A stretch of 53,102 bases of DNA from a virus. Position numbers and translations under genes: made by a program. The notes under the pieces were generated by a model. It was not told where the DNA came from and did not search any database. It saw only the letters and a list, made by a program, of their open reading frames with translations. Below, piece by piece: positions 1 through 53,102 of the stretch (within the stretch, counting starts at the first letter, position 1; the number at the start of each line of letters is the position of its first letter). Location of the stretch: IMG/VR virus record IMGVR_UViG_3300050501_000425; one strand, 5' to 3'.

Positions 1-127
1 GGACAAGGACGCGATGGTAGGATAAGGAACAGATGTAACATTAGTTGATCATGATCGTGGGATCATGGGATGAATGGATCACGAGTCGTCCGAAGGACGA
101 TGATCTTGAGGAGGGAGGAGGGGGATG
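1..127. repeat. Left terminal inverted repeat (127 bp)
   Basis: Bases 1-127 are the exact reverse complement of 52976-53102, compared base by base. Identity ends at 128 (g versus t). The repeat looks lower in GC and is GATC-rich. It contains the hairpin TCGTCC-GAA-GGACGA (86-100). The purine-rich RBS GAGGAGGGAGGAGGGGG (108-124) abuts ATG 125-127. Confidence 0.95.
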
Positions 128-442
128 GAGATATACGGGACCGATGGGACCAAGCGCTCCGGCAGTCCGGGCGAGCTGGCCCAGGTGGACCAGATCACGG
201 CGAAGTTCACGTCTCTGCGCAACCAGTTGCTTGCCATCCAGTGCGCCACGATGGCCGCGATGGTACAGAACAGCCCGGCCGCCGTGGCTGTCGAGGAGCA
301 GATGAGCGAGCTGCACGGGAAGCTGTACCGGGTGCTCGATGACTGGCTGCGCGATGTCCGGACGGTCGATGAGCCGGTCAGCTTCATCATGTTTTTGATC
401 AAGGACTTGGCTGATGCTTCGGCCGGGGGGTGGCGCCCATGA
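125..442 (+). CDS. Hypothetical protein (105 aa), first inward gene of the left end
   Basis: ORF track. The ATG is the last 3 nt of the TIR and is preceded by the TIR-encoded RBS. Amino-acid composition looks coding. Confidence 0.7.
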   Translation: MEIYGTDGTKRSGSPGELAQVDQITAKFTSLRNQLLAIQCATMAAMVQNSPAAVAVEEQMSELHGKLYRVLDDWLRDVRTVDEPVSFIMFLIKDLADASAGGWRP

Positions 443-633
443 TCCGAGTCGAGATCCGCATTACCGTCGAGGACGACACCTTCGAGGTGACCGCTGGGCG
501 TGTCCCGTTGGTTCAGCGCAACGCCGATGGGCGCAACGCCCTGGCGGCGGCCAGCTTGGGCCGCTTGTGGACCAAGGCGTGCCGGGATGCTCAGGCGTGG
601 GTTGACGCCAGGCCGGAGAACGGGAATGCCTAG
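439..633 (+). CDS. Hypothetical protein (64 aa)
   Basis: Same frame as ORF 430..633. ATG 439 overlaps the upstream stop (ATGA coupling). Confidence 0.6.
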   Translation: MIRVEIRITVEDDTFEVTAGRVPLVQRNADGRNALAAASLGRLWTKACRDAQAWVDARPENGNA

Positions 634-862
634 ATCAAAGACCACTGGCCGCCGACACGAGATCACCTACGAGTACCTGGTCCAGGGTGGGACCAGGCGC
701 ACTCGTGCCACCTGCGTCTGCGGGAAGCTGGCGACACCGTTCCGATTCACTGCCGCCCAGGCCGAAGAGGACGCCCGGGATCACATGCACAATGTTCCCA
801 GCAAGGGAAAGCCGCCACACAGGGAAGTCAGTAGCCCTTGGGCGGAGTCACTGCAGTATTGA
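626..862 (+). CDS. Hypothetical protein (78 aa)
   Basis: Frame of ORF 500..862. ATG 626 overlaps the upstream TAG (aATGccTAG). Product begins MPRSKTTGRRHEITYEYLV... Confidence 0.6.
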   Translation: MPRSKTTGRRHEITYEYLVQGGTRRTRATCVCGKLATPFRFTAAQAEEDARDHMHNVPSKGKPPHREVSSPWAESLQY

Positions 863-864
863 TC

Positions 865-990
865 ATGAGAGGAAATGGTCAAGTGCCTGACGACAAACCC
901 TCACCCTGGGTCCAGGGCGTGCTCATCGCCATGATCGTGGCCATCGTCTTGGGCATCGTGTTCTGCATCGTGCCCAAGCTCAACCCCTGA
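865..990 (+). CDS. Small membrane protein (41 aa)
   Basis: My translation: MRGNGQVPDDKPSPWVQGVLIAMIVAIVLGIVFCIVPKLNP. It has one hydrophobic helix and starts 2 nt after the upstream stop. Confidence 0.5.
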   Translation: MRGNGQVPDDKPSPWVQGVLIAMIVAIVLGIVFCIVPKLNP

Positions 991-1034
991 GCTAAGATGA
1001 CCCCGCCGTACAGGGGGTGACAAGCCTCCCAGGG

Positions 1035-1211
1035 TCACACCTGGGGGGCTTGGTCTATGGGGACCCAGCGCTTGCCGTCAAAACGCTCAACTCGAAAACG
1101 CTCGGGGTGCTTCAGCTCCCCGTCCAACCATTTGAGCGCGCGGGCGTCGATGTCCCGGCGTTCGTGGGACTGAAAAGCAACCCACGCCCGGAACAGTGGA
1201 TGTTCGGCCAT
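1035..1211 (-). CDS. 58-aa ORF, either independent or the read-through extension of the GGQ protein
   Basis: Same frame as 1218..1409 and open for 60 codons after the TGA. An ATG (1211) lies 6 nt after the stop. Product: MAEHPLFRAWVAFQSHERRDIDARALKWLDGELKHPERFRVERFDGKRWVPIDQAPQV. Confidence 0.35.
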   Translation of the reverse strand: MAEHPLFRAWVAFQSHERRDIDARALKWLDGELKHPERFRVERFDGKRWVPIDQAPQV

Positions 1212-1217
1212 ACGCCT

Positions 1218-1409
1218 TCAAGCCAGGCGCTTGTTCTGCAACTGGCTTCTCTCATCGCGCGCTTCGCCCCGCGCTCCGCTGGGGTGATGGATGATGCGGA
1301 CCCCGGTGTCGCGCTTGTTCTGGTTCTGCCCACCCTTGCCCCCGGCTCTGAAGGTTTGCACCTCGCAGTCCTTCAGGGTCACCGAGAAGACCAGTTCACG
1401 TGTCATCAC
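1218..1409 (-). CDS. GGQ-motif peptidyl-tRNA hydrolase domain protein (class-I release factor / ArfB-like), ends at an in-frame TGA
   Basis: Contains RAGGKGGQNQNKRDTGVRIIHHPSGARGEARDERSQLQNKRLA. This is the GGQ loop followed by the ERSQxxNK helix start typical of RF-1-domain proteins. The ORF ends at TGA 1218-1220. Confidence 0.75.
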   Translation of the reverse strand: MMTRELVFSVTLKDCEVQTFRAGGKGGQNQNKRDTGVRIIHHPSGARGEARDERSQLQNKRLA

Positions 1410-4062
1410 TCGAGGTTACGTCGGGCGGCCCCTCGGTGTCCTCCTCGATCCTGCGGATCCTCCACTTGATGACCTTGGTGTGACCTGTCTCTGCCATCTT
1501 CACCAGCTGGTATCCGTCCAGCACCCGGTCTTTGAGCTTCGAGTACACGATTCCCAACTTGCGGGCATAGCCCTCCTGGAAAGGATCATCCAGGCCGTGG
1601 GGATGCGGAGCGCCGCGCTCCCTGCGCAGGGCATCGGTTACGGCCGCCGAGGTGAACTCTGAGCCAGCGAACTGGGTCTCCAGCCACCACAGGTGGGCCA
1701 CCTGATCCTGGCGCTCAAAATCGCTCTCAGAGCGCCACTGCGGCACATTGACCAAGAAGCCTTCGACCCCGGCCACCCAGAGCACCCCCGCCAGGATCTC
1801 CTGCCACTTCTCGAATGAGCCCATCCGGAACGGCAGTGGCGCCACCGGCTTGCCCAGGGCGAACCAGGCGCGCACCAGGGTCAAGCATGCCCGGACAAGC
1901 TCGCGCCGGTTGTCCATGGCCCATTGCCGCAGGTCAGGGTGCTTGAACTCGGAGGCATCACGTGACTCCGGGCGGGCGCCGGGATACTCCAGCCGCACCC
2001 GGTACACCCGGCGGCTCATGTCTCCCTTGACCTGGACCTGGTTGCCCAGGGACACCCAGGTCCGGTTGTTGGGGAACTCCGCCAGGTCGCTGGCGCCCAG
2101 AACCCGGTCCTGATAGCTGTGGGAAGTCAGCGCGCGGGCGAACGCGGCACCCTCGATCTCATGGGCCTCATCGAAAAGCAGCATCGCCGACCCGGACCGG
2201 AAGGCTGAGGTGATGACCTTGCGTTGCTCCTCCGCCTCCGTGGTGTAGGGCAGCGTCTGGGCCGCCTTGCCCGTGGTGAGGATGGAGATGACATCCGCCA
2301 GCAGGTTCTTGCCCGAGCCTGCCTCCTTGGCGTCGATGACGGCCAGCGGGGATGTCGGGATCAGGTCGCGCACGAACGGGGTGATCAGGGTCGCCAGCGC
2401 GTTGGCCTTGTCCGCCTCGGTGTGCAGCGGGAAGTCACCGAGAAGATCATCAAGCAGGAGCGAGCGCGCCGAGGCCACTTGCTCCCGGGTCGGCGCCGCC
2501 GGGATGTCAATCCCTTGCAGCTGCGGATCAAGCTCGAGGAACGAATGGGTGGGCTCGTCATATCCCGGTGTGGAGCAGATCGTGCCGTCCGGGCGCAGGA
2601 ACGGGATCTGGGAAAGCTTGTCCAGCCTTGAGAACTGCTTCGGGAACGCCATGACCATGCCCAGGATCCGTGACTCGATCAGTGCCTCGACGTAGCGCTC
2701 TTCCCCCTTGACGTTGGTCTTGCGGTTGACCACCTGGCAGGTCTGCGCCGTGATCGCGTCCAGAACATCCTTGGTGGCCGGGCGCATCATCAGGCCTTCG
2801 CGTTCGCAGATCACGTTGCCGTAGTTGAACAAGCGGTCCTTGTCCCAGCGCGACACCAGCTCCTTGGTCAGATTCTGTAGCACGAACCAGCGATCATCAT
2901 TGGCCACCAGCATGTTGCGTGTCACCTCCTGGGGCGGCTGCCCCGACGCCACGGGCCATTGAGGGGGCGCCTGCGCCACGACAGCTGGTATCGGTGCAGC
3001 CGATGCGGTCGGCACAGGGCTGGCTGCCACCATCGGGGTGCGTTGCTGGCCGTATCCCCGTGCGCCCAGTTCCCTTGCGGCTGCTGCGAAATCTCCACGA
3101 TGCTCCAGCAATGTATAGGCGCCGAACTTGTTGTACGGCTTCTCGGTGTCGAATTCGGTACTGGATGACCAGACATAGAGCCGATCATCCAGCCCGGTCC
3201 CGGAGAATCCCGTGCTGGCAGACCATCCCTCGATGCGCTTCTTGCCCGGACGCGTCCAGAAAGTCTCGGTCGCGGTGCGGTGGTGCACCCGCCATCCATG
3301 CGGCTCAAGGATTTCCTCCCAGGACGTCCGGGCAGAGAAGTCGTCACCGGGGCGGGTCAGGTTCATGCCGGTCGGTGGTGTCCGGGGCGCCGGTGGCCGG
3401 ATGAACTCGGGTTCGCTGGGCATTTCGTCCAGGGCTTCATGTATTGCTTCATGAAGGGCACAGCGGTCTGTCCACGTGACCGTGGGGACCTTGCCGATCT
3501 TACCGGCGAAGGTGCTCCAGGTGTCACCACTTGGGTGCACGCTGCCGCCTGAAGGGGCCACGATCACATAGCCGCCTTCGCCCCTGGTCTCGGCCAGCGT
3601 CTTGACCTTGGCGTCAGGATTGTCGGCCAGCTCCTCGGGGGTCGCCGGGCGCCTTGCGATCTTGGTGTTCCCGGGCGGCTCACGGTCCAGGCGGTACAGG
3701 AAGTGGATGCCGCCGGACGGGGTCCATTCGGCATACCCGTCTTCAAGCAGCTGGTCAAGAAGTCCGATGACTCCCCGGGCTTGCGCTTCCCACCTTATGG
3801 CGTCCAGGGCCAGGGAGGTGGTGGCCCGGCCTTCCAGCTCGAGCATCTCCAGGTTGCCCGACACCTTGCCGCAGATGATCCCCACGCCCTGGTGGTGTCC
3901 CTGCCGGTAGAAGCCCTCGATCATCTGCCGGGGGGCGGGGGAGCGCATGAACTGCTTCCACTCGCCCATGGGCCGCTTGGTGCCGTCCTGGGCTGGGGGC
4001 CACACACTACAACCTGCGTCATACCAGGCCAGGGCTGCCTCACACAAAAAATCTTGGGTCAT
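1396..4062 (-). CDS. Bifunctional DNA primase-polymerase (PrimPol-like N-terminus) fused to a D5/P4-type NTPase helicase
   Basis: N-terminus AALAWYDAGCSVWPP...GVGIICG...LELEG...GGIHFLY...GGYVIVAPS is PrimPol-like. Walker A is KEAGSGKN and Walker B is LLFDEAHE. ATG 4062 with GGGAG upstream is preferred over TTG 4083. Confidence 0.85.
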   Translation of the reverse strand: MTQDFLCEAALAWYDAGCSVWPPAQDGTKRPMGEWKQFMRSPAPRQMIEGFYRQGHHQGVGIICGKVSGNLEMLELEGRATTSLALDAIRWEAQARGVIGLLDQLLEDGYAEWTPSGGIHFLYRLDREPPGNTKIARRPATPEELADNPDAKVKTLAETRGEGGYVIVAPSGGSVHPSGDTWSTFAGKIGKVPTVTWTDRCALHEAIHEALDEMPSEPEFIRPPAPRTPPTGMNLTRPGDDFSARTSWEEILEPHGWRVHHRTATETFWTRPGKKRIEGWSASTGFSGTGLDDRLYVWSSSTEFDTEKPYNKFGAYTLLEHRGDFAAAARELGARGYGQQRTPMVAASPVPTASAAPIPAVVAQAPPQWPVASGQPPQEVTRNMLVANDDRWFVLQNLTKELVSRWDKDRLFNYGNVICEREGLMMRPATKDVLDAITAQTCQVVNRKTNVKGEERYVEALIESRILGMVMAFPKQFSRLDKLSQIPFLRPDGTICSTPGYDEPTHSFLELDPQLQGIDIPAAPTREQVASARSLLLDDLLGDFPLHTEADKANALATLITPFVRDLIPTSPLAVIDAKEAGSGKNLLADVISILTTGKAAQTLPYTTEAEEQRKVITSAFRSGSAMLLFDEAHEIEGAAFARALTSHSYQDRVLGASDLAEFPNNRTWVSLGNQVQVKGDMSRRVYRVRLEYPGARPESRDASEFKHPDLRQWAMDNRRELVRACLTLVRAWFALGKPVAPLPFRMGSFEKWQEILAGVLWVAGVEGFLVNVPQWRSESDFERQDQVAHLWWLETQFAGSEFTSAAVTDALRRERGAPHPHGLDDPFQEGYARKLGIVYSKLKDRVLDGYQLVKMAETGHTKVIKWRIRRIEEDTEGPPDVTSSDDT

Positions 4063-4364
4063 GAGGAGGCTCCCGGTTGCCAAGGACTGACTTCATATGA
4101 CATGCTGTCCCTACGATTCTCTGTTTATTGAGGGGCACCCTTGCCGGGGTACCCCTCAAATTTTGGCTGAGGACATCGCAACTCATCGATATGAGACTGC
4201 GACGTGCTGATCAGACTAGCCCATCAGGCGGTGCTGGTGTAAGCGCCACCCGGTCAGATATACTGAAGTCCGATGCGGAATGATCCCCGCCTCCCTGGGA
4301 GTAAGATTCCTCTCTCCTCCCTGAGACCCTGGCAGCTACCCCCGTGGCCGCCAGGGTCTTCTCG

Positions 4365-4511
4365 TTACCTCCCCTTGGACCTGTTATTCCAGGTCAGGAA
4401 CATGAAGATCAGGGCCGCCACGAGAAACAGGACCGCCGGGATCATGGAGTCGAACAGGATCGCGGTGACGTAGGTCAACACCGCGAAGATGATCGTCAGA
4501 ATCAGCCACAT
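4365..4511 (-). CDS. Small 2-TM membrane protein (48 aa)
   Basis: My translation: MWLILTIIFAVLTYVTAILFDSMIPAVLFLVAALIFMFLTWNNRSKGR. It directly follows the SSB-like gene. Confidence 0.55.
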   Translation of the reverse strand: MWLILTIIFAVLTYVTAILFDSMIPAVLFLVAALIFMFLTWNNRSKGR

Positions 4512-4525
4512 ATTTACCTATACCC

Positions 4526-5476
4526 CTAGAACGGCGGGTCCTGGGACTGCGGCTGCCCCTGGGCGTTCATGGCCTGGGCCGCCTGCAGCTTGAGCTGGTC
4601 AAGCGTGCTCAGCACCTGTTGCGGGGGCTGCTGCGGGGCCATCTGAGCAGGGGCAACGTTCTGAGCGGGCGCCTGAGCCCATGGATCAGGCTGGCCCTGG
4701 TAGTACCCCTGGGGTGGTGCTGTTTGGGGCACAGGGACCGGCTGGACGGGGTCCTGCTGGTGCTGCGGCGGTGCCTGCTGGTTCCACTGATCCTGGGGCG
4801 GATACTGCTGGACCGGGGGCCGCTGGTTGTACTGCGGTTGCTGCCCCAGCGGCTGGGACCAGGGGTCACCGGCGGGTTGACCGTATCCGGGACCCGGTGT
4901 CACCGGAGTGGTCCATGCATCAGAGGCTGAGGCATTCTGGGGGGGATTGACACGCGGGATCGGGATCAGGAAGCCGGGGAAGGCCGCCATGAAGCTCTGG
5001 CCCCGGCGCACCTGCTGCGCATCCTGGCTCAGCGAGCGCCACAGGAACGGCGGCTTGCCCATGGTGCCGTTGGCCATCTTGGACGCCTGCCCGTAGTAGA
5101 TCACCCCGATCAAGGTGCCGCCGATCTTGTCCCGCCAGGCCTTGTTCAACATCCCAGGGAACACCAACTGGTTGCGCCACTGCGATCCCGGCGCCACCGG
5201 CGGTAGCATCATGCCGTACTGGTCCGGGGTGGACGGGATCGCGTCCAGGATGGCGATATCGGCCACCACCAGAGTCTTCCAGTCATCCTCGGGATCCTTG
5301 GTGCGGAAATCCTTGATCCGCTCCAAGGGCCGCACGATCATCACCAGCCCTGGCCGGGTACCCCTCGGGGTCACCACCTCGGCGATGCGGTCCCATGGCA
5401 CGAACTCGCTCGGATCGCGCTTCTCCCCGCCGCCCAGACTCTCCGTCGGGGTGTCATCAAACTGCGGAATGCTCAT
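4526..5476 (-). CDS. SSB-like protein: globular N-domain, Q/P-rich linker, C-terminal DPPF tip
   Basis: ATG 5476 is preceded by GAAGGAGAA. A long Gln/Pro/Gly-rich low-complexity tail ends in ...SQDPPF, like the acidic tip of bacterial SSBs. I did not recognise the N-domain as a canonical OB fold. Confidence 0.5.
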   Translation of the reverse strand: MSIPQFDDTPTESLGGGEKRDPSEFVPWDRIAEVVTPRGTRPGLVMIVRPLERIKDFRTKDPEDDWKTLVVADIAILDAIPSTPDQYGMMLPPVAPGSQWRNQLVFPGMLNKAWRDKIGGTLIGVIYYGQASKMANGTMGKPPFLWRSLSQDAQQVRRGQSFMAAFPGFLIPIPRVNPPQNASASDAWTTPVTPGPGYGQPAGDPWSQPLGQQPQYNQRPPVQQYPPQDQWNQQAPPQHQQDPVQPVPVPQTAPPQGYYQGQPDPWAQAPAQNVAPAQMAPQQPPQQVLSTLDQLKLQAAQAMNAQGQPQSQDPPF

Positions 5477-5559
5477 TCCCGTTCTCCTTCTTCCCTGTTC
5501 TGCAAACCGTTGTACAGGAGTGTGTACTGGAGTTCTTTGATCAATTCGTCGAGTCTCAT
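5473..5559 (-). CDS. Small charged protein (28 aa)
   Basis: My translation: MRLDELIKELQYTLLYNGLQNREEGERE. It has an ATGA overlap with the SSB-like start and fills the gap after the exonuclease gene. Confidence 0.35.
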   Translation of the reverse strand: MRLDELIKELQYTLLYNGLQNREEGERE

Positions 5560-5565
5560 CCTCTC

Positions 5566-6411
5566 TCACTTTCCGGGGCATCCTCTGGCCCCTGGCTCCT
5601 TCTGGTCTCTGTTCCACATTGGGCACCAACTGCACAACCGGGTAGGTGAACGTTCAATCTCTTGCCACGCCCCGGATTCCGGCAGTCCTAGCTCCATCAT
5701 CCTAGCCCCGATGGTGTGGATGCGCTTGATGGCGCCCAGGGCATGTTCGCGATCATATTCCGTTGTCCACACCCACATGTCCTTGAGCCAGCCCTGGCGC
5801 CCCAAGGCAACCAAGCCGACTCGCTTGACCGGGCGCCCGGCGTTCTCATGGCCAAGGCCGTAGAGCTGTACCTGGGTGACATACTGCAGCGGCGGCCCGC
5901 TGGTGCGCATCTTCTTCAGGTTGTCCGGCGAAGGGAACTTCCAGTCCAGGACCGTCGATGTTTCGATGTCATACAGGTCGGTGTGCCCGGCCACGATCAG
6001 CGACGGGAACACCTCAAGCTCGGTGAGCCACCGCCTGACCCCGTTGACGCCCTGGAAGTCGTTGACGGCCTGTTCCATCCAGGCATGGATGGCGGTGCCC
6101 ACGGTGGCGGGCCAGGAGTCATTGCCGTGGTGGACGGCGGGCATGTTGGCCATCCGGTAAGCCAGCCGCAGATCACACTCCTGGCCCACCTCCGAGCATC
6201 CCAAGCCCACCTGAAGCGACCGGCGGGCGTTGTTGTTGGCCCAGATGACGATCTCGGTCAGGTCCTCCTTGAGTCCGATGTCGAAGCCACTCATCTCGAA
6301 TCCAGGCATAACGTCAAAATCGGGAAAACAGCCCACATGGTAATCGGCCTGGACCGCCCAATCGCTCTCGATGACCGTTCCGCATTTGCGGCACAGCTTG
6401 GCTCCGGTCAT
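5566..6411 (-). CDS. PD-(D/E)XK exonuclease, Cas4/RecB-like
   Basis: Motifs GTAIHAWMEQ, GHTDLYD, VLDWKF, QVQLY, and terminal Cys cluster CSWCPMW...C. ATG 6411 is ATGA-coupled to the upstream gene. Confidence 0.75.
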   Translation of the reverse strand: MTGAKLCRKCGTVIESDWAVQADYHVGCFPDFDVMPGFEMSGFDIGLKEDLTEIVIWANNNARRSLQVGLGCSEVGQECDLRLAYRMANMPAVHHGNDSWPATVGTAIHAWMEQAVNDFQGVNGVRRWLTELEVFPSLIVAGHTDLYDIETSTVLDWKFPSPDNLKKMRTSGPPLQYVTQVQLYGLGHENAGRPVKRVGLVALGRQGWLKDMWVWTTEYDREHALGAIKRIHTIGARMMELGLPESGAWQEIERSPTRLCSWCPMWNRDQKEPGARGCPGK

Positions 6412-6626
6412 CAATCCCACCCCTGGTCCTTGTACTTCCTGATCTCGCGACGGGTCGCCTCTTGCCAGAACCACCAGATCGAGCCACCGGTGATGCGCCA
6501 CAGCTGGCCGCAGTTGCCTTCGGTGCAGCGCCACAGGGAGCCGACCGTTTTCCCCTCTGGCATACGGGCTCTCTCGCCGATCGGTGGACGGCATTTGTGG
6601 GTTCCGGTGTGCACGATCCAGCCCAT
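6411..6626 (-). CDS. Small Cys-containing protein (71 aa)
   Basis: Frame of ORF 6411..6731, with internal ATG 6626 ATGA-coupled to the upstream stop. Contains HTGTHKC...CTEGNCGQLW. Confidence 0.55.
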   Translation of the reverse strand: MGWIVHTGTHKCRPPIGERARMPEGKTVGSLWRCTEGNCGQLWRITGGSIWWFWQEATRREIRKYKDQGWD

Positions 6627-6934
6627 CAAGACTCCTTGGGCTTGAAGATGTCCTTCAGGATCTCCTCCGCCGTGGTGTTCCTGATCTTGACCTTGATCTG
6701 CCCCAGGACGCTCAGCGCCACGATCAGGCACCCCTGGGCGTCATCGACATCCAGATCGGACACCTTCTCGATCCCGGCGAACCAGGCAACATGGTTGCCC
6801 TCGGCGGTCTTGACGAAATCGGGCATCAGCTGGCCCACCTTGGTCTGGCATCCCTTGAACAGGCTCATCAGGTCGTTGAGTGCCTTCGCGCCCTCAATGG
6901 CGTCCTTGGCCGACATGGTCTCGGTGTCTTCCAT
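6626..6934 (-). CDS. Hypothetical acidic protein (102 aa)
   Basis: ORF 6626..6958. ATG 6934 is preceded by GACGAGGGGA. Confidence 0.6.
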   Translation of the reverse strand: MEDTETMSAKDAIEGAKALNDLMSLFKGCQTKVGQLMPDFVKTAEGNHVAWFAGIEKVSDLDVDDAQGCLIVALSVLGQIKVKIRNTTAEEILKDIFKPKES

Positions 6935-7133
6935 GATCCCCTCGTCTTCATCATTCAAGTTGGTGCCGGAAGCCTATCGCAGGGGTACGACAAAAACTGG
7001 TAGCCTGATTGGCGGTGGCGTGCGGCACGTTCAGGCTGGCTCGCGAGGTAAGACTGGGCGGACCCCGGGGTCCCCGGCACAACCCTGGCCGCTGGGAGTA
7101 TCTGCAAGGATGCGGGGGCTCCACCAGCACAAA

Positions 7134-7166
7134 GAAACCCTGCCCCGTGATGAGAGGCAGGGTTTC
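7134..7166 (-). terminator. Stem-loop terminator
   Basis: GAAACCCTGCC-(11 nt)-GGCAGGGTTTC, followed by TTTGTG on the minus strand. It lies 17 nt downstream of the stop of gene 7183..7521. Confidence 0.6.
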
Positions 7167-7182
7167 TCTTTGCGTAGGGCGG

Positions 7183-7521
7183 TTACTCCACAGGGTACTC
7201 GTCGTCGGGTGCGTGCCCCGGACCGGTCTTGAGCACGATGTCGTGCACGTGGGTGGTAGCCGCGCGTACCTCGGTGTACATGTCGTGGAAGTCATCGGCG
7301 TTGGCGAAGATGTTCTCCGCCGTCACGACGCCCCCGGACTCCACCAGCCAGCCCCCACGGACCACGGTCAGGTTGACCCCGCCGGAGTTGAAGGTCAACT
7401 CGGTCGCGGTCTCCGAGACCACGGTGAAGTCGAAGATGGCTGCCGCCAGGTCGGCGGAGTTGGTGCCGTCGTAGGTGTAGGCGTTGCGGGCTTCGAAGAC
7501 AGGCATGGCCATCGCTGGCAT
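7183..7521 (-). CDS. Hypothetical protein (112 aa)
   Basis: ORF 7183..7563. ATG 7521 is preceded by GGGAGG. Confidence 0.65.
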   Translation of the reverse strand: MPAMAMPVFEARNAYTYDGTNSADLAAAIFDFTVVSETATELTFNSGGVNLTVVRGGWLVESGGVVTAENIFANADDFHDMYTEVRAATTHVHDIVLKTGPGHAPDDEYPVE

Positions 7522-7566
7522 ATTACCTCCCAGGTCTACTACGTCTCCTATACCCACAACCATAGA

Positions 7567-7983
7567 TCAAACCACCGTATGCCTGCACCTGACGAAAGAC
7601 GGCCCGTTCTTGCGATCCTGCACCGGCGGATGGCTGCCCTGGCGGACCATGCAGTACAACGTGGTGCCATAGAACTGTTCGGCATACACCTCCACCACCT
7701 CCCCCTTGCGGGGATAGAGCGTCCTCTCCCAGGGTGACCTGGTTGACCTCTCGGTGGGATACGGCTGTGCGCCGACCATCAGCTGGATGGTCACCTGGTC
7801 TTTGAGGGAGCGTCCCGGCGGAGGCTTGCCGGAGCGCCGCGTCGGCTCGAACTCCACCAGGACGGTGACGCTGCCGTCGTCGGGGTCCAGGGTCTTCTGC
7901 AGGGAGGGGAGAAGGATCCAAGCACCCACCCCGAGGATGGCCACCACGAACAAGGTGGGGACCATTCTGACCGTCTTGTTCAT
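7567..7983 (-). CDS. Membrane-anchored protein, tentatively MmpS-like
   Basis: N-terminal TM VPTLFVVAILGVGAWILL, then a roughly 100-aa beta-type domain ending ...LYCMVRQG. Start is ATGA-coupled. Confidence 0.5.
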   Translation of the reverse strand: MNKTVRMVPTLFVVAILGVGAWILLPSLQKTLDPDDGSVTVLVEFEPTRRSGKPPPGRSLKDQVTIQLMVGAQPYPTERSTRSPWERTLYPRKGEVVEVYAEQFYGTTLYCMVRQGSHPPVQDRKNGPSFVRCRHTVV

Positions 7984-8372
7984 GCCTCACACCTGACCAT
8001 TCCGGGGCCGCCTATGGAGTCGAAGCCTTTGTCATGGTTGATCGACTTGCCGTTGCGCAAGATGATGCAGTCGATGAACTCCATCCGGGGATGGATCGAG
8101 GTGACGGTGAAGACCACCCTGACTCCCTTGGCGGCCAGGATCGTCTCACTGTAGGGGGACAGGCGGCGCCTGCGGGTGGGCATGGCAATGCCGTCCAATG
8201 TGATATTGATGAGCATTTCCCTCTGCAGGGGCAGGACCGCAGGGTCCCACTTGGACGACAGCAGAAGAGACTCATCATCATTGGTCGTATCCGTCACTGC
8301 GTACCAGGCGCCCAGGGTCGCGATGACTGCCATCATCGTGGCATAGGTCTTGATTTTTGTGATTACGCTCAT
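7980..8372 (-). CDS. Membrane-anchored protein, paralogous architecture (MmpS-like, tentative)
   Basis: Internal ATG 8372 is ATGA-coupled. TM is YATMMAVIATLGAWYAV. Contains ...FIDCIILRNGKSI... Confidence 0.5.
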   Translation of the reverse strand: MSVITKIKTYATMMAVIATLGAWYAVTDTTNDDESLLLSSKWDPAVLPLQREMLINITLDGIAMPTRRRRLSPYSETILAAKGVRVVFTVTSIHPRMEFIDCIILRNGKSINHDKGFDSIGGPGMVRCEA

Positions 8373-8773
8373 TTTCCTGAATTCCTGTATGCCGGGATCT
8401 CCACCCGGATTCCCAGCAGTGTCGCTTCGATGATGCATCCGAATGTTCCTGAGCCGGGGACCTTGCTGTGCCCCCCATCCGTGCGGGGAAAGCCCAGCAG
8501 TATATCCGTAGGACCCATGATCCGGTCCCCGACGCCGCGCAACATGCCGACATTGCGTATGGCGCCAGCCGATTTCCCGTAGCGCTCCCAGTCGGCGTAG
8601 AACACATGGTGGGAGATCTTGTTGTCCTGGCACCATTTGAGGGTGAACAGATCGGCCCCCGCCGCGTCCCCCACTCTGATGTGCAACGGGAACGGTCCCC
8701 GGAAGTTGTTCAGCTGGGCCCGGATGAAAGCGCTATCGGTGTGATGGCGCCACCCGGTCACCGCTATGATCAT
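8369..8773 (-). CDS. DUF2493 / SLOG-family protein
   Basis: MIIAVTGWRHH...VGDAAGADLFTLKWC...FYADWERYGKSAGAIRNVGML...GTFGCIIEATLLGIRV matches the DUF2493 pattern. RBS is GGAGAGAGG. Confidence 0.7.
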   Translation of the reverse strand: MIIAVTGWRHHTDSAFIRAQLNNFRGPFPLHIRVGDAAGADLFTLKWCQDNKISHHVFYADWERYGKSAGAIRNVGMLRGVGDRIMGPTDILLGFPRTDGGHSKVPGSGTFGCIIEATLLGIRVEIPAYRNSGK

Positions 8774-8783
8774 TCCTCTCTCC

Positions 8784-9167
8784 TTAGTCCCAGTACCATC
8801 TGCGCCACAGCCAGCGCTGACTCGGTGCATCCTGGTACGAATCGATGTCTTCCCGGTCGCCCGGGGCCGTCTTGATCCAGTTGCTGATCAGCCGCCGCAC
8901 CGCCATCCGGGCGCGCCCTTCCTGGCCGGGATGAGTGCGCCGCCAGCCACTGCGGCCGAAGATCTTCTCGTAGTCCTTGTGCTTGGGCCACCACTCGCAG
9001 TTGGCGTGGTCGCGGCGCCCACGGGGTATGGGCATCGGGAAGTCGATGTCACACCCCCGCTCCTGCCACAGCTTGCCGTGGTGGCGGTGAAAAGCCCTCA
9101 GCCTGTAAGGGAACAGGGGATCACGCACCTGTACCCAGTAGGGCCTGTCCTTGTCCGTGCGGGACAT
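8784..9167 (-). CDS. Hypothetical Trp/Arg-rich protein (127 aa)
   Basis: ORF track. Strong RBS ctaAGGAGGAatcATG. Confidence 0.7.
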   Translation of the reverse strand: MSRTDKDRPYWVQVRDPLFPYRLRAFHRHHGKLWQERGCDIDFPMPIPRGRRDHANCEWWPKHKDYEKIFGRSGWRRTHPGQEGRARMAVRRLISNWIKTAPGDREDIDSYQDAPSQRWLWRRWYWD

Positions 9168-9174
9168 GATTCCT

Positions 9175-9192
9175 CCTTAGGTCAACCTAAGG
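9175..9192. promoter_or_regulatory. Perfect inverted repeat overlapping the RBS of gene 8784..9167
   Basis: CCTTAGG-TCAA-CCTAAGG (7-bp arms). Next to it is TTGACATGACAT (minus sense, 9195-9206). Confidence 0.35.
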
Positions 9193-9471
9193 CCATGTCA
9201 TGTCAACTCCTTTCCGGTGCCCATGGGAGAGCACCATGACACCGCGCCGTCGGGTCCTGGATCGCCAGGAAACGCTTTGTGTCATGGTGCTCATGGTGAA
9301 CGGCTTCGCTGCCGCTCAGCCCGAACATCAAGCTCGCTTCGCTCGCTTGATGAAGGCGCAGGTACGGCTCCCCGGTCCATGCCGCCCAGAGTGTCGAAGA
9401 AGCAACATGGTGGATCATGACCGTCCTTGCCCGACAAAGACAGAACTAGGAAAACGGGTTTGACGCCTTCG

Positions 9472-9543
9472 TGCCCTCGGCTGGGTTCGAACCAGCGTCC
9501 TCGCCGTGCTCTTGGCGCGCTCATCCCACTGAGCTACGGGGGC
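9472..9543 (-). ncRNA. tRNA-like RNA (72 nt) with a defective anticodon arm
   Basis: Minus sense: GCCCCCG UA GCUC AGUGGGAU GAGC ... GCUGG UUCGAAC CCAGC CGAGGGC A. D and T arms are canonical. The acceptor has one C.A mismatch. The anticodon arm is only a 4-bp stem (CGCC/GGCG) with loop AAGAGCAC and no U33. No CCA is encoded. Confidence 0.6.
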
Positions 9544-9544
9544 G

Positions 9545-9634
9545 TTATTCGACAACGAACTCCACGACGAACCAGATCCATGCCACCGCCGCCGCGACGA
9601 ACAGCACGATCAGCCACTCGGCCTTGTGCTTCAT
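9545..9634 (-). CDS. Micro membrane ORF (29 aa)
   Basis: MKHKAEWLIVLFVAAAVAWIWFVVEFVVE. ATGA-coupled to the next micro-ORF. Confidence 0.45.
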   Translation of the reverse strand: MKHKAEWLIVLFVAAAVAWIWFVVEFVVE

Positions 9635-9753
9635 CGATCCATCATCCATTCCATCTGGGTGTAGAGCATGAAGCCCCACAGCGCCAGCCAGGCGAACACG
9701 GCGCGCGTGGTCCACTTCAACACCAGGTCGGGCAATGTGTTTCTGTTTTTCAT
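9631..9753 (-). CDS. Micro membrane ORF (40 aa)
   Basis: MKNRNTLPDLVLKWTTRAVFAWLALWGFMLYTQMEWMMDR. RBS AGGAGG lies 7 nt upstream. Confidence 0.5.
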   Translation of the reverse strand: MKNRNTLPDLVLKWTTRAVFAWLALWGFMLYTQMEWMMDR

Positions 9754-9765
9754 GATGTCACCTCC

Positions 9766-9852
9766 TCAGTCTCGGTGCTTGCCGATCCTGGCGATCGCGC
9801 ATCCGAGAACGTACAACAGGATCAGTATGACGATTGCCGCCGCGAACTCCAT
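9766..9852 (-). CDS. Micro membrane ORF (28 aa)
   Basis: MEFAAAIVILILLYVLGCAIARIGKHRD. RBS AGGAGG. Confidence 0.5.
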   Translation of the reverse strand: MEFAAAIVILILLYVLGCAIARIGKHRD

Positions 9853-9911
9853 GCCGACCTCCTATGATCAAAGGACCAGGGGTGTGGCAGCACCCCCGGA
9901 TCCCGCCGCCG

Positions 9912-9998
9912 TCAGTGGCGGATGAACACGCCGTCGATGAACGCGGCGACGAAAAACAGGACCACTATTCCACCGGCGATCCATAGAAGCTTCTTCAT
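9912..9998 (-). CDS. Micro membrane ORF (28 aa)
   Basis: MKKLLWIAGGIVVLFFVAAFIDGVFIRH. RBS AGGAGGGAGG. Confidence 0.5.
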   Translation of the reverse strand: MKKLLWIAGGIVVLFFVAAFIDGVFIRH

Positions 9999-10014
9999 AG
10001 TCACCTCCCTCCTT

Positions 10015-10092
10015 TCACTGATTCCAGAACACCCAGACCGTCAAGATCAGCAGCCCGAAAGCCCCGATGGCCTTGAATAGATCTGCCCACAT
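10015..10092 (-). CDS. Micro membrane ORF (25 aa)
   Basis: MWADLFKAIGAFGLLILTVWVFWNQ. ATGA-coupled to 10092..10418. Confidence 0.45.
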   Translation of the reverse strand: MWADLFKAIGAFGLLILTVWVFWNQ

Positions 10093-10418
10093 CACTTACC
10101 GCCGGGGATCGGGATGTTGTCGGGAACATCGACCTTGGGGTCATCGACGAAGTCCAGGATCGCGAACCCCGGCCCGCTGGCCAGCCAGCCGATGAGCAAC
10201 AGCATGGAGATGATCCCGAAGGTCATTCCCACACCCTTCTTTCCGGCCTTGAACGCGATCATTGAGAACACCCCCAGCCCGATGGCGATCAAGAGCGCCA
10301 AATCTTTCACCTCCCCTCCTGCTTCATCCGCAGTACCGGCTACTGGTCCACCCTGACGGCCACCAGGAATGATCCCGTAAACCGAGGCGGGAATTTCACC
10401 CGCGAACCACCTACCCAT
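10092..10418 (-). CDS. Membrane protein (108 aa or shorter)
   Basis: ORF track. Two hydrophobic helices (LALLIAIGLGVFSMIAF, FGIISMLLLIGWLA). The start is uncertain; an internal GTG after GGAGGGGAG is possible. Confidence 0.55.
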   Translation of the reverse strand: MGRWFAGEIPASVYGIIPGGRQGGPVAGTADEAGGEVKDLALLIAIGLGVFSMIAFKAGKKGVGMTFGIISMLLLIGWLASGPGFAILDFVDDPKVDVPDNIPIPGGK

Positions 10419-10426
10419 GTCCGTGT

Positions 10427-10558
10427 TTATGACTTGACCAGAAACGTTCCCCAGCCGAACAGGCCTGCGAACAACAGCACGACAAGCGCTTGTTTCGGTT
10501 TCTTCGCGACCAAGAGGGCTATTCCTATCAGGAGTAGCACCCCACTTAGGTATCCCAT
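10427..10558 (-). CDS. Small 2-TM membrane protein (43 aa)
   Basis: MGYLSGVLLLIGIALLVAKKPKQALVVLLFAGLFGWGTFLVKS. TAATG coupling to the vWA gene. Confidence 0.5.
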   Translation of the reverse strand: MGYLSGVLLLIGIALLVAKKPKQALVVLLFAGLFGWGTFLVKS

Positions 10559-11625
10559 TACTTGAGCACCAGCACCTTCGTGCCGACCACCAGGTGGCGG
10601 TTGACCGAGGTGGACTGGACGAAGATGGTGTACTTGTCGTTGAAGTCCGGCGCCACCGACTTGTCGCCGTCGGGCAGCCCGATCATCGCTCGGACCCCGT
10701 CGCCGACGAACACTTTGCTCGTGGCGATCTCCAAGATGGCCAGCTTCTTGTTGCCCTGGATGCGTTCTTTCTTGGACAGCTGGTAGAACACTGAGCCGAC
10801 GGTGAAGCTCCCGGTGGCATGGCGCACGAAGTCCGAGATCTCCCAGACCAGGTGCTTGTCCTTGTTCTCGACACCCTGCCCGCGATCCCGGCGCGGCCTG
10901 GTCACCGGCACCAACACGTAGGCGGAGCTGTCGAGCGGCTTGAGTCCGGCCGCCTTGATGGTGGCGGCATTGACCGCATCGGCGGCCGTGGAGAACAGGG
11001 TCCTGGTGCCGGTCTGGCCGGCGGAGCGCATCGCCATGTAGGTGTCCACGGAGGCGGCCATGGCGACACCGACCTCTTCGACGCCGGTGGCACTGTTGAC
11101 GTCCCAGATGGCGATGTTGCCCACGGGGAAGCCGAAGGACTGGGCGTAGTTCTTGCCGATCGCGTCGGGTACCAGGCAGGCCAGGGTCCACTCGGGGCCC
11201 AGGGATGCCAGCAGGCCCGGAAGGGCGATCTTGTTTTTGGTCCGGGACCTGTTCTCCTGGCCGTCGGTCAGGACGTAGATCAGGAAGCCATGGTCCCCGT
11301 ACTTGACCGGGGTCAACTTGAGGTCCTGTACTGCCAGGGTGGTGGCATCCACCAGCGCGGTCATCCCCGAGGTCTTCACCAGCCCGGCCAGCGACGGCAG
11401 ACGCAGCACGTCCTTGTCGTAGACGATGCAGACCACTTCGTGGTTGAACAGGTAGATGGTGACCCTGGTCTCCTGCTTCAAGTCCTGGCTCATCCTGGCC
11501 AGGTGGGCAACGAGCCCGTCGGTGACCGTGATTACCTGGGACTCCTTGCCCCTCATGGAGTCACTTATGTCGATGCAGAAGGCTACGTGGTTGATGATTC
11601 CCTGATCGATCATCCTACTTGTCAT
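10558..11625 (-). CDS. von Willebrand factor type A (vWA) domain protein
   Basis: MIDAS-type DISDSM near the N-terminus (VAFCIDISDSMRG) with typical alternating beta/alpha pattern. ATG 11625 is preceded by GAGAGGGGA. Confidence 0.7.
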   Translation of the reverse strand: MTSRMIDQGIINHVAFCIDISDSMRGKESQVITVTDGLVAHLARMSQDLKQETRVTIYLFNHEVVCIVYDKDVLRLPSLAGLVKTSGMTALVDATTLAVQDLKLTPVKYGDHGFLIYVLTDGQENRSRTKNKIALPGLLASLGPEWTLACLVPDAIGKNYAQSFGFPVGNIAIWDVNSATGVEEVGVAMAASVDTYMAMRSAGQTGTRTLFSTAADAVNAATIKAAGLKPLDSSAYVLVPVTRPRRDRGQGVENKDKHLVWEISDFVRHATGSFTVGSVFYQLSKKERIQGNKKLAILEIATSKVFVGDGVRAMIGLPDGDKSVAPDFNDKYTIFVQSTSVNRHLVVGTKVLVLK

Positions 11626-11642
11626 CGGTTTCCCCTCTCTCT

Positions 11643-11894
11643 TCAACTCTCGAACCAGATCCCCGTGATGTTTCCTTCAGGGCCTGTACACCACCAGGTG
11701 CTCCTGCCGCCCTCGTCACAGTACTGGTGATGCCGGTGGACGCTACCACCGGACGCCCTGCACGACTTGGCGTCGGCATGCTCACCGGCCGTCGGTGCCG
11801 GACTCTGGCAACCCGGCAGCAGCAAGGACAGCGTTATCCACAAAGACACGGCAAAGGCTGCCCACAGCACTATGGGAACGACTCTTTTGCGCAT
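11643..11894 (-). CDS. Putative lipoprotein (83 aa)
   Basis: Signal peptide plus lipobox: MRKRVVPIVLWAAFAVSLWITLSLLLPGC. Confidence 0.6.
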   Translation of the reverse strand: MRKRVVPIVLWAAFAVSLWITLSLLLPGCQSPAPTAGEHADAKSCRASGGSVHRHHQYCDEGGRSTWWCTGPEGNITGIWFES

Positions 11895-11896
11895 CC

Positions 11897-11998
11897 CTAT
11901 GGCCGCCAGCCGCACACGACTATGGCGATCAGGAAGACCACCAGCCCGGCGCCGCTGATGACCAAAAACTTGGCCTCCCAGTCAAGCCTACTCCACAT
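11897..11998 (-). CDS. Micro membrane ORF (33 aa)
   Basis: MWSRLDWEAKFLVISGAGLVVFLIAIVVCGWRP. RBS AGAGGAGAAG. Confidence 0.5.
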   Translation of the reverse strand: MWSRLDWEAKFLVISGAGLVVFLIAIVVCGWRP

Positions 11999-12197
11999 AG
12001 GACTTCTCCTCTTGTTTGATGCGTGCCGGTGGAACCGTGACAGGAAGCCCTTGATCCCTGTTGTCCCACGGGGCTAGCCCCACCGGCACGACTTTCATGA
12101 CTTCGGGGATGGACGTCACGTCCAGGGCGCCGTGGCCATAATGGATGCCCAGGTCTGGCTCACCTGGCGGACCGAACCTTTACGGTCGCACCCATCG

Positions 12198-12270
12198 CTG
12201 CCAGGGCAGGAGTCGAACCTGCTGCTTCCACACCGTCCCGGACTGCGCAGTCAAGCGGGACATCCTGGCA
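12198..12270 (-). ncRNA. tRNA-sized mimic (73 nt): acceptor plus T arm, with D and anticodon arms replaced by one long hairpin
   Basis: UGCCAGG ... GCAGG UUCGACU CCUGC CCUGGCA G has a perfect 7-bp acceptor and a canonical T arm. Positions 10-36 form GUCCCG-CUU-GACU-GCGC-AGUC-C-CGGGAC. It is followed by a degenerate copy of the GGUGCGA motif (about 12165-12195). Confidence 0.5.
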
Positions 12271-12509
12271 TTGCTCCGTGGTGAGTGTCTGGGCCTCGCC
12301 CAGATGCCCCGAGCCCAAAGCGGGAGCACCCCAAACCCCAGTCCAGGATCCTTGGCCTGGAGATTGCTTTACCACGGATCTTTGGTGAAGAGTCCTTATC
12401 CCATCATTGTCGGACGCTGCTTACGCCAGCCCGACTCCGGAATGATGTCGCGTACATCATCTCCAGTCCTAGAACGCGCGTATCTTCGGCTGTGACTTCG
12501 GACTCTCCG

Positions 12510-12593
12510 TGGGGAGGCAGGATTCGAACCTGCGCAAGGGCAACCACATCATTGTGGATTCGGTACCAACTCCTCATTACGCCTACGTCCCCT
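12510..12593 (-). ncRNA. Aberrant tRNA-like RNA
   Basis: Canonical T arm GCAGG UUCGAAU CCUGC. Acceptor is partial (5 of 7 bp). The anticodon-position hairpin CCAC-AAUGAU-GUGG has a 6-nt loop. I could not draw a clean D arm. Confidence 0.4.
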
Positions 12594-12725
12594 TGACTCG
12601 GTGGCACAGTGAACATCCAGGCGAAGCCCGTGATCCGTTGTCTGGATGCTGGATCCACTTAGTGCCACCGGTTTGTTACTAGCATCGGGGCTACGGTCTC
12701 GACCGCGCCGGGGCGCCGAGCTACG

Positions 12726-12798
12726 CTGACCCAGCAGGACTCGAACCTGCAACCTGATGATTAACAGCCACCTGCGCTGCCGATTGCGCCATGGGTCA
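12726..12798 (-). tRNA. tRNA-Asn (anticodon GUU)
   Basis: Full cloverleaf drawn by hand. Acceptor UGACCCA/UGGGUCA, U8, D arm GCGC-AAUCGGCA-GCGC, anticodon arm GGUGG-CUGUUAA-UCAUC, variable AGGUU, T arm GCAGG-UUCGAGU-CCUGC, discriminator G. No CCA is encoded. Confidence 0.85.
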
Positions 12799-13028
12799 AG
12801 ATGCCGGTGACAGCCCATGACCAAGACTGCCACCGGCGTACGACTGTTTCGGGGACCGCCAGTCGCCAGCGGTCTGTGAGCCCGGATAGGAACGGGCACC
12901 CCGGCGGGAGATGAGTCTTTGGTTGTGGCCATGCAGCTTTGCGTCCCCATGGCCACCATGGACGTCCCAGTCCAATGGGAGTCTTAGTGATTAAGCCTGC
13001 GAAGCAGGTCTGGGATGAACGAAGTGAA

Positions 13029-13172
13029 GACCTCAGAGTTCAAGGGCTGTCTCGGAAATGGGAGCGGACTCGAACCGCCAACCTTCCGGTCTCAACCGGA
13101 CGCTCTACCAATTGAGCTACCCCGATGAATTGTTGGTATCGGGAAGTATCCGAAACATTCGCACCTGAGATC
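13029..13172 (-). ncRNA. Y RNA-like module F (normal-order tRNA-like cloverleaf inside the conserved stem)
   Basis: GAUCUCA-GGUGCGA-AUGUUU-CGGAUACUUC ... GCUC-AAUUGGUA-GAGC G UCCGG-UUGAGAC-CCGGA AGGUU GGCGG-UUCGAGU-CCGCU ... CUUGAACUC-UGAGGUC. The closing stem is 7 bp with one G.U. Confidence 0.7.
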
Positions 13173-13630
13173 GTAGATCTTTGGGCTGGTTGGGTGCCAG
13201 AAGTTCTGACCAGCATCCTGGTCACTAAGTGAGATAAGGACCATCATTCTGGCCACTAAGTGCTTGGGTGGGGACGCCGGAACCTTTCCCTAGGGAGGTC
13301 CGTTCTCTTTTTCCATCTTCTACTAGCGCGCATGATGCGCCTGTTCCTTTGCGCCAGCACGTGTTCGTCAGGGGGCGACCGCCTGGGCGTCTGGCATCCC
13401 CACGTCTTTGTGCACCGTTTTTGGGCCACCTACGGTGCCAGAGGTGCCGTTGGCACGAGAGTACCGCCCGTCTTCACCGGCGAGGATGAAGTCTTTGGTG
13501 GACCACGGAAACCCGCAAGAGTCAGCCGCACGAAACGACTGCTTTTGTCTAACCCGTGGCCCTTTGCCGCCCCCCTATGAATGGGCAGCGTTCCCAATCG
13601 CATTGCCTTCTACAGCAATGAACTTTTTGT

Positions 13631-13781
13631 GATTGCAGAGTTCAAGATTGTCTCGGGCTTGTTCAAAAAGACCGCTGCTCGTACCAGCTGAGCTACAGAA
13701 GCCGATGGCCCCCAGGGGGACTTGAACCCCCGACCTGCGGTTTGTGAATTCGAAGTATCCGAAACTGTCGCACCTGCAATC
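13631..13781 (-). ncRNA. Y RNA-like module E (permuted tRNA-like domain)
   Basis: GAUUGCA-GGUGCGA-CAGUUU-CGGAUACUUC-GAAUUCACAA-ACCGC-AGGUC-GGGGG-UUCAAGU-CCCCC-UGGGGGC-CAUCG-GCUUCUG-UA-GCUC-AGCUGGUAC-GAGC-A-GCGGU-...-CUUGAACUC-UGCAAUC. The closing stem is a perfect 7 bp. The acceptor is loop-closed. Confidence 0.75.
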
Positions 13782-14141
13782 TGGATCCCGACCATCCGGC
13801 AGTCGGTGTCCAAGACCATGCCCCACGAGGGAACACGGTGGGTGATTCTTGCTCTGGCCACACCATTCGCCACCAGTCGCCGCGATTGGATAGGACCGGT
13901 GTGGCCAGAAGTCTTGGTGGATGCCCCCGGCATTCCTGAACGGGGGCATCCGTTTCCCCACCTGACAAGGAGGGAAGCTTGTGGGCGGGGGTGTCAGTAC
14001 TGAGCACTTTCGTGAGTCTGCTTCCAGGCGACCCCTGCGACATCGCACACCGAGGTGTGCGCGGCGACCGTGGCCATCCATGCCAGGTCTTTCACCTGGA
14101 CCCCCATTTCCAGCCGCCCTGTCAGGAGCCGGAAGTTTGTT

Positions 14142-14281
14142 GATTCCCGAGTTCAGGGGTGGCGCGGAAATTTTAGCGCTCTACCACTTGAGCTACAGCC
14201 CGAAGAGTCGGGCCGTCAGGATTCGAACCTGAAACCTCTCGTTCCCAAAACGAAGTAACCGTGCCGATCGCACCGGGAATC
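14142..14281 (-). ncRNA. Y RNA-like module D (permuted tRNA-like domain)
   Basis: GAUUCCC-GGUGCGA-UCGGCA-CGGUUACUUC-GU-UUUGG-GAACGAGAGGUU-UCAGG-UUCGAAU-CCUGA-CGGCCCG-ACUCUU-CGGGCUG-UA-GCUC-AAGUGGUA-GAGC-G-CUAAA-...-CUGAACUC-GGGAAUC. Both 7-bp stems are fully paired. Confidence 0.75.
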
Positions 14282-14335
14282 ACAGATTCCTTCGCGCATA
14301 AGGCGTAGCCGTTGCGTCGGGAATCAAAGCTTTGT

Positions 14336-14462
14336 GGTGTCGGAGTTCATGGTTGTCGCGGGGAGCCCCTAGCCATAGGGCAGTCATCACCACGGGGGTG
14401 ACGGGTGGATTCGAACCATCAATCGTTGTCACGAAGTAACCGCAACATTCGCACCCGACATC
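14336..14462 (-). ncRNA. Y RNA-like module C (permuted tRNA-like domain)
   Basis: GAUGUCG-GGUGCGA-AUGUUG-CGGUUACUUC-...-GAUGG-UUCGAAU-CCACC-CGUCACC-CCCGU-GGUGAUG-ACU-GCCC-UAUGGCUAG-GGGC-...-AUGAACUC-CGACACC. The closing stem is 6 of 7 bp. Confidence 0.7.
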
Positions 14463-14474
14463 AAAAGTTATTAT

Positions 14475-14580
14475 CTGCCACGAGTTCAGGGTTCATTCGG
14501 AATGGTGTTGCTTTCCGGGGTTCTCACATCCCGGGTATATCCACTGGTGAGAAGTATCCGAACAATTCGCACCGTGGCGC
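14475..14580 (-). ncRNA. Y RNA-like module B (no tRNA-like domain)
   Basis: GCGCCAC-GGUGCGA-AUUGUU-CGGAUACUUC ... CUGAACUC-GUGGCAG. The closing stem is only 5 bp. There is an internal hairpin CCGGG/CCCGG and no T-loop box. Confidence 0.55.
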
Positions 14581-14626
14581 GAAAGTCAATGTAGTTGTCA
14601 ACAAACAGCAGGGTCATGAGCGCCCG

Positions 14627-14718
14627 TGGAGCCCCCGGAGTTCAACATGGTCACGGGCTTATTCTTCGGTTCCGTGAAAGAGACAGATGAAGTAACCGTA
14701 ACCTTCGCACCCGGGGGC
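14627..14718 (-). ncRNA. Y RNA-like module A (no tRNA-like domain, 3' CCA encoded)
   Basis: GCCCCCG-GGUGCGA-AGGUUA-CGGUUACUUC ... UUGAACUC-CGGGGGC-U-CCA. The closing stem is 7-8 bp. Internal hairpin is CACGG/CCGUG. Confidence 0.6.
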
Positions 14719-14753
14719 GCCATGTCGCTCAGCTGCTTACGAAAGAAAGCATG

Positions 14754-14924
14754 TCATACGACGGACGTGATGTCAAGTCGGTTTTCTCCGTGCTGCGGGC
14801 AGGAGCACGGTGCCTTACACCACTTGCAGGTCTGGCGGCACAGCTTGTGCAGGTCGGGATCCTCGTGCTCATGCTGGCAGGCCGTGGATATGTAGATGTG
14901 CTTAGGGCCGGGGAGGGTCTTCAT
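14754..14924 (-). CDS. Small Cys/His-rich (zinc-binding type) protein (56 aa)
   Basis: My translation: MKTLPGPKHIYISTACQHEHEDPDLHKLCRQTCKWCKAPCSCPQHGENRLDITSVV. This is the last coding sequence before the RNA array. Confidence 0.6.
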   Translation of the reverse strand: MKTLPGPKHIYISTACQHEHEDPDLHKLCRQTCKWCKAPCSCPQHGENRLDITSVV

Positions 14925-15129
14925 GATCTTGTTCTACCTTCCGTAGGAACCATTCCCGGGGCATGCAGGCCACCATTGTGAACCATCCCATACCAGTGAA
15001 CCCGGACAGGACATACCGCATGTCATCGACCACAAATCCGTACAGTGACATCGCGGCGCACCCGGTGGCCATGGCCCAAAAGATGATGCCCAGCCTGCGC
15101 ACAGCGACCCTCCTGGTCATGGGTCTCAT
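14902..15129 (-). CDS. Membrane protein (75 aa)
   Basis: ORF track. Contains GIIFWAMATGCAAMSLYGFVV and GMGWFTMVACM. Start is ATGA-coupled. Confidence 0.6.
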   Translation of the reverse strand: MRPMTRRVAVRRLGIIFWAMATGCAAMSLYGFVVDDMRYVLSGFTGMGWFTMVACMPREWFLRKVEQDHEDPPRP

Positions 15130-15335
15130 CAGTACTCACCCCCGCCGGGATAATCGGTGAAGTCGGGCTGTTTGGGCAGCGTAAGGGGGTAGGGCTGGCC
15201 CGCGTCGGCCATCAGCCGGTAGTCGTCCAGGAAGTCATCCAGGATATCCCAGGGCAGTGACCCCCGGTCATAGGTGTCCCGGCGCTCCTTGATGATCGCC
15301 TCCACCACATCCCCGCGCATCGGCTGGTGCCTCAT
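15129..15335 (-). CDS. Hypothetical protein (68 aa)
   Basis: ORF track. ATGA coupling at both ends. Confidence 0.65.
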   Translation of the reverse strand: MRHQPMRGDVVEAIIKERRDTYDRGSLPWDILDDFLDDYRLMADAGQPYPLTLPKQPDFTDYPGGGEY

Positions 15336-15559
15336 GGCCTGCCCTGTCGGTCCCTGAGGTAGTCCATGACCATCGCGGCCGTGGTGCTCCTGGAGAACGT
15401 GATATTGCCACCATCGGGGAACACGATGGCGAAACGGTAGTCATGCTGGGGCAATGTCGTCTCGAAGAGGGCCTGCGCCTTCTCTTCCCCGAATATCCGG
15501 CGAGCCTCCTGTGCCACATCGACTATGTTCACAGTGGCAAGTACTTGATCCTCGATCAT
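15332..15559 (-). CDS. Hypothetical protein (75 aa)
   Basis: Internal ATG 15559 is preceded by GGGGAGAGAAA. Product begins MIEDQVLATVNIVDVAQEARRIF... Confidence 0.6.
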   Translation of the reverse strand: MIEDQVLATVNIVDVAQEARRIFGEEKAQALFETTLPQHDYRFAIVFPDGGNITFSRSTTAAMVMDYLRDRQGRP

Positions 15560-15785
15560 TTTCTCTCCCCTTCCTCTTGGTCCAGAGTATCCAGTTGGCC
15601 CCATAGATGCCCAGGTATACGGGTGCCCAGGCCACAAAGCCCAGCTGAGAGGTGCACAACCCGTAGGTGACCGCGAACACCTGGCCCAGCAAGCAGATCA
15701 CCCAGCCGACACGCCGATAGTTCCCGGCCAGGATCAGCCCGACCGCCGGGATGCCTTGCACGATAAATGATCCCCATTGCTCCAT
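15441..15785 (-). CDS. Multi-TM membrane protein with a questionable 3' end
   Basis: ATG 15785 follows GGGGAGGAG. Product MEQWGSFIVQGIPAVGLILAGNYRRVGWVICLLGQVFAVTYGL...WILW. The last roughly 40 codons overlap gene 15332..15559 and look non-coding. Confidence 0.5.
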   Translation of the reverse strand: MEQWGSFIVQGIPAVGLILAGNYRRVGWVICLLGQVFAVTYGLCTSQLGFVAWAPVYLGIYGANWILWTKRKGRENDRGSSTCHCEHSRCGTGGSPDIRGREGAGPLRDDIAPA

Positions 15786-15848
15786 AATCTCCTCCCCATC
15801 CATGTGAAAACGGGCGGCGACCATTGTCACCGCCCGCCCCCGTACTCC

Positions 15849-15998
15849 TTACATTCTTTCGGGCATCTCCAGTGGCATCAGAAGGGCCGCCAGGATGCCC
15901 CCGGCACCGGCCAGCATCCAGGCCGGTCGTTGCACCAGCAAGCCCAGGCACAGGATCACGCCGCAGATGGCCAGCACCACGATCTTGAGTGAACTCAT
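15849..15998 (-). CDS. Small 2-TM membrane protein (49 aa)
   Basis: MSSLKIVVLAICGVILCLGLLVQRPAWMLAGAGGILAALLMPLEMPERM. ATGA-coupled to the Ro60 stop. Confidence 0.55.
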   Translation of the reverse strand: MSSLKIVVLAICGVILCLGLLVQRPAWMLAGAGGILAALLMPLEMPERM

Positions 15999-17566
15999 CA
16001 GAACGGCCACTGCCCGGCGGCACGGCGCTCCAGCACCGGCAGCAACTTGAACGCCTGGTCAGTCAACCCGCCGATGGTGATGCGGGTCGGGGTTCCCGAC
16101 TCCATGTGCCCCACCTTGTACCCGGCCAAGTTGAACGTGATCACCGGGATGTGGGCCGGGACTGCCGCTGCCACATCACGATAGGTGTGATAGTTGGCCT
16201 GCTCGTCGGTGAGGATGACCACCCGATCGTGCGCCCTGAAATTGGTGCTCACCGCCGCCTCGGTGGCCGTACCCCCGTTCTGGAAGTAGCCACGGCGGAA
16301 CGCCTCCAGCATCACCAGCAGCGATGCCCCCCTGGCCAGCGGGAACACCTTGGAGTAGTTGGAGTACGAGACCACGTCGGCGTGCTCACACCGCTGCGAA
16401 AGCGCCAGCCCGAAGATGGCCGCCGCGTCCCAGCGCCGCAGTCCGCTCTTGTCACTCATGCTGTCGGCCATCGAGCCCGAGGTGTCGATCAGGATCAGGG
16501 TGCGACCGGCGAACTGCGGGATGTTGTTCAGCGACGCCTGGAGCCCCTGCTCAAGTGGCAGGTGCCAGCGCACGTTGGACACAGCCCGGAAGGCCGACAA
16601 GAACCGCATCGGCAACTGACGGGATCGGGCCACTTGCTCCGGGTCACCGAGGCGATCAGCCACCAAGGCGTAGGCGTTGTGGCCCACCCCGGCCTCATCG
16701 AAGTTGCGCAGGTTGCGCAGCAGGGCCATGTAGCCCATGGTCGGGATAAGCGCCTCCCACAGATCCTTCTTCGGAATCTTGGAACCAACCAGGGACAGCA
16801 CGTCCTCCCACGTCATCCCGGCAGCCCGAAGGGTTCCGGGGTCCAGGAACATGTGCTGCCCGTAGTCCTTGGCGGCTGCGTCACGAAGGAAGGCATTCTT
16901 GTGGATCATGGTCAGTGACGACGGGATGCCCTCGCGGCCGTGGCGCCGGTCGATCAGATGCTTGAACAGCACATCCTGGCCCAGCTTGTCCGGGGACGCA
17001 TGGGTCAGCTCAAGCACATCACCGAAGCGGACACCATGAGACGCCGTGTCGTACTTGAGGGTGTTGTACTCGTTGTAAAGACGCGTCGCGGCATCAGCGA
17101 TCCCGCGCTTGATCGGCTTGGGAATCTGCTGGCCTGGATAGGCAGCCTTCCAGTAGCCGATCGCCTCACCGGGCTCGTCGGCACGTGCCAGCACCGAGTT
17201 GACGATCCGACGGCCACCAGGAAGGTTGGACTTCACCATGGCGCAGGCGGCCTCGATCGCGCCCACCAGGGAGGCGGTGCGCATGTTGGCCTCGCCGCGA
17301 AGCCACGGTAGGAAGCGCCCCATCCATTCGGGATCGGTGCGGGCCACCTCGTGAACCAGCGTCTTGAAGCGGGCGTCACGGGCAACCCCGGTCTCATAGA
17401 AGGTGTCCATGCCGACGAAGTTGCTCACCGCCAGCAGGAACAGCTCACCCTTGGCGTCACGGGTGAACCCGGGCGCCCGGTTTCCGGTACGCGCCAACGG
17501 GTCCGGGGTGGACACGATGGGCTGATTGATCGGGAAGCCCTTGTTGGGCTTGTTGAAACGGCTCAT
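15998..17566 (-). CDS. rsr: Ro60-related protein (TROVE domain plus C-terminal vWA domain)
   Basis: 522 aa. The HEAT-like TROVE region has MGYMALLRNLRNF and RQLPMRFLSAFRAV. The C-terminal vWA has MIDAS LILIDTSGSMAD. RBS is GAGAGGAA. Confidence 0.85.
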   Translation of the reverse strand: MSRFNKPNKGFPINQPIVSTPDPLARTGNRAPGFTRDAKGELFLLAVSNFVGMDTFYETGVARDARFKTLVHEVARTDPEWMGRFLPWLRGEANMRTASLVGAIEAACAMVKSNLPGGRRIVNSVLARADEPGEAIGYWKAAYPGQQIPKPIKRGIADAATRLYNEYNTLKYDTASHGVRFGDVLELTHASPDKLGQDVLFKHLIDRRHGREGIPSSLTMIHKNAFLRDAAAKDYGQHMFLDPGTLRAAGMTWEDVLSLVGSKIPKKDLWEALIPTMGYMALLRNLRNFDEAGVGHNAYALVADRLGDPEQVARSRQLPMRFLSAFRAVSNVRWHLPLEQGLQASLNNIPQFAGRTLILIDTSGSMADSMSDKSGLRRWDAAAIFGLALSQRCEHADVVSYSNYSKVFPLARGASLLVMLEAFRRGYFQNGGTATEAAVSTNFRAHDRVVILTDEQANYHTYRDVAAAVPAHIPVITFNLAGYKVGHMESGTPTRITIGGLTDQAFKLLPVLERRAAGQWPF

Positions 17567-17601
17567 CAGAATTCCTCTCTCTGAGTTGGCACCAGAAGTG
17601 A

Positions 17602-17817
17602 CTATCCTGCCATGCCTGGATACAGCACGTTCAAGATTTTCTTCTCTATGGCGCGCTGTGCCCTTGCCTCGGCGATGTGCAAATCCCCCGAAGAAATCAC
17701 GGGTACTACGTCGATGACGCCCTTGATCTGGCGGATGGCATTCAATGTCGCGGCGGCATCATCCTCCCGGAGATCCTTCTCCAGGGAGACGACGAAACCG
17801 GCGAAGCGATCAGTCAT
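17602..17817 (-). CDS. Hypothetical protein (71 aa)
   Basis: Internal ATG 17817 of ORF 17602..17889. Product begins MTDRFAGFVVSLEKDLREDDAAATLNAIRQIKG... Confidence 0.55.
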   Translation of the reverse strand: MTDRFAGFVVSLEKDLREDDAAATLNAIRQIKGVIDVVPVISSGDLHIAEARAQRAIEKKILNVLYPGMAG

Positions 17818-18049
17818 GGATCTCGAACTCCTTGGCCGGACAGCGATGCAGGGTGAGGTAGGTCCAGCCGCCCCCTGTGTTGCGGTCATAGATCAGTTGG
17901 TGGCAGGCCACGCAGCACCACAGATAGGAGTCCTCTGTAGTGGCCAGCCTCATCCGGGCCAGCCGGAACCAGCCGTGGGGTGGGTTACCGCAGCCGATGT
18001 ATTGAGTACTCGGGCCACGACAATTCGAGCAGTCGCATGTTTCATCCAT
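17810..18049 (-). CDS. Cys-rich protein (79 aa)
   Basis: MDETCDCSNCRGPSTQYIGCGNPPHGW...WCCVACHQ... RBS is GGAGAGGA. Confidence 0.65.
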   Translation of the reverse strand: MDETCDCSNCRGPSTQYIGCGNPPHGWFRLARMRLATTEDSYLWCCVACHQLIYDRNTGGGWTYLTLHRCPAKEFEIHD

Positions 18050-18073
18050 AGGGGATCCTCTCCGGCTTCTATC

Positions 18074-18298
18074 CTATGACATCGCTTCCTTCGAAGGCAA
18101 TGTCTTTGCCGCCAGGTATTCCCTGAGGGCCGGGTGGCTGATGGGTACGACAACGACAGGAGTCAGGATGAGTACGCCACCCGGCTCCTCGGTGATCATG
18201 TAATGGTCATGCCGGGCCAGTTTTCCCAGACTGACACGCTTGCGGGAATCCAGGGTCAGCAGGGTCTCGCCCAGCTCCTCCTGTGTCTCATCACTCAT
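18074..18298 (-). CDS. AbrB/SpoVT-like DNA-binding protein (tentative)
   Basis: LTLDSRKRVSLGKLARHDHYMITEEPGGVLILTP resembles the swapped-hairpin AbrB/MazE pattern. Confidence 0.4.
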   Translation of the reverse strand: MSDETQEELGETLLTLDSRKRVSLGKLARHDHYMITEEPGGVLILTPVVVVPISHPALREYLAAKTLPSKEAMS

Positions 18299-18325
18299 GT
18301 GGGTAGTGTACCACAGGGGTAATGA

Positions 18326-19189
18326 TCATTCAACCACAAATACCCCCTGCCCCTGACGGCCTTCGACCACGCCGGTGGCCTTGAGGATCAGGATGGCTGA
18401 GCGTACGGATCCGTAGCTGGCCTCGAACTCTTCTCGCAGGGCGCTGGTGCTGGGAAGTTTGCCGTCGGGATAGGCGCCGGAGGCGATCCGCTCGCGCAAG
18501 GTGTCCACGATGATCAGATACTTGAAGTCCGTCATAGGCAACACAGTAGACCATGGTGCTAATGTGAGCACATGGGGCTCGATCGGACCGAGAAGATCTT
18601 CACTTTCGGGCCACCCTCTCTCCAGCCTCCCAAGAAGGGTGCGATAGGAAACATGACACCTATGATCCCTTGACCATTGCGCAACTGTTTTCTTCTCACC
18701 ATTTATCGTTACCCAGCGATTGGTGGTCTTGTTGTTCATGTTTTCACTGCGCGTAACCCAGCGACAATTCTGTGGCCCATAGTTGCCCGTAGTGTCTATT
18801 CGGTCAATCTGTAGACCATCGACGAATCCGTTGGCTAGTGCCCATTTCCTGAATTCCTCAAAGCTCTCTCGCCATTGGCGGATGACCTTTATGCCTCGGG
18901 CGCCGTAATATTTATATGCGCTGCTTGAGGGGGTGTGGCATCTTCCTTTCATGCTTGCCCATGCCTTATACAGGGGAGACCAGCGCCCATTGGCGGCATC
19001 CCCATGCTTCCTTTGTCTCATGGCCGCGAGATCCCGCTGTAGGCAGCCACAGGACTTACTCTTCCCGGACCTGAGCGCATGTCGGGCTACCGCGCGTCTT
19101 GTGCCACAGACGCATATGCATTCCGAGTGGCGTGGCCTTCCCGTGGCTAGTCCCACCACGGTCCATCGGCCAAATTCGGAAGCGACCAT
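18326..19189 (-). CDS. Nuclease-associated/HNH-type DNA-binding module fused in frame to a GntR-type winged HTH
   Basis: YKAWASMKGRCHTPSSSAYKYYGARGIKV...LQIDRIDTTGNYGPQNCRWVTRSENMNNKT, followed without a stop by MTDFKYLIIVDTLRERIASGAYPDGKLPSTSALREEFEASYGSVRSAILILKATGVV (GntR HTH). ATG 19189 was chosen as the start. Confidence 0.6.
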   Translation of the reverse strand: MVASEFGRWTVVGLATGRPRHSECICVCGTRRAVARHALRSGKSKSCGCLQRDLAAMRQRKHGDAANGRWSPLYKAWASMKGRCHTPSSSAYKYYGARGIKVIRQWRESFEEFRKWALANGFVDGLQIDRIDTTGNYGPQNCRWVTRSENMNNKTTNRWVTINGEKKTVAQWSRDHRCHVSYRTLLGRLERGWPESEDLLGPIEPHVLTLAPWSTVLPMTDFKYLIIVDTLRERIASGAYPDGKLPSTSALREEFEASYGSVRSAILILKATGVVEGRQGQGVFVVE

Positions 19190-19259
19190 GGGCGAAGTAT
19201 ACAAGCAGTAAATTGCATCGTAGACTATGACATCTAGGATGGGGATGGTCAGGTTGGGC

Positions 19260-21581
19260 ATGTCGCTGAAGCAGCGGGTTGCGGCGATGCCCCGTGCCCA
19301 GAGGATGGACTTCCTGCAGTCCCTGGACCCCGCCATCCTGGACATGATCGCCAGGGAGGAATGGTTCTGGGTGGCCCGCCCGGAACAGATGCCGCCCAAG
19401 GGCGACTGGTCCATCTGCCTGATGCTGGCGGGCCGGGGCTTCGGCAAGACGCGCTCGGGGGCCGAGTGGATCGTGCAACGGACCCTGGATCATCCCTATG
19501 ACTCCTCTGGGTTTCCCACCGAACGCCTGATCATGGCCTACAACATTTCTGACGCCGTGGCCTCATGCGCCGAGGGTCCCTCGGGGGTGCTGCGGGTGTT
19601 GCAGCGCATGGGATTTTCCGAGCTGGGAAAGTCCCGCCGGGTCGATGACCCCACCAAGATGTACACCTTCACCAAAAGCCCCAAGCCTTATGTGCGCTTG
19701 CTCGAGACCGGCTCGGTCATCCACTTCACCGGCGCCACAGTGGACGCGGCCCGGTCCAAGAACCTGGCCGATGTCTGGTGCGTGGCCGAAGGTGAGCCAG
19801 TCCTGACCGAGCGCGGCATGGTGGCCATAGAGCGGGTGCTCCCGGGTGACAGAGTTTGGACGCAGACGGGATTCAAGGAGGTTCTGCAATCCGGGCGTAC
19901 CGCTGAGGGCAGGGAGGTCTTGCGGATTGTCACCACCGAGGGGGAGCTTCGAGTAACCCCGGACCATGTGGTGTGGGCCAATGGCGGCTGGATCCGGGCC
20001 GACCGGCTTGAGGCTGGCGATAGTATGGCTACATGTCTGCCTCAAATGGACCTGTGCCCAGCGAAGAGCCAGCCTATCAGCGATGGGACAGGGAGTCCTG
20101 GTTCTTCAACAAGCGCAAGGGATACTACTACAGCCGAGACGGGTTCCTTCTCCACCGAGCCGTCTGGATCGCTTTGCACGGACCGATTCCCGAGGGATTC
20201 GATGTCCATCACCGGGATGGGAAACGGTGGAATTGCGACCCAGCAAACCTTGAGCTATTGCCTCATGGAGAGCACATGCGTCTCACGTGGCAGCTGCGTA
20301 CCGACGCCGACAAATATGACAGCTCCGGCCGGTCCCAGCGGTCCAGTGAGGGATTGCGGCGCATGTGGGCCAACCGGCAGCCCCGGGCAGTCCTTTGTGC
20401 CGAGTGTGGCAATGAGTACCTGTCCACCGGAATGCGGGCCAAATGGTGCTCGGACGCATGCCGGAAAGCGGGATCGGCCAGGCTTTCGCGGAACAAGCGT
20501 GCTCAGCGTAATCAGGGAACACCGGCGAGCTGATGTCTACGATTTGACGATCGCCGATGCCCATCATTTCTTCGCGGGGTCGGCGCTTGTCAAGATCCAC
20601 AACTGCGACGAGCCCATAAAATGGGCCAATCCCGAGGAAACCTGGCGCGAGGGCATCCGACCGGCACTTCGGGCCGACATCCCCGGGGACAAACCCAGGG
20701 CGCTGGTGACCACCACCCCCAAACCGATCCTGTTGCTCAAGAACTGGGTGTCCGAACCCCGGCGGTGGAAGGTCGTCATCATCCGGGGCAGCACCTTCGA
20801 CAACATGATCAACCTGTCTGAGGATGCCGTCGAGGAGCTGCGGGAAACCTATGAGGGCACCGCCCTGGGCCGCCAGGAGCTGTACGGCGAGCTTCTCGAT
20901 GATGTGTCCGGCGCCCTGTTCAGCTTCTCCGTCATCCATGCCAACCGGGTGGAGATCGGCCCGGAGAAGGTGGCCCACCGCACCGTCGGGGTGGATCCCG
21001 GCCTGACCGGTGATGAGGACGGCGACGAGATGGGTGTCATCGTGGCCTGCCGGGACCACAAGGACCATGCCTATGTGATCGCCGATGAGACCACGAAGCT
21101 GGCCGGACGCGATGCGGCACTGCATGCCTGGCATGTCTATGCCCGCTATGGCGCCGACACCCTGGTCTATGAGTCCAACCTGGGCAAGGCCTGGATGCAC
21201 CAGGTGTTCACCGACGCCTTCAGGGAACTTCAGCGCTCCGGCTTATTCCCCACTGAAGTCATCAACCCTCCGCTCGTGCCCGTCTTTTCAAATCAGGGGA
21301 AAAAGCTGCGGGCTGAGCCCGTGGCCATGCGCTATTCGCAGGGGCGAGTGCATCACATCGGCACCTTCGACAAGCTCGAGACCCAGATGCTCACCTTCGA
21401 TCCTTTGTCGTCCAAGGCGTCCCCGGACCGCCTGGATGCCCTCGTCCATGCGGTCCGGCATCTGATGGATGGTGAGCGCAAGCGCTCCCGGATCCTGTCG
21501 CCTTTGGGTCTGCCGGTACCCGAACTCGGCTACAACCCGGTGGGCACCATGCGGACCATGGGTGAATTCGGGATCGGATGA
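19260..21581 (+). CDS. terL: Terminase large subunit, interrupted by an intein
   Basis: N-terminus ...EEWFWVARPEQ..., Walker A LAGRGFGKT, Walker B region ADVW|CDE restored after intein removal. The C-terminal nuclease region has GVDPG...DEMG. ATG 19260 is preferred within ORF 19227..21581. Confidence 0.85.
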   Translation: MSLKQRVAAMPRAQRMDFLQSLDPAILDMIAREEWFWVARPEQMPPKGDWSICLMLAGRGFGKTRSGAEWIVQRTLDHPYDSSGFPTERLIMAYNISDAVASCAEGPSGVLRVLQRMGFSELGKSRRVDDPTKMYTFTKSPKPYVRLLETGSVIHFTGATVDAARSKNLADVWCVAEGEPVLTERGMVAIERVLPGDRVWTQTGFKEVLQSGRTAEGREVLRIVTTEGELRVTPDHVVWANGGWIRADRLEAGDSMATCLPQMDLCPAKSQPISDGTGSPGSSTSARDTTTAETGSFSTEPSGSLCTDRFPRDSMSITGMGNGGIATQQTLSYCLMESTCVSRGSCVPTPTNMTAPAGPSGPVRDCGACGPTGSPGQSFVPSVAMSTCPPECGPNGARTHAGKRDRPGFRGTSVLSVIREHRRADVYDLTIADAHHFFAGSALVKIHNCDEPIKWANPEETWREGIRPALRADIPGDKPRALVTTTPKPILLLKNWVSEPRRWKVVIIRGSTFDNMINLSEDAVEELRETYEGTALGRQELYGELLDDVSGALFSFSVIHANRVEIGPEKVAHRTVGVDPGLTGDEDGDEMGVIVACRDHKDHAYVIADETTKLAGRDAALHAWHVYARYGADTLVYESNLGKAWMHQVFTDAFRELQRSGLFPTEVINPPLVPVFSNQGKKLRAEPVAMRYSQGRVHHIGTFDKLETQMLTFDPLSSKASPDRLDALVHAVRHLMDGERKRSRILSPLGLPVPELGYNPVGTMRTMGEFGIG
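19779..20603 (+). mobile_element. Intein (275 codons) in the TerL Walker B region
   Basis: Starts CVAEGEPVLT, contains TPDHVVW, and ends ALVKIHN followed by +1 Cys (CDEPIKW). Confidence 0.8.
20033..20533 (+). CDS. HNH homing endonuclease ORF nested out of frame inside the intein
   Basis: +2 frame relative to terL. Contains AVWIALHGPIPEGFDVHHRDGKRWNCDPANLELLPHGEHMRL plus CAECG...CSDAC. Confidence 0.75.
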   Translation: MSASNGPVPSEEPAYQRWDRESWFFNKRKGYYYSRDGFLLHRAVWIALHGPIPEGFDVHHRDGKRWNCDPANLELLPHGEHMRLTWQLRTDADKYDSSGRSQRSSEGLRRMWANRQPRAVLCAECGNEYLSTGMRAKWCSDACRKAGSARLSRNKRAQRNQGTPAS

Positions 21582-21651
21582 GGCGACAAGCTGGCAGGGC
21601 CAGGAGATCTAGTGATAACATGCCGACCTTTTTGCTGATACCTTTATCTGC

Positions 21652-21972
21652 ATGATCTACCTCGTTGCCTTTGTCGTCCTGGTGCTGGCGACTGCCCGGC
21701 TGACCAGGTTGATCTGCAGGGACGACATCACCGCGCCCTTGCGACTGGCCATTGATCGCAAGCTGGGGGAGAACTCCTTCGTCTCCAGGTTGATCTGGTG
21801 CCACTGGTGCGTGGCGGTCTGGGTGTCCTTGGGCGCCAGCAGTTTCGCCATGCAGGCGCTTTACACCTTCGGGCTCATCTCGCCCAAGGCGGCGGTCCTT
21901 TCCTGGCTCCTGCTCATCCCGGCCAATGCGTATGCGGCTGCCTGGGTCATTGACAAAGAGGGTGGCGACTAA
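21652..21972 (+). CDS. DUF1360-like membrane protein
   Basis: LATARLTRLICRDDITAPLR...CHWCVAVW with three hydrophobic segments. Confidence 0.6.
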   Translation: MIYLVAFVVLVLATARLTRLICRDDITAPLRLAIDRKLGENSFVSRLIWCHWCVAVWVSLGASSFAMQALYTFGLISPKAAVLSWLLLIPANAYAAAWVIDKEGGD

Positions 21973-23831
21973 TGTCGATCTTCACCAAGACGCCGGAGGT
22001 CGAGGCACCACGCCAGGCCCGTCCCCTGTCCATGATCGCCTCGGCTGTTCGGATGACGCTGTCGGAGGAGGCGTGGCGGGGATATCGCTTCACCGATGAG
22101 GGCTGGCAGCGCATCGCCTGGGAGTTCTATGACACCAATGAACAGCTCCACAACGCAGTAGACTATGTAGGCAATGCCTGCTCCCTGGTGCGCATCTATG
22201 TCGCCAACGTCGATGCCAACGGGGTGCGCCAGGATGAGGTGACCGGGGATGCCCAGATAGCCGCCCTGGCCGATACGCTCTTCGGTGGACCTGCGGCCAA
22301 AGCAGAGGTGCTACGTACGCTGGCCGAGTCGCTGACCGTGGCCGGGGAGTGTTACCTGATCGGCATGGCGGCCCGGCCAGCCTACGGTGACAAGTGGATG
22401 GTCCTGGCGCCCAGTGAGGTCAGGCGACAGGGAAAGGTCGTGTGGATCAATGTCGGACACGCCGTCCGCGAACAACTCAATCCAGGCCGAGACATCATTG
22501 TTCGAGTACACACCCCGCATCCTCGGCGACCCCTCCTGGCAGACTCTCCTGTACGTGCACTGCTTGACACCCTGCACCGCATGCGGGAAATCCAGCTGTA
22601 CAAGCGCTCCCAGTTCAATTCTCGCATCGCCAACGCAGTGGTGCTCCCCGTGCCGGAGAGCTTGGCCATCCCCAAGGGAGATGATGAGACTGTATCCGTA
22701 GACGATGTCTACCAACAGCTTTTCGAGGTCATGACCTCCAATTTGGAGGGTAAGGGAACCGCCGCCCAGATCGCCCCCATCCTGTGGCCCATGCCTTTGG
22801 CCGAACTTGAGGCCATGAAAGGCATCACCCCGATCAAGTTCGAGTCTGTGCTCTCCGATGCCCTGTCCTCCATGGAAAAACAAGAGATGGAGAAGCTGGC
22901 CATCGGCATCAATGTGCCAGTGGAAATCCAGTTGGGCGCCAAGGAGATGAACCACTGGGGCGTGTGGTTCGCCGGGGAAGAGTTCATTGTCAAGAGCGTC
23001 ATGCCGTTGATGAACCGCATCGTGGACGCCATCACCACCGCCTACCTGGGTCCGGCGCTCAAGGCGTTGGGCAAGGATCCGGCGCGCTTCACCTACTGGT
23101 ATGACGTTGCGCCCCTTGCCTCATCGGCCAACCAAGCTGTGGACACCCTGAACCTGTACGAAAAGGGTGTGGTGTCGGCCGAAACCGTCAGGCGTGCCTT
23201 CAACTATCGGGAAACCGATGCCCCCAGCGAGCAAGAGACCGGGCAGCGTTTCACCCGCGAAGTCATCCTGCGCGACCCCCAGTACTTCGCCGTGGAGCCC
23301 GTGCGTGAATACGCCGGAGTGGAAGGCATCGAGACCGCACTGCCGGAGGTGCCCGAGCTGAACCCGGCCGGGCCGCCCCCACCACCGCGTCCCGAGCGCG
23401 GCATCGAAGGTCCCCGGCCCGGCCAGGGTGCCCCCAACACCAGGCCCACGGGTACCACCAACCGGCCCGAATCCGACCTGATCGCCTCACTGGCCGGTGG
23501 TCCCTCGGCCGCCCATGTGGCCGCCAACTCGATGGTTGTGCGGGCACTGGAGCTGGCCAACAAGAAGCTGCTGACCCCCAGTGTGCGCAAAGCCTTCCCC
23601 AACGCCGACATCCTGACCCTGCACACCAAGGTCCAGGTCAATGAGGGTCAGGCCACCACATTGCTCGCCGGTGCCTGGGACCACTGTGCCCACCACATGT
23701 ATGGTGTGGCGGCCGACCAGTCCCTGGTGGCCGCCGTGCTCAACAGCTATGTGGCTGGCCTTCTGGTGCACCGCATCGAACACAACCCGTCGCTGATGTC
23801 GGCCAGGCTGCGCGAGGCCGGGATCGCATGA
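21972..23831 (+). CDS. Portal protein
   Basis: 619 aa, immediately after terL, TAATG-coupled. Size and composition are typical of a portal. The call rests on position and length. Confidence 0.75.
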   Translation: MSIFTKTPEVEAPRQARPLSMIASAVRMTLSEEAWRGYRFTDEGWQRIAWEFYDTNEQLHNAVDYVGNACSLVRIYVANVDANGVRQDEVTGDAQIAALADTLFGGPAAKAEVLRTLAESLTVAGECYLIGMAARPAYGDKWMVLAPSEVRRQGKVVWINVGHAVREQLNPGRDIIVRVHTPHPRRPLLADSPVRALLDTLHRMREIQLYKRSQFNSRIANAVVLPVPESLAIPKGDDETVSVDDVYQQLFEVMTSNLEGKGTAAQIAPILWPMPLAELEAMKGITPIKFESVLSDALSSMEKQEMEKLAIGINVPVEIQLGAKEMNHWGVWFAGEEFIVKSVMPLMNRIVDAITTAYLGPALKALGKDPARFTYWYDVAPLASSANQAVDTLNLYEKGVVSAETVRRAFNYRETDAPSEQETGQRFTREVILRDPQYFAVEPVREYAGVEGIETALPEVPELNPAGPPPPPRPERGIEGPRPGQGAPNTRPTGTTNRPESDLIASLAGGPSAAHVAANSMVVRALELANKKLLTPSVRKAFPNADILTLHTKVQVNEGQATTLLAGAWDHCAHHMYGVAADQSLVAAVLNSYVAGLLVHRIEHNPSLMSARLREAGIA

Positions 23832-24643
23832 CCACGCCTGTCCAGGAAAACCCGCCGATCCCTGAACCGATGCCCGAAGGTTCAGGGGCTCCTGAAGCCG
23901 TAGGTGGTGTGCTCGCCGCCGCTGAGGTTGCCATCGCCGCCTACATGCTTGCGGCTTACACCAAATGGCTGGCCCAGGTAGCCGCGAAGGTACTCGGGGG
24001 TTTCCTGGCTTTCGGTATCGGTCCTGATCCCGCTGGGGTCTGGGCCACCACGCCAACCTGGGATCATCTGATCGATGGGCTGATGGACCGCCTGGTCGGG
24101 CTTGCCCGAGCGGGGTGGATCAACACATCCCGGCAGCTTGGCCTTGACTTGCCCTTCGATCCAGACGATCCCATCCTCAAGGACCAGCTGCAGCGGACCC
24201 GCAATCTGATGGTCCGGACTCCTGACGAGGTCTACCGCCTGGTCGTGCGAGCACTGGGTGATGTGGCTGCCGTGAACGGGACACGAGCGGAGCAAGCGCA
24301 GGCGGTAAGGCATGTCCTGGATGTTACCGGGACGGAGAACTGGCCTGCCCGCGCCAGGACGGTGGCCACCACGGAGGTTCATCGGGCGTGGAACTTCGGT
24401 GCCCTGGCTGCAAGTATGCGGGCCCAGATGCAATTGCAGCGGGTGCTGAACAAGACCTGGCTGGCCAAAGACGACAGCGCCACTCGTCCAGGCCACGCCC
24501 GTGCTGACGGGCAAACCGTGCCCGTCAACCAGCCTTTCATAGTTAACATGGAGGCATTGATGGCGCCCGGTGATCCGTCGGGAAGTCCATCAAACATCAT
24601 AAGCTGCCGATGCAAGCCCTTGTTCACCAGGAGGATGCCGTGA
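23828..24643 (+). CDS. MuF-like minor capsid / head morphogenesis protein
   Basis: TTEVHRAWNFGA...WLAKDDSATRPGHARADGQTVPVNQPF...ISCRC is the Mu-F/SPP1 gp7 pattern. Start is ATGA-coupled. Confidence 0.75.
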   Translation: MTTPVQENPPIPEPMPEGSGAPEAVGGVLAAAEVAIAAYMLAAYTKWLAQVAAKVLGGFLAFGIGPDPAGVWATTPTWDHLIDGLMDRLVGLARAGWINTSRQLGLDLPFDPDDPILKDQLQRTRNLMVRTPDEVYRLVVRALGDVAAVNGTRAEQAQAVRHVLDVTGTENWPARARTVATTEVHRAWNFGALAASMRAQMQLQRVLNKTWLAKDDSATRPGHARADGQTVPVNQPFIVNMEALMAPGDPSGSPSNIISCRCKPLFTRRMP

Positions 24644-26187
24644 CGGTCAACGCCAACTCCTGGAAGCGTATGTCTACGGCCCCAAGAGAAACCCCGTTCA
24701 ACTTCCAGGACGCCGTGGGCCGGGTGGCCGACTGGGCATCGGGTTCGGTGGAGAAGTTCAACAGCGCCTTCCTGTGGCGTGACCCGAAAGCCCCGGCCAA
24801 CAACAAGAACTCCTACCGCCTGCCGATCGCCGACATCATCGGGGGGCGTCTGACCCTGATCCCTCGTGCGGTTTTCTCGGCCGCCGCGATCCTCTCGGGT
24901 GCCCATGGGGAACTGGAGGGTGTGGTCGGCGAGGAAGAAAAGCTTGTCCTCAAAGGCGTGGTGACCGACATCTATGCCAAACTGCAGGCCGACTATGGCG
25001 ATCCCCGGGTCAAGCCCCCATGGCTGCGGGGCGGCAACAAGGAGGAGGACGTGACTGCCTCGATCAACAACATCAACGCCAGCGGGTTCTCGTCCATGCC
25101 GGTGGCCACCGAAGATGTCCCATGGGGCTTCTACAGGGCGGCCGACGCCCTGTGGGAGCACGCCGATGGTGACATCCGGGAGTACCGCAAGGGCTTCCTG
25201 TGGTGGGATGTAGGCGCCCCGCAGGAGCGAAAGTCCTACAAGCTACCGATAGCGACGGTGAACGCCTCGGGCCAGTGTGTACTGGTCCCTCGTGCAGTCC
25301 GGACCATGGCTCAGATACTCGCCAGTGCGCCCGAGATCATGGACATCCCTGACGAGGACATGAGTGCAGTAGCTTCCGTAGTGCATGGCATCAAGGACCG
25401 CATCGACGCGATAGAAGCCGGTACACATGATCAACCCGAAGCACTCGAAGTCGTGACAGCTGGTATATCGCCCATCGCTCCGCCCAAGAGCTGGTTTGAG
25501 GACCCAAAACTGGACGGCCCGACACCGATTGCTGTGACGGCCGACGGCCGGGTGATCGGACACTTGGCAGCCTGGGGGACATGCCACGCCGGGATCGGCA
25601 ACCAGTGCGTCATGGCTCCCCGCAGTGCCGTGTCCTACAAGTACTTCCTCAACGGCAGCGTGGTAACCGCAGACGGCGGAGTAGTGCGGGTCGGTAAAAT
25701 TACGGCCGGTACCGGGCATGCTGACACTCGTCTCGGTTGGGTCCCGGCCAGTGACCACTATGACAACACCGGCAAGCAGGTGGCGATCGTGGCCAGCGGA
25801 GAGGACAGGTGGGGCATATGGGTGGCGGGTAGCCTGGTTCCCGAGGCCGATGATACCGACGCGGCGATGCTTCGGCGTTCCCCGCTTTCGGGTGACTGGC
25901 GGCGGATCAACGGAAACCTGGAGCTTGTGGCGGCCTTGGCGGTCAACACCCCCGGCTTCCCGATCGTGTCCCTGAATGCCTCCGGTGAACCTGAGTCACT
26001 GTGTGCCGCCGGGGTCATCCTGGAAGATGGCACCATCGCCAGCCTGGATCCTGATGGGCTCAATGAGTCCGAGCGCACCTTGCTCAACAGACTCAAGGAG
26101 GTCCAGGCGCACACGGATGCCCTGCGTCGCAACAGGTTGATCCGCAGGTACACTAACCTGGTTAATTCATCGACGAAGGAGAGCTGA
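24640..26187 (+). CDS. Capsid maturation protease / scaffold-like protein
   Basis: GTG 24640 follows AGGAGG. There is an internal duplication (WRDPKAPANNKNSYRLPIA... / WWDVGAPQERKSYKLPIA...). Also GHLAAWGTCHAGIGNQCVMAP and a C-terminal coiled region. Confidence 0.55.
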   Translation: MTVNANSWKRMSTAPRETPFNFQDAVGRVADWASGSVEKFNSAFLWRDPKAPANNKNSYRLPIADIIGGRLTLIPRAVFSAAAILSGAHGELEGVVGEEEKLVLKGVVTDIYAKLQADYGDPRVKPPWLRGGNKEEDVTASINNINASGFSSMPVATEDVPWGFYRAADALWEHADGDIREYRKGFLWWDVGAPQERKSYKLPIATVNASGQCVLVPRAVRTMAQILASAPEIMDIPDEDMSAVASVVHGIKDRIDAIEAGTHDQPEALEVVTAGISPIAPPKSWFEDPKLDGPTPIAVTADGRVIGHLAAWGTCHAGIGNQCVMAPRSAVSYKYFLNGSVVTADGGVVRVGKITAGTGHADTRLGWVPASDHYDNTGKQVAIVASGEDRWGIWVAGSLVPEADDTDAAMLRRSPLSGDWRRINGNLELVAALAVNTPGFPIVSLNASGEPESLCAAGVILEDGTIASLDPDGLNESERTLLNRLKEVQAHTDALRRNRLIRRYTNLVNSSTKES

Positions 26188-26384
26188 TGGGTTGCAGCAC
26201 CTGTGGGGACCGGGCGGCCAAGGCTGCCGCCCAGTATCCCCGCGAAGTCGTTCTCGCCGACGGGACCAGGGTCACCGTGAACTCCCCCGCCCAGGAGCGC
26301 ACCGAACGCGAGCGCGCCCGCCAGAGGCAACAGGCGGCCGATCGCCAGAGCGCCAAGGAGAGGGGCTATACTGTCGGCAGGTGA
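26187..26384 (+). CDS. Small basic protein (65 aa)
   Basis: ORF track. TGATG-coupled. Confidence 0.6.
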   Translation: MGCSTCGDRAAKAAAQYPREVVLADGTRVTVNSPAQERTERERARQRQQAADRQSAKERGYTVGR

Positions 26385-26409
26385 CACGGGTTATCTCACG
26401 CGAGGGGCA

Positions 26410-26439
26410 AGACGGGCTGCATTTAGGTGCGGCCCGTCT
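26410..26439. terminator. Bidirectional stem-loop between convergent genes
   Basis: AGACGGGCTGCA-TTTAGG-TGCGGCCCGTCT (about 13 bp including G.U). It lies between the plus-strand gene ending at 26384 and the minus-strand cassette ending at 26448. Confidence 0.6.
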
Positions 26440-26447
26440 CTCGCTTC

Positions 26448-26585
26448 CTACGCCAGCAGGCGCAGCCCCACGGCCACCCCGATGCTCAGGGCGATCAGCC
26501 CGCCCAGGATGATCAGGATGATCCCGATCCCGGCATCCCACAGCCGGTCCCAGATGGTGTACCCCTGCGGCGCCCTGTGCTTCAC
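26448..26585 (-). CDS. Micro membrane ORF (45 aa, GTG start)
   Basis: VKHRAPQGYTIWDRLWDAGIGIILIILGGLIALSIGVAVGLRLLA. GTGA-coupled. Confidence 0.45.
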   Translation of the reverse strand: MKHRAPQGYTIWDRLWDAGIGIILIILGGLIALSIGVAVGLRLLA

Positions 26586-26653
26586 GACAGGGTCTCCACC
26601 AGGAAGCCGACCACGATCAGGACGATGATGACGAAGACGCCCACGGCAATCAT
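26582..26653 (-). CDS. Micro membrane ORF (23 aa)
   Basis: MIAVGVFVIIVLIVVGFLVETLS. RBS GGGAGGAGAA. Confidence 0.45.
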   Translation of the reverse strand: MIAVGVFVIIVLIVVGFLVETLS

Positions 26654-26681
26654 CCTCACGCTTGTTCTCCTCCCTTGATGC

Positions 26682-26762
26682 CTATGACATCAATATATAC
26701 ATCATGATCAGAAAGCAGAGCCCCACGGCGATCAGGGCGGCCTTGAGCAACTTTTCGATCAT
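26682..26762 (-). CDS. Micro membrane ORF (26 aa)
   Basis: MIEKLLKAALIAVGLCFLIMMYILMS. ATGA-coupled. Confidence 0.45.
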   Translation of the reverse strand: MIEKLLKAALIAVGLCFLIMMYILMS

Positions 26763-26908
26763 CAGCCGACCAGACCGCTGAAGAACCCGCCGACACCCTC
26801 GAGGATGTCGATAGCCGTCTGGCCCAAGGCTTTGACGGCGCCGGGCCTGAAGGCGGCGAAGAACATCACGAAGGCGATGCCGCCCCAGATCACAACCTTT
26901 TTCAGCAT
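26762..26908 (-). CDS. Small membrane protein (48 aa)
   Basis: MLKKVVIWGGIAFVMFFAAFRPGAVKALGQTAIDILEGVGGFFSGLVG. RBS GAGAGGAA. Confidence 0.55.
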   Translation of the reverse strand: MLKKVVIWGGIAFVMFFAAFRPGAVKALGQTAIDILEGVGGFFSGLVG

Positions 26909-26918
26909 GCGATTCCTC

Positions 26919-27197
26919 TCATAGATGTTTGCGGCACCGATGACCTTTCGGGCTGTCCCGGGTGCCGTCCTGGGACAGACACCATCGGGTGCCCATCCAC
27001 TCCTGGCATGTGTACGGTTTGACCACCAAGGGTGCGAACTGCGCACCAGGACGCTGGGGGCCGATCGTGTCGCCCCTGCCGACCGGTGGATGCAGCGGGC
27101 ACCGGAAGCCAGTCACATAGAGTCTGACATCCTGGCGTGATCCGCAGATGTTGCAGAATCGGCGATGGGCGAATCGGTCCTTTCTGCGGATGGTCAT
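26919..27197 (-). CDS. Cys-rich protein (92 aa)
   Basis: ORF track. Contains FCNICGS...FRCPLH...YTCQEW...C. This is the first gene of the opposite-strand cassette. Confidence 0.6.
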   Translation of the reverse strand: MTIRRKDRFAHRRFCNICGSRQDVRLYVTGFRCPLHPPVGRGDTIGPQRPGAQFAPLVVKPYTCQEWMGTRWCLSQDGTRDSPKGHRCRKHL

Positions 27198-27202
27198 TTC
27201 TC

Positions 27203-27224
27203 TATCCTATCATCGCGTCTGTCC
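27203..27224 (-). promoter_or_regulatory. Internal copy of the genome-terminal sequence / putative promoter
   Basis: Minus sense aTGACAT-GGACAGACGCGATGATAGGATA-gagaaATG, versus genome end GGACAAGGACGCGATGGTAGGATA. The core GACGCGATGRTAGGATA matches at 17 of 18 positions. ATGACA could be a -35 element and TAGGAT a -10 element, 16 nt apart. Confidence 0.4.
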
Positions 27225-27277
27225 ATGTCATTAGTAGACGATGCTGACTGAGTCGTGCTACCCTGCGTGAAGATCAA

Positions 27278-27331
27278 GGCGATGAGCCAGGAGCCTGCCT
27301 GATCATGGGGGCGATGAGCCAAGAGCCTGCC
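27278..27331 (+). repeat. Tandem 22-nt direct repeat (period 32) upstream of the capsid gene
   Basis: GGCGATGAGCCAGGAGCCTGCC (27278-27299) and GGCGATGAGCCAAGAGCCTGCC (27310-27331). Confidence 0.8.
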
Positions 27332-27363
27332 CAAGGACTTGGATCATCATGTGGAGCTGACTG

Positions 27364-29151
27364 ATGTTCACCCCACCCCGCCCGAACGATCAAGGCGTCT
27401 ATGAGCTTTCCGTCTATGCGACGCCGACACTGACGGACCTTCGCAACCTGGCAGCAGCCGATCAGAGCGCCCTGGTTGCCTCCATCAACCCCGACAGCCC
27501 GGATGAGGAAATCCTGGCGCAGGCCGAGGAGCTGACCGCGTTCGTGGCGGCGGCCGATGCCGAACTGGACAAGCGCGCCCAGGTTGCCGCACGCGCGGCG
27601 GCCCAGAAGCCGCTGGAGCCACGTGCCACCCCCGTGGCCACCGAGCCCGAGCCGGAGCCCGTGGTGGCCAGTGGCGAGTTCGATGCCAACGGCAACAAGG
27701 ACGTCACCGAGACCACCCCGGCCGTCGAGGTCGCCAACACGGTGACCGAGGTTGTACAGGCCACGGTGACCGCCTCCGGTGGTGCCACCTCCGCACCCCG
27801 CCGCTCGGTCCAGATCGCCGATGTGGCACCGCATTCCCCGGCCGCGCAGGTTCCTGAGGGCACCCCGAGCTACACCATTGTGGCGGCGGCCGATATCGCC
27901 ACCTTCCCCACCGGCACAGAGCTTTCCTGGGCCGATGTGGGCCGGGCCTTTGAGGAGCGCGTGCGAGCATATCCCAGCGCCTCCCGCAGTGGCACCAAGA
28001 CCCGCATGCAGCATTCCCTGGCCCGGATCCGGCGCAACTTCCCTGATGAGGCAGTCATCATGGAGGGCGACGGCCATGAGACCGCGTTCAACAAGCTGCG
28101 TGCGGCAGCCGACGGCGCCATGAACCTGGATGCCGTGGTCGCGGCCAACGGCTGGTGTGCCCCATCCGAGCCCGACTACAGCATCTGCTCCCCGATCACC
28201 GCAGACGGCATGATCAGCCTGCCGGAGCGGGTACTTCGCCGGGGCGGCCTGCTGCACAACCAGGGCCTGGACTTCACCGACTTCTTCGGCGGCGACATCA
28301 CCCTGCCGATTCCGGGCTTCAACATCCTCACCGAGGCTCAGGTCATCTCGGACACCGCCAAGACCTGTGTCGAGATTCCGTGTCCGGCCTTCGTGGACGA
28401 TCGCCTGAATGTGGCGGCCCTGTGTCTGACCTCGAGCCTGCTGCAGAACCGTGGCTACCCGGAGTTCGTCAGCGAGTTCACCCAGGGCGCGATCGCGGCC
28501 ATGGCCCACCTGGTCAACCGCGAGGTGATCAACGAGATCGTCACGGGCTCGACGGCTGTCACCTTGACCGGCGTGGACCCGTGGCTTTCGGATGGCACCT
28601 TCTACAGCAATGTGCTCAGCGCGGTCGAGTTCGCGATCAAGGACATGCGCTATGCCTACCGCACCTCGATGAGCCAGCCGTTCACCGTCGTGCTCCCGTA
28701 CTGGGTGCTCGGTGGCATGCGCGCGGATTACATTCGCCAGAACGCACGGGTCAGTGACGATCTTGCGGATGCGGCCATCATGGCGGCGTTCTCGATGCGC
28801 GGCGCCCAGGTCCAGTGGGTCTATGACTGGCAGGACGCCTTCAACCCGGGCTCGATCGCGGCCACCCGCCAGCTGGGCAACGCGACCCCGCCGTTCAACT
28901 ACCCGATCACCCTGTTCTTCCTGGTGTTCCTGCCGGGTACCTGGGTCCTGGGCAGGCAGGACGTGATCCGCCTGGACACTGTTTACGATTCAACCAACCT
29001 CCAGCAGAACCTGGTGACGCAGTTGTTCATGGAGGACGGCTTCAAGCCGATGCGCATGTGTCAATTCAGCCGTGTCTACGAGATCCCGGTCTGCGCCAAC
29101 GGTTCCACCGGTGTCCAGCGTGCGGTGACGTGCACGGATGTGACTCCGTAA
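27364..29151 (+). CDS. Major capsid protein with a long N-terminal scaffold-like extension
   Basis: 595 aa. The N-terminal region is helical and Pro/Glu-rich. The C-terminal roughly 350 aa (…NGWCAPSEPDYSIC…) resembles actinophage HK97-fold capsid proteins. Position follows the protease. Confidence 0.65.
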   Translation: MFTPPRPNDQGVYELSVYATPTLTDLRNLAAADQSALVASINPDSPDEEILAQAEELTAFVAAADAELDKRAQVAARAAAQKPLEPRATPVATEPEPEPVVASGEFDANGNKDVTETTPAVEVANTVTEVVQATVTASGGATSAPRRSVQIADVAPHSPAAQVPEGTPSYTIVAAADIATFPTGTELSWADVGRAFEERVRAYPSASRSGTKTRMQHSLARIRRNFPDEAVIMEGDGHETAFNKLRAAADGAMNLDAVVAANGWCAPSEPDYSICSPITADGMISLPERVLRRGGLLHNQGLDFTDFFGGDITLPIPGFNILTEAQVISDTAKTCVEIPCPAFVDDRLNVAALCLTSSLLQNRGYPEFVSEFTQGAIAAMAHLVNREVINEIVTGSTAVTLTGVDPWLSDGTFYSNVLSAVEFAIKDMRYAYRTSMSQPFTVVLPYWVLGGMRADYIRQNARVSDDLADAAIMAAFSMRGAQVQWVYDWQDAFNPGSIAATRQLGNATPPFNYPITLFFLVFLPGTWVLGRQDVIRLDTVYDSTNLQQNLVTQLFMEDGFKPMRMCQFSRVYEIPVCANGSTGVQRAVTCTDVTP

Positions 29152-29162
29152 GCGATCCGAGT

Positions 29163-29186
29163 GGGGGGTGGCATCCGCTGCCCCCC
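29163..29186 (+). terminator. Stem-loop after the capsid gene
   Basis: GGGGGG-TGGCATCCGCTG-CCCCCC followed by TT. Confidence 0.45.
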
Positions 29187-29216
29187 TTGGACTCAAGTCG
29201 CTTAAGGAGGTGACAC

Positions 29217-30074
29217 ATGGTAGCGACGATCCCCCCGGTCCTGGTCGAAAAGCCCACACCGTCCATGCCTTTGCGCTATGGACTGCTTCAGGCCGCCGTG
29301 GGACCGCTGGACCTACCCATCCATGCGCGCAACGGTGGTTTGCGATATGTGACGTCTCTGTGCGCCGAAGGCTTCGGCTACGAGATCGAATGTATCGCCG
29401 ACCAGAACAGCAAGGCATCGGAGTTTGCCCTGGGCACCACGACGGTGACCGGGCTGCCGTTCATCATCGCGGCCACCGTTACCTGCGGCACCGTGGGCTA
29501 CACCTTCGCCGAGCAACGTGCCTTCGTCATGGAGCGCCTGCGCGGTGTCGAGCAGTCCATGCTCGAGGAGATCTTCTCCACCAGCACCTTCGGCCAGTCG
29601 CCCGGACTGATCACCGGCGACGGGATCACCACGGTCACCGGTGCCGGGGACACCGTGGTCGATGTCCTCTCGGAGCTTGAGCGGGCACGCTACTGCGGTT
29701 TCACGGGAAACACGGCCCAGTACGGACCGCCCGGATACCTGCATGTGGCCATCCCGGTGCTCAACGCCCTCAAGCGGGAGCATCTGGTGGAGTGGGACGG
29801 AACCCGTTGGCGCACCCCGATGGGCACTGTGGTGTCCGCCGGTTGCTATGCCAACAACACCCCCGCTGGCGCGGCCCCGGCCGATGGTGTCTTCTGGATG
29901 TACCTGACCGGGCAGACGGTCATCTGGCGCACCCCGGACTCCGATGTCCAGGTGGCCCCCGTGGAGGGTTCCCTGAACCGCACCACCAACCAGATGATGA
30001 TGCTGGCGGAGCGGGAATACGTGGTCACCTATGAGTGTGGTGGCTTCGCCAAGGCGGTGACCCTGTGGACGTGA
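29217..30074 (+). CDS. Virion structural protein, function unknown (285 aa)
   Basis: ORF track. RBS AAGGAGG. Located in the head module. Confidence 0.65.
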   Translation: MVATIPPVLVEKPTPSMPLRYGLLQAAVGPLDLPIHARNGGLRYVTSLCAEGFGYEIECIADQNSKASEFALGTTTVTGLPFIIAATVTCGTVGYTFAEQRAFVMERLRGVEQSMLEEIFSTSTFGQSPGLITGDGITTVTGAGDTVVDVLSELERARYCGFTGNTAQYGPPGYLHVAIPVLNALKREHLVEWDGTRWRTPMGTVVSAGCYANNTPAGAAPADGVFWMYLTGQTVIWRTPDSDVQVAPVEGSLNRTTNQMMMLAEREYVVTYECGGFAKAVTLWT

Positions 30075-30079
30075 CAGTG

Positions 30080-30367
30080 ATGGTGACGGTTTACCCGGAG
30101 CCAGGAAAATTCCGTGAGATCGCCAAGGCGCTGCTGGCGGTGGCCGATGAGCCGAGGCAGGTCCAGTCGGTGACCTGGCCGCAGGCCGGTTTCATGGTTC
30201 CCGAGCATGTCTTCGACCGCTTCGAGGCGGCCCGTACCGACCAAGGGGACCCACCCGAACAGACGGGGCCCGTAAAGCGCCGTCCCGGGCGTCCACGCAA
30301 GGATGGCGCCTCTCCGACGGAGTTCGGGGCGGCCATGAGCCAGGCAAACCCCGGAAAGGACAAGTAA
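30080..30367 (+). CDS. Small protein with an AT-hook-like RPGRPRK motif
   Basis: ATG 30080 within ORF 30035..30367. C-terminus is ...KRRPGRPRKDG... Confidence 0.5.
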   Translation: MVTVYPEPGKFREIAKALLAVADEPRQVQSVTWPQAGFMVPEHVFDRFEAARTDQGDPPEQTGPVKRRPGRPRKDGASPTEFGAAMSQANPGKDK

Positions 30368-31314
30368 TGACAAGCGTTTGCCATTCCGTGGTTCGTGCCC
30401 CGGCCGCCCGGGTGACACGCCTGGGACCTTGTGGTGAGCTTCCTGATGGGACATCAGGCGGCTGTGACTTCGCCACCACCGAGTCCTTTGTGGACATCAC
30501 CCTGACGAAGGTGCTGCAGGACCGCCAGGATGCATTGCAGCTCAACGCCAATGGCGACATCTGCGTGGACAAGCCCAAGGCGCCGATCCTGCGCTGGTAT
30601 GAGGTGACGATCACCTTCTGCAACGTGGACCCGGAGCTGTTCAACATCGTCTCGGCGGAGCCCTTGGTGCTCAATGATGCCGCGAGTCCGGAGGCGATCG
30701 GCTGGTGCACCCTGCCGGACTCGCCTTCGGCGTCCAACTTCGCCTTGGAGTTCTGGACGGGCACTGATGACGACGCCTGTGACGATGAGGACGTGACCTA
30801 CGGGTACGGTCTGCTGCCGCGCATCGTCCAGGGCATGATCGGTGATGTCACCATTATGAACGGCAACATCAACTTCACGGTCACCGGGATCACCCGTGGC
30901 TCCAACCAGTGGGGCGTCGGTCCCTACAACGTGATCGTCAATGAGACCGGGGCCAACGCTGGCCTGCCCGGTCCGCTGTACACGGCGGTCAATGTCAACA
31001 GCCACAAGTGCTTCCTGTGGACCCTGCTTCCCCCGCCCGAGGGTGTGTGCGGCTGCCAGGACCTGACCCAGGCCTTCCAGGTGCTTCCCCTGACCGGGCT
31101 GGCCAGCGTCCTGCGTACTGCCACCTTCCCGCTGCTGGATGGGGCGCCGCTGCTTCCCGGGATCATCGACTGGGGCGACTTGACCCCGGACCAGGTGGTC
31201 ACCTCGGGCACCACGGCCACGCACACCTATGTGGCTGGAACCTATACGGCGACCTACCGGGCCACCGAGCAGTCGGGCATCACCTATACCTCGGCCACCA
31301 TCACGGTGACCTAA
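30367..31314 (+). CDS. Structural protein with a C-terminal PKD/Ig-like domain (decoration or major tail candidate)
   Basis: C-terminus IIDWGDLTPDQVVTSGTTATHTYVAGTYTATYRAT is a PKD-type motif. Confidence 0.6.
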   Translation: MTSVCHSVVRAPAARVTRLGPCGELPDGTSGGCDFATTESFVDITLTKVLQDRQDALQLNANGDICVDKPKAPILRWYEVTITFCNVDPELFNIVSAEPLVLNDAASPEAIGWCTLPDSPSASNFALEFWTGTDDDACDDEDVTYGYGLLPRIVQGMIGDVTIMNGNINFTVTGITRGSNQWGVGPYNVIVNETGANAGLPGPLYTAVNVNSHKCFLWTLLPPPEGVCGCQDLTQAFQVLPLTGLASVLRTATFPLLDGAPLLPGIIDWGDLTPDQVVTSGTTATHTYVAGTYTATYRATEQSGITYTSATITVT

Positions 31315-31379
31315 CAGGCCTCCGTGCCTCCGGGGGCATGCCTGGGGGCACGGAGATCTTCCAAGATTGGAGCTTGATT

Positions 31380-31943
31380 ATGGCCGGTGGCTCGATGACC
31401 ATCACGGTTCCCGCCTACACCATGTTGCCCCAGGTAGCCCAACGGGTCACCTGCTGGGCCGGTGGCGTCGGTGGTGCCGACACCCGCAGGGTGAAGATCA
31501 TTACGGTGGTCCCCGGCCCTGCGGCCATCCAGATCCCCGAAGAGATCTTCGTGGCCCATGGCGCCCTGGCCCTGGAGCCCGGTGGTGCCGACATCCTGTC
31601 GGGCTATGTCGCCGGGACCAACGTGACCTTCAGCGCCGTCAACGGGGCCTCGGCGGCCCAGAATCCCAACACCTGTGCTGCCGACCCCGCCCAGGCGCCC
31701 ACCATCTCCACGATCGACATGAACGTCGGCGGCAACCCGCTGGCGATCACCTTGAACTATGCCAACTTCACCGGCGCCGGGACGGTGAACATCACCTGGG
31801 GCGACGGCACTTCGACTTTGGGTGCGGCGGAGTCCGGTGCCTCCAGCCACACCTATCCGTACCGTCCGGGCACCTTCGTGATCCGGGTCGCCGATGCCTC
31901 GGTGGCCACCGATTTCGTGGAGACCACAGTCTTCCTGCCGTAA
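31380..31943 (+). CDS. Structural protein with a PKD/Ig-like domain
   Basis: NITWGDGTSTLGAAESGASSHTYPYRPGTFVIRV. ATG 31380 in the frame of ORF 31008..31943. Confidence 0.6.
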   Translation: MAGGSMTITVPAYTMLPQVAQRVTCWAGGVGGADTRRVKIITVVPGPAAIQIPEEIFVAHGALALEPGGADILSGYVAGTNVTFSAVNGASAAQNPNTCAADPAQAPTISTIDMNVGGNPLAITLNYANFTGAGTVNITWGDGTSTLGAAESGASSHTYPYRPGTFVIRVADASVATDFVETTVFLP

Positions 31944-31960
31944 CCGAAAGTGAGGACGAG

Positions 31961-32380
31961 GTGGCGACCAGGCTTCCCACGGCGTCACGAAACGCCGCCA
32001 CCAATGCTGTCACGGCACTGGTGGACGCCGACGTCGGCGCGGGCACCATCCAGATCCGCACGGGTGCCCAGCCCGCCTCGGCCAATGACGCGGCCACGGG
32101 AACCCTTCTGGCCACCATCACCTTGGCTGATCCGGCCTGGAGTGCTTCCGTGGCCGGTGTGTCCACCCTGGATGCCACCCCGGTCCTGGCCACCACGGGC
32201 GTGGCGGCCGGGACAGCCGGATGGTTCCGGATGCTGGACAACTCCGGTGACACGATCCTCGATGGTGCCGTCACGGCCACCGGTGGTGGCGGGGAACTGG
32301 AGCTGAACACCACCACCATCAGCATCGGTGTGGCGGTGGAGATCACCGCCGGGACGCTGACCACGCCTGCCTCCACGTAA
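31961..32380 (+). CDS. Hypothetical structural protein (139 aa, GTG start)
   Basis: Frame of ORF 31367..32380. GTG 31961 follows AGGACGAG. Confidence 0.5.
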   Translation: MATRLPTASRNAATNAVTALVDADVGAGTIQIRTGAQPASANDAATGTLLATITLADPAWSASVAGVSTLDATPVLATTGVAAGTAGWFRMLDNSGDTILDGAVTATGGGGELELNTTTISIGVAVEITAGTLTTPAST

Positions 32381-32392
32381 GGGGGAACGGCG

Positions 32393-33934
32393 ATGGCCGA
32401 CACGATCTACGCCGCCCAGACCCCTGCATCCACTAATTTCGATGCATCCACTCATCACTGGGGGATGCGTTTCACCGTGTCCGCCGATGGCTCCTGTGTG
32501 GGCGGACGGGCATGGGTGCACAGCACGGGGCGTCCTGACACGTTCTTCTGGCAGCTGTGGAACGATGACACCAACACCCTGATCGCCGAGGTGAACCTCA
32601 ACCCGCTCCCGGCGGCCACGGAGCCCGGATGGCTGTCCTTCACGTCGGCCGACTTCAGTACCCCCGGTGATGTCGCCCTGGTGACGACCGATGTCTACAT
32701 CGTCAACGTGTTCTTCCAGACCGGCGACGGCGTGTTCACCGATCCCGCACCAGTGTTGCCCATCGGCAACGGGACCGTTTCGGCCGACACCGGCATCTTC
32801 AACAACGGGGCGGCACAAGGATCCATCCCCACCACCACCAGTACCACCTACTTTTTCGCCGATGTCGAAGTGCAGGAGGCCGAGACCACGGTCACCGGCG
32901 TCCTGGACATCACCATCCCAGCGCTGGAGATGGACTCGGCGGGTGAGTCCACGGTCTCCGGTGTCCTGGATCTGGAGGTCCCGGCACTGCAGGACGATGA
33001 GGTAGGCTTAGTCGTCACAGCTGGGGTGCTGGCCATCACCATCCCGGCGATCGAGCTTGATGCCGACGGGCAACTGCCGGTCACGGGAACACTCAACATC
33101 ACCATCCCCGCGCCGGATATCGATCTGGATGGGGTGTCGGCGGCAGGAGGTGCCACAGTGGGTCCATGCGGTTGGGTGATCCCCACGCCGATTTGCTGCG
33201 ACGAGTGGGCAACCCTGAGCCCCGTGGTCCAGGCGTCAGCGGGAGACTATGCGGCCCTGATCCTGTGGGCCGCCACCGGCCGCCAGTTCGGGTTGTGCAC
33301 AGTGACCGTACGTCCCTGCGGGATGAACCGGTGCCCGGACGGCATGGCCGACTTCTTCGGCTGGGACTGGTCGGGAAACTCTTGGGTCCCATACATTTTC
33401 AACGGTACCTGGTTCAACTGCGCCTGCCCTGGCGTGTGTTGCTGTGATCCTCGTTGCCAGATCAGGCTGATGGGTCCGGTGGACTCGGTGACCGAGGTAC
33501 TGTTGGGCGGGATCGCCGTGGACCCGGCCACCTATCGCGTGGATGACAAGCACTGGCTGGTGCGCACCGACGGGGAATGCTGGCCATCCTGCGTGGACAT
33601 GGACACTGATGACGGGGACAACGTTCTCGAGGTCACCTATGTGCGTGGCACCACGCCGCCTCCGGCGCTCCTGCGGGCAGCATCCACATTGGAGTGTGAA
33701 TGGGGCAAGGCATGCACGGGTGGCGACTGTCGCCTGTCCAACCGAGTGACATCCATTGCCCGCCAAGGCATCAACATCGAGATGGCGGATCCGGCATCCT
33801 TTTTGGACGATGGGATGACGGGACTCTGGGAGGTTGACAGTGTCATCGCCGCCCTCAACCCCTACCGGCGCAAGCAGCGTGCCCGGGTCTGGGCGCCCGA
33901 GCTGAATGTCCCTCGGACAGTGACGAGCCCCTGA
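32393..33934 (+). CDS. DUF4082-like N-domain, four 21-aa repeats, and a Cys-rich head-tail connector-like C-domain
   Basis: WGMRFTVSADGSCVGGRAWV...GWLSF... is DUF4082-like. The repeats are TVTGVLDITIPALEMDSAGES / TVSGVLDLEVPALQDDEVGLV / VTAGVLAITIPAIELDADGQLP / VTGTLNITIPAPDIDLDGVS. The C-terminal half is rich in Cys and Trp. Confidence 0.6.
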   Translation: MADTIYAAQTPASTNFDASTHHWGMRFTVSADGSCVGGRAWVHSTGRPDTFFWQLWNDDTNTLIAEVNLNPLPAATEPGWLSFTSADFSTPGDVALVTTDVYIVNVFFQTGDGVFTDPAPVLPIGNGTVSADTGIFNNGAAQGSIPTTTSTTYFFADVEVQEAETTVTGVLDITIPALEMDSAGESTVSGVLDLEVPALQDDEVGLVVTAGVLAITIPAIELDADGQLPVTGTLNITIPAPDIDLDGVSAAGGATVGPCGWVIPTPICCDEWATLSPVVQASAGDYAALILWAATGRQFGLCTVTVRPCGMNRCPDGMADFFGWDWSGNSWVPYIFNGTWFNCACPGVCCCDPRCQIRLMGPVDSVTEVLLGGIAVDPATYRVDDKHWLVRTDGECWPSCVDMDTDDGDNVLEVTYVRGTTPPPALLRAASTLECEWGKACTGGDCRLSNRVTSIARQGINIEMADPASFLDDGMTGLWEVDSVIAALNPYRRKQRARVWAPELNVPRTVTSP

Positions 33935-34470
33935 TGCCTGACACAATCCTGATTCCACTGGCCAATGTGCTGCTGGACTGCCTGGAAACTGCGGCCACAG
34001 CCAACCCTGATCCCCCGGCGAACTTCTGCCTGCGTGCCGGTGGTCCGGTGATCCATGATGTGGATGCGGCAGCCAGCCTGGACACGGTGTGCTGTCCTGG
34101 GTTGGGATATGTGCGGCTGGGGCGAAACTATCCTTCCTCCGCCGAGTTTCCGGCCCCGGATCCCCGCAGCGACAAATGCCTGTCACTGGCCAGGGTGCAG
34201 GAGTTCTTCGTGGGGATCGTGCGCTGTGTCCCTGGCCTAGGCACTCCGGAAGGCCCTTCGTGCGCGGACTGGACGGCGGCGGCGGTCCATGATGCCGACG
34301 ACATTCAGGCGATCTGGGCTGCGGTGTGCTGCTGGACGGACACGACAGAGTTCAAGCGGATGCGTTCCCGCCCGTTCAGTATCGTGGGTACCGAGGTTGT
34401 CCAAGAGGGTGACTGCATCGAACGGTTCATGACGATCCTGGTGCAGATCCCACGCTGTTGTAATTCCTAG
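33934..34470 (+). CDS. Head-tail connector-type protein (178 aa)
   Basis: ORF track. TGATG-coupled. Cys-rich. Confidence 0.55.
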   Translation: MPDTILIPLANVLLDCLETAATANPDPPANFCLRAGGPVIHDVDAAASLDTVCCPGLGYVRLGRNYPSSAEFPAPDPRSDKCLSLARVQEFFVGIVRCVPGLGTPEGPSCADWTAAAVHDADDIQAIWAAVCCWTDTTEFKRMRSRPFSIVGTEVVQEGDCIERFMTILVQIPRCCNS

Positions 34471-34490
34471 GATGCTGCTAGGCTCACGCC

Positions 34491-35069
34491 ATGAAGAGGT
34501 ATAGGCCTCCGCCGGGACTTGCTCCGTATGAGGCCCTGGTGCATCGTGGCTTTGCCAGAAACGGAGAGTGCATTCTTTCTCTGGCATCTAGGCATTCGGG
34601 CGGCTATCGCTACTTACAGCGGAATCGAAGGATGCTTTATGCTCATCGTGTTTCTTTTGAGAGGTGGCATCGCCCTCTAGGGGAAAGTGAACAAGTAGAT
34701 CATATTTGTCACAATCTTGCCGTCAAGCAAGGATCTTGCACAGGAGGGGCATGCCTGCATCGAAGCTGCGTAAATCCAGGACACCTGGAGGCGGTAACCA
34801 TGGGGGAGAACCTAAGGCGTAGCCCTTTGTGGGCGTTGTCTCTCGGCTGGAGAAAAGAGATTACCCACTGTCCCCGGGGGCATGAATACACTGAAGAGAA
34901 CACTCGAATATATCGTGGCTCCCGGCACTGCCGGTCATGCGCCCGAGAGAAGACGAGAGAGAGAAGGAGTCGATATGGCCACGCACGAGAAGATGTATCC
35001 GATCCTGCGCTACTTCGAGTACGCCCATCTGCCGGAGCCCCTCCAGGAGGTCTCCAAGGTGTTCTGTGA
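34491..35069 (+). CDS. HNH endonuclease (free-standing)
   Basis: YAHRVSFERWHRPLGESEQVDHICHNLA...CVNPGHLEAVT...CPRGHEY...CRSC. The 3' end overlaps the next gene by 95 nt. Confidence 0.75.
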   Translation: MKRYRPPPGLAPYEALVHRGFARNGECILSLASRHSGGYRYLQRNRRMLYAHRVSFERWHRPLGESEQVDHICHNLAVKQGSCTGGACLHRSCVNPGHLEAVTMGENLRRSPLWALSLGWRKEITHCPRGHEYTEENTRIYRGSRHCRSCAREKTRERRSRYGHAREDVSDPALLRVRPSAGAPPGGLQGVL

Positions 35070-35181
35070 CCTGGCTCACCAGATGGCCCTGGAGCTGCCC
35101 CACTGCCCGGAGACCTCGTCCGGGCTGCGCAAGTTGCTCGAGGCCAAGGACTGCGCCGTCCGGGCAGCCCTGGATGCCTGA
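34975..35181 (+). CDS. Hypothetical protein (68 aa)
   Basis: ATG 34975 follows GAAGGAG. Product begins MATHEKMYPILRYFEYAHLPEPLQEV... Confidence 0.6.
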   Translation: MATHEKMYPILRYFEYAHLPEPLQEVSKVFCDLAHQMALELPHCPETSSGLRKLLEAKDCAVRAALDA

Positions 35182-35321
35182 GGTCGAGGTCAAGGCGTCG
35201 CGCAGCTTCGAGCACGTCCTGGGGCGCTTCACCCGGGGGCGCTTCTACCGGCTGGAATCCGATGATCCGCTGGTCAAGGGACTGATCGCGGGGGGATACT
35301 TGATTCCCACGCGGGAGGTCA

Positions 35322-35423
35322 ATGATGATCAGATGGATTCTTCTGGGGCTGGCCCTGTTCCTGTCCGTGGTGTGGTTCTGGGAGTACTTGGACCAGCGCA
35401 AACGCAAGCGGGAGAGGCGGTGA
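35322..35423 (+). CDS. Micro membrane ORF (33 aa)
   Basis: MMIRWILLGLALFLSVVWFWEYLDQRKRKRERR. RBS GGGAGG. Confidence 0.45.
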   Translation: MMIRWILLGLALFLSVVWFWEYLDQRKRKRERR

Positions 35424-35426
35424 GCG

Positions 35427-35948
35427 ATGGCCAGGATCAGGTGGAACAACCATCAGATCATCCTGACGGCACAGCGTTTCACCGTGCCATTGGTGCGCAG
35501 GGTCGGCCAGGAGGTGCTGATCGGGGCCAGACATCTGGCGCCACGGGGTAGCCACCTGTCGGGTTCGGGTAAGGCCAAGACGGGTGAGCCTTTGAGCCCG
35601 TCGATCCACATGAACATGACGGTCAACACGATCCGGGTCAGCTCGGTTGTGGGCTCCAGGGTGAGCCATGCCGCCACCGTGCATCAGGGATCCAAGGCGC
35701 ACATCATCCGGTCCAAGGGTGGCAAGATGCTCAAGTTCCGCTGGGATCGGGGGGACTTCCTGGTGGCGGCCCGTGCCGGTAGGCGCCGGGGCAACAGGCG
35801 CACTGGTCAGTTCCATTACTTCATGCGGGTGCGCCATCCGGGCAACAAGCACCCGGTGAGATATCTGACCATACCGCTGGCCATGTTCGGGCGGATCAAC
35901 GGCTTCCGGGTGAGTACCACTGCGGTCAACCGGACCCGTCTTCCATAA
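35427..35948 (+). CDS. HK97 gp10-like head-tail joining / tail completion protein
   Basis: ...HAATVHQGSKAHIIRSKGGKMLKF...FMRVRHPGNKHPVRYL... has the gp10-family pattern. Position precedes the chaperones. Confidence 0.55.
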   Translation: MARIRWNNHQIILTAQRFTVPLVRRVGQEVLIGARHLAPRGSHLSGSGKAKTGEPLSPSIHMNMTVNTIRVSSVVGSRVSHAATVHQGSKAHIIRSKGGKMLKFRWDRGDFLVAARAGRRRGNRRTGQFHYFMRVRHPGNKHPVRYLTIPLAMFGRINGFRVSTTAVNRTRLP

Positions 35949-35962
35949 GCTACTATGCCTAC

Positions 35963-36382
35963 ATGTCCAATGAAGCCGAGACGTTCACGATGCCACTGGC
36001 CGGTCGGGAGATCGAGTTCCGCCGGGCCGGTGTGGGCCAGGTCATCATGTTGCAGCGTGTCTATGTCCGGGCGACCAGGCTGGCCGACGGGCAGGCGGAC
36101 AGCCAGAAACGGGTTGACCTGGTGGGTTCGGCCATGGTCCAGATCCTCGACTTCATCGACAGTCTTATGGTCAACCCGGATGACCGGGTCTTCGTCGAGG
36201 AGAAGATGCTCTGCGGGGAAATCGGCTACGAGGACTTGATTGCCGCCCTGGGTGGTGGCAAGAAGGCCGACGACACCCCCGATGACCAGGCACCGGCGGC
36301 GGTCAAGCGTGCCCCCAAGAAGAGCCCCAAGGCCGCCCCTGCCGCCAAGACGGTAGCCTCCCGTGGCCGCGCCAAGCGTTGA
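35963..36382 (+). CDS. Tail assembly chaperone
   Basis: TFTMPLAGREIEFRRAGVGQVIMLQRV... with a basic A/P/K tail. Position is upstream of the tape measure. Confidence 0.6.
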   Translation: MSNEAETFTMPLAGREIEFRRAGVGQVIMLQRVYVRATRLADGQADSQKRVDLVGSAMVQILDFIDSLMVNPDDRVFVEEKMLCGEIGYEDLIAALGGGKKADDTPDDQAPAAVKRAPKKSPKAAPAAKTVASRGRAKR

Positions 36383-36902
36383 CCTGCTGGCGCTTCTACG
36401 ACCTTCACACGTCAGTGTCACCATCGCCGGGCATCCTTTCGCCCTGGATGCCTCATGCGCCAGCCATTGGCTCGGGGCCATCGCCACCGACCCCGAGGAC
36501 CTCCACGGCATCATGCCCGGCCTGATCGCCGATGACGACCTGGACCTGATGCAGGAGCTGGCGGCCACCCATCCCGACATCAACTCACGCTGGACGCAGG
36601 CGGCCAGGACGGCGCTGGGGCGTGCCGGTGGCCGGGACTGGTGGTGGACCTACAACCTGTCCAGGCGTGCCCTGGGCGCCTGGATGTATGTCAACGGAAT
36701 CCTGTTGCGCCAGAACGTGGATGCCAAGAAGGTGTGCTTTCCGGACTGGCTGGATGCCTGCTACACCATGTTGTGGCAGAACGCCGATGATGAACACAAG
36801 ATGAAGCTGGACATGGAGTTGTCCTTGCGGCCCAAGGGTGTCGCGGTCAAACAGTCCCCGGGCTCAACCAAGCAGATGCTGGCCGCTTTCGCCGCAGACT
36901 AG
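36363..36902 (+). CDS. Second tail assembly chaperone-position ORF
   Basis: ORF track. Overlaps the upstream gene by 20 nt. I saw no obvious slippery heptamer. Confidence 0.5.
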   Translation: MAAPSVDLLALLRPSHVSVTIAGHPFALDASCASHWLGAIATDPEDLHGIMPGLIADDDLDLMQELAATHPDINSRWTQAARTALGRAGGRDWWWTYNLSRRALGAWMYVNGILLRQNVDAKKVCFPDWLDACYTMLWQNADDEHKMKLDMELSLRPKGVAVKQSPGSTKQMLAAFAAD

Positions 36903-36943
36903 ATGGCCTCACCAACTGAGTCAATCTGATCTATCATGATGCC

Positions 36944-38770
36944 ATGTCCCTGGGCGAAGCGTTCATCGAGGTTCGCGCGGATCTGCGGCCTTTCGGCCGG
37001 GACCTGCGCCGTTCGGTGCGACCCCTGGTGGAGGCCTTCGAGCGGGAGATGAACAATGCCGTCGGCCGCGCCGTGCTCGCCAACTCGGAGCAACATGGCC
37101 GAGCGGCCGGGGACCGGATCAGCCGGGGGATCAAGAACAGTCTGACGGAGCAATTCAAGCACAAGAATGTCTTCATCGCTGTCGCGGCGGCACTGGGTTC
37201 GGCCCTGGACGATGGCATCTCGGCGTTGCCCACGGAGATCAAGGCAGCCATCGTGCTGGGCCTGCTGGCCGCTGCCCCCCTGCTGGCCGGTGGCCTGACC
37301 GGCGCCCTCGTGGCAGGTATCGGCGGCGGCGTCACGGCGATCGGCGTACTGCTGGGATCACAGTTTGATCTTGTCCAGGAACGGGCGGTCGAATTCGGCC
37401 GCAACATCCGCCGTGAGCTTGTCGCCTCGGCGGGGGACTTCGTCCCGGCGATCCTGAACGCCTTCGACATGATCGAGGCCAGGGTGCGCAGGCTGCGACC
37501 CCTGCTGGACCAGATCTTCAATGTCTCCTCCAACTTCCTGGAGCCTCTACTGGAGGGGGTCCTGGGTGCCATCGAGGGGATAGTCCAGGCGATCTTCGAC
37601 AATCTGGACGAGTTCGACTCCTTCGTCGAAGAGCTTGGATCGGGCATCCATATGCTCGGTGATGCCATCGGCCAGGCCATCGGCATCCTGGTCAGCACCG
37701 GCGAGGATGGGGTGACCGCGCTGCGTGACCTGATCGCCCTGGTCAGCATTCTCATCATCGCCTCGGCGAACTTGCTGCGGATTCTGACGCACGTGTACTC
37801 CTTCGTGCGCAAGCTGATCATCGCCACCGCCGAGATCACCGGGGGACTGTCGATCCCCCTGATGTTGCTCGCCAAGGTGTTCCGGGATCTGGACGAGAAA
37901 GCCAACAGGCTCAAGTCTTTCGTCAACACCAACACCGAGGCCACCCAGGGTATGGAAGGCCTGATCGTGGCGACCAAGGGCGAGACGGATGCCCTCAAGG
38001 ACTACCGCGACGCGATCGAGGCGGCCTCGGATGCGGTCAAGAACCAGCTCGAGTTGAGCATCTCCTGGGAGGAAAGCCTGGACAACATCCGGGAGACGTT
38101 GGACCGCAACGGAAAGACGATGGACATCGGCACGAAGAAGGGGCGCGAGAACGTCAGGGCCTTCCTGGACGCCCTCAAGATCGCCGAGGATGCGGCCGTC
38201 CAGCGCGTGCGCCGAGGGGAGCTGACCGGCGAACAGGCCGCTCTGGTCTACAGTCAGGAGGTCGCCCAGCTGCGCCAGTTGGCCCGCGAAGCCGGGATCA
38301 CGGAGGCGCAGTTCGAGCTTCTGTTCCAGCAGATCATCGAGACCGGCGCGATCCGCATCTCCGCCACCGAGATGGGTGTCGATGACCTGCGGGGCGCCCT
38401 GGGCGAGGCGGGAGCCGACGCCGAAGAGCTGTTCGCCATCCTGAAGATGATTATGAACTTGCGGCGCTCCATCGGCGCTGGTGCCGTGGCTGGTGTACGC
38501 GGGTTCGCCGAAGGCGGCATCCTACGCTTCCCCGAGACCATCAGGGCGGCCGAGACCGGGCCGGAAGCCATCATCCCGCTGACCAAACCAGCCCGCGCCG
38601 CCCAGTTGCTGCAGCAGTCGGGCCTGTCATCCATGCTCGGTGGCGGCGGACCGAGCCAGGTCCTGGTGTTCATCGGCAATGAACAATTGGACACCCGCAT
38701 GGTGCGCATCGTGGAACGCGGCAACCAGGCGCAGGCATTGGCACTCAACCATGGGGGGAGGACCTTCTGA
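36944..38770 (+). CDS. Tape measure protein
   Basis: 608 aa. Helical and Ala/Leu/Gly-rich with a central hydrophobic stretch. Canonical position. Confidence 0.8.
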   Translation: MSLGEAFIEVRADLRPFGRDLRRSVRPLVEAFEREMNNAVGRAVLANSEQHGRAAGDRISRGIKNSLTEQFKHKNVFIAVAAALGSALDDGISALPTEIKAAIVLGLLAAAPLLAGGLTGALVAGIGGGVTAIGVLLGSQFDLVQERAVEFGRNIRRELVASAGDFVPAILNAFDMIEARVRRLRPLLDQIFNVSSNFLEPLLEGVLGAIEGIVQAIFDNLDEFDSFVEELGSGIHMLGDAIGQAIGILVSTGEDGVTALRDLIALVSILIIASANLLRILTHVYSFVRKLIIATAEITGGLSIPLMLLAKVFRDLDEKANRLKSFVNTNTEATQGMEGLIVATKGETDALKDYRDAIEAASDAVKNQLELSISWEESLDNIRETLDRNGKTMDIGTKKGRENVRAFLDALKIAEDAAVQRVRRGELTGEQAALVYSQEVAQLRQLAREAGITEAQFELLFQQIIETGAIRISATEMGVDDLRGALGEAGADAEELFAILKMIMNLRRSIGAGAVAGVRGFAEGGILRFPETIRAAETGPEAIIPLTKPARAAQLLQQSGLSSMLGGGGPSQVLVFIGNEQLDTRMVRIVERGNQAQALALNHGGRTF

Positions 38771-40815
38771 TGGTGAGCCTGAATGCCACTGTCTTTCCGG
38801 ATGAAGCATATGTGCTGGTGCAGGCCGATTGGTCGGGGGCAGCGTTTCGCGACACCTTCAGCCGGGTCAGCGCCAGCGGATGGGGCAACGCCGACACCGG
38901 GCAGGCATGGAGTGCTGTCGTCGGTGCCGCCGGTGACTTCACCGTCAATGGCACCCAAGGCCTGGTGACTCATGCCGTCGTGAACACCGACCGCTTGATC
39001 GTGGCCGACGTCAACATGGCTGATGTGATCTACACCGGTTACTTCACCAACACCGGCGTCCCCACGGGGGCAGGCCTGGAAGTCAAGATCGCCGCCAGGT
39101 TCGTGGACGCCAGCAACTTCGTGGACGCCCGGATGTTCTTGAACACCAACGGTACCGTCACCACCAACTTGCGTCAGCGCATCGCCGGGGTGGACACCAC
39201 ATCAGCGACTGTGCTCATACCAGGGATCGCCAGCACCGGTGTATACGGCTACACCCTGTATGCCGTGGGCGGCACCCTTGCCTTCCGGGCCTGGAACGCC
39301 ACCGGGCCTGAGCCCGCGACCTGGGTACAGACGTTCACCACCACCATGCTTTCGGCCGGTGACGTCGGCGTGGGGTCATTCGTGGATGTCGCCGTCACCA
39401 CGGCGGTGCCCATCATCTTCTCGCATGACAACATGGTCGCCTATGATCCGGCCCTGGTCACCACCGACTGCGCCTTCGTGACCCGACGCAACACGGTCAC
39501 CGGGGAGATAGTCTCCTTGCGCCCCTACGTGTTCTACAACGCCGACGGGGCGCTCATCCTCGAATGCGGCCAAGGGCTGTGGTGGGACACCGAGCCCCCA
39601 CTGGATGTGCCCCTGGAGTACTGCACCACGGCATGTGACGCCGAGGCTTCCCTGTCGGGCAACTGCTGCTTCGAAGGCGGCTCCGTGGCCCCCTGGACCG
39701 CCACCAACGGCGTCCTGACCTCATCGACGGCCTTCTCCCATGAGGGACTGTCCTCGGGGTTGCTCACCCCCACCGGGGCGGTGATCGAACCGCATTTCTC
39801 CCAGGGCATCACCGGGATCGTGGCCGGTGTGCCACTGACCGTCAGCGCCTGGGTGATGTCGCCGCAGGGATGGAACGCGGTCACCTTGCGCCTGGAGGTG
39901 GTCTACAGCGACCTCACCACCGAGACCGTCAACTCCCCGGTCGAGATCATCGACGATGGGGAATGGCGATACCTGAGTCTCACCTTCACCCCGACATCGG
40001 CCGGGACTGCCACCTTCTCCTTCTACACCTTGGGCCTGCCACCCAACACCACACTGTTCTATGTGGACCAGATCCAGGCCACCCAGGCGGTCGATGTCAC
40101 CGCAACAGCTTGTGAGACAGTGACAGTGGAGGGTGAGGGCTTCTGGCTCAAGAGTCCCCTCCATCCCTGCCTGGATGTCGCCGTCGGCATCTGCAACCCG
40201 ATGCTGGAAGACTGTGATGAGGACTCCCGGGTGTCGTTCGCCAGTATGCCGGAGGAGAACTACTCCCCCAACACGGTGCTGCTGGCCCCGGTCAACCGCA
40301 GGCGCCCGCTGCCGATCAACCGGGTGCGCCGGGATGTGGAGGCGACACTGCGGTTGATCGCCCATGACTGCACCGCCCGTGACGCCGTCCTGGCGATCAA
40401 CGAACCCGGGGATCCCTTGCTGTGGCAGGCTCCGGCGGACTATTGCACCCCGGACCGCTACATGTCGGTCGGGGTTCTGGGCGAACTGAAGATCAGCGTG
40501 GATCACCGGGAGGACTTCCGGCTGATGTCACTGCCGCATGTGGCCGTCGATCGCCCCGAAGGACCCGCCGATGGGGTCTGTGGCGCCAGGATTGCCGACC
40601 TGTGTGACATCTACACCTCATGGGGGGCAATGAGCACGGCCGGGCTCACCTGGGAGGATCTGCTGCTGGGCAACGCCTCCCCCAGTGGTCCTGGCCAGGA
40701 TCCCGCGCCAGCAGCCGCCCGGACGTGGGATGAGGTGGAAACCGAGTTCGCCGACTGGGATGCCGTCGAAGCCGGTGGCACCCGGGACTGGGACGAACTA
40801 CGGGACGGCCTGTGA
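38770..40815 (+). CDS. Minor tail protein (distal-tail position, 681 aa)
   Basis: Directly after the tape measure and TGATG-coupled. Beta-rich. Confidence 0.65.
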   Translation: MVSLNATVFPDEAYVLVQADWSGAAFRDTFSRVSASGWGNADTGQAWSAVVGAAGDFTVNGTQGLVTHAVVNTDRLIVADVNMADVIYTGYFTNTGVPTGAGLEVKIAARFVDASNFVDARMFLNTNGTVTTNLRQRIAGVDTTSATVLIPGIASTGVYGYTLYAVGGTLAFRAWNATGPEPATWVQTFTTTMLSAGDVGVGSFVDVAVTTAVPIIFSHDNMVAYDPALVTTDCAFVTRRNTVTGEIVSLRPYVFYNADGALILECGQGLWWDTEPPLDVPLEYCTTACDAEASLSGNCCFEGGSVAPWTATNGVLTSSTAFSHEGLSSGLLTPTGAVIEPHFSQGITGIVAGVPLTVSAWVMSPQGWNAVTLRLEVVYSDLTTETVNSPVEIIDDGEWRYLSLTFTPTSAGTATFSFYTLGLPPNTTLFYVDQIQATQAVDVTATACETVTVEGEGFWLKSPLHPCLDVAVGICNPMLEDCDEDSRVSFASMPEENYSPNTVLLAPVNRRRPLPINRVRRDVEATLRLIAHDCTARDAVLAINEPGDPLLWQAPADYCTPDRYMSVGVLGELKISVDHREDFRLMSLPHVAVDRPEGPADGVCGARIADLCDIYTSWGAMSTAGLTWEDLLLGNASPSGPGQDPAPAAARTWDEVETEFADWDAVEAGGTRDWDELRDGL

Positions 40816-41954
40816 TGCTGCCGGGTGGAACTGACGCACTGTACCGTTCGGTCCTTTCGGCACCGCACCGGCGCTATGTGCGCGTGGAGGTGTGGTCCGG
40901 TGACGGCGTGCCACTGGAGTCCTCGATCCCGGCGCACCTGCGCGGGGATCCCGAGGGTGGCCTGGCGATCCTGAGCGGGTCGGTCATGGCCACCTTGAAT
41001 TCGCGGGTGGCCCGCAACCTGACCGTCTCGGTGCCCGGGGACCTGTATCCCAGTGATGTCACGGACCTGTTGGCGCCCTTCGGCAACGAGATCCGGGCGT
41101 TCATGGGGGTGACGCTGGGGGATGGCTCCGCCCAGTATGTGTGGCAGGTGTTCCGGGGCCGGATCCAGACCGTGGACCTGGACAGCAGGACCGGCGTGTG
41201 CACGGTGACGTGTGCCGACCGGGCCTCGGATGTGGCCGACCACGGTTTCGTCAACCCGGAGAACAGTGATCCGCTCAACAGTGTGAACGCGGAGTGGCAG
41301 CGGCTGATCGTGGATGCACTGCCCAATGCCACCTTCGGCACCTCGGACATGTTCGCCGGGACGGTGGCCCAGCTGACGTGGGAGTTCGACCGCGCCTCGG
41401 CCCTGGATGAGATGACGCGCTCGGTGGGCGCCTTGTGGTACCCGCTGGCCAATGGGGATTTCGTGATCCGCCGGTTGCCGTGGACGGTGGACCAGCCGCT
41501 GGTGTTCAGCTTCACCGATGGCCAGGGCGGCATTGTCAGCTCGTTCATGGCCCGCCGTTCCCGGGAGGGCATCTTCAATGTGGTGACCGTGACCGGCGAG
41601 AGGCTCAACGGGGACACCCCTGTCCACGCCACGGCCTCAGATTCGACTCCCGGTGGCCCAACCAACACCACCGGCCCCTTCGGCGTCAAAAGCCGTCTGG
41701 AGCGGTTGCAGAACCCTTCGACCCAGGGCGGCGCGCAGTCCACGGCGGAGGATCTGCTGCGGGCCTACATAGCCCCGGTGGAGGAATGGACATTGCAGAT
41801 GGTTCCCGATGCCGCCTTGGAGCTGGGGGACGCCGGAACACTGGTGCTCGACGGGCGGGAGGTGGTCCAGGTGGTCACCGCGTTCACGTTGCCGCTGGAT
41901 CTCATGGGTGATATGACTACATCTACCAGGTCAGTAGTGGTGGGAGGAGTCTGA
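40812..41954 (+). CDS. Minor tail protein (tail-associated/hub position, 380 aa)
   Basis: Position and coupling. Confidence 0.6.
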   Translation: MMLPGGTDALYRSVLSAPHRRYVRVEVWSGDGVPLESSIPAHLRGDPEGGLAILSGSVMATLNSRVARNLTVSVPGDLYPSDVTDLLAPFGNEIRAFMGVTLGDGSAQYVWQVFRGRIQTVDLDSRTGVCTVTCADRASDVADHGFVNPENSDPLNSVNAEWQRLIVDALPNATFGTSDMFAGTVAQLTWEFDRASALDEMTRSVGALWYPLANGDFVIRRLPWTVDQPLVFSFTDGQGGIVSSFMARRSREGIFNVVTVTGERLNGDTPVHATASDSTPGGPTNTTGPFGVKSRLERLQNPSTQGGAQSTAEDLLRAYIAPVEEWTLQMVPDAALELGDAGTLVLDGREVVQVVTAFTLPLDLMGDMTTSTRSVVVGGV

Positions 41955-42526
41955 TGCCGAACACGACGATCAACTTCGACCTTCCCTACCCCTCCGGCGT
42001 GGACCGGCCCTGTGACTTCGCCGAACAATGGTGTGAGTTCACGGCGGCCATCGACGGGGTGTTCGATACCTTCCAGGCGGGCATCGACCGCACCATCCCC
42101 GTGATCCCGATGGCCCTGGTGCAGTTGACCGCTCCGGCCTCCGTGTTCAACTTCAACCCGATCCCCTTCGATACTGTCCTGGTGGACACGGCGGCCATGG
42201 TGGACATGGATGTGGACCCGTTCACCATCACCATCAAGCGTCCCGGCCGCTACACCGTGGCCGGGGGAATCCAGAAACCCAGCATCTCCTCGGGCACCGC
42301 GCAGACAAGCATCTTCATCCAGCCGGAAAATGACGCCCAGGCCATAGTCAACGACATCGGCACCGATGGGGTGATCGTCTACTGCCTGGATGCCTACAAG
42401 TCGGTGGAGACGCATGCGGTCGGTGACCAGATCCGGCTTGCCTACAGTGTGGGCACCTCCAACTTCTTCACCATCAGCAGCGCATGGCTCTCGGCCGTGT
42501 GGCATTCGGACACGGAGGTGCCGTAA
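41954..42526 (+). CDS. Minor tail protein (190 aa)
   Basis: N-terminus MPNTTINFDLPYPSG is shared with 43161.. and 43680.. Confidence 0.55.
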   Translation: MPNTTINFDLPYPSGVDRPCDFAEQWCEFTAAIDGVFDTFQAGIDRTIPVIPMALVQLTAPASVFNFNPIPFDTVLVDTAAMVDMDVDPFTITIKRPGRYTVAGGIQKPSISSGTAQTSIFIQPENDAQAIVNDIGTDGVIVYCLDAYKSVETHAVGDQIRLAYSVGTSNFFTISSAWLSAVWHSDTEVP

Positions 42527-43161
42527 TGGCCCTGTCCTGCCCCACCGAGGAGAACTTCGCGGCGGTGGCCAAGCAGCTACACAAGACCGCCGTGGAAGCC
42601 GAGGAGCGCATCTACGAGCTGGAGTACCAGCTGCGTGCCGCCGCCAACCGGCCCACCATCATCCAGGAGAGCGACACCCTGGAGACCGGTCTTTTCAGTG
42701 GCACCGTCCAGCTGATGGGACCCCGCTTCGGGGTGAGCTTTCTGACCACCTTCAACAATACCCTTGTCCCCTCCGATGAGGGAGTCGCCAACAACAGTGC
42801 ACCTTTCCCGATCCTGGGAGAGGGGGCATATGAAGTTGGCTTCACCGCCACGATCGTGGCCTCGGGTGCCGCCGATGTAAATTCCTATCGCATCATCCAG
42901 ATTCAGCAACATACCCCGGATCCTTCAAGCGCCGGAACCATCATCGCTGGCTTCAGGTTGGTGGATGCCATTGCCACCACTGTTTTCGAGTCGGGAAACG
43001 GAATAGATGTGTCCATCGCCGGGCATCTGAGGATAAAGGCAAACGACAGGATATTCGTCACCATCTATCACACGAATACCTCCTCCACACTCAATGTCTC
43101 CATCGGGGCAAGGGTGTGGATCCACAAGGTTTCCGATGCCACACTGACGGCGGTGCTGTGA
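42526..43161 (+). CDS. Minor tail protein (211 aa)
   Basis: TAATG-coupled ATG 42526. N-terminal coiled segment. Confidence 0.55.
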   Translation: MALSCPTEENFAAVAKQLHKTAVEAEERIYELEYQLRAAANRPTIIQESDTLETGLFSGTVQLMGPRFGVSFLTTFNNTLVPSDEGVANNSAPFPILGEGAYEVGFTATIVASGAADVNSYRIIQIQQHTPDPSSAGTIIAGFRLVDAIATTVFESGNGIDVSIAGHLRIKANDRIFVTIYHTNTSSTLNVSIGARVWIHKVSDATLTAVL

Positions 43162-43670
43162 TGCCTGACGCCACACCGATCTACGGCTTCCCCTATCCGT
43201 GCCCCGGGGAGACCATCAGCCCCAGCGCCTTCTCCAGCCTGGCCCTGGCCATCGACGCGAAGTTGCTCGACGTCAACAATGACCTGACGTTCGCCTTGAA
43301 CCGGCCCAACTTCGACAACGACTTCAGCTCGACCCAGGTCATCACGGCGGGCGTGGATACCGTCCTGACCACCACCGACAGCACATACACCATCTCGGTG
43401 GCGGGTGTCTGGGTGTTCTGGATGGCGCTCAGTGTCACCGTGAACCCGGCCACCATCACCTCCCAGCGGTTGCGGGTCAGGCAGAACGGCACCGTGCGCT
43501 TCGGCTACACCCAGGACAACGAGGGCAACAACACCTTGCAGAACTATGCCGTGGGTCCGATCATCGCCGCCGCCGGGGATGTGATCACCGGCCAGTTCCT
43601 CTACACCGGAACGGGAACCATGACCGTCCAGACCCAGATCTCCGGCAAGCTTTTGTGCAGGATCCCTTAA
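43161..43670 (+). CDS. Minor tail protein (169 aa)
   Basis: MPDATPIYGFPYPCPGE...; TGATG-coupled. Confidence 0.55.
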   Translation: MPDATPIYGFPYPCPGETISPSAFSSLALAIDAKLLDVNNDLTFALNRPNFDNDFSSTQVITAGVDTVLTTTDSTYTISVAGVWVFWMALSVTVNPATITSQRLRVRQNGTVRFGYTQDNEGNNTLQNYAVGPIIAAAGDVITGQFLYTGTGTMTVQTQISGKLLCRIP

Positions 43671-43679
43671 GGAGCCATC

Positions 43680-44375
43680 ATGCCCACCGACACCTCGGAC
43701 CAGCAGATCACCGAACCCATCGGGGCGGACTCGGCGGACAACCCTGTCGCCTTCGCGAATGCCTTCTCTGATGTGGAACCCCGCCTGGTCCGCCTGTACA
43801 CCAATGAGGCCGACCGCACGGCGCGGATGCTCACGTTACTGGAGAACAACATCTCAGGCCTGGCCGCCGAAGACCGCCTGGATGCGTGGAACGGGTCGGC
43901 CCACGTGAGCCTGCACCGGCGGTCACTTTTCGCGTCGCCCCGGATGACCGCGATCCAGAACCTGACCTTGAGCAGTACCGCGCTGCAGAGCATCACCTCA
44001 CTGGTGGCCGCGATGCCTACGGCGGGAACCTTCGACTTCCGTGGGGTCATCTACTACAGCTCATCGACCACGGCGGACATCAAGTTCGCCTTCTTGCTCC
44101 CGGCCGGGGCCACAATCCTGTGGAACGGTCCGGGTGTCGTCACCGGTGGCACGGGAACCGGGGACACCACGGCCACCACGGCGGCGGCCAGTGACGCCAC
44201 AATCTCCTACGCGGGCAACGGCGTCGGCACCGTCCTGGCATGTCAGATCGAGGGTACCTATGTGGCTGGCGGCACGGCGGGCAACCTTCAGTTCCGGGCG
44301 GCACAGAACACCTCGGACGCCACCCAATCGGTGATTCACATCCATTCCCACCTGGACATCTGGCGGACATTGTGA
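43680..44375 (+). CDS. Minor tail protein (231 aa)
   Basis: ORF track. N-terminus MPTDTSDQQITEPIG... Confidence 0.55.
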   Translation: MPTDTSDQQITEPIGADSADNPVAFANAFSDVEPRLVRLYTNEADRTARMLTLLENNISGLAAEDRLDAWNGSAHVSLHRRSLFASPRMTAIQNLTLSSTALQSITSLVAAMPTAGTFDFRGVIYYSSSTTADIKFAFLLPAGATILWNGPGVVTGGTGTGDTTATTAAASDATISYAGNGVGTVLACQIEGTYVAGGTAGNLQFRAAQNTSDATQSVIHIHSHLDIWRTL

Positions 44376-44611
44376 ATCTTTCGGGAGAAATCTCCAATGC
44401 CGCCGGGCAGCCGCTGACCGCCAGGGTGGGGATCGTTACCGACACCAGCCCGTTCCTGGTGGATGTGCAGGGCACGGTGCTCGAGCACGTAGGCCTGATC
44501 GGGTCCGCGCCGCCCGTGGGGGCCAACGTGCTCCTGGTGGGGCAGGCGGTGAAAGGCTCCAAGTCCTCGGGTTCGTCATGGGTGTGCCTGGGGGAGATCA
44601 CAGCTACCTGA
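44372..44611 (+). CDS. Hypothetical protein (79 aa, GTG start)
   Basis: GTGA-coupled. Frame of ORF 44240..44611. Confidence 0.45.
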   Translation: MNLSGEISNAAGQPLTARVGIVTDTSPFLVDVQGTVLEHVGLIGSAPPVGANVLLVGQAVKGSKSSGSSWVCLGEITAT

Positions 44612-44650
44612 CGATGTTGACTGTGTTAACCTTCTTGGTAGAGGAGGTGC

Positions 44651-45448
44651 ATGGTGCCGTCATACGCGGATCTCGAGCAAGAGGACGCCTGGATCGATGA
44701 GTATGAGCCACAAGGACTTCGCAACCTCGCCGACGCCCTGAGGTCATCCGTGCCCGGTGCCCAGGTGTGGATCAGCGGGGACAACGAGCACCTGCGCGGA
44801 TACCACCGGTCCCGGCGATGGATCAAAGAGTCGATCTACTGCACGAATCGCAGTTATTCAGTCACCCGCACCGCCGGGGACGTCTCGGGTGGAGACTCCA
44901 ATTGGGTGTCGGCCATGGACATTTCGGTGGACCAGAACACTCTGCATGCCATGTGCCGCCGCCTGGATGAGGCATGCCGGGCCGGACGGCTGGAAAAAAT
45001 CACCGAATGGTACGGCAACCTCGGCGGGGACTCGACGGTGGACGGCTGGGACAACATCAGCAACGTCCCACGCTCCGCCGACTCCTCACACCTGACCCAT
45101 CTGCATCTGAGCTTCGATCGCGGCCGGGCCAATGACGATCATTCGGACCTGCTGGCCGTTCTGACGGGAGACGACATGGACGCATACCACGAGAACGCGA
45201 TCTTGTACACCGACAACCGCGTGGCCGCCCTGGTCCTGGGGATGGACCAAGTGACCGGGACTTCGGAGGCCCAACAGGGCGCAGGCGACCAGGTGTGGCC
45301 GGTCCAGGCGCTCAAGGAACTCTTGGCGCGCCCGCCGGTGGCCTCGGCGCCGGTGGACATCGGCGCCCTGGTGGACGCCCTGACCCCGGTGATCAGGAAA
45401 ATCGTGCGCGAGGAACTGGATGATACGAAGCTGGGCGGCATCGCATGA
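44651..45448 (+). CDS. Putative endolysin (Zn-peptidase-like)
   Basis: HLRGYH...AMDIS...SHLTHLHLSF resembles an H-x(n)-D ... H-x-H metallopeptidase arrangement. RBS is GAGGAGG. A holin-like gene follows. Confidence 0.5.
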   Translation: MVPSYADLEQEDAWIDEYEPQGLRNLADALRSSVPGAQVWISGDNEHLRGYHRSRRWIKESIYCTNRSYSVTRTAGDVSGGDSNWVSAMDISVDQNTLHAMCRRLDEACRAGRLEKITEWYGNLGGDSTVDGWDNISNVPRSADSSHLTHLHLSFDRGRANDDHSDLLAVLTGDDMDAYHENAILYTDNRVAALVLGMDQVTGTSEAQQGAGDQVWPVQALKELLARPPVASAPVDIGALVDALTPVIRKIVREELDDTKLGGIA

Positions 45449-45819
45449 AAGACCTCAAATGGCCTGCCGTAGCGGTCATCGTGGCCCTGCTGATGGTCCT
45501 GGGATGGCTGTCCTACAACGGCAAGGACGCGGCGACCGTCCTGGCGGGCGTGATCGCGGTGCTTTCCGCGCTGGGGTTCGGGTACCAGTTCTCCAAGACC
45601 TCCGACATCCAGCAGTCCACCGCCCGGATCGAGGAGAACACCAACGGGCGCATCGGCCAGCTGACCCGCGAGCTAGAGGCACAGCGCCTGCAGCTGGCGC
45701 AGGTCAATGAGGCACACCGCCGGGACATGAGCCAGATGGCCGACCGGCTGGCGACAATGGTCCCGGCCGATGGTGCCACCTACACCATTCGAGGAGCTGG
45801 CGATACTTCAAACCTATAG
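45445..45819 (+). CDS. Holin-like 2-TM protein with a coiled-coil tail
   Basis: WPAVAVIVALLMVLGWL and VLAGVIAVLSALGFGY. ATGA-coupled to the lysin. Confidence 0.5.
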   Translation: MKDLKWPAVAVIVALLMVLGWLSYNGKDAATVLAGVIAVLSALGFGYQFSKTSDIQQSTARIEENTNGRIGQLTRELEAQRLQLAQVNEAHRRDMSQMADRLATMVPADGATYTIRGAGDTSNL

Positions 45820-46243
45820 CTGGCACATCGACCTGGGCGACAAGGTGCCCGATGAGGTTATGGACAAGATGCGCGAGCTTGCCGCCAGGCTTGTACGGGT
45901 CCGCCCTGTGTTGCGCGGGCTCAGGCTGTCCATGCTCGAATCCGGCCGGATGCACATGAGCATCAGGGTGGCCGGGCACACCCGGTGGGAGATCCAGCGG
46001 GATGCCCGCAAGCTGGTGGTGTTGTTCATGCGCAAGGTGTTCCTCACCCCGGCGGCCATGTCCTTGGAGCTGGTGACCACCGAGCGCACCGGCCGAGACC
46101 TGTACCTCGGGGAAGGCCGCACGCCTATGCAAAGGCGCCCCAGAGCGGCCCGTAAAGCCGATGGGACGCCTTGGGATGACTACGAGTGGTGGGGTGACCC
46201 CCTGCCTGCCCCGGAAGCTCCTGAGGAGTCTGAGGACGCCTGA
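45770..46243 (+). CDS. Hypothetical protein (up to 157 aa, start uncertain)
   Basis: ORF track. Overlaps the upstream gene by 50 nt, so an internal start such as ATG 45860 is possible. Confidence 0.5.
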   Translation: MVPPTPFEELAILQTYSWHIDLGDKVPDEVMDKMRELAARLVRVRPVLRGLRLSMLESGRMHMSIRVAGHTRWEIQRDARKLVVLFMRKVFLTPAAMSLELVTTERTGRDLYLGEGRTPMQRRPRAARKADGTPWDDYEWWGDPLPAPEAPEESEDA

Positions 46244-46244
46244 G

Positions 46245-46472
46245 CTAGTCCGCCGACGCGGGAAGCCAGTCCTCGAAACCCGGCGGCGCCTGTCGGATGA
46301 CCGAGATCACCTCGACCGGGCTGCCCGGCTTGGCATCGGTCACCAGGATCACCTCGATCCCGTGCTGTGCGTATTCCGCGCGCAAGGCTTCGGCGCGCTC
46401 CTCGTCCTTGCCCAGGACGCTGGCGGGTATGGACAGGTGGATCTTGTCTCCGGCCTGGATATATGCGGTCAT
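46245..46472 (-). CDS. Hypothetical protein (75 aa)
   Basis: ORF track. ATGA-coupled. Confidence 0.6.
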   Translation of the reverse strand: MTAYIQAGDKIHLSIPASVLGKDEERAEALRAEYAQHGIEVILVTDAKPGSPVEVISVIRQAPPGFEDWLPASAD

Positions 46473-46663
46473 TTCTTTATCCCTAGAATCTCGACATAGT
46501 CATTGAGTGGATCCCCAGTGCCTCCCGGAACCGGGGGGAGCTTGCCCATCCCGTGCAGGCGCTTCAGGGTGGCATAGGCCTTGCGGTGAGTCTCGGGGGT
46601 GGCGAAAGGCCGGTCGATGTGGGCCTGCAGCTTGTCACTTCCCTCCATCGACGCCATCGGCAA
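46469..46663 (-). CDS. Hypothetical protein (64 aa)
   Basis: ORF track. Confidence 0.55.
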   Translation of the reverse strand: MPMASMEGSDKLQAHIDRPFATPETHRKAYATLKRLHGMGKLPPVPGGTGDPLNDYVEILGIKK

Positions 46664-46868
46664 CCCCCTTGTCCGGGCGGTAGGGCTTGGGTGTGTACTT
46701 GCGTTTGATCAGGTCCAGCAGGTCCTGCTTGTCAATCAGGTATGGGCCGCGCAGTCCCGCGAACTTCTTGGCCGCAAGCTCGCCTTTGCGGATCCAGGCC
46801 ACGATGGTCCGCTGATGCTTCCCGGCGATCTCGGCGGCCTGGCGGGTGCTCAGGGGCGTTTCTGACAT
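46635..46868 (-). CDS. HTH DNA-binding protein (excisionase/MerR-like)
   Basis: LSTRQAAEIAGKHQRTIVAWIRKGELAAKKF. Confidence 0.6.
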   Translation of the reverse strand: MSETPLSTRQAAEIAGKHQRTIVAWIRKGELAAKKFAGLRGPYLIDKQDLLDLIKRKYTPKPYRPDKGVADGVDGGK

Positions 46869-46909
46869 ATGTCACCGTCTCTTTCTCGTGTCATCCTCTC
46901 TTACGAAGT

Positions 46910-47380
46910 CTAAAGCAGCTTGCCGCCGGGGGGAACCTCGGTGATCGTGATCCAGGCGCCCGGGGACCGCTCGACCGAGTCATCGGCATATTGCTTGGTG
47001 GCGCGGATGGCCACGATCTGTGCGTCATCCTTGTAGACACCGGCTTGGCGCAGGGCATCCCCGATGCCGCGCAACAGCTTGTCCAGATCGGGCATGACGG
47101 TGGGATAGGGGCGTCTCTTGACCGGGATGCTGGCCGGGCGTGGCATGAACAGGTCGGCCGTCAGAACGATCGGACCAGTGAGTGTGTCCGATCCAGCGCG
47201 GGCGATCTCGGCGGCGGCCTTCACATCCTGGCGCCAAGGTGTCAGGGTTTTGGAACTCTGCTCCCGGACGAACATCTTGCCCGTCCTGGAAGACACCCCA
47301 GGAATCTTGGACCCCTGGGGTGCCGGTATGCCGTAGACACGGAAGCCAAATGATGTCATGCCACAGTATGGCATGGACAA
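46910..47380 (-). CDS. rusA: RusA-like Holliday junction resolvase
   Basis: YGIPAPQGSK...PDLDKLLRGIGDAL...VYKDDAQIV. Confidence 0.75.
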   Translation of the reverse strand: MSMPYCGMTSFGFRVYGIPAPQGSKIPGVSSRTGKMFVREQSSKTLTPWRQDVKAAAEIARAGSDTLTGPIVLTADLFMPRPASIPVKRRPYPTVMPDLDKLLRGIGDALRQAGVYKDDAQIVAIRATKQYADDSVERSPGAWITITEVPPGGKLL

Positions 47381-47382
47381 TC

Positions 47383-48327
47383 TCAGCTGATGCTGAATCG
47401 AGGGAAGGCTTCGGCCGCCGCCCCGGTGGACGACTTGCGGGTCTTGAACGACAGGTTTAGGATCTTGTATCCCTTGGTGTTGGCGTTGACCGCCTTGATG
47501 AACAGGGCCAGTTGCTCCTCGCTGCCCAGCTTGCGGTGTACGTCGCGCGCCTTGCGCAGCATCTCCCGCAAGGTGAAGATCGGGTTGCCCTTGGTCCAGT
47601 CGTCCCCGGCGCCCGCGCGCAGATCATCCATGAAGTTCTGCAGCTCCTGCTTGTCCACGCCAGCCTTGGTGGCCAGGAAGTACCCGGCGCAGGCAGCCGT
47701 TGGGGTCATCACCCGGTGCAGCCGGGCTCCCTCGGGCAGTGCCTCCCGCAGGGTCGGGTTCTCCTCCAGGTAGCGCTTGCGCACGGTGGGGCTCAGCTTG
47801 CCCTTGTACCAGTGGTCGCGCAGGTAGGGGACACCGACGCCGCCGTGCTCGTACCGGTAGCACAGGTTGATCACTGATCCCAGCAGGGATGTGTTGATCT
47901 CTCCGTTCATGCTCAGGAAGTCGCCCGGCAGGCGCCCCTTGCCAAGATCCATGACCAGCCATGCATCCTCGTCCAGGCCTTCGGTGACCATCACGTCCAT
48001 GGCGCAGTCGGGATTGGGGGGCTTGGTCTCATCGCCCATGGTGGCGCCCACGGTGCACGCCTGGATGAGGGCGCGTATGCGCTGGCCGCCGTCCACGAGT
48101 TGTGCACTGCCGTCGTTGATGCGGCCGATGAAGGCGAATCCCTGGTGCGAGAAGCCCCAGTTGCCGGAAAGCAACTCCCACGCGTACTCGTTGACTATCC
48201 TGTCGCTGTGCTTGCGGTTGGTGCCCTCGACGCCGCGCTGCGGGGTCTTCTCGAACGCCTGGAATCTTTGGGCCGTAGCCAGATCGACATGCCAGATCCT
48301 GGTGATCACCGTCGATGGTGCTGTCAT
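47383..48327 (-). CDS. ParB/Srx-superfamily (DGxQR-type) nuclease-like domain protein
   Basis: ...SAQLVDGGQRIRALIQA... in the N-terminal domain. 314 aa. Confidence 0.55.
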   Translation of the reverse strand: MTAPSTVITRIWHVDLATAQRFQAFEKTPQRGVEGTNRKHSDRIVNEYAWELLSGNWGFSHQGFAFIGRINDGSAQLVDGGQRIRALIQACTVGATMGDETKPPNPDCAMDVMVTEGLDEDAWLVMDLGKGRLPGDFLSMNGEINTSLLGSVINLCYRYEHGGVGVPYLRDHWYKGKLSPTVRKRYLEENPTLREALPEGARLHRVMTPTAACAGYFLATKAGVDKQELQNFMDDLRAGAGDDWTKGNPIFTLREMLRKARDVHRKLGSEEQLALFIKAVNANTKGYKILNLSFKTRKSSTGAAAEAFPRFSIS

Positions 48328-48351
48328 ATCCCTCTCTCCTTTCGATCTTGT

Positions 48352-48678
48352 TCAGTCGGGTGTCTCATCGGCCAGCACCAGGCGCAGCGCCTGATACTGC
48401 TTGTACATCTCGGGGTATTGCTGCTTGAACAGCGCCTCATCGAAGCGCTCGACGGTCATCTCCCGCGTGCACTCGGCGACGATGTCCGGTTGCTCCTTGG
48501 CCAGCAGGGTCCTGTTGAGCTGCCCGGCCACGATCGTGGCTGCCTTGCGGCCACCCAGACGCAGCTCTTTGGCTCCTCCGGCAAGCGCCTTGATGGCGTC
48601 ACCGAACTGATCGACCCACTGCTTGATGAACTTCTGCTCCTTCTTCTTATCGACAAACTGCTTCCACAGGTCCGGCAT
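48352..48678 (-). CDS. Hypothetical protein (108 aa)
   Basis: ATG 48678 lies 1 nt after the upstream TGA. Frame of ORF 48352..48873. Confidence 0.55.
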   Translation of the reverse strand: MPDLWKQFVDKKKEQKFIKQWVDQFGDAIKALAGGAKELRLGGRKAATIVAGQLNRTLLAKEQPDIVAECTREMTVERFDEALFKQQYPEMYKQYQALRLVLADETPD

Positions 48679-48679
48679 C

Positions 48680-48967
48680 TCATCGAGATTGAAAACCTTG
48701 TTTTCCGACAACGGCTCTTCCCTCCTCCCAGTCCAGCGGAAGTGCGTCTTGTTCCACATCCGCCTTGGTGCGTGTACGCCTGCGTTCATCCCTGGTGCAT
48801 CCAGGGCACAGGATGGTCTCGAAGTCCTGGCCACCCAGGGTTTTGCCTTCCATGTGCCGCCAGCCACCGGCACGCATCATCTGGATCGCCTTGGCCCGCT
48901 CGGACACACAGATGCGTACTGTGGCACAGGTGTCACAGGCGGCGTCACCGCTAGGCAGCCAGCCCAT
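48680..48967 (-). CDS. Zinc-ribbon protein (95 aa)
   Basis: CDTCATV...CPGCTRDE. Confidence 0.55.
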   Translation of the reverse strand: MGWLPSGDAACDTCATVRICVSERAKAIQMMRAGGWRHMEGKTLGGQDFETILCPGCTRDERRRTRTKADVEQDALPLDWEEGRAVVGKQGFQSR

Positions 48968-48968
48968 G

Positions 48969-49295
48969 CTAATGCGCCGGTTGGTGCGCCCGGACCTGGC
49001 GGTACTCGCGCAGGTGGTGACACACGGAGGCCAGCAGCTTGGGGCTGTCCTTGAACCACAGGTCGGCCAACAGGTACAGCATGGTCGCCGCCATCAACGC
49101 CAGCATGGCACCCAGGCCGACGAGGTAGCCGACGATCGTGTAGACGATCTGCAACGGGATCCCGACCAGAAGCCAGGACTGGCTGCGCAGGGCGGCACCG
49201 AAGCCTTTGGCGCCATCCCACACCAGCAGGAACGCCAGGATGGCGGCAAGCGCCACGGCGGCTGCCGCGTACTTGAGGACGTTGAACTCGGTCAT
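48969..49295 (-). CDS. Multi-TM membrane protein (108 aa)
   Basis: Three hydrophobic helices. ORF track. Confidence 0.65.
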   Translation of the reverse strand: MTEFNVLKYAAAAVALAAILAFLLVWDGAKGFGAALRSQSWLLVGIPLQIVYTIVGYLVGLGAMLALMAATMLYLLADLWFKDSPKLLASVCHHLREYRQVRAHQPAH

Positions 49296-49439
49296 ACACC
49301 CAAGATAGCGCTTATGACATCATGTAGCAAGCGATGACATCAGTTCCTTGCTAAGACGTCTGTGACGTGCGACGATGGAAGTAGCTCCCGGCGGTAGTGG
49401 TCAGAGGGACGGTGCCGGACCAGGCGAGCACGGCAAAGC

Positions 49440-49476
49440 GAAGCCCCGAACCTGACGCGAACAGGTTCGGGGCTTC
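49440..49476 (-). terminator. Strong stem-loop terminator
   Basis: GAAGCCCCGAACCTG-(7 nt)-CAGGTTCGGGGCTTC, a 15-bp perfect stem 10 nt downstream of the stop of 49487..50017. Confidence 0.7.
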
Positions 49477-49486
49477 AACCGTCCCA

Positions 49487-50017
49487 CTACTCCTCCAGGC
49501 CCAGCTCTATGCGGCCTCCGAGCGCTCTGGCATGGTGCAACAGCTTGGGCAGCATGATCTCCTCCGCCGTGGCTTCCCAGTTCCAGATGGCCTTGCGGGT
49601 GATTCCCAGCCGCTGCCCGAGCTTGCTCGAACCCATCCCCGATTGCTTGCGGGCCACCGTCAGGGCCGAGGTCAGATAGATCCTCTGCCACATCGCCCAG
49701 GCGCCGGGTTGCCTCGAGAGGGCGAACGCAGGGGCGACCTCGGGATGTTCGTGCACAGCCTTGTCCAGGCGCCGCTTGAACACCACCTTGGCCTGCAGTC
49801 GCAATCCGAACGGCACCGGCCATGCCTGAAGCCGGGACAGGCGCCACTGCCATGTCATGTTGGTCTCCAGGTCATAGACCATGCCGTCGGTCCCGTTGAT
49901 CATCTGGGACAGCTGTGGCTGGGTCCACCCGTTGGTGCGCCGGAACCCGATCAGATACCGGCGGATGCGCAGCAGCTGTTGCACGTCATCGGGATGCACC
50001 GGAAACTGGGTGCTCAT
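49487..50017 (-). CDS. XRE-family regulator with two HTH modules (repressor-like)
   Basis: ATG 50017 follows GGGAGGA. Contains NGWTQPQLSQMINGT and SGMGSSKLGQRLGITRKAIWNWE. Confidence 0.65.
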   Translation of the reverse strand: MSTQFPVHPDDVQQLLRIRRYLIGFRRTNGWTQPQLSQMINGTDGMVYDLETNMTWQWRLSRLQAWPVPFGLRLQAKVVFKRRLDKAVHEHPEVAPAFALSRQPGAWAMWQRIYLTSALTVARKQSGMGSSKLGQRLGITRKAIWNWEATAEEIMLPKLLHHARALGGRIELGLEE

Positions 50018-50353
50018 CGGTCCTCCCGGTCCTGACGCTCCTGCCGCAACCCCATGAAGCCCATCACGCTGGCAATGAGCAGACCGACCCATCTCCCGCC
50101 GTCGGTGGACATGCTGGCGGACATGATCGCCACAATGATCCCGTAGCCGGTCCAGGCGTTCAATGTCCCCCTGCTCCCATCCCCATGTCAGTTCCTCTCT
50201 TCTCGTCGTTGACGCAGCATTTCCCTTACGGCCCACCATGTTCTGGCGGATCCTTTCAGGATGCGCATGCGGTGCAATGCTTGTGCGTGGGCGACCGTGG
50301 CGTCATGGCGCACCTGGCGCTCGAACTCCACGGCCGCCGGATCACGTTTGGTC

Positions 50354-50464
50354 TCAGTCACTGCCGCCCCGGGAGGGGATGATCAGTGACGCCAGGATGA
50401 TCAGTACCGTCAGGCCACACCCGATCCGGGCGACCCAGATCAGGATCTCCTCGGCGCTGGTCAT
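50354..50464 (-). CDS. Micro membrane ORF (36 aa)
   Basis: MTSAEEILIWVARIGCGLTVLIILASLIIPSRGGSD. ATGA-coupled. Confidence 0.45.
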   Translation of the reverse strand: MTSAEEILIWVARIGCGLTVLIILASLIIPSRGGSD

Positions 50465-50661
50465 GACTTCTCCTCGAAGATCGCGTTCATGTGATTCACG
50501 CAGGTGTAGCTGATTTCCGTTGTTCCATGACGGCGGAAGGTGATATGACATGTGGCCGGTTGGTCACATTGCGAGCATCGCAGGTCAGCATGGACTGGCC
50601 GCACGCTGGGCACGTCGGCCAAAGTCAACCAGCGCCACATCTTCGCCAGGACGCGGGTCAT
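50461..50661 (-). CDS. Cys-rich protein (66 aa)
   Basis: CSQCDQPATCH...YTCVNH. Confidence 0.6.
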   Translation of the reverse strand: MTRVLAKMWRWLTLADVPSVRPVHADLRCSQCDQPATCHITFRRHGTTEISYTCVNHMNAIFEEKS

Positions 50662-50897
50662 GACTTCCTCCGGCTCGGAAGCCGGAATCCCATGGGCTCC
50701 AGCTTCGCGTCGATGATCTCCTTGCTCACGATGCTCAGTCCGGGCGGCAGGTCATCACGATCGGTGCGCACCAGCTGCCCCAGGGTCATGATCCCGTGAC
50801 GCTGCAACGCATTCTTGATCCTGGTGGACATGCGCTGGCCCCATGGGTCGATGGAGAAGTCCATCTCCCCGATCTTGGTGTCGAGGTCAGCTTTCAT
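50658..50897 (-). CDS. RNA polymerase alpha-subunit C-terminal-domain-like protein
   Basis: MSTRIKNALQRHGIMTLGQLVRTDRDDLPPGLSIVSKEIIDAKLEPMGFRL follows the alpha-CTD helix-hairpin-helix pattern (LSxRxxNxL...IxTxGxL...L...G..S..EI...L..G..L). ATG 50897 follows AGGAGG. Confidence 0.55.
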   Translation of the reverse strand: MKADLDTKIGEMDFSIDPWGQRMSTRIKNALQRHGIMTLGQLVRTDRDDLPPGLSIVSKEIIDAKLEPMGFRLPSRRKS

Positions 50898-51081
50898 CGG
50901 GCAGGCCCTCCTCCAGGAGAGCCTTGACCTCACTGGCCCGGTAGCGTCTGTGTCCCCCCGGTGTCTTGATCGACGACAGCTTGCCCGTCAGTGCCCAGCG
51001 GCCCACCGTCTTGGGGTCCACCCGGAACATCGCGGCCACCTCCCCCGGCTTGAGCAACTTCTCCTTCTCCTTGTCCGCCAT
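50887..51081 (-). CDS. Excisionase/MerR-type HTH protein
   Basis: ATG 51081 follows AGGAGGAAA. Contains LLKPGEVAAMFRVDPKTVGRWALTGKLSSIKTPGGHRRY. Confidence 0.65.
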   Translation of the reverse strand: MADKEKEKLLKPGEVAAMFRVDPKTVGRWALTGKLSSIKTPGGHRRYRASEVKALLEEGLPDES

Positions 51082-51303
51082 CGGTTTCCTCCTGTGGCTC
51101 ATCCCACCAGCGGTCAGTGTGACCATAGAGTGGATCGATCAGTTCTCTCAGGCTCGGGGGGTATGTCTCATCCAGAAGCCAGGGGTCCCAGTGGCACGCC
51201 GGAGGGGGTGTCTCGGGGTCCAAGCCCATGGCCAACACCAGGCCCTTGTACACCGGCAGGTCCATGTGCTTGCCCTTCCTTCGGGTTCTAGGGATTGTCT
51301 TCA
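50930..51303 (-). CDS. Hypothetical protein with an implausibly long 3' overlap
   Basis: MKTIPRTRRKGKHMDLPVYKGLVLAMGLDPE...DRWWDEPQEE looks coding. The frame then runs about 150 nt across the next genes as Gly/Gln-rich sequence. Confidence 0.35.
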
Positions 51304-51518
51304 TCGGTTTCCTCCGGTAGGTACCGTCCGATCTCGACGATGGCCGCGTAGAGCGCCTTCTCGATCTGCCCATCGATGACCCGGCTGCATATGTCACAGG
51401 CGAAACCCTCATGGGCACCCCCGCATTTCTCACAGCCCCACAGGGTGCACCCGCGCCAGATGTGCCCCCTGCCGAAACAGGGGGCAACCTGGGTGTCAAT
51501 CAGTTCCTGGGGCGTCAC
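51288..51518 (-). CDS. Cys-rich protein (76 aa, GTG start)
   Basis: GTG 51518 follows GGAGGACGACG. Contains CFGRGHIWRGCTLWGCEKCGGAHEGFACDIC. Confidence 0.55.
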   Translation of the reverse strand: MTPQELIDTQVAPCFGRGHIWRGCTLWGCEKCGGAHEGFACDICSRVIDGQIEKALYAAIVEIGRYLPEETDEDNP

Positions 51519-51918
51519 CGTCGTCCTCCAGTAGCTTGTAGTGCTTCTCGATGAGATCAGCGACCACGGTGAACGGCAGGCGGAACTCGTCATTGATGAC
51601 TGACAATCTGACAAGTTCGGAATGGTGCTCAACCCGAGGGTCATATTCCTGCAGGCCCAGACCGGCCCAGTCGCGCACCAATGGGGGCAGGAACAGGATC
51701 TCCGTATCGAACTTCTTGACTGGACCACCCATGCTGTCGTGATCGTCGGTGACGTCCAGGTTCAGGCCGTCGGCCAGGGCCACCTCGCAGAACACCCCCA
51801 TGCAGCAGTAGGCCACCGTGCCGTCGGGTAGTCTGCGCGCCAGCCGTCCCTGGTCCTGCTTGAACTGTCCACTGCGCAGGGCGGCAACCACCTTGCGCAT
51901 GTTGACTTTGTTAATCAT
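51496..51918 (-). CDS. Hypothetical protein (140 aa)
   Basis: ORF track. RBS GGAGAGGAGAGAGGAA. Confidence 0.7.
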   Translation of the reverse strand: MINKVNMRKVVAALRSGQFKQDQGRLARRLPDGTVAYCCMGVFCEVALADGLNLDVTDDHDSMGGPVKKFDTEILFLPPLVRDWAGLGLQEYDPRVEHHSELVRLSVINDEFRLPFTVVADLIEKHYKLLEDDGDAPGTD

Positions 51919-51934
51919 TCCTCTCTCCTCTCCT

Positions 51935-52126
51935 TCAGCCGATGGGACGCCCGCGCCGCAATGCCGCCGAAGCAGGCGCTGCGGCCAGGCGGCCTAGCAT
52001 TCTCCACTTGCGGTTGACCTGCCACAGGTAGTGGTCGTCACAGACGTGGGCACCTTTCTCCCCGCGCCAGCGGACGAACTGCCCCATGTTCTGCGGGGCG
52101 TCACTTAGTTGCTTCGAGCCCATCAC
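51935..52126 (-). CDS. Hypothetical protein (63 aa)
   Basis: ORF track. Confidence 0.55.
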   Translation of the reverse strand: MMGSKQLSDAPQNMGQFVRWRGEKGAHVCDDHYLWQVNRKWRMLGRLAAAPASAALRRGRPIG

Positions 52127-52379
52127 GCAGACCTTCCAGCGCTTCGACGATCACACGCTTCATGTCCAGGGGGGTCCTGACGCCGGGGGGAACCTTCAGG
52201 TTCTGTACCCCGGGGATGATCCCCGTGTCCAGGAAGTTGATCAGGTCGCGGTTCCTGCTGGTCTTGTGCCGCAGGAACCCCGCCCGGTCCAGGGTGGACA
52301 CGGCGTCTTGACCACGGCTGCGACACAAAGCCATGATCACACGGATTTGTTCGGCGGTCTCGGGTTCCATCCTCTTCAT
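52101..52379 (-). CDS. Hypothetical protein (92 aa)
   Basis: ORF track. Confidence 0.6.
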   Translation of the reverse strand: MKRMEPETAEQIRVIMALCRSRGQDAVSTLDRAGFLRHKTSRNRDLINFLDTGIIPGVQNLKVPPGVRTPLDMKRVIVEALEGLRDGLEATK

Positions 52380-52412
52380 GCTTGATCCTCCCTCTCCCGT
52401 GATGCTACAGGC

Positions 52413-52625
52413 TCACCGCGCCACTTGTCCAGTTCCGAGGAGCCCCTCAGGAACGACGTGGGGGTCCGGGAACACCGCATCGGCTCCCTCCCAGTGCCCC
52501 AGGGCGAAATAGGGGCACAGGCGGCAGTTGAGGACGGGTACGCCTGGATAGGGGTAGGCCTCAAGGCCGCCTTGCTCCACGCAGCTGGGGCAGAAGACCT
52601 CCGGCATCCGCTGCACCTTGATCAT
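52413..52625 (-). CDS. Cys-containing protein (70 aa)
   Basis: FCPSCVEQG...NCRLCPY. Confidence 0.6.
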   Translation of the reverse strand: MIKVQRMPEVFCPSCVEQGGLEAYPYPGVPVLNCRLCPYFALGHWEGADAVFPDPHVVPEGLLGTGQVAR

Positions 52626-52627
52626 GT

Positions 52628-52978
52628 CTACCTCCTTGTCCGTGCCTCCTGATAGCTGTGGGAAATCTCGTCAACCATGATGACCAGGTGCCGCACGAGC
52701 ATGGGTAGCACGTCGGCCGGGACCGCCCCGATGGCACGGTCCAGCTCCTGGCACACCGGCTGTCCGGCCTCATATGTTGCTGTACCGAGCCTGCACTCCC
52801 GGGCCAGGCCGAACAGCTCCTCGATCAAGCGGTCGATGTCCACGGCAGCCTTGGGAAAACGGCTCGCCGGGATGTCGAAGCAGTAGGTGCTCGGTCCATC
52901 ACACATCTCGCAGCGACCCCAGGAGCGCACCAGCCCCTCGACCCCCAAACCCTCCTTGCATGGACGACAAAGAAACAT
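52628..52978 (-). CDS. Hypothetical Cys-rich protein (116 aa), first inward gene of the right end
   Basis: The ATG is the inner 3 nt of the right TIR and uses the same RBS as gene 125..442. Product begins MFLCRPCKEG...CEMCDG... Confidence 0.7.
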   Translation of the reverse strand: MFLCRPCKEGLGVEGLVRSWGRCEMCDGPSTYCFDIPASRFPKAAVDIDRLIEELFGLARECRLGTATYEAGQPVCQELDRAIGAVPADVLPMLVRHLVIMVDEISHSYQEARTRR

Positions 52979-53102
52979 CCCCCTCCTCCCTCCTCAAGAT
53001 CATCGTCCTTCGGACGACTCGTGATCCATTCATCCCATGATCCCACGATCATGATCAACTAATGTTACATCTGTTCCTTATCCTACCATCGCGTCCTTGT
53101 CC
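52976..53102. repeat. Right terminal inverted repeat (127 bp)
   Basis: Exact reverse complement of 1-127. Its inner edge supplies the RBS and ATG (52978-52976, minus strand) of the rightmost gene. Confidence 0.95.

What the first reader, a model, noticed from the sequence alone, without database searches (positions are those of the whole stretch)
13631..14462. Circularly permuted tRNA-like domains with loop-closed acceptor stems (modules C, D, E)
Inside modules C, D and E the element order is: anticodon-stem 3' strand, variable region, T arm, acceptor 3' strand, a 5-6 nt loop, acceptor 5' strand, then D arm and anticodon-stem 5' strand. In module D the acceptor is CGGCCCG-ACUCUU-CGGGCUG, 7 of 7 pairs including one G.U. 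In module C it is CGUCACC-CCCGU-GGUGAUG. In module E it is UGGGGGC-CAUCG-GCUUCUG, with 3 Watson-Crick and 4 G.U pairs, so it is valid only as minus-strand RNA. Module E also has the anticodon stem GCGGU/ACCGC. T loops (UUCGAAU, UUCAAGU) and D loops (AAGUGGUA, AGCUGGUAC) are canonical. This topology matches YrlA-type bacterial Y RNAs, where the tRNA mimic hangs from the Ro-binding stem through its anticodon stem. Each module mimics a different tRNA body, so the phage carries a small panel of distinct tRNA decoys.
Basis: partly seen in the sequence, partly recalled or inferred. Interest (0 to 1): 0.85.

Follow-up and report, generated by a model that had tools for sequence, protein, structure and literature searches.

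The report
Phage Y RNAs with tRNA-like domains
The three elements are real, and they belong to a tandem set of six small RNA genes beside a phage Ro60 gene; this RNA class (YrlA-type Y RNAs that mimic permuted tRNAs) has been known since 2014, so the locus is a well-supported new example and not a new kind of system.

Summary
On the minus strand, modules C (14336-14462), D (14142-14281) and E (13631-13781) each have a T arm, then a loop-closed 7-bp acceptor hairpin, then a D arm.

These are Y RNAs. A 522-aa TROVE+VWA protein (Ro60/Rsr, 15998-17566, same strand) lies 1.3-3 kb upstream. Six modules share a 5' GGUGCGA-N6-CGGNUACUUC motif, a 3' UGAACUC motif and a covarying terminal stem.

A covariance model built without any window sequence scores D, E and C at 112, 76 and 58 bits, and finds nothing else significant apart from the other three modules. 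Acceptor, T and terminal helices covary across relatives. The 5' motif alone retrieves loci that carry rsr in 29/50 viral and 45/120 bacterial cases, against 0/39 controls.

Rfam YrlA matches D and E below its cut-off, but chromosomal actinobacterial YrlA RNAs also fall below it.

Only E hangs from an anticodon-like stem. D carries a complete anticodon arm and, once de-permuted, reads as tRNA-Pro(UGG).

The function is inferred: Ro60-bound RNPs, probably cut by RNase P. A decoy role is unproven.

This is a new member of a known kind. Neighbouring module F, a different permutation with an encoded NCCA, is the more unusual element.

The parts
15998..17566 (-). Ro60/Rsr ortholog (522 aa, TROVE + VWA). 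It is the predicted protein partner of the Y RNAs.
   Evidence: Pfam TROVE E 6.1e-19 and VWA_2. PHROG 850 'RNA-binding protein' E 2e-45. PDB 9KOP/9L5Y, the Thermus phage phiLo Ro60, E 7e-22. About 44% identity to 'Ro-like RNA binding protein' of Streptomyces, Gordonia and Arthrobacter phages.
14631..14718 (-). Module A: a short Y RNA (YrlB-like) forming a long hairpin with the pyrimidine-rich loop CUCUUUC. It has no tRNA-like domain.
   Evidence: 5' motif at 14689-14711 and 3' motif at 14638-14644. R2 44.9 bits, E 2e-9. MFE fold.
14475..14580 (-). Module B: a Y RNA with a non-tRNA effector domain. Orthologs are present in L215 and L029.
   Evidence: Motifs. R2 27.9 bits, E 3e-5. The ortholog L215 5819-5923 is nearly identical in its interior.
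14336..14462 (-). Module C: a YrlA-type Y RNA. Parts: terminal stem 14456-14460 with 14338-14342; 5' motif 14433-14455; short V hairpin 14423-14434; T arm 14404-14420; loop-closed acceptor 14385-14403; deviant D arm 14365-14381; 3' motif 14343-14349.
   Evidence: R2 57.8 bits, E 1e-12. Coordinates. The ortholog L029 2524-2653 has acceptor CCUGGCC/GGCCAGG, also 7/7.
14142..14281 (-). Module D: a YrlA-type Y RNA that carries a whole tRNA-Pro(UGG)-like body permuted at position 26|27. Parts: 5' motif 14252-14274; anticodon-like arm 14238-14254; variable loop 14233-14237; T arm 14216-14232; acceptor hairpin 14196-14215; D arm 14178-14193; helix 2 3' strand 14161-14167; 3' motif 14149-14155.
   Evidence: R2 112.2 bits, E 4e-26. 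Rfam YrlA 36.6 bits. The de-permuted sequence is called tRNA-Pro(tgg) by ARAGORN. Its best match among 149 ARAGORN-called tRNAs in the fetched loci is the tRNA-Pro(UGG) of phage Atuin, z 4.3; that tRNA is also the best match to the body alone.
13631..13781 (-). Module E: a YrlA-type Y RNA of the Salmonella-like layout. Parts: terminal stem 13775-13781 with 13631-13637; 5' motif 13752-13774; helix 3 13749-13754 with 13662-13667; anticodon-like stem 13737-13741 with 13671-13675; T arm 13715-13731; acceptor hairpin 13696-13714; D arm 13677-13693; 3' motif 13638-13644.
   Evidence: R2 75.6 bits, E 4.5e-17. Rfam YrlA gives a full-length match at 35 bits. Orthologs L215 6678-6813 (acceptor CGGAUCC/GGGUCCG) and L219 1953-2111 (CAAGGCC/GGUCUUG) keep 7/7 pairs.
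13029..13172 (-). Module F: a Y RNA with a differently permuted tRNA-like body. The order is acceptor 3' strand - ACCA-containing loop - acceptor 5' strand (13120-13144), then D arm (13102-13117), anticodon-like arm with a 6-nt loop (13085-13100), then T arm (13063-13079).
   Evidence: R2 45.2 bits. Rfam tRNA 45 bits over model positions 5-66 only, and ARAGORN 'tRNA-???'. Three orthologs keep a 7/7 hairpin, 5 of 7 pairs covary, and the loop always starts NCCA.
12725..12798 (-). An ordinary tRNA-Asn(GUU) gene following the array on the same strand.
   Evidence: ARAGORN and Rfam tRNA 63 bits.

Best explanation
Modules C, D and E are three of six tandemly encoded phage Y RNAs of the actinobacterial YrlA/YrlB class. 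They sit just downstream of the phage's own Ro60 (Rsr) gene and in the same orientation.

Anatomy (shown). Each RNA has:
- a closing terminal helix;
- a conserved bulged helix (5' GGUGCGA paired across from 3' UUGAACUC) that resembles the Ro60-binding site of other Y RNAs;
- a second helix followed by the invariant NUACUUC;
- a variable 'effector' domain.

In C, D and E the effector domain is a tRNA body whose acceptor stem is closed by a 5-6 nt loop. The RNA ends therefore leave the tRNA fold elsewhere: through an anticodon-like stem in E, and at the D-stem/anticodon-stem junction in D. D keeps a full anticodon arm and looks like tRNA-Pro(UGG).

Mechanism (inferred from characterised relatives). 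The stem binds the phage Ro60 ring. The L-shaped tRNA mimic is displayed as a docking or recognition surface for tRNA-binding host factors and for an exoribonuclease such as PNPase. The 7-bp acceptor plus 5-bp T stem makes these RNAs likely RNase P substrates, giving two-piece RNAs held together by the Y stem, as in M. smegmatis YrlA.

A panel of six different effector domains would let one Ro60 form several distinct RNPs during infection.
For: Shown here:
1. A Ro60 gene lies on the same strand within 3 kb.
2. The window holds six and only six modules with the shared 5' and 3' motifs. The 5' motif: 6 hits against 0.04 expected. The 3' motif: 17 hits window-wide against 5.55 expected, six of them closing the modules. 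Models R1 and R2 agree, and R2 contains no window sequence.
3. Covariation supports the terminal stem, helix 2, T stem and loop-closed acceptor.
4. Rfam YrlA is the best non-tRNA hit for D and E.
5. The 5' motif alone retrieves loci carrying rsr in 29/50 viral and 45/120 genome cases, against 0/39 control loci.
6. Isolated actinophages with Ro genes (Atuin, BRock, GiJojo, Neville) have 2-3 such unannotated modules next to Ro.
7. The V hairpin CCACUUCUAAUGG of a family member (L043, a contig other than the window) matches the experimentally studied M. smegmatis YrlA, as judged from the published probe sequence.
8. The Levitt pair covaries as reported for YrlA: A15:U48 in D and G15:C48 in E (sequence; PMC4201824).

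From the literature:
- Rsr-bound M. smegmatis YrlA is cleaved by RNase P and gains CCA; Y RNAs tether Ro60 to PNPase (PMC4201824).
- A phage Ro60 with its Y-like RNAs binds host PNPase (PMC12135203).
- The crystal structure shows YrlA is a true tRNA fold (10.1101/312249).
Against: - There are no expression, binding or processing data for this phage.
- Rfam RF02553 scores (35-37 bits) are far below the gathering score of 69, and C is not detected by Rfam at all. Chromosomal actinobacterial YrlA RNAs also score only 43-48 bits.
- The published GNCGAAN0-1G motif is matched only in its core: the modules read UGCGAA, UGCGAU or UGCGAC.
- No sigma-70-like promoter or minus-strand intrinsic terminator was found in the region.
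- No PNPase, RtcB or other RNA-repair gene was found among the neighbours tested.
- What the tRNA-like domain actually does is unknown even for the model YrlA RNAs.
Confidence: 0.82

Rival explanations
1. The modules are decoys or sponges that work mainly without Ro60. The phage would make tRNA look-alikes, including a tRNA-Pro(UGG) copy with its anticodon loop, to soak up host tRNA-targeting defence enzymes (anticodon nucleases, toxin RNases) or tRNA-modifying enzymes. The Y stem would only stabilise the RNA.
For: - D carries the full bacterial tRNA-Pro identity set as I know it (C1-G72, A73, UGG anticodon, G37) and an anticodon loop identical to a genuine phage tRNA-Pro.
- Many family members have 7-nt loops that look like anticodon loops.
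- Phage Ro loci sit inside tRNA gene arrays.
Against: - E and C have no anticodon loop.
- Across the family, the 'anticodon' does not match the isotype of the tRNA body (2/26 concordant, permutation p 0.52).
- The Ro-stem motif and its linkage to rsr are the most conserved features, which argues that Ro60 binding is central.
Confidence: 0.1
2. They are permuted or split tRNA genes whose transcripts mature into translationally active tRNAs, as with the permuted tRNA genes of Cyanidioschyzon merolae or two-piece tmRNA. RNase P and 3' processing would open the acceptor loop.
For: - The 7-bp acceptor plus 5-bp T stem is the RNase P substrate geometry.
- De-permuted D, E and F are accepted as tRNAs by ARAGORN.
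- Module F and its orthologs encode NCCA directly after the acceptor 3' strand.
- M. smegmatis YrlA is processed this way.
Against: - E lacks an anticodon loop, and C lacks both an anticodon arm and a normal D arm.
- F has a 6-nt anticodon loop.
- Removing the roughly 45-nt Y stem and re-joining the chain would need a splicing endonuclease and ligase pathway not reported in bacteria (10.1101/312249).
- The Y-stem motif is more conserved than the tRNA bodies.
Confidence: 0.04
3. They are decayed remnants of tandem tRNA genes, that is, dimeric-tRNA false positives where the T arm of one gene lies next to the D arm of the next, and they have no function.
For: The published YrlA search flagged dimeric tRNAs as possible false positives. 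The region is rich in tRNA-like fragments.
Against: - The acceptor halves are separated by only 5-6 nt and pair 7/7.
- Pairing is kept by compensatory changes in orthologs that differ at most positions.
- Every module is framed by the same motifs and a covarying terminal stem.
- No first-tRNA D or anticodon arm, and no second-tRNA T arm, is present.
Confidence: 0.02

Closest known systems
Mycobacterium smegmatis YrlA (and YrlB), actinobacterial Y RNAs (Chen et al. 2014, PMC4201824)
   Same: - Same order: T arm, loop-closed 7-bp acceptor, D arm.
- A V hairpin with a 7-nt loop lies upstream of the T arm. The published probe complements CCACUUCUAAUGG, as in family member L043.
- Encoded next to rsr on the same strand.
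- More than one Y RNA per locus, processed from one precursor.
- The partner YrlB is a hairpin with a pyrimidine-rich loop, like module A.
   Different: - Here the genes are phage-encoded and there are six modules, not two.
- They lie downstream of rsr, not upstream.
- D's V hairpin and body together match one specific tRNA (Pro-UGG).
[quoted passage not shown]
Salmonella Typhimurium YrlA (Rfam RF02553; crystal structure PDB 6CU1, bioRxiv 10.1101/312249)
   Same: It is a Ro-binding stem plus a tRNA-like domain with a closed acceptor loop and no anticodon loop. Module E aligns to the whole Rfam model (positions 1-114) with the tRNA body hanging from an anticodon-like stem.
   Different: - The Salmonella acceptor is 6 bp and is not an RNase P substrate; here the acceptor is 7 bp.
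- Scores are about half the Rfam gathering score.
- The window's RNAs have an extra helix 2 and the NUACUUC element.
Thermus phage phiLo Ro60 with Yrl1/Yrl2 (PMC12135203; PDB 9KOP, 9L5Y)
   Same: A phage-encoded Ro60 has Y-like RNAs encoded beside it, and a CGAA-type motif in a stem-bulge-stem. The window's Ro60 matches this protein in the PDB (E 7e-22).
   Different: - phiLo has two RNAs, upstream of the gene, and they are not described as tRNA-like.
- The host phylum differs.
- Binding to Ro60 and host PNPase was shown there, not here.
Deinococcus radiodurans Yrn1/Yrn2
   Same: Several Y RNAs lie beside rsr and are co-transcribed with a tRNA. Yrn1 has a T arm, and its D-like and T arms come in the normal tRNA order, as in module F.
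   Different: Both strands of the metazoan-like Ro helix are recognisable there. Yrn1's tRNA likeness is weak and no orthologs were found by homology search. Modules C-E follow the YrlA order, not the Yrn1 order.
Circularly permuted tRNA genes (Cyanidioschyzon merolae) and two-piece tmRNA genes (own knowledge for tmRNA)
   Same: The acceptor ends are joined by an intervening loop in the primary transcript, and that loop is opened by RNase P and 3' processing. In module F the loop starts with NCCA, as in permuted tmRNA genes.
   Different: Those RNAs mature into working tRNA or tmRNA. Here the chain break is occupied by a conserved Ro-binding stem, and several modules lack a usable anticodon loop.

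Membership tests
YrlA-type bacterial/phage Y RNA | Encoded within about 4 kb of a Ro60 (TROVE) gene and on the same strand | tested here: met
   rsr is at 15998-17566(-); modules C-E are at 13631-14462(-), 1.5-2.4 kb downstream. Criterion from PMC4201824.
YrlA-type bacterial/phage Y RNA | 5' motif GNCGAAN0-1G (putative Ro60 contact, resembling the metazoan GGUCCGA) | tested here: inconclusive
   All six modules have GGUGCGA. The CGA core and the downstream G are present, but the first position is U, not G. D and E read CGAU and CGAC in place of CGAA. The motif co-occurs with rsr elsewhere: 29/50 and 45/120 loci against 0/39 controls.
YrlA-type bacterial/phage Y RNA | T stem-loop with the tRNA T-loop consensus | tested here: met
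   C: GAUGG-UUCGAAU-CCACC (4/5 pairs). D: UCAGG-UUCGAAU-CCUGA. E: GGGGG-UUCAAGU-CCCCC. The T stem covaries, with 3 of 5 pairs changed on both sides.
YrlA-type bacterial/phage Y RNA | Closed stem-loop (AS) between the T and D arms in the position of the acceptor stem | tested here: met
   7/7 pairs in C, D and E and in all nine orthologous or related modules checked. Six of 7 pairs have double-sided changes over 18 sequences.
YrlA-type bacterial/phage Y RNA | D stem-loop with conserved G18 G19 and a covarying Levitt pair 15:48 | tested here: met
   D: GCUC-AAGUGGUA-GAGC with A15:U48. E: GCUC-AGCUGGUAC-GAGC with G15:C48. C deviates: GCCC-UAUGGCUAG-GGGC, with the GG retained.
YrlA-type bacterial/phage Y RNA | Reaches the Rfam RF02553 gathering score (69 bits) | tested here: not met
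   D scores 36.6 bits, E 35.0 bits, and C is not reported. Chromosomal actinobacterial YrlA next to rsr also score only 30.8-48.3 bits (six of eight hits at 43-48), and other actinophages 31-44 bits. The cut-off therefore excludes this whole subfamily.
YrlA-type bacterial/phage Y RNA | Bound by Ro60/Rsr in vivo; carries tRNA modifications (pseudouridine 55, dihydrouridine) | not testable with these tools
   This needs immunoprecipitation and modification mapping in infected cells.
Canonical tRNA gene | A contiguous cloverleaf with free 5' and 3' acceptor ends and a 7-nt anticodon loop | tested here: not met
   ARAGORN and the Rfam tRNA model do not call C, D or E in their native order. D and E are called only after manual de-permutation, and C not even then.
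Circularly permuted tRNA gene (matures to a functional tRNA) | An intact anticodon arm, and removable flanks forming a splice (bulge-helix-bulge) motif | tested here: not met
   E has no anticodon loop and C has no anticodon arm. The flanks are the conserved Y stem, not a bulge-helix-bulge motif. No bacterial splicing endonuclease is reported.

The most novel reading that the evidence does not exclude
The six-module array would be a phage-encoded display rack of processed, CCA-ended tRNA mimics tethered to Ro60.

- Module D is a complete tRNA-Pro(UGG) broken only at position 26|27.
- Module F, with its orthologs, is a previously undescribed permutation, broken between the T stem and the acceptor 3' strand, whose acceptor loop encodes the discriminator plus CCA.

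After RNase P cleavage these would be two-piece RNAs with a genuine acceptor end, possibly chargeable. They would bait isoacceptor-specific host enzymes, such as anticodon nucleases, synthetases or modification enzymes, onto a Ro60-nuclease complex as an anti-defence or tRNA-surveillance device.

The two very highly conserved structured spacers (13782-14110 and about 13262-13407) would be further, unknown RNA components of the same system.
Probability: 0.15. Interest if true: 0.75.

Novelty: new member of a known kind. Interest (0 to 1): 0.4.

Why it matters
- It confirms that a reader working from raw sequence correctly recognised a Ro60-Y RNA locus in an uncharacterised actinobacteriophage lineage (portal at most 29% and Ro60 about 44% identical to isolated phages).
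- Phage Ro60 genes commonly travel with arrays of 2-7 different Y RNAs. These are missing from GenBank annotations and fall below Rfam's threshold, so they are systematically overlooked.
- The locus offers concrete test material for a long-open question: what the tRNA-like domain of bacterial Y RNAs is for. One Ro60 sits beside six effector domains. One domain copies tRNA-Pro(UGG) in full, and another encodes its own CCA end.

Tried and rejected
- Megablast of 12900-14800 against 50,697 phage records gave no match. Blastn gave only tRNA-like hits, so there is no close sequenced relative among isolates.
- Rfam at gathering threshold reported only two tRNAs. YrlA appeared only with the E-value threshold.
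- The promoter/terminator scan found no sigma-70-like promoter and no minus-strand terminator in 12300-16200. Transcript boundaries remain unknown.
- I tested whether the V-loop 'anticodon' generally matches the isotype of the tRNA-like body. With ARAGORN calls that overlap modules excluded, only 2 of 26 were concordant (permutation p 0.52). An earlier apparent concordance came from ARAGORN calls that were themselves modules. General isoacceptor mimicry is rejected; only D's resemblance to tRNA-Pro stands.
- The Rfam-style pairing GGAA/UUCC as an anticodon stem in D is rejected. It overlaps helix 2 and is not conserved in the L029 ortholog, whereas the V hairpin covaries.
- Scans for more F-type modules recovered only L029; two of the patterns were mis-spaced. 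F-type is known from three contigs only.
- Two reviews (PMC10870794, PMC6047535) and the supplementary tables of Chen et al. 2014 are not held. I could not check how many Y RNAs per phage were reported before.
- No RNA-repair or PNPase gene was found among the ORFs scanned.
Full report
**What is in the sequence.** Read on the minus strand, window 13028-14720 contains six tandem modules.
- Each starts with GGUGCGA-N6-CGGNUACUUC: 6 matches against 0.04 expected, and none elsewhere in the 53 kb.
- Each ends with UGAACUC.
- The 5-8 bases just outside these motifs pair with each other to close the module.
- I call the modules A (14631-14718), B (14475-14580), C (14336-14462), D (14142-14281), E (13631-13781) and F (13029-13172).
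- The finding's coordinates (13631-14462) span exactly C, D and E with their terminal stems.

**Check of the observation.**
- The three acceptor hairpins are 7/7 paired. E's has 3 Watson-Crick and 4 G.U pairs, so it can only form in the minus-strand RNA.
- The T loops are UUCGAAU/UUCAAGU and the D loops are AAGUGGUA/AGCUGGUAC.
- D has A15:U48 and E has G15:C48. This is the same Levitt-pair covariation reported for YrlA RNAs (PMC4201824).
- The T arm, closed acceptor, D arm order is therefore confirmed for all three modules.

**More than chance.**
- A covariance model built from 14 modules of other contigs, with no window sequence (R2), was run over both strands of the window with filters off.
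- It scored D at 112.2 bits (E 4e-26), E at 75.6, C at 57.8, F at 45.2, A at 44.9 and B at 27.9. The next hit was 17 bits (E 0.014).
- On an 18-sequence alignment, 93.8% of cells in my stated structure form standard pairs. The figure is 73.8% in column shuffles (0/500 reach the observed value) and at most 47.5% with partners slid by 1-3 columns.
- Changes on both sides occur in 6 of 7 acceptor pairs, 6 of 9 terminal-stem pairs and 3 of 5 T-stem pairs (RNAalifold agrees).
- Orthologous or related modules in relatives of this phage keep 7/7 acceptor pairs with quite different sequences. For E: UGGGGGC/GCUUCUG in the window, CGGAUCC/GGGUCCG in L215, CAAGGCC/GGUCUUG in L219. For D: CGGCCCG/CGGGCUG in the window, CUGGUCC/GGACCGG in L029. 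For C: CGUCACC/GGUGAUG in the window, CCUGGCC/GGCCAGG in L029.

**What it is.**
- The ORF at 15998-17566 on the same strand encodes a 522-aa protein with a TROVE domain (E 6e-19) and a VWA domain. It matches PHROG 850 and the solved Ro60 of Thermus phage phiLo (E 7e-22).
- It is about 44% identical to the 'Ro-like RNA binding proteins' of Streptomyces, Gordonia and Arthrobacter phages.
- The window is a phage: it has a terminase with an intein, a portal and a primase-polymerase. It is only distantly related to isolates, with portal identity at most 29%.
- Chen et al. 2014 defined candidate YrlA RNAs as matches within 4 kb of Ro60 on the same strand. All six modules meet this.
- With an E-value threshold, Rfam's YrlA model (RF02553) is the best non-tRNA hit for D (36.6 bits, E 1e-5) and E (35 bits, full length, E 3e-5). 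Both are below the gathering score of 69.
- The same holds for YrlA-like RNAs next to rsr in Streptomyces, Nocardia, Streptosporangium and Planomonospora chromosomes (30.8-48.3 bits) and in isolated actinophages (31-44 bits). The cut-off misses the whole actinobacterial subfamily.

**Independent link between the RNA motif and Ro60.**
- I scanned public collections with the 5' RNA motif alone.
- An Rsr homolog is present in the short stored flank in 29 of 50 viral loci and 45 of 120 bacterial loci, mostly Actinomycetes.
- It is present in 0 of 39 control loci fetched with an unrelated pattern.
- Model R1 finds 130 modules in 43 sources.
- Arrays of several different modules beside rsr are the rule. 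L042, L052 and L041 have six each; L018 and L048 have five; relatives L215 and L219 have six and seven.
- Among isolated phages, Atuin has three, and BRock, GiJojo and Neville have two each. None is annotated, and in Neville they are overlain by small hypothetical CDSs.
- The published Northern probe for M. smegmatis YrlA complements UUACCACUUCUAAUGGAAUGGUC. That is the same V hairpin as family member L043.
- This ties the family to an RNA shown experimentally to bind Rsr, to be cut by RNase P and to receive CCA.

- Only E matches the description 'tRNA body hanging from the Y stem by its anticodon stem'. Its ACCGC/GCGGU stem continues through UUCGAA/UUUGAA and UUUCGG/CCGAGA into the Ro-stem.
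- D has a complete hairpin upstream of the T arm: UUCGU-UUUGGGA-ACGAG. It is followed by exactly five nucleotides (AGGUU), the geometry of an anticodon arm plus a class-I variable loop.
- Joining D's parts in tRNA order gives a sequence that ARAGORN calls tRNA-Pro(UGG).
- Its best match among 149 ARAGORN-called tRNAs in the fetched loci is the annotated tRNA-Pro(UGG) of Arthrobacter phage Atuin (score 41, z 4.3), with an identical 11-nt anticodon loop region. That tRNA is still the best match when the anticodon arm is left out.
- D also has C1-G72, A73 and G37. To my knowledge this is the identity set of bacterial tRNA-Pro.
- D is therefore a whole tRNA broken at position 26|27, linked to helix 2 by single-stranded linkers.
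- The hairpin covaries with its L029 ortholog (UUCGC/GCGAG). The GGAA/UUCC pairing used by the Rfam alignment is not conserved.
- C has a short hairpin (UCGU-GACA-ACGA), a two-base linker and an atypical D arm that keeps the GG.
- Chen et al. called this position the 'V' (variable) arm. For D the anticodon-arm reading fits better.
- The idea does not generalise. Across 26 family modules with such hairpins, the loop 'anticodon' agrees with the isotype of the best-matching tRNA body in only 2 cases (p 0.52).

**How it most likely works.**
- Shown: the RNA architecture, its conservation and its linkage to Ro60.
- Inferred from characterised relatives: the GGUGCGA/UUGAACUC bulged helix binds the Ro60 ring. 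In vertebrates the equivalent is GGUCCGA/UUGACU, and Ro60 contacts mainly the 5' strand.
- The variable domain is the effector module. In D. radiodurans, S. Typhimurium and phage phiLo, Y RNAs bridge Ro60 to PNPase.
- The 7-bp acceptor stacked on a 5-bp T stem is the RNase P substrate geometry. In M. smegmatis YrlA this leads to cleavage in vivo, trimming and CCA addition while the RNA stays Rsr-bound.
- I therefore expect C, D and E to be cut at the acceptor loop into two pieces held together by about 20 bp of Y stem.
- Y RNAs of M. smegmatis and D. radiodurans come from polycistronic precursors, in one case together with a tRNA. Here the array is followed by tRNA-Asn on the same strand, so a single precursor is plausible.
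- I found no promoter or terminator by consensus scan.
- The 'decoy' role is possible but untested.

**Comparison and novelty.**
- It also reports them in 254 bacterial species and 22 phages.
- Modules C-E are thus new members of a known kind. They are divergent enough to fall below Rfam's threshold, and they sit in a new phage lineage.

**What goes beyond the published picture.**
- (a) Size and diversity of the array: six different effector domains for one Ro60.
- (b) D's completeness as a specific tRNA.
- (c) Module F. There the acceptor 3' strand lies upstream of the 5' strand: UCCCGAU-ACCAACAAUUC-AUCGGGG. The D arm, a 6-nt-loop anticodon arm and the T arm follow.
- The three F orthologs (window, L029, L215) keep 7/7 pairs, with 5 of 7 pairs covarying. 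In all three the loop begins with discriminator plus CCA: ACCA, GCCA, GCCA.
- That is a different permutation, broken at 65|66, with a templated CCA end. I found it in these three contigs only.

**Limits.**
- Nothing here shows expression, Ro60 binding, processing or function.
- Model R1 contained the window's own modules; R2 did not.
- The tRNA-Pro assignment of D rests on one module and a modest comparison set.

Noticed in passing
window 13029-13172 (-); orthologs L029 2375-2517, L215 7238-7377: Module F is a Y RNA whose tRNA-like body is permuted differently from C-E. The order is acceptor 3' strand, a loop starting N-CCA (ACCA, GCCA, GCCA), acceptor 5' strand, D arm, anticodon arm, T arm. 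The hairpin is 7/7 paired in all three contigs and 5 of 7 pairs covary. The anticodon loop is 6 nt in the window (UUGAGA) and L215 (UUUGGA), and 7 nt in L029 (UUGAAAA, which ARAGORN calls tRNA-Phe). I found it only in these three contigs.
   Followed up: partly
window 13782-14110 (-): The spacer between modules D and E is strongly structured (z -4.33). It is 93-94% identical to L215 6419-6507 and 6542-6677, which makes it more conserved than rsr (73% aa) or the Y modules. One hairpin shows a compensatory A-U to G-C change. The window has an extra 66 nt (about 13918-13983) carrying an 11-bp GC hairpin. There is no Rfam match. It may be another ncRNA or a processing or regulatory element.
   Followed up: partly
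window ~13262-13407 (-); L215 6978-7205; L029 3212-3409: A conserved element in the E-F spacer is closed by a long-range helix (GGGGAUGCC ... GGCGUCCCC) that covaries among three contigs. It encloses the invariant CCCAGGCGGUCGCCCC and GGACCUCCCUAGGGAAAGG. In L029 it lies after the array, not inside it. There is no Rfam match.
   Followed up: partly
window 14631-14718 and 14475-14580 (-): Modules A and B are Y RNAs without a tRNA-like domain. A is a long hairpin with the pyrimidine-rich loop CUCUUUC, like the published YrlB/Yrn2 type. B has a conserved non-tRNA interior shared with L215 and L029.
   Followed up: partly
L003 5899-6331 (Arthrobacter phage Atuin); L004 3422-3911 (BRock); L002 3412-3911 (GiJojo); L001 3506-3877 (Neville): Published actinophage genomes carry 2-3 Y RNA modules next to their Ro gene, and none is annotated. 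In Neville they overlap small 'hypothetical protein' CDSs 88-90, which are probably miscalled.
   Followed up: partly
window 9471-9543 (-), 12503-12576 (-), ~12200-12225 (-): There are further tRNA-like pieces without a Y stem. One is a cloverleaf with an aberrant anticodon arm, which ARAGORN calls 'tRNA-???' with a 2-nt anticodon. The other two are isolated T-arm-like hairpins downstream of tRNA-Asn. Part of this stretch (12586-12689) is conserved in L029 and L215.
   Followed up: no
window, 3' of modules C, D, E (e.g. 14133-14140, 13622-13630); many IMG/VR loci: A short trailer, ACAAA(N)CUU or CCACAACUU, follows the terminal stem of many modules in the window and in unrelated contigs. It may be a processing signal.
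   Followed up: no
L219 1085-2503: A more distant relative (rsr 62% identical) has seven modules. One is an E-like module whose acceptor loop starts GCCA. Another has an acceptor hairpin, a D arm and an anticodon arm with the loop CUCAUAC (CAU, Met-like), but no T arm.
   Followed up: no
window 19227-21581 (+) and 18326-19447 (-): The large terminase subunit is interrupted by an intein (Hint / intein-splicing domains between the ATPase and nuclease parts). The adjacent minus-strand ORF combines an HNH endonuclease with a GntR-type helix-turn-helix.
   Followed up: no
L217 (Ga0075431_100114402), L215, L216: A JGI metagenome contig, L217, encodes a protein 100% identical to the C-terminal half of the window's Rsr, and its modules A-D give bit scores identical to the window's. 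The same phage was therefore sampled independently. L216 (81%) and L215 (73%) come from sister samples.
   Followed up: no

Follow-up and report, generated by a model that had tools for sequence, protein, structure and literature searches.

The large terminase gene (terL) in the stretch of viral DNA analysed here, which is 53,102 nucleotides long and is hereafter called the window, carries an intein in its Walker B motif, and a complete open reading frame (ORF) for an HNH endonuclease lies inside this intein in a different reading frame. We consider it highly probable that this is a mobile terL intein whose homing endonuclease is encoded separately, by a gene overprinted on the central region of the intein in frame +2. 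Out-of-frame intein endonucleases are already known (Gosselin et al., 2025; Phillips et al., 2026; Gorbalenya, 1998), the first reports of the layout being preprints of 2025-2026, and the window adds a further member to this type of element, with an endonuclease of a different family (HNH_3/I-HmuI-like). The parts of the host gene and of the intein are as follows.

19227..21581, plus strand: terL (large terminase) ORF including the intein, matching Pfam Terminase_6N and Terminase_6C
19428..19451, plus strand: Walker A (P-loop) motif AGRGFGKT
19779..20603, plus strand: class-1 intein of 275 codons (CVAEGEPV...LVKIHN, then Cys), inserted in Walker B between LADVW and CDE
19779..20042, plus strand: N-terminal splicing (HINT) half, intein residues 1-88, from predicted fold and mini-intein matches
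20043..20474, plus strand: linker read through in the terL frame, intein residues 89-232, S/T/P/G-rich, predicted disordered and unconserved as protein
20475..20603, plus strand: C-terminal splicing half with blocks F and G (DVYDLTIADAHHFFA ... LVKIHN), from fold and motifs
20604..20606, plus strand: +1 Cys codon of the C-extein (splice nucleophile), encoding L, M, A or C in intein-less alleles

The host gene is a single uninterrupted ORF of 784 aa that also matches Pfam Intein_splicing, although with a score of 27.7-31.6 that lies under the gathering score of 35.8. The gene call for terL in P0001 begins at ATG 19239, not at 19227. In total 639 TerL homologues were found, and the insert is absent from most of the 120 homologues listed. 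Intein residues C1, T60-x-x-H63, H274 and N275 are invariant in eight aligned sequences, with block B reading TPDH (T60-P-D-H63, 19956..19967), so that the intein has the N-terminal Cys and TxxH of class 1 together with a C-terminal His-Asn (KIHN) followed by the +1 Cys. The initial annotation had placed an intein in the Walker B region of TerL and suggested a comparison with intein-less alleles; in that comparison, removal of the intein gave ADVWCDEPIKW, exactly the junction of the intein-less P0005, and intein-less terL genes (e.g., L024 or P0005) have GCCGACGTGTGG joined directly to CTCGACGAG. Judged from the essential role of Walker B and the intact catalytic residues, we infer that the TerL precursor splices. 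The Walker A site is itself occupied by a LAGLIDADG intein in other relatives (P0035, P0111).

Structure prediction with AlphaFold gave an all-beta N-terminal HINT half with block-mean pLDDT values of 92-96 for residues 1-80 and 75 for residues 81-90, and residues 1-88 and 233-275 were mostly above pLDDT 90. The 144 residues of the linker had a pLDDT of about 33 and were without secondary structure. Foldseek matched the intein model to the DnaX, RecA and DnaB mini-inteins with a probability of 1.00 and a target-normalised TM of about 0.8. The insert is predicted from these models to fold as a HINT domain, in which a disordered linker of 144 residues lies between two confident halves.

The ORF nested in the intein and the two parts of its product are the following.

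20033..20533, plus strand: nested HNH homing-endonuclease ORF, 166 aa from ATG to TGA, in frame +2 of terL, HNH_3, PHROG 15471
20147..20275, plus strand: HNH catalytic core LLHR...HH...N...H, with H59, H60, N72 and H81 invariant
20396..20461, plus strand: Cys4 zinc ribbon of the HNH protein, with C122, C125, C139 and C143 invariant

The nested ORF matched Pfam HNH_3 with E=9e-17 and 60.8 bits, against a cut-off of 24.8; the only other Pfam signal was a sub-threshold match to NinG (E=0.018), and no Endonuclease VII or LAGLIDADG family in Pfam was matched. It contains the motif HGPIPEGFDVHHRDGKRWNCDPANLELLPHGEH and then CxxC...CxxxC, and the invariance of H59, H60, N72 and H81 holds in alignments of both 9 and 13 sequences. 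I-HmuI was the best sequence-profile match, albeit a weak one (E=0.033), and also the best PDB match (1u3e) of the AlphaFold model, which had a pLDDT of 83 (probability 0.98, E=3e-3, TM only 0.32 over 151 columns). The HNH_3 match and the motifs thus bear out the HNH endonuclease with zinc ribbon that the initial annotation had read in the +2 frame. Its view of this ORF as a separately framed gene inside a mini-intein-like splicing domain is supported by the AlphaFold models and by the layout in relatives, the frame-specific selection and the conserved ATG described below. Just upstream lies a minus-strand ORF, whose N-terminal part was HNH-like in PHROGs and for which Pfam gave only GntR.

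The same nested layout was present in 13 further distinct metagenomic loci, of which L001, L002, L004, L005 and L006 were found via TerL, and L013-L015, L017-L019, L021 and L022 independently via the HNH protein, with a 5-sequence HNH alignment used for the broad locus scan; L016 and L020 are near-duplicates of L005 and L019 and were not counted as distinct. The extein identity among relatives with this layout was 45-84%. Since 13 further independent metagenomic relatives have the same layout, a sequencing error is excluded as its cause. An ordinary in-frame HNH intein, misframed by a pair of indel errors (near 20030 and 20500) that compensate each other, would account for a nested ORF that is an exact multiple of three (501 nt) and sits where an in-frame endonuclease domain belongs, but the chance of such an artefact is close to nil, as the identical offset, ATG and stop region occur in 14 independent assemblies (Logan, ENA, NCBI, IMG/VR) that differ by 32-47% of their nucleotides, the offset recurs in four finished GenBank phage genomes, and stops just before the ATG close the HNH frame in the window, L004, L005 and L006.

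With the terL frame and the HNH frame both open, we compared the two over their overlap. In the terL frame, S/T/P/G/A/C make up 65% of the middle of the intein vs. 35% of the exteins, and there are 0 stops, in agreement with the S/P/G/T/C-rich, stop-free host frame initially described. For the window alone this open frame is unremarkable, as permutation of synonymous codons given the HNH protein expects only ~1.5 stops, with P(0 stops) = 0.13-0.15. Across the family, stops in the terL frame numbered 0 in 14/14 members and stops in the third frame 3-19; the synonymous permutation expected 1.0-3.1 stops per locus and the summed log10 P(0) was about -17, a family probability that counts related sequences as independent and includes six loci that came via full-length TerL. 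Hence, with a P of 0.13-0.15 for the window itself and 14/14 stop-free loci, the arrangement is significant only through its conservation. Over the overlap, family members had 45-70% amino-acid identity when translated in the HNH frame, against 24-40% for the terL frame and 22-39% for the frame that is unused, and nucleotide differences at HNH codon positions 1/2/3 were 0.35/0.32/0.58, which indicates that purifying selection in the overlap acts on the HNH frame only, the terL frame being merely kept free of stops. The two frames are truly dual-coding in one short stretch:

20475..20533, plus strand: HNH tail KRAQRNQGTPAS and its stop codon over the first strand of the C-terminal half, SVLSVIREHRRA

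Here the TGA stop of the HNH gene lies inside GCTGAT, which encodes Ala-Asp of block F. The dual-frame constraint that had been proposed for the arrangement accordingly stands for stop avoidance and for these ~20 codons at the 3' end, and is otherwise weak, the composition of the linker following automatically from HNH. Selection of the linker for disorder was considered and rejected, as synonymous permutation of the HNH codons reproduced the composition (z about 0-2); the S/T/P/G richness is thus a by-product, because the HNH protein sequence dictates the composition of the linker. A stop-poor +1 frame throughout the genome was likewise rejected, since long ORFs average 2.8 (+1) and 3.0 (+2) stops per 100 codons in a list contaminated with spurious GC-rich ORFs. 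The stop-poor +1 frame is specific to the sequence of the nested HNH family.

The distribution of the intein among TerL homologues is sporadic and includes products of decay and loss. In P0002 and P0004, internal deletions of 119 and 113 codons have removed the HNH core and left mini-intein derivatives. Intein-less alleles with Cys at +1, a putative scar, group with intein-bearing alleles in a neighbour-joining (NJ) tree, which is crude, being built from identity distances and without support values. The exteins of P0017, which has the intein, and P0084, which is intein-less with Met at +1, are 97.1% identical. The nearest relatives of the TerL of the window (85-88% identity, same gene order) have neither the intein nor the nested HNH, and within the TerL family HNH is confined to the intein. 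Stops interrupt the terL frame in L023, a distant relative, and this locus resembles a split intein with a free-standing endonuclease. Free-standing homologues of the HNH protein exist in cultured phages. The identities of intein and HNH plateau at about 45-60% and track extein identity loosely, which fits horizontal transfer but also fast evolution. The lineage is uncultured, the closest cultured TerL having about 35% identity, and blastn against phage genomes gave short terL matches only. Taken together, the sporadic distribution, the HNH-deleted mini-inteins, the Cys scars and the pair of 97%-identical alleles with and without the intein suggest an active homing cycle.

Whether the nested gene may be expressed was approached through its start region, which comprises:

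20021..20035, plus strand: TAG closing the HNH frame four codons upstream, then the conserved ATG; in the terL frame within S-M-A-T-C

All 14 family loci keep the nested ATG, at a site that is synonymous for terL. In the terL frame, the codon preceding the ATG ends in A in 8/8 loci inspected, and L005 has Trp in place of Cys but still retains the ATG. No convincing Shine-Dalgarno (SD) sequence precedes ATG 20033, the best being GGCGA 13 nt upstream with a duplex of -3.8 kcal/mol; an SD is also missing from terL itself and from the next downstream gene (ATG 21652). Neither a sigma-70-like promoter nor an internal terminator was found inside terL, and the nested ATG falls within a local hairpin predicted at -28 kcal/mol. 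In the distant phages L010-L012, AAGGTG, GGAGGG or AAGGAG stands 7-8 nt before the nested starts.

The missing SD and promoter would also suit a silent relic, i.e., what is functionally a mini-intein with a junk linker, inherited vertically and making no HNH protein. In L006 a stop follows three codons past the conserved ATG, which shows that the nested gene can be inactivated with the intein persisting, and P0002 and P0004 likewise retain the intein without the HNH core. On the other hand, the window has an intact ORF in which none of the invariant H-H-N-H and Cys4 residues is missing, purifying selection across the family is confined to the HNH frame, the ATG is conserved although its site is synonymous for terL, and the near-identical alleles with and without the intein point to recent mobility. 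A silent relic is on this evidence quite improbable for the window.

Alternatively, programmed -1 ribosomal frameshifting from the terL/intein frame could produce a fusion of N-extein, N-terminal intein half and HNH in place of a free protein. Relative to the host frame, the endonuclease frame was -1 in all cases seen, those of the published EndoVII-like and dnaX inteins among them, and the internal start of the window is, as noted, without an SD. However, the TAG lies only four codons before the ATG, no slippery heptamer occurs in the intervening 12 nt (TATGGCTACATG), and any candidate site would be separated from the ATG by a stop; L004, L005 and L006 likewise have stops ahead of the ATG, the ATG itself is conserved, and the distant homologues have a good SD at their nested starts. 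Frameshifting is thus a very unlikely route to the HNH protein.

The position of the HNH gene inside a terminase gene, with a second HNH-like gene just upstream, could instead suggest a DNA-packaging accessory nuclease, comparable to the HNH proteins that aid cos cleavage in HK97-like phages, and not a homing enzyme. HNH genes are reportedly common neighbours of terminase genes in phages. A role in packaging is nevertheless hard to reconcile with the closest relatives, which keep the gene order and do without intein and nested HNH, with the deletion of HNH in P0002 and P0004, with the confinement of HNH to the intein throughout the TerL family, and with the I-HmuI-like HNH_3 family, which is typical of homing endonucleases; we regard this role, too, as most improbable. 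Phage group I introns are the classical setting of I-HmuI-like HNH_3 endonucleases, but we give practically no credence to a group I intron with an I-HmuI-type ORF in place of an intein, because an Rfam search of 19000..21700 gave no match with E<=1, all relatives keep the host frame open, and the flanks, in which every intein splicing block is present, are predicted to adopt a HINT fold.

The same architecture was found outside the family of the window. In four GenBank phages (Tetrasphaera TJE1, Acinetobacter Highwayman, Rhodobacteraceae MD07 and Clostridium phiCDHM19) homologous HNH_3 ORFs lie in frame +2 of inteins that sit at a nuclease-domain site of terL; the host frame is open over 170-305 codons in all four, and P(0 stops) is <0.001 for each of the two AT-rich genomes among them. 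Non-canonical inteins with EndoVII-like endonucleases have been described in phages, with the terminase large subunit among their hosts (Gosselin et al., 2025). Like these, the intein of the window has its endonuclease ORF flanked by the splicing blocks and read from the same strand in 'frame 3' (an offset of +2, which we checked directly on the Keitabear intein), an open host frame and an unstructured linker, which is T/A/S/P-rich in the published cases, and it also shows what defines a non-canonical intein, namely an ORF in another frame of the same strand between blocks B and F with selection on the endonuclease frame. In contrast, the published enzymes are Endonuclease VII-like (IPR004211) and their hosts are cultured PhagesDB phages, whereas the enzyme of the window is HNH_3/I-HmuI-like with a zinc ribbon and its lineage uncultured; the inteins are unrelated in sequence apart from the HINT fold, and the Keitabear nested protein (CxxC...DHDH...LLCNDCN) belongs to another sequence family than the HNH of the window. 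A +2-frame LAGLIDADG endonuclease is present in a cyanobacterial dnaX intein (Phillips et al., bioRxiv 10.64898/2026.09.14.751524) and was, according to these authors, first proposed by Gorbalenya (1998). The dnaX system shares with the window the +2 ORF, a low omega in the endonuclease frame with a host frame relaxed over the overlap, the occurrence of full, mini and intein-free alleles together and a sporadic distribution, and differs in combining a cellular host gene with LAGLIDADG where the window combines phage terL with HNH. With an HNH_3 enzyme in the window and Endonuclease VII-like or LAGLIDADG enzymes in the published systems, the architecture is thus shared and the endonuclease lineage is not.

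The ShiLan domain, an HNH ORF concealed out of frame in DNA methylase genes of mycobacteriophages, likewise has an open host ORF, a disordered in-frame translation and no obvious ribosome-binding site, and SD-independent initiation has been proposed for it (Arsenault et al., Genes 2025, PMC11855218). Since it is without a detectable splicing domain, the ShiLan insert remains in the mature protein, whereas the insert of the window is flanked by a complete intein and presumably removed. The nested HNH is of the same catalytic family as canonical in-frame HNH inteins and I-HmuI, but it is separate from the intein polypeptide, unlike the former, and I-HmuI is encoded by a group I intron, of which none was detectable in the window. 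In fractured genes, attributed to Dassa et al. (2009), split inteins are said to have a free-standing endonuclease gene between their halves, so that the endonuclease is, as here, a separate gene at the endonuclease insertion point of the intein. In contrast to fractured genes, terL is unbroken in the window, a broken frame being found only in the distant L023, and since the host frame is uninterrupted the intein of the window is contiguous and would splice in cis.

For the mobile intein with an overprinted endonuclease gene, we propose that ribosomes translating terL would read through the HNH gene and produce a disordered tether of 144 residues joining two HINT halves of mini-intein type. 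The HINT domain would then fold and splice by the class-1 route (Cys1, TxxH, His-Asn and +1 Cys) and thereby make Walker B of TerL whole again. Independent initiation at ATG 20033, probably without an SD as in several genes of the same phage, would yield a free 166-aa I-HmuI-like HNH/zinc-ribbon nuclease. During mixed infection this nuclease may nick or cut intein-less terL near the Walker B codons, and repair would copy the intein together with the HNH gene into the cut alleles. The arrangement most likely goes back to the invasion of a mini-intein by a free-standing HNH gene from a phage, and Gosselin et al. (2025) likewise proposed that a free-standing endonuclease gene invaded an intein. 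The invaded mini-intein could have survived because the +1 frame of the HNH gene, i.e., the terL frame, is intrinsically stop-poor in this hydrophilic HNH family.

The 14 relatives, the four unrelated phages with inteins elsewhere in terL, the EndoVII-like inteins from the literature and the dnaX intein all show the same +2 offset. We also considered, as a stronger and rather unlikely reading, that nesting out of frame is an expression design that recurs under selection, in which translation of the late terL mRNA both drives and throttles endonuclease synthesis. A weak internal start in a translated, locally structured region may limit endonuclease output, and it may be that only the +1 frame of the endonuclease can act as a harmless disordered tether. 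If such a selected design were true, the intein-plus-HNH unit would be an ancient cross-phylum lineage that can move between neighbouring codons and terL domains.

According to the 'splicing first' model, the homing endonucleases of inteins were gained when a splicing element was invaded, and to our knowledge direct intermediates of such an invasion are rare. One gene family here shows several proposed stages of intein-endonuclease evolution side by side: a separately framed endonuclease in a contiguous intein (the window), a free-standing endonuclease in a version that stops have split (L023), mini-inteins from which the endonuclease has been deleted (P0002 and P0004), and intein-less alleles with a Cys scar. 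The out-of-frame architecture is thereby extended from EndoVII-like and LAGLIDADG to I-HmuI-like HNH enzymes, and from actinophages and cyanobacteria to phages of Proteobacteria and Firmicutes. Gene callers overlook the nested gene or fragment terL (L021, L022), and intein surveys restricted to in-frame endonucleases would record such elements as inteins with an 'unknown linker'.

The large-terminase gene (terL) of the window is a single open frame that holds an intein and, inside it, a nested HNH gene:

19227..21581, terL ORF, 784 aa, with Pfam matches to Terminase_6N, Terminase_6C and intein splicing domains
19428..19451, Walker A (GRGFGKT) of terL
from 19764 onward, Walker B (LADVW-C-DE) of terL
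19779..20603, intein, 275 codons, between Trp and Cys of Walker B
20033..20533, nested HNH ORF in frame +2 inside the intein, 166 aa, Pfam HNH_3 (E=9e-17)

The intein starts with Cys, contains TPDH as block B and ends in DVYDLTIADAHHFFAGSALVKIHN followed by Cys, as expected for the Walker B intein proposed in the initial annotation, and its removal leaves ADVWCDEPIKW, so that the proposed ADVW-CDEPIKW junction is identical to that of intein-less alleles such as the TerL homologue P0005. The +2-frame endonuclease was likewise recovered, with matches to PHROG HNH families and the zinc ribbon CxxC...CxxxC, and the terL frame has no stop across it. The low complexity claimed for the middle of the intein was also seen, the S/T/P/G/A/C content being 65% in the terL-frame translation of the HNH-overlapping DNA compared to 35% in the exteins (the terL parts outside the intein); all elements of the original observation were thus correct. 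AlphaFold modelled the nested protein with pLDDT 83 from a 13-sequence alignment, and the nearest PDB structure was the homing endonuclease I-HmuI (probability 0.98, TM low). In the terL frame, intein residues 1-88 and 233-275 were predicted as confident all-beta halves (mostly pLDDT >90) that superpose on the DnaX, RecA and DnaB mini-inteins, and residues 89-232 had pLDDT ~33 without secondary structure, suggesting that terL translation would yield a mini-intein whose halves are joined by a long disordered tether.

Using the full TerL as query and then fetching the DNA of relatives, we found among the matches listed intein-less proteins of ~500 aa, two proteins of ~650 aa and five of 756-771 aa in which the insert recurs. 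Each of the five longest, at 44-70% protein identity to the window overall, carries a homologous HNH ORF in the +2 frame of the intein, with 0 stops in the terL frame and 8-18 in the third frame. An independent search starting from the HNH protein identified the nested layout in two Logan contigs and in eight IMG/VR loci, seven of them distinct (L016 nearly duplicates L005). Since the layout recurs in relatives from both searches, two compensating sequencing errors, which would have made this an ordinary HNH-containing intein, are ruled out. In both Logan contigs the gene caller cut terL into pieces despite the open frame, with separate calls for the nested HNH and for a 3' portion of terL and none for the 5' portion (L021:3001-4609 and L022:3001-4549), showing how the nested architecture corrupts automatic annotation. 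A distant relative (L023:1-2202) encodes a 35% identical HNH protein of 224 aa, has two terL-frame stops within the HNH overlap and was called as an N-terminal terL piece, HNH and a C-terminal terL piece; it is either a "fractured" terL resembling a split intein or a misassembly of the 3.3-kb contig.

In a codon alignment of six members of the family (n=14; the window and 13 distinct metagenomic loci with the homologous intein and nested HNH), amino-acid identity was 45-70% in the HNH frame, 24-40% in the terL frame and 22-39% in the unused third frame, and sequence pairs differed at 0.35/0.32/0.58 of nucleotides in HNH codon positions 1/2/3, showing that purifying selection acts on the HNH frame and that the terL frame over the overlap is constrained only to stay open. 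The dual-frame constraint proposed earlier stood in part: the terL frame is free of stops in 14/14 members, but the constraint on it is modest. Synonymous permutation of the HNH codons gave 1.5 expected terL-frame stops in the window (P(0) = 0.13-0.15), so that its open frame alone is not significant, and the sum of log10 P(0) over the family (~ -17) is too favourable a measure, as the members share ancestry and six of them were retrieved by way of an intact TerL. The permutations also reproduced the low-complexity composition of the linker, which is therefore a by-product. For such a hydrophilic HNH protein, 1-5 stops are expected in the terL-used frame compared to 7-37 in the other, and this intrinsic stop poverty probably explains which insertions survive. 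Real dual coding is confined to the HNH start region, where the ATG sits within terL-frame S-M-A-T-C, and a 3' stretch of ~20 codons, which encodes both the HNH tail and, in the terL frame, the first strand of the C-terminal splicing half; the HNH stop TGA there falls inside Ala-Asp of block F.

The nested ATG is kept in 14/14 family loci, including L005, where the terL-frame Cys is changed to Trp, and at 8/8 loci inspected the terL-frame codon just before it has A in third position, a site synonymous for terL. Frameshifting into the HNH frame is unlikely, since in the window a TAG closes this frame four codons upstream of the ATG and no slippery sequence lies between them. No good Shine-Dalgarno sequence precedes the nested ATG in the window, nor terL itself or the next downstream gene (ATG 21652), and no promoter-like site was found inside the gene; the simplest model is that ribosomes initiate internally on the terL mRNA.

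Several sequences bear on the mobility of the intein. The homologues P0002 and P0004 have lost 119 and 113 codons, respectively, including the HNH core, with both frames kept, and are mini-inteins in the making; in L006 the HNH frame is stopped after its third codon. At +1, the first C-extein residue, intein-less alleles have Leu, Met, Ala or Cys, and a rough tree of the exteins groups those with Cys (ADVWCDE; P0005, P0006, P0021, P0023-P0025, P0030, P0032, P0034, P0036-P0038, P0040 and P0042) with intein-bearing alleles, as precise intein loss would predict, suggesting that they bear its scars. Moreover, the exteins are 97.1% identical between P0017, which has the intein, and P0084, which lacks it and has Met at +1, and the nearest TerL relatives of the window among the matches listed (85-88% identity) lack the intein, one of them (L024) having the same gene order over the ~7.5-kb stretch examined around terL. 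Judged from these sequences, the deletions, HNH stop, Cys alleles, P0017/P0084 pair and intein-less near relatives together would outline a classical homing cycle.

Within four residues of Walker B, homologous intein and HNH units use three different insertion sites: W|CDE in the window (19776-19781 / 20604-20624), LDE|CVKW in L014 and LDE[IV]|CKW in L013, L015, L018 and L019, with Cys replacing the extein +1 residue at each. A different, LAGLIDADG-type intein lies at the TerL P-loop (GK|A[LV]AL...HN|[ST]) of P0035, P0111, L014 and L022, the last two carrying both inteins in one terL. Against GenBank phages, tblastn of the HNH protein mostly matched free-standing HNH genes, and matched under a terL annotation in Tetrasphaera phage TJE1, Acinetobacter phage Highwayman, Rhodobacteraceae phage LS06-2018-MD07 and Clostridium phage phiCDHM19. 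In all four, the HNH is read in the +2 frame of an intein that sits elsewhere in terL, in the nuclease domain, with the host frame open over 170-305 codons (P<0.001 in two AT-rich genomes) and 13-36 stops in the third frame; nested starts in such distant phages follow AAGGTG, GGAGGG or AAGGAG at 7-8 nt upstream. No prior report of an intein in TJE1 or phiCDHM19 was found in the literature searched. The terminase gene of Microbacterium phage Pumpernickel (H47; NC_073468.1 27353-29458) was matched by intein-less TerL in two pieces over 2.1 kb, which suggests another insertion, possibly an intein.

Further genes were noted in the window:

18560-19200, minus, continuing into 18326-18535, second HNH-endonuclease-like gene (PHROG 374, E=2e-57)
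15998-17566, minus, TROVE/Ro60-like protein with a vWA domain (Pfam TROVE, E=6e-19), upstream of terL
9471-9543 and 13054-13127, minus, two tRNA-like genes whose anticodon loops are abnormal (ARAGORN)
12725-12798, normal tRNA-Asn, near both tRNA-like genes

The second HNH-like gene, between a GntR-family gene and terL, runs in frame into the GntR ORF with no stop; at this place L001 and L024 have only ~70 nt and L022 a 240-aa HNH_3 gene, and the second HNH-like gene resembles a further insertion of a mobile endonuclease beside terL. The TROVE/Ro60-like gene is also upstream of terL in L001, L002, L021, L022 and L024, and the abnormal tRNA-like genes could be Y-RNA-like tRNA mimics partnering with Ro60.

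The out-of-frame endonuclease architecture is not new. Actinobacteriophage inteins with an endonuclease VII-like homing endonuclease in "frame 3" have been described, with the terminase large subunit among the hosts of non-canonical inteins and invasion by free-standing endonuclease genes proposed (Gosselin, Arsenault and Gogarten, bioRxiv 2025); we confirmed the +2 offset on the sequence of their Keitabear intein. A LAGLIDADG endonuclease occupies the +2 frame of a cyanobacterial dnaX intein (Phillips et al., bioRxiv 2026, who trace the idea to Gorbalenya 1998), and phage methylase genes that lack an intein can harbour hidden out-of-frame HNH genes (Arsenault et al., Genes 2025, PMC11855218). 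Compared to these cases, the endonuclease of the window is HNH_3 and I-HmuI-like, its phage lineage is uncultured (nearest cultured TerL ~35% identity), breadth across phyla is documented, and all stages of the proposed homing cycle are present in one family. The initial observation is thus confirmed and its interpretation supported, with expression, splicing and homing predicted. In conclusion, the element belongs to a recently recognised, rare kind, and its family, while not surprising to the few groups working there, is a clean, well-populated example of non-canonical inteins.
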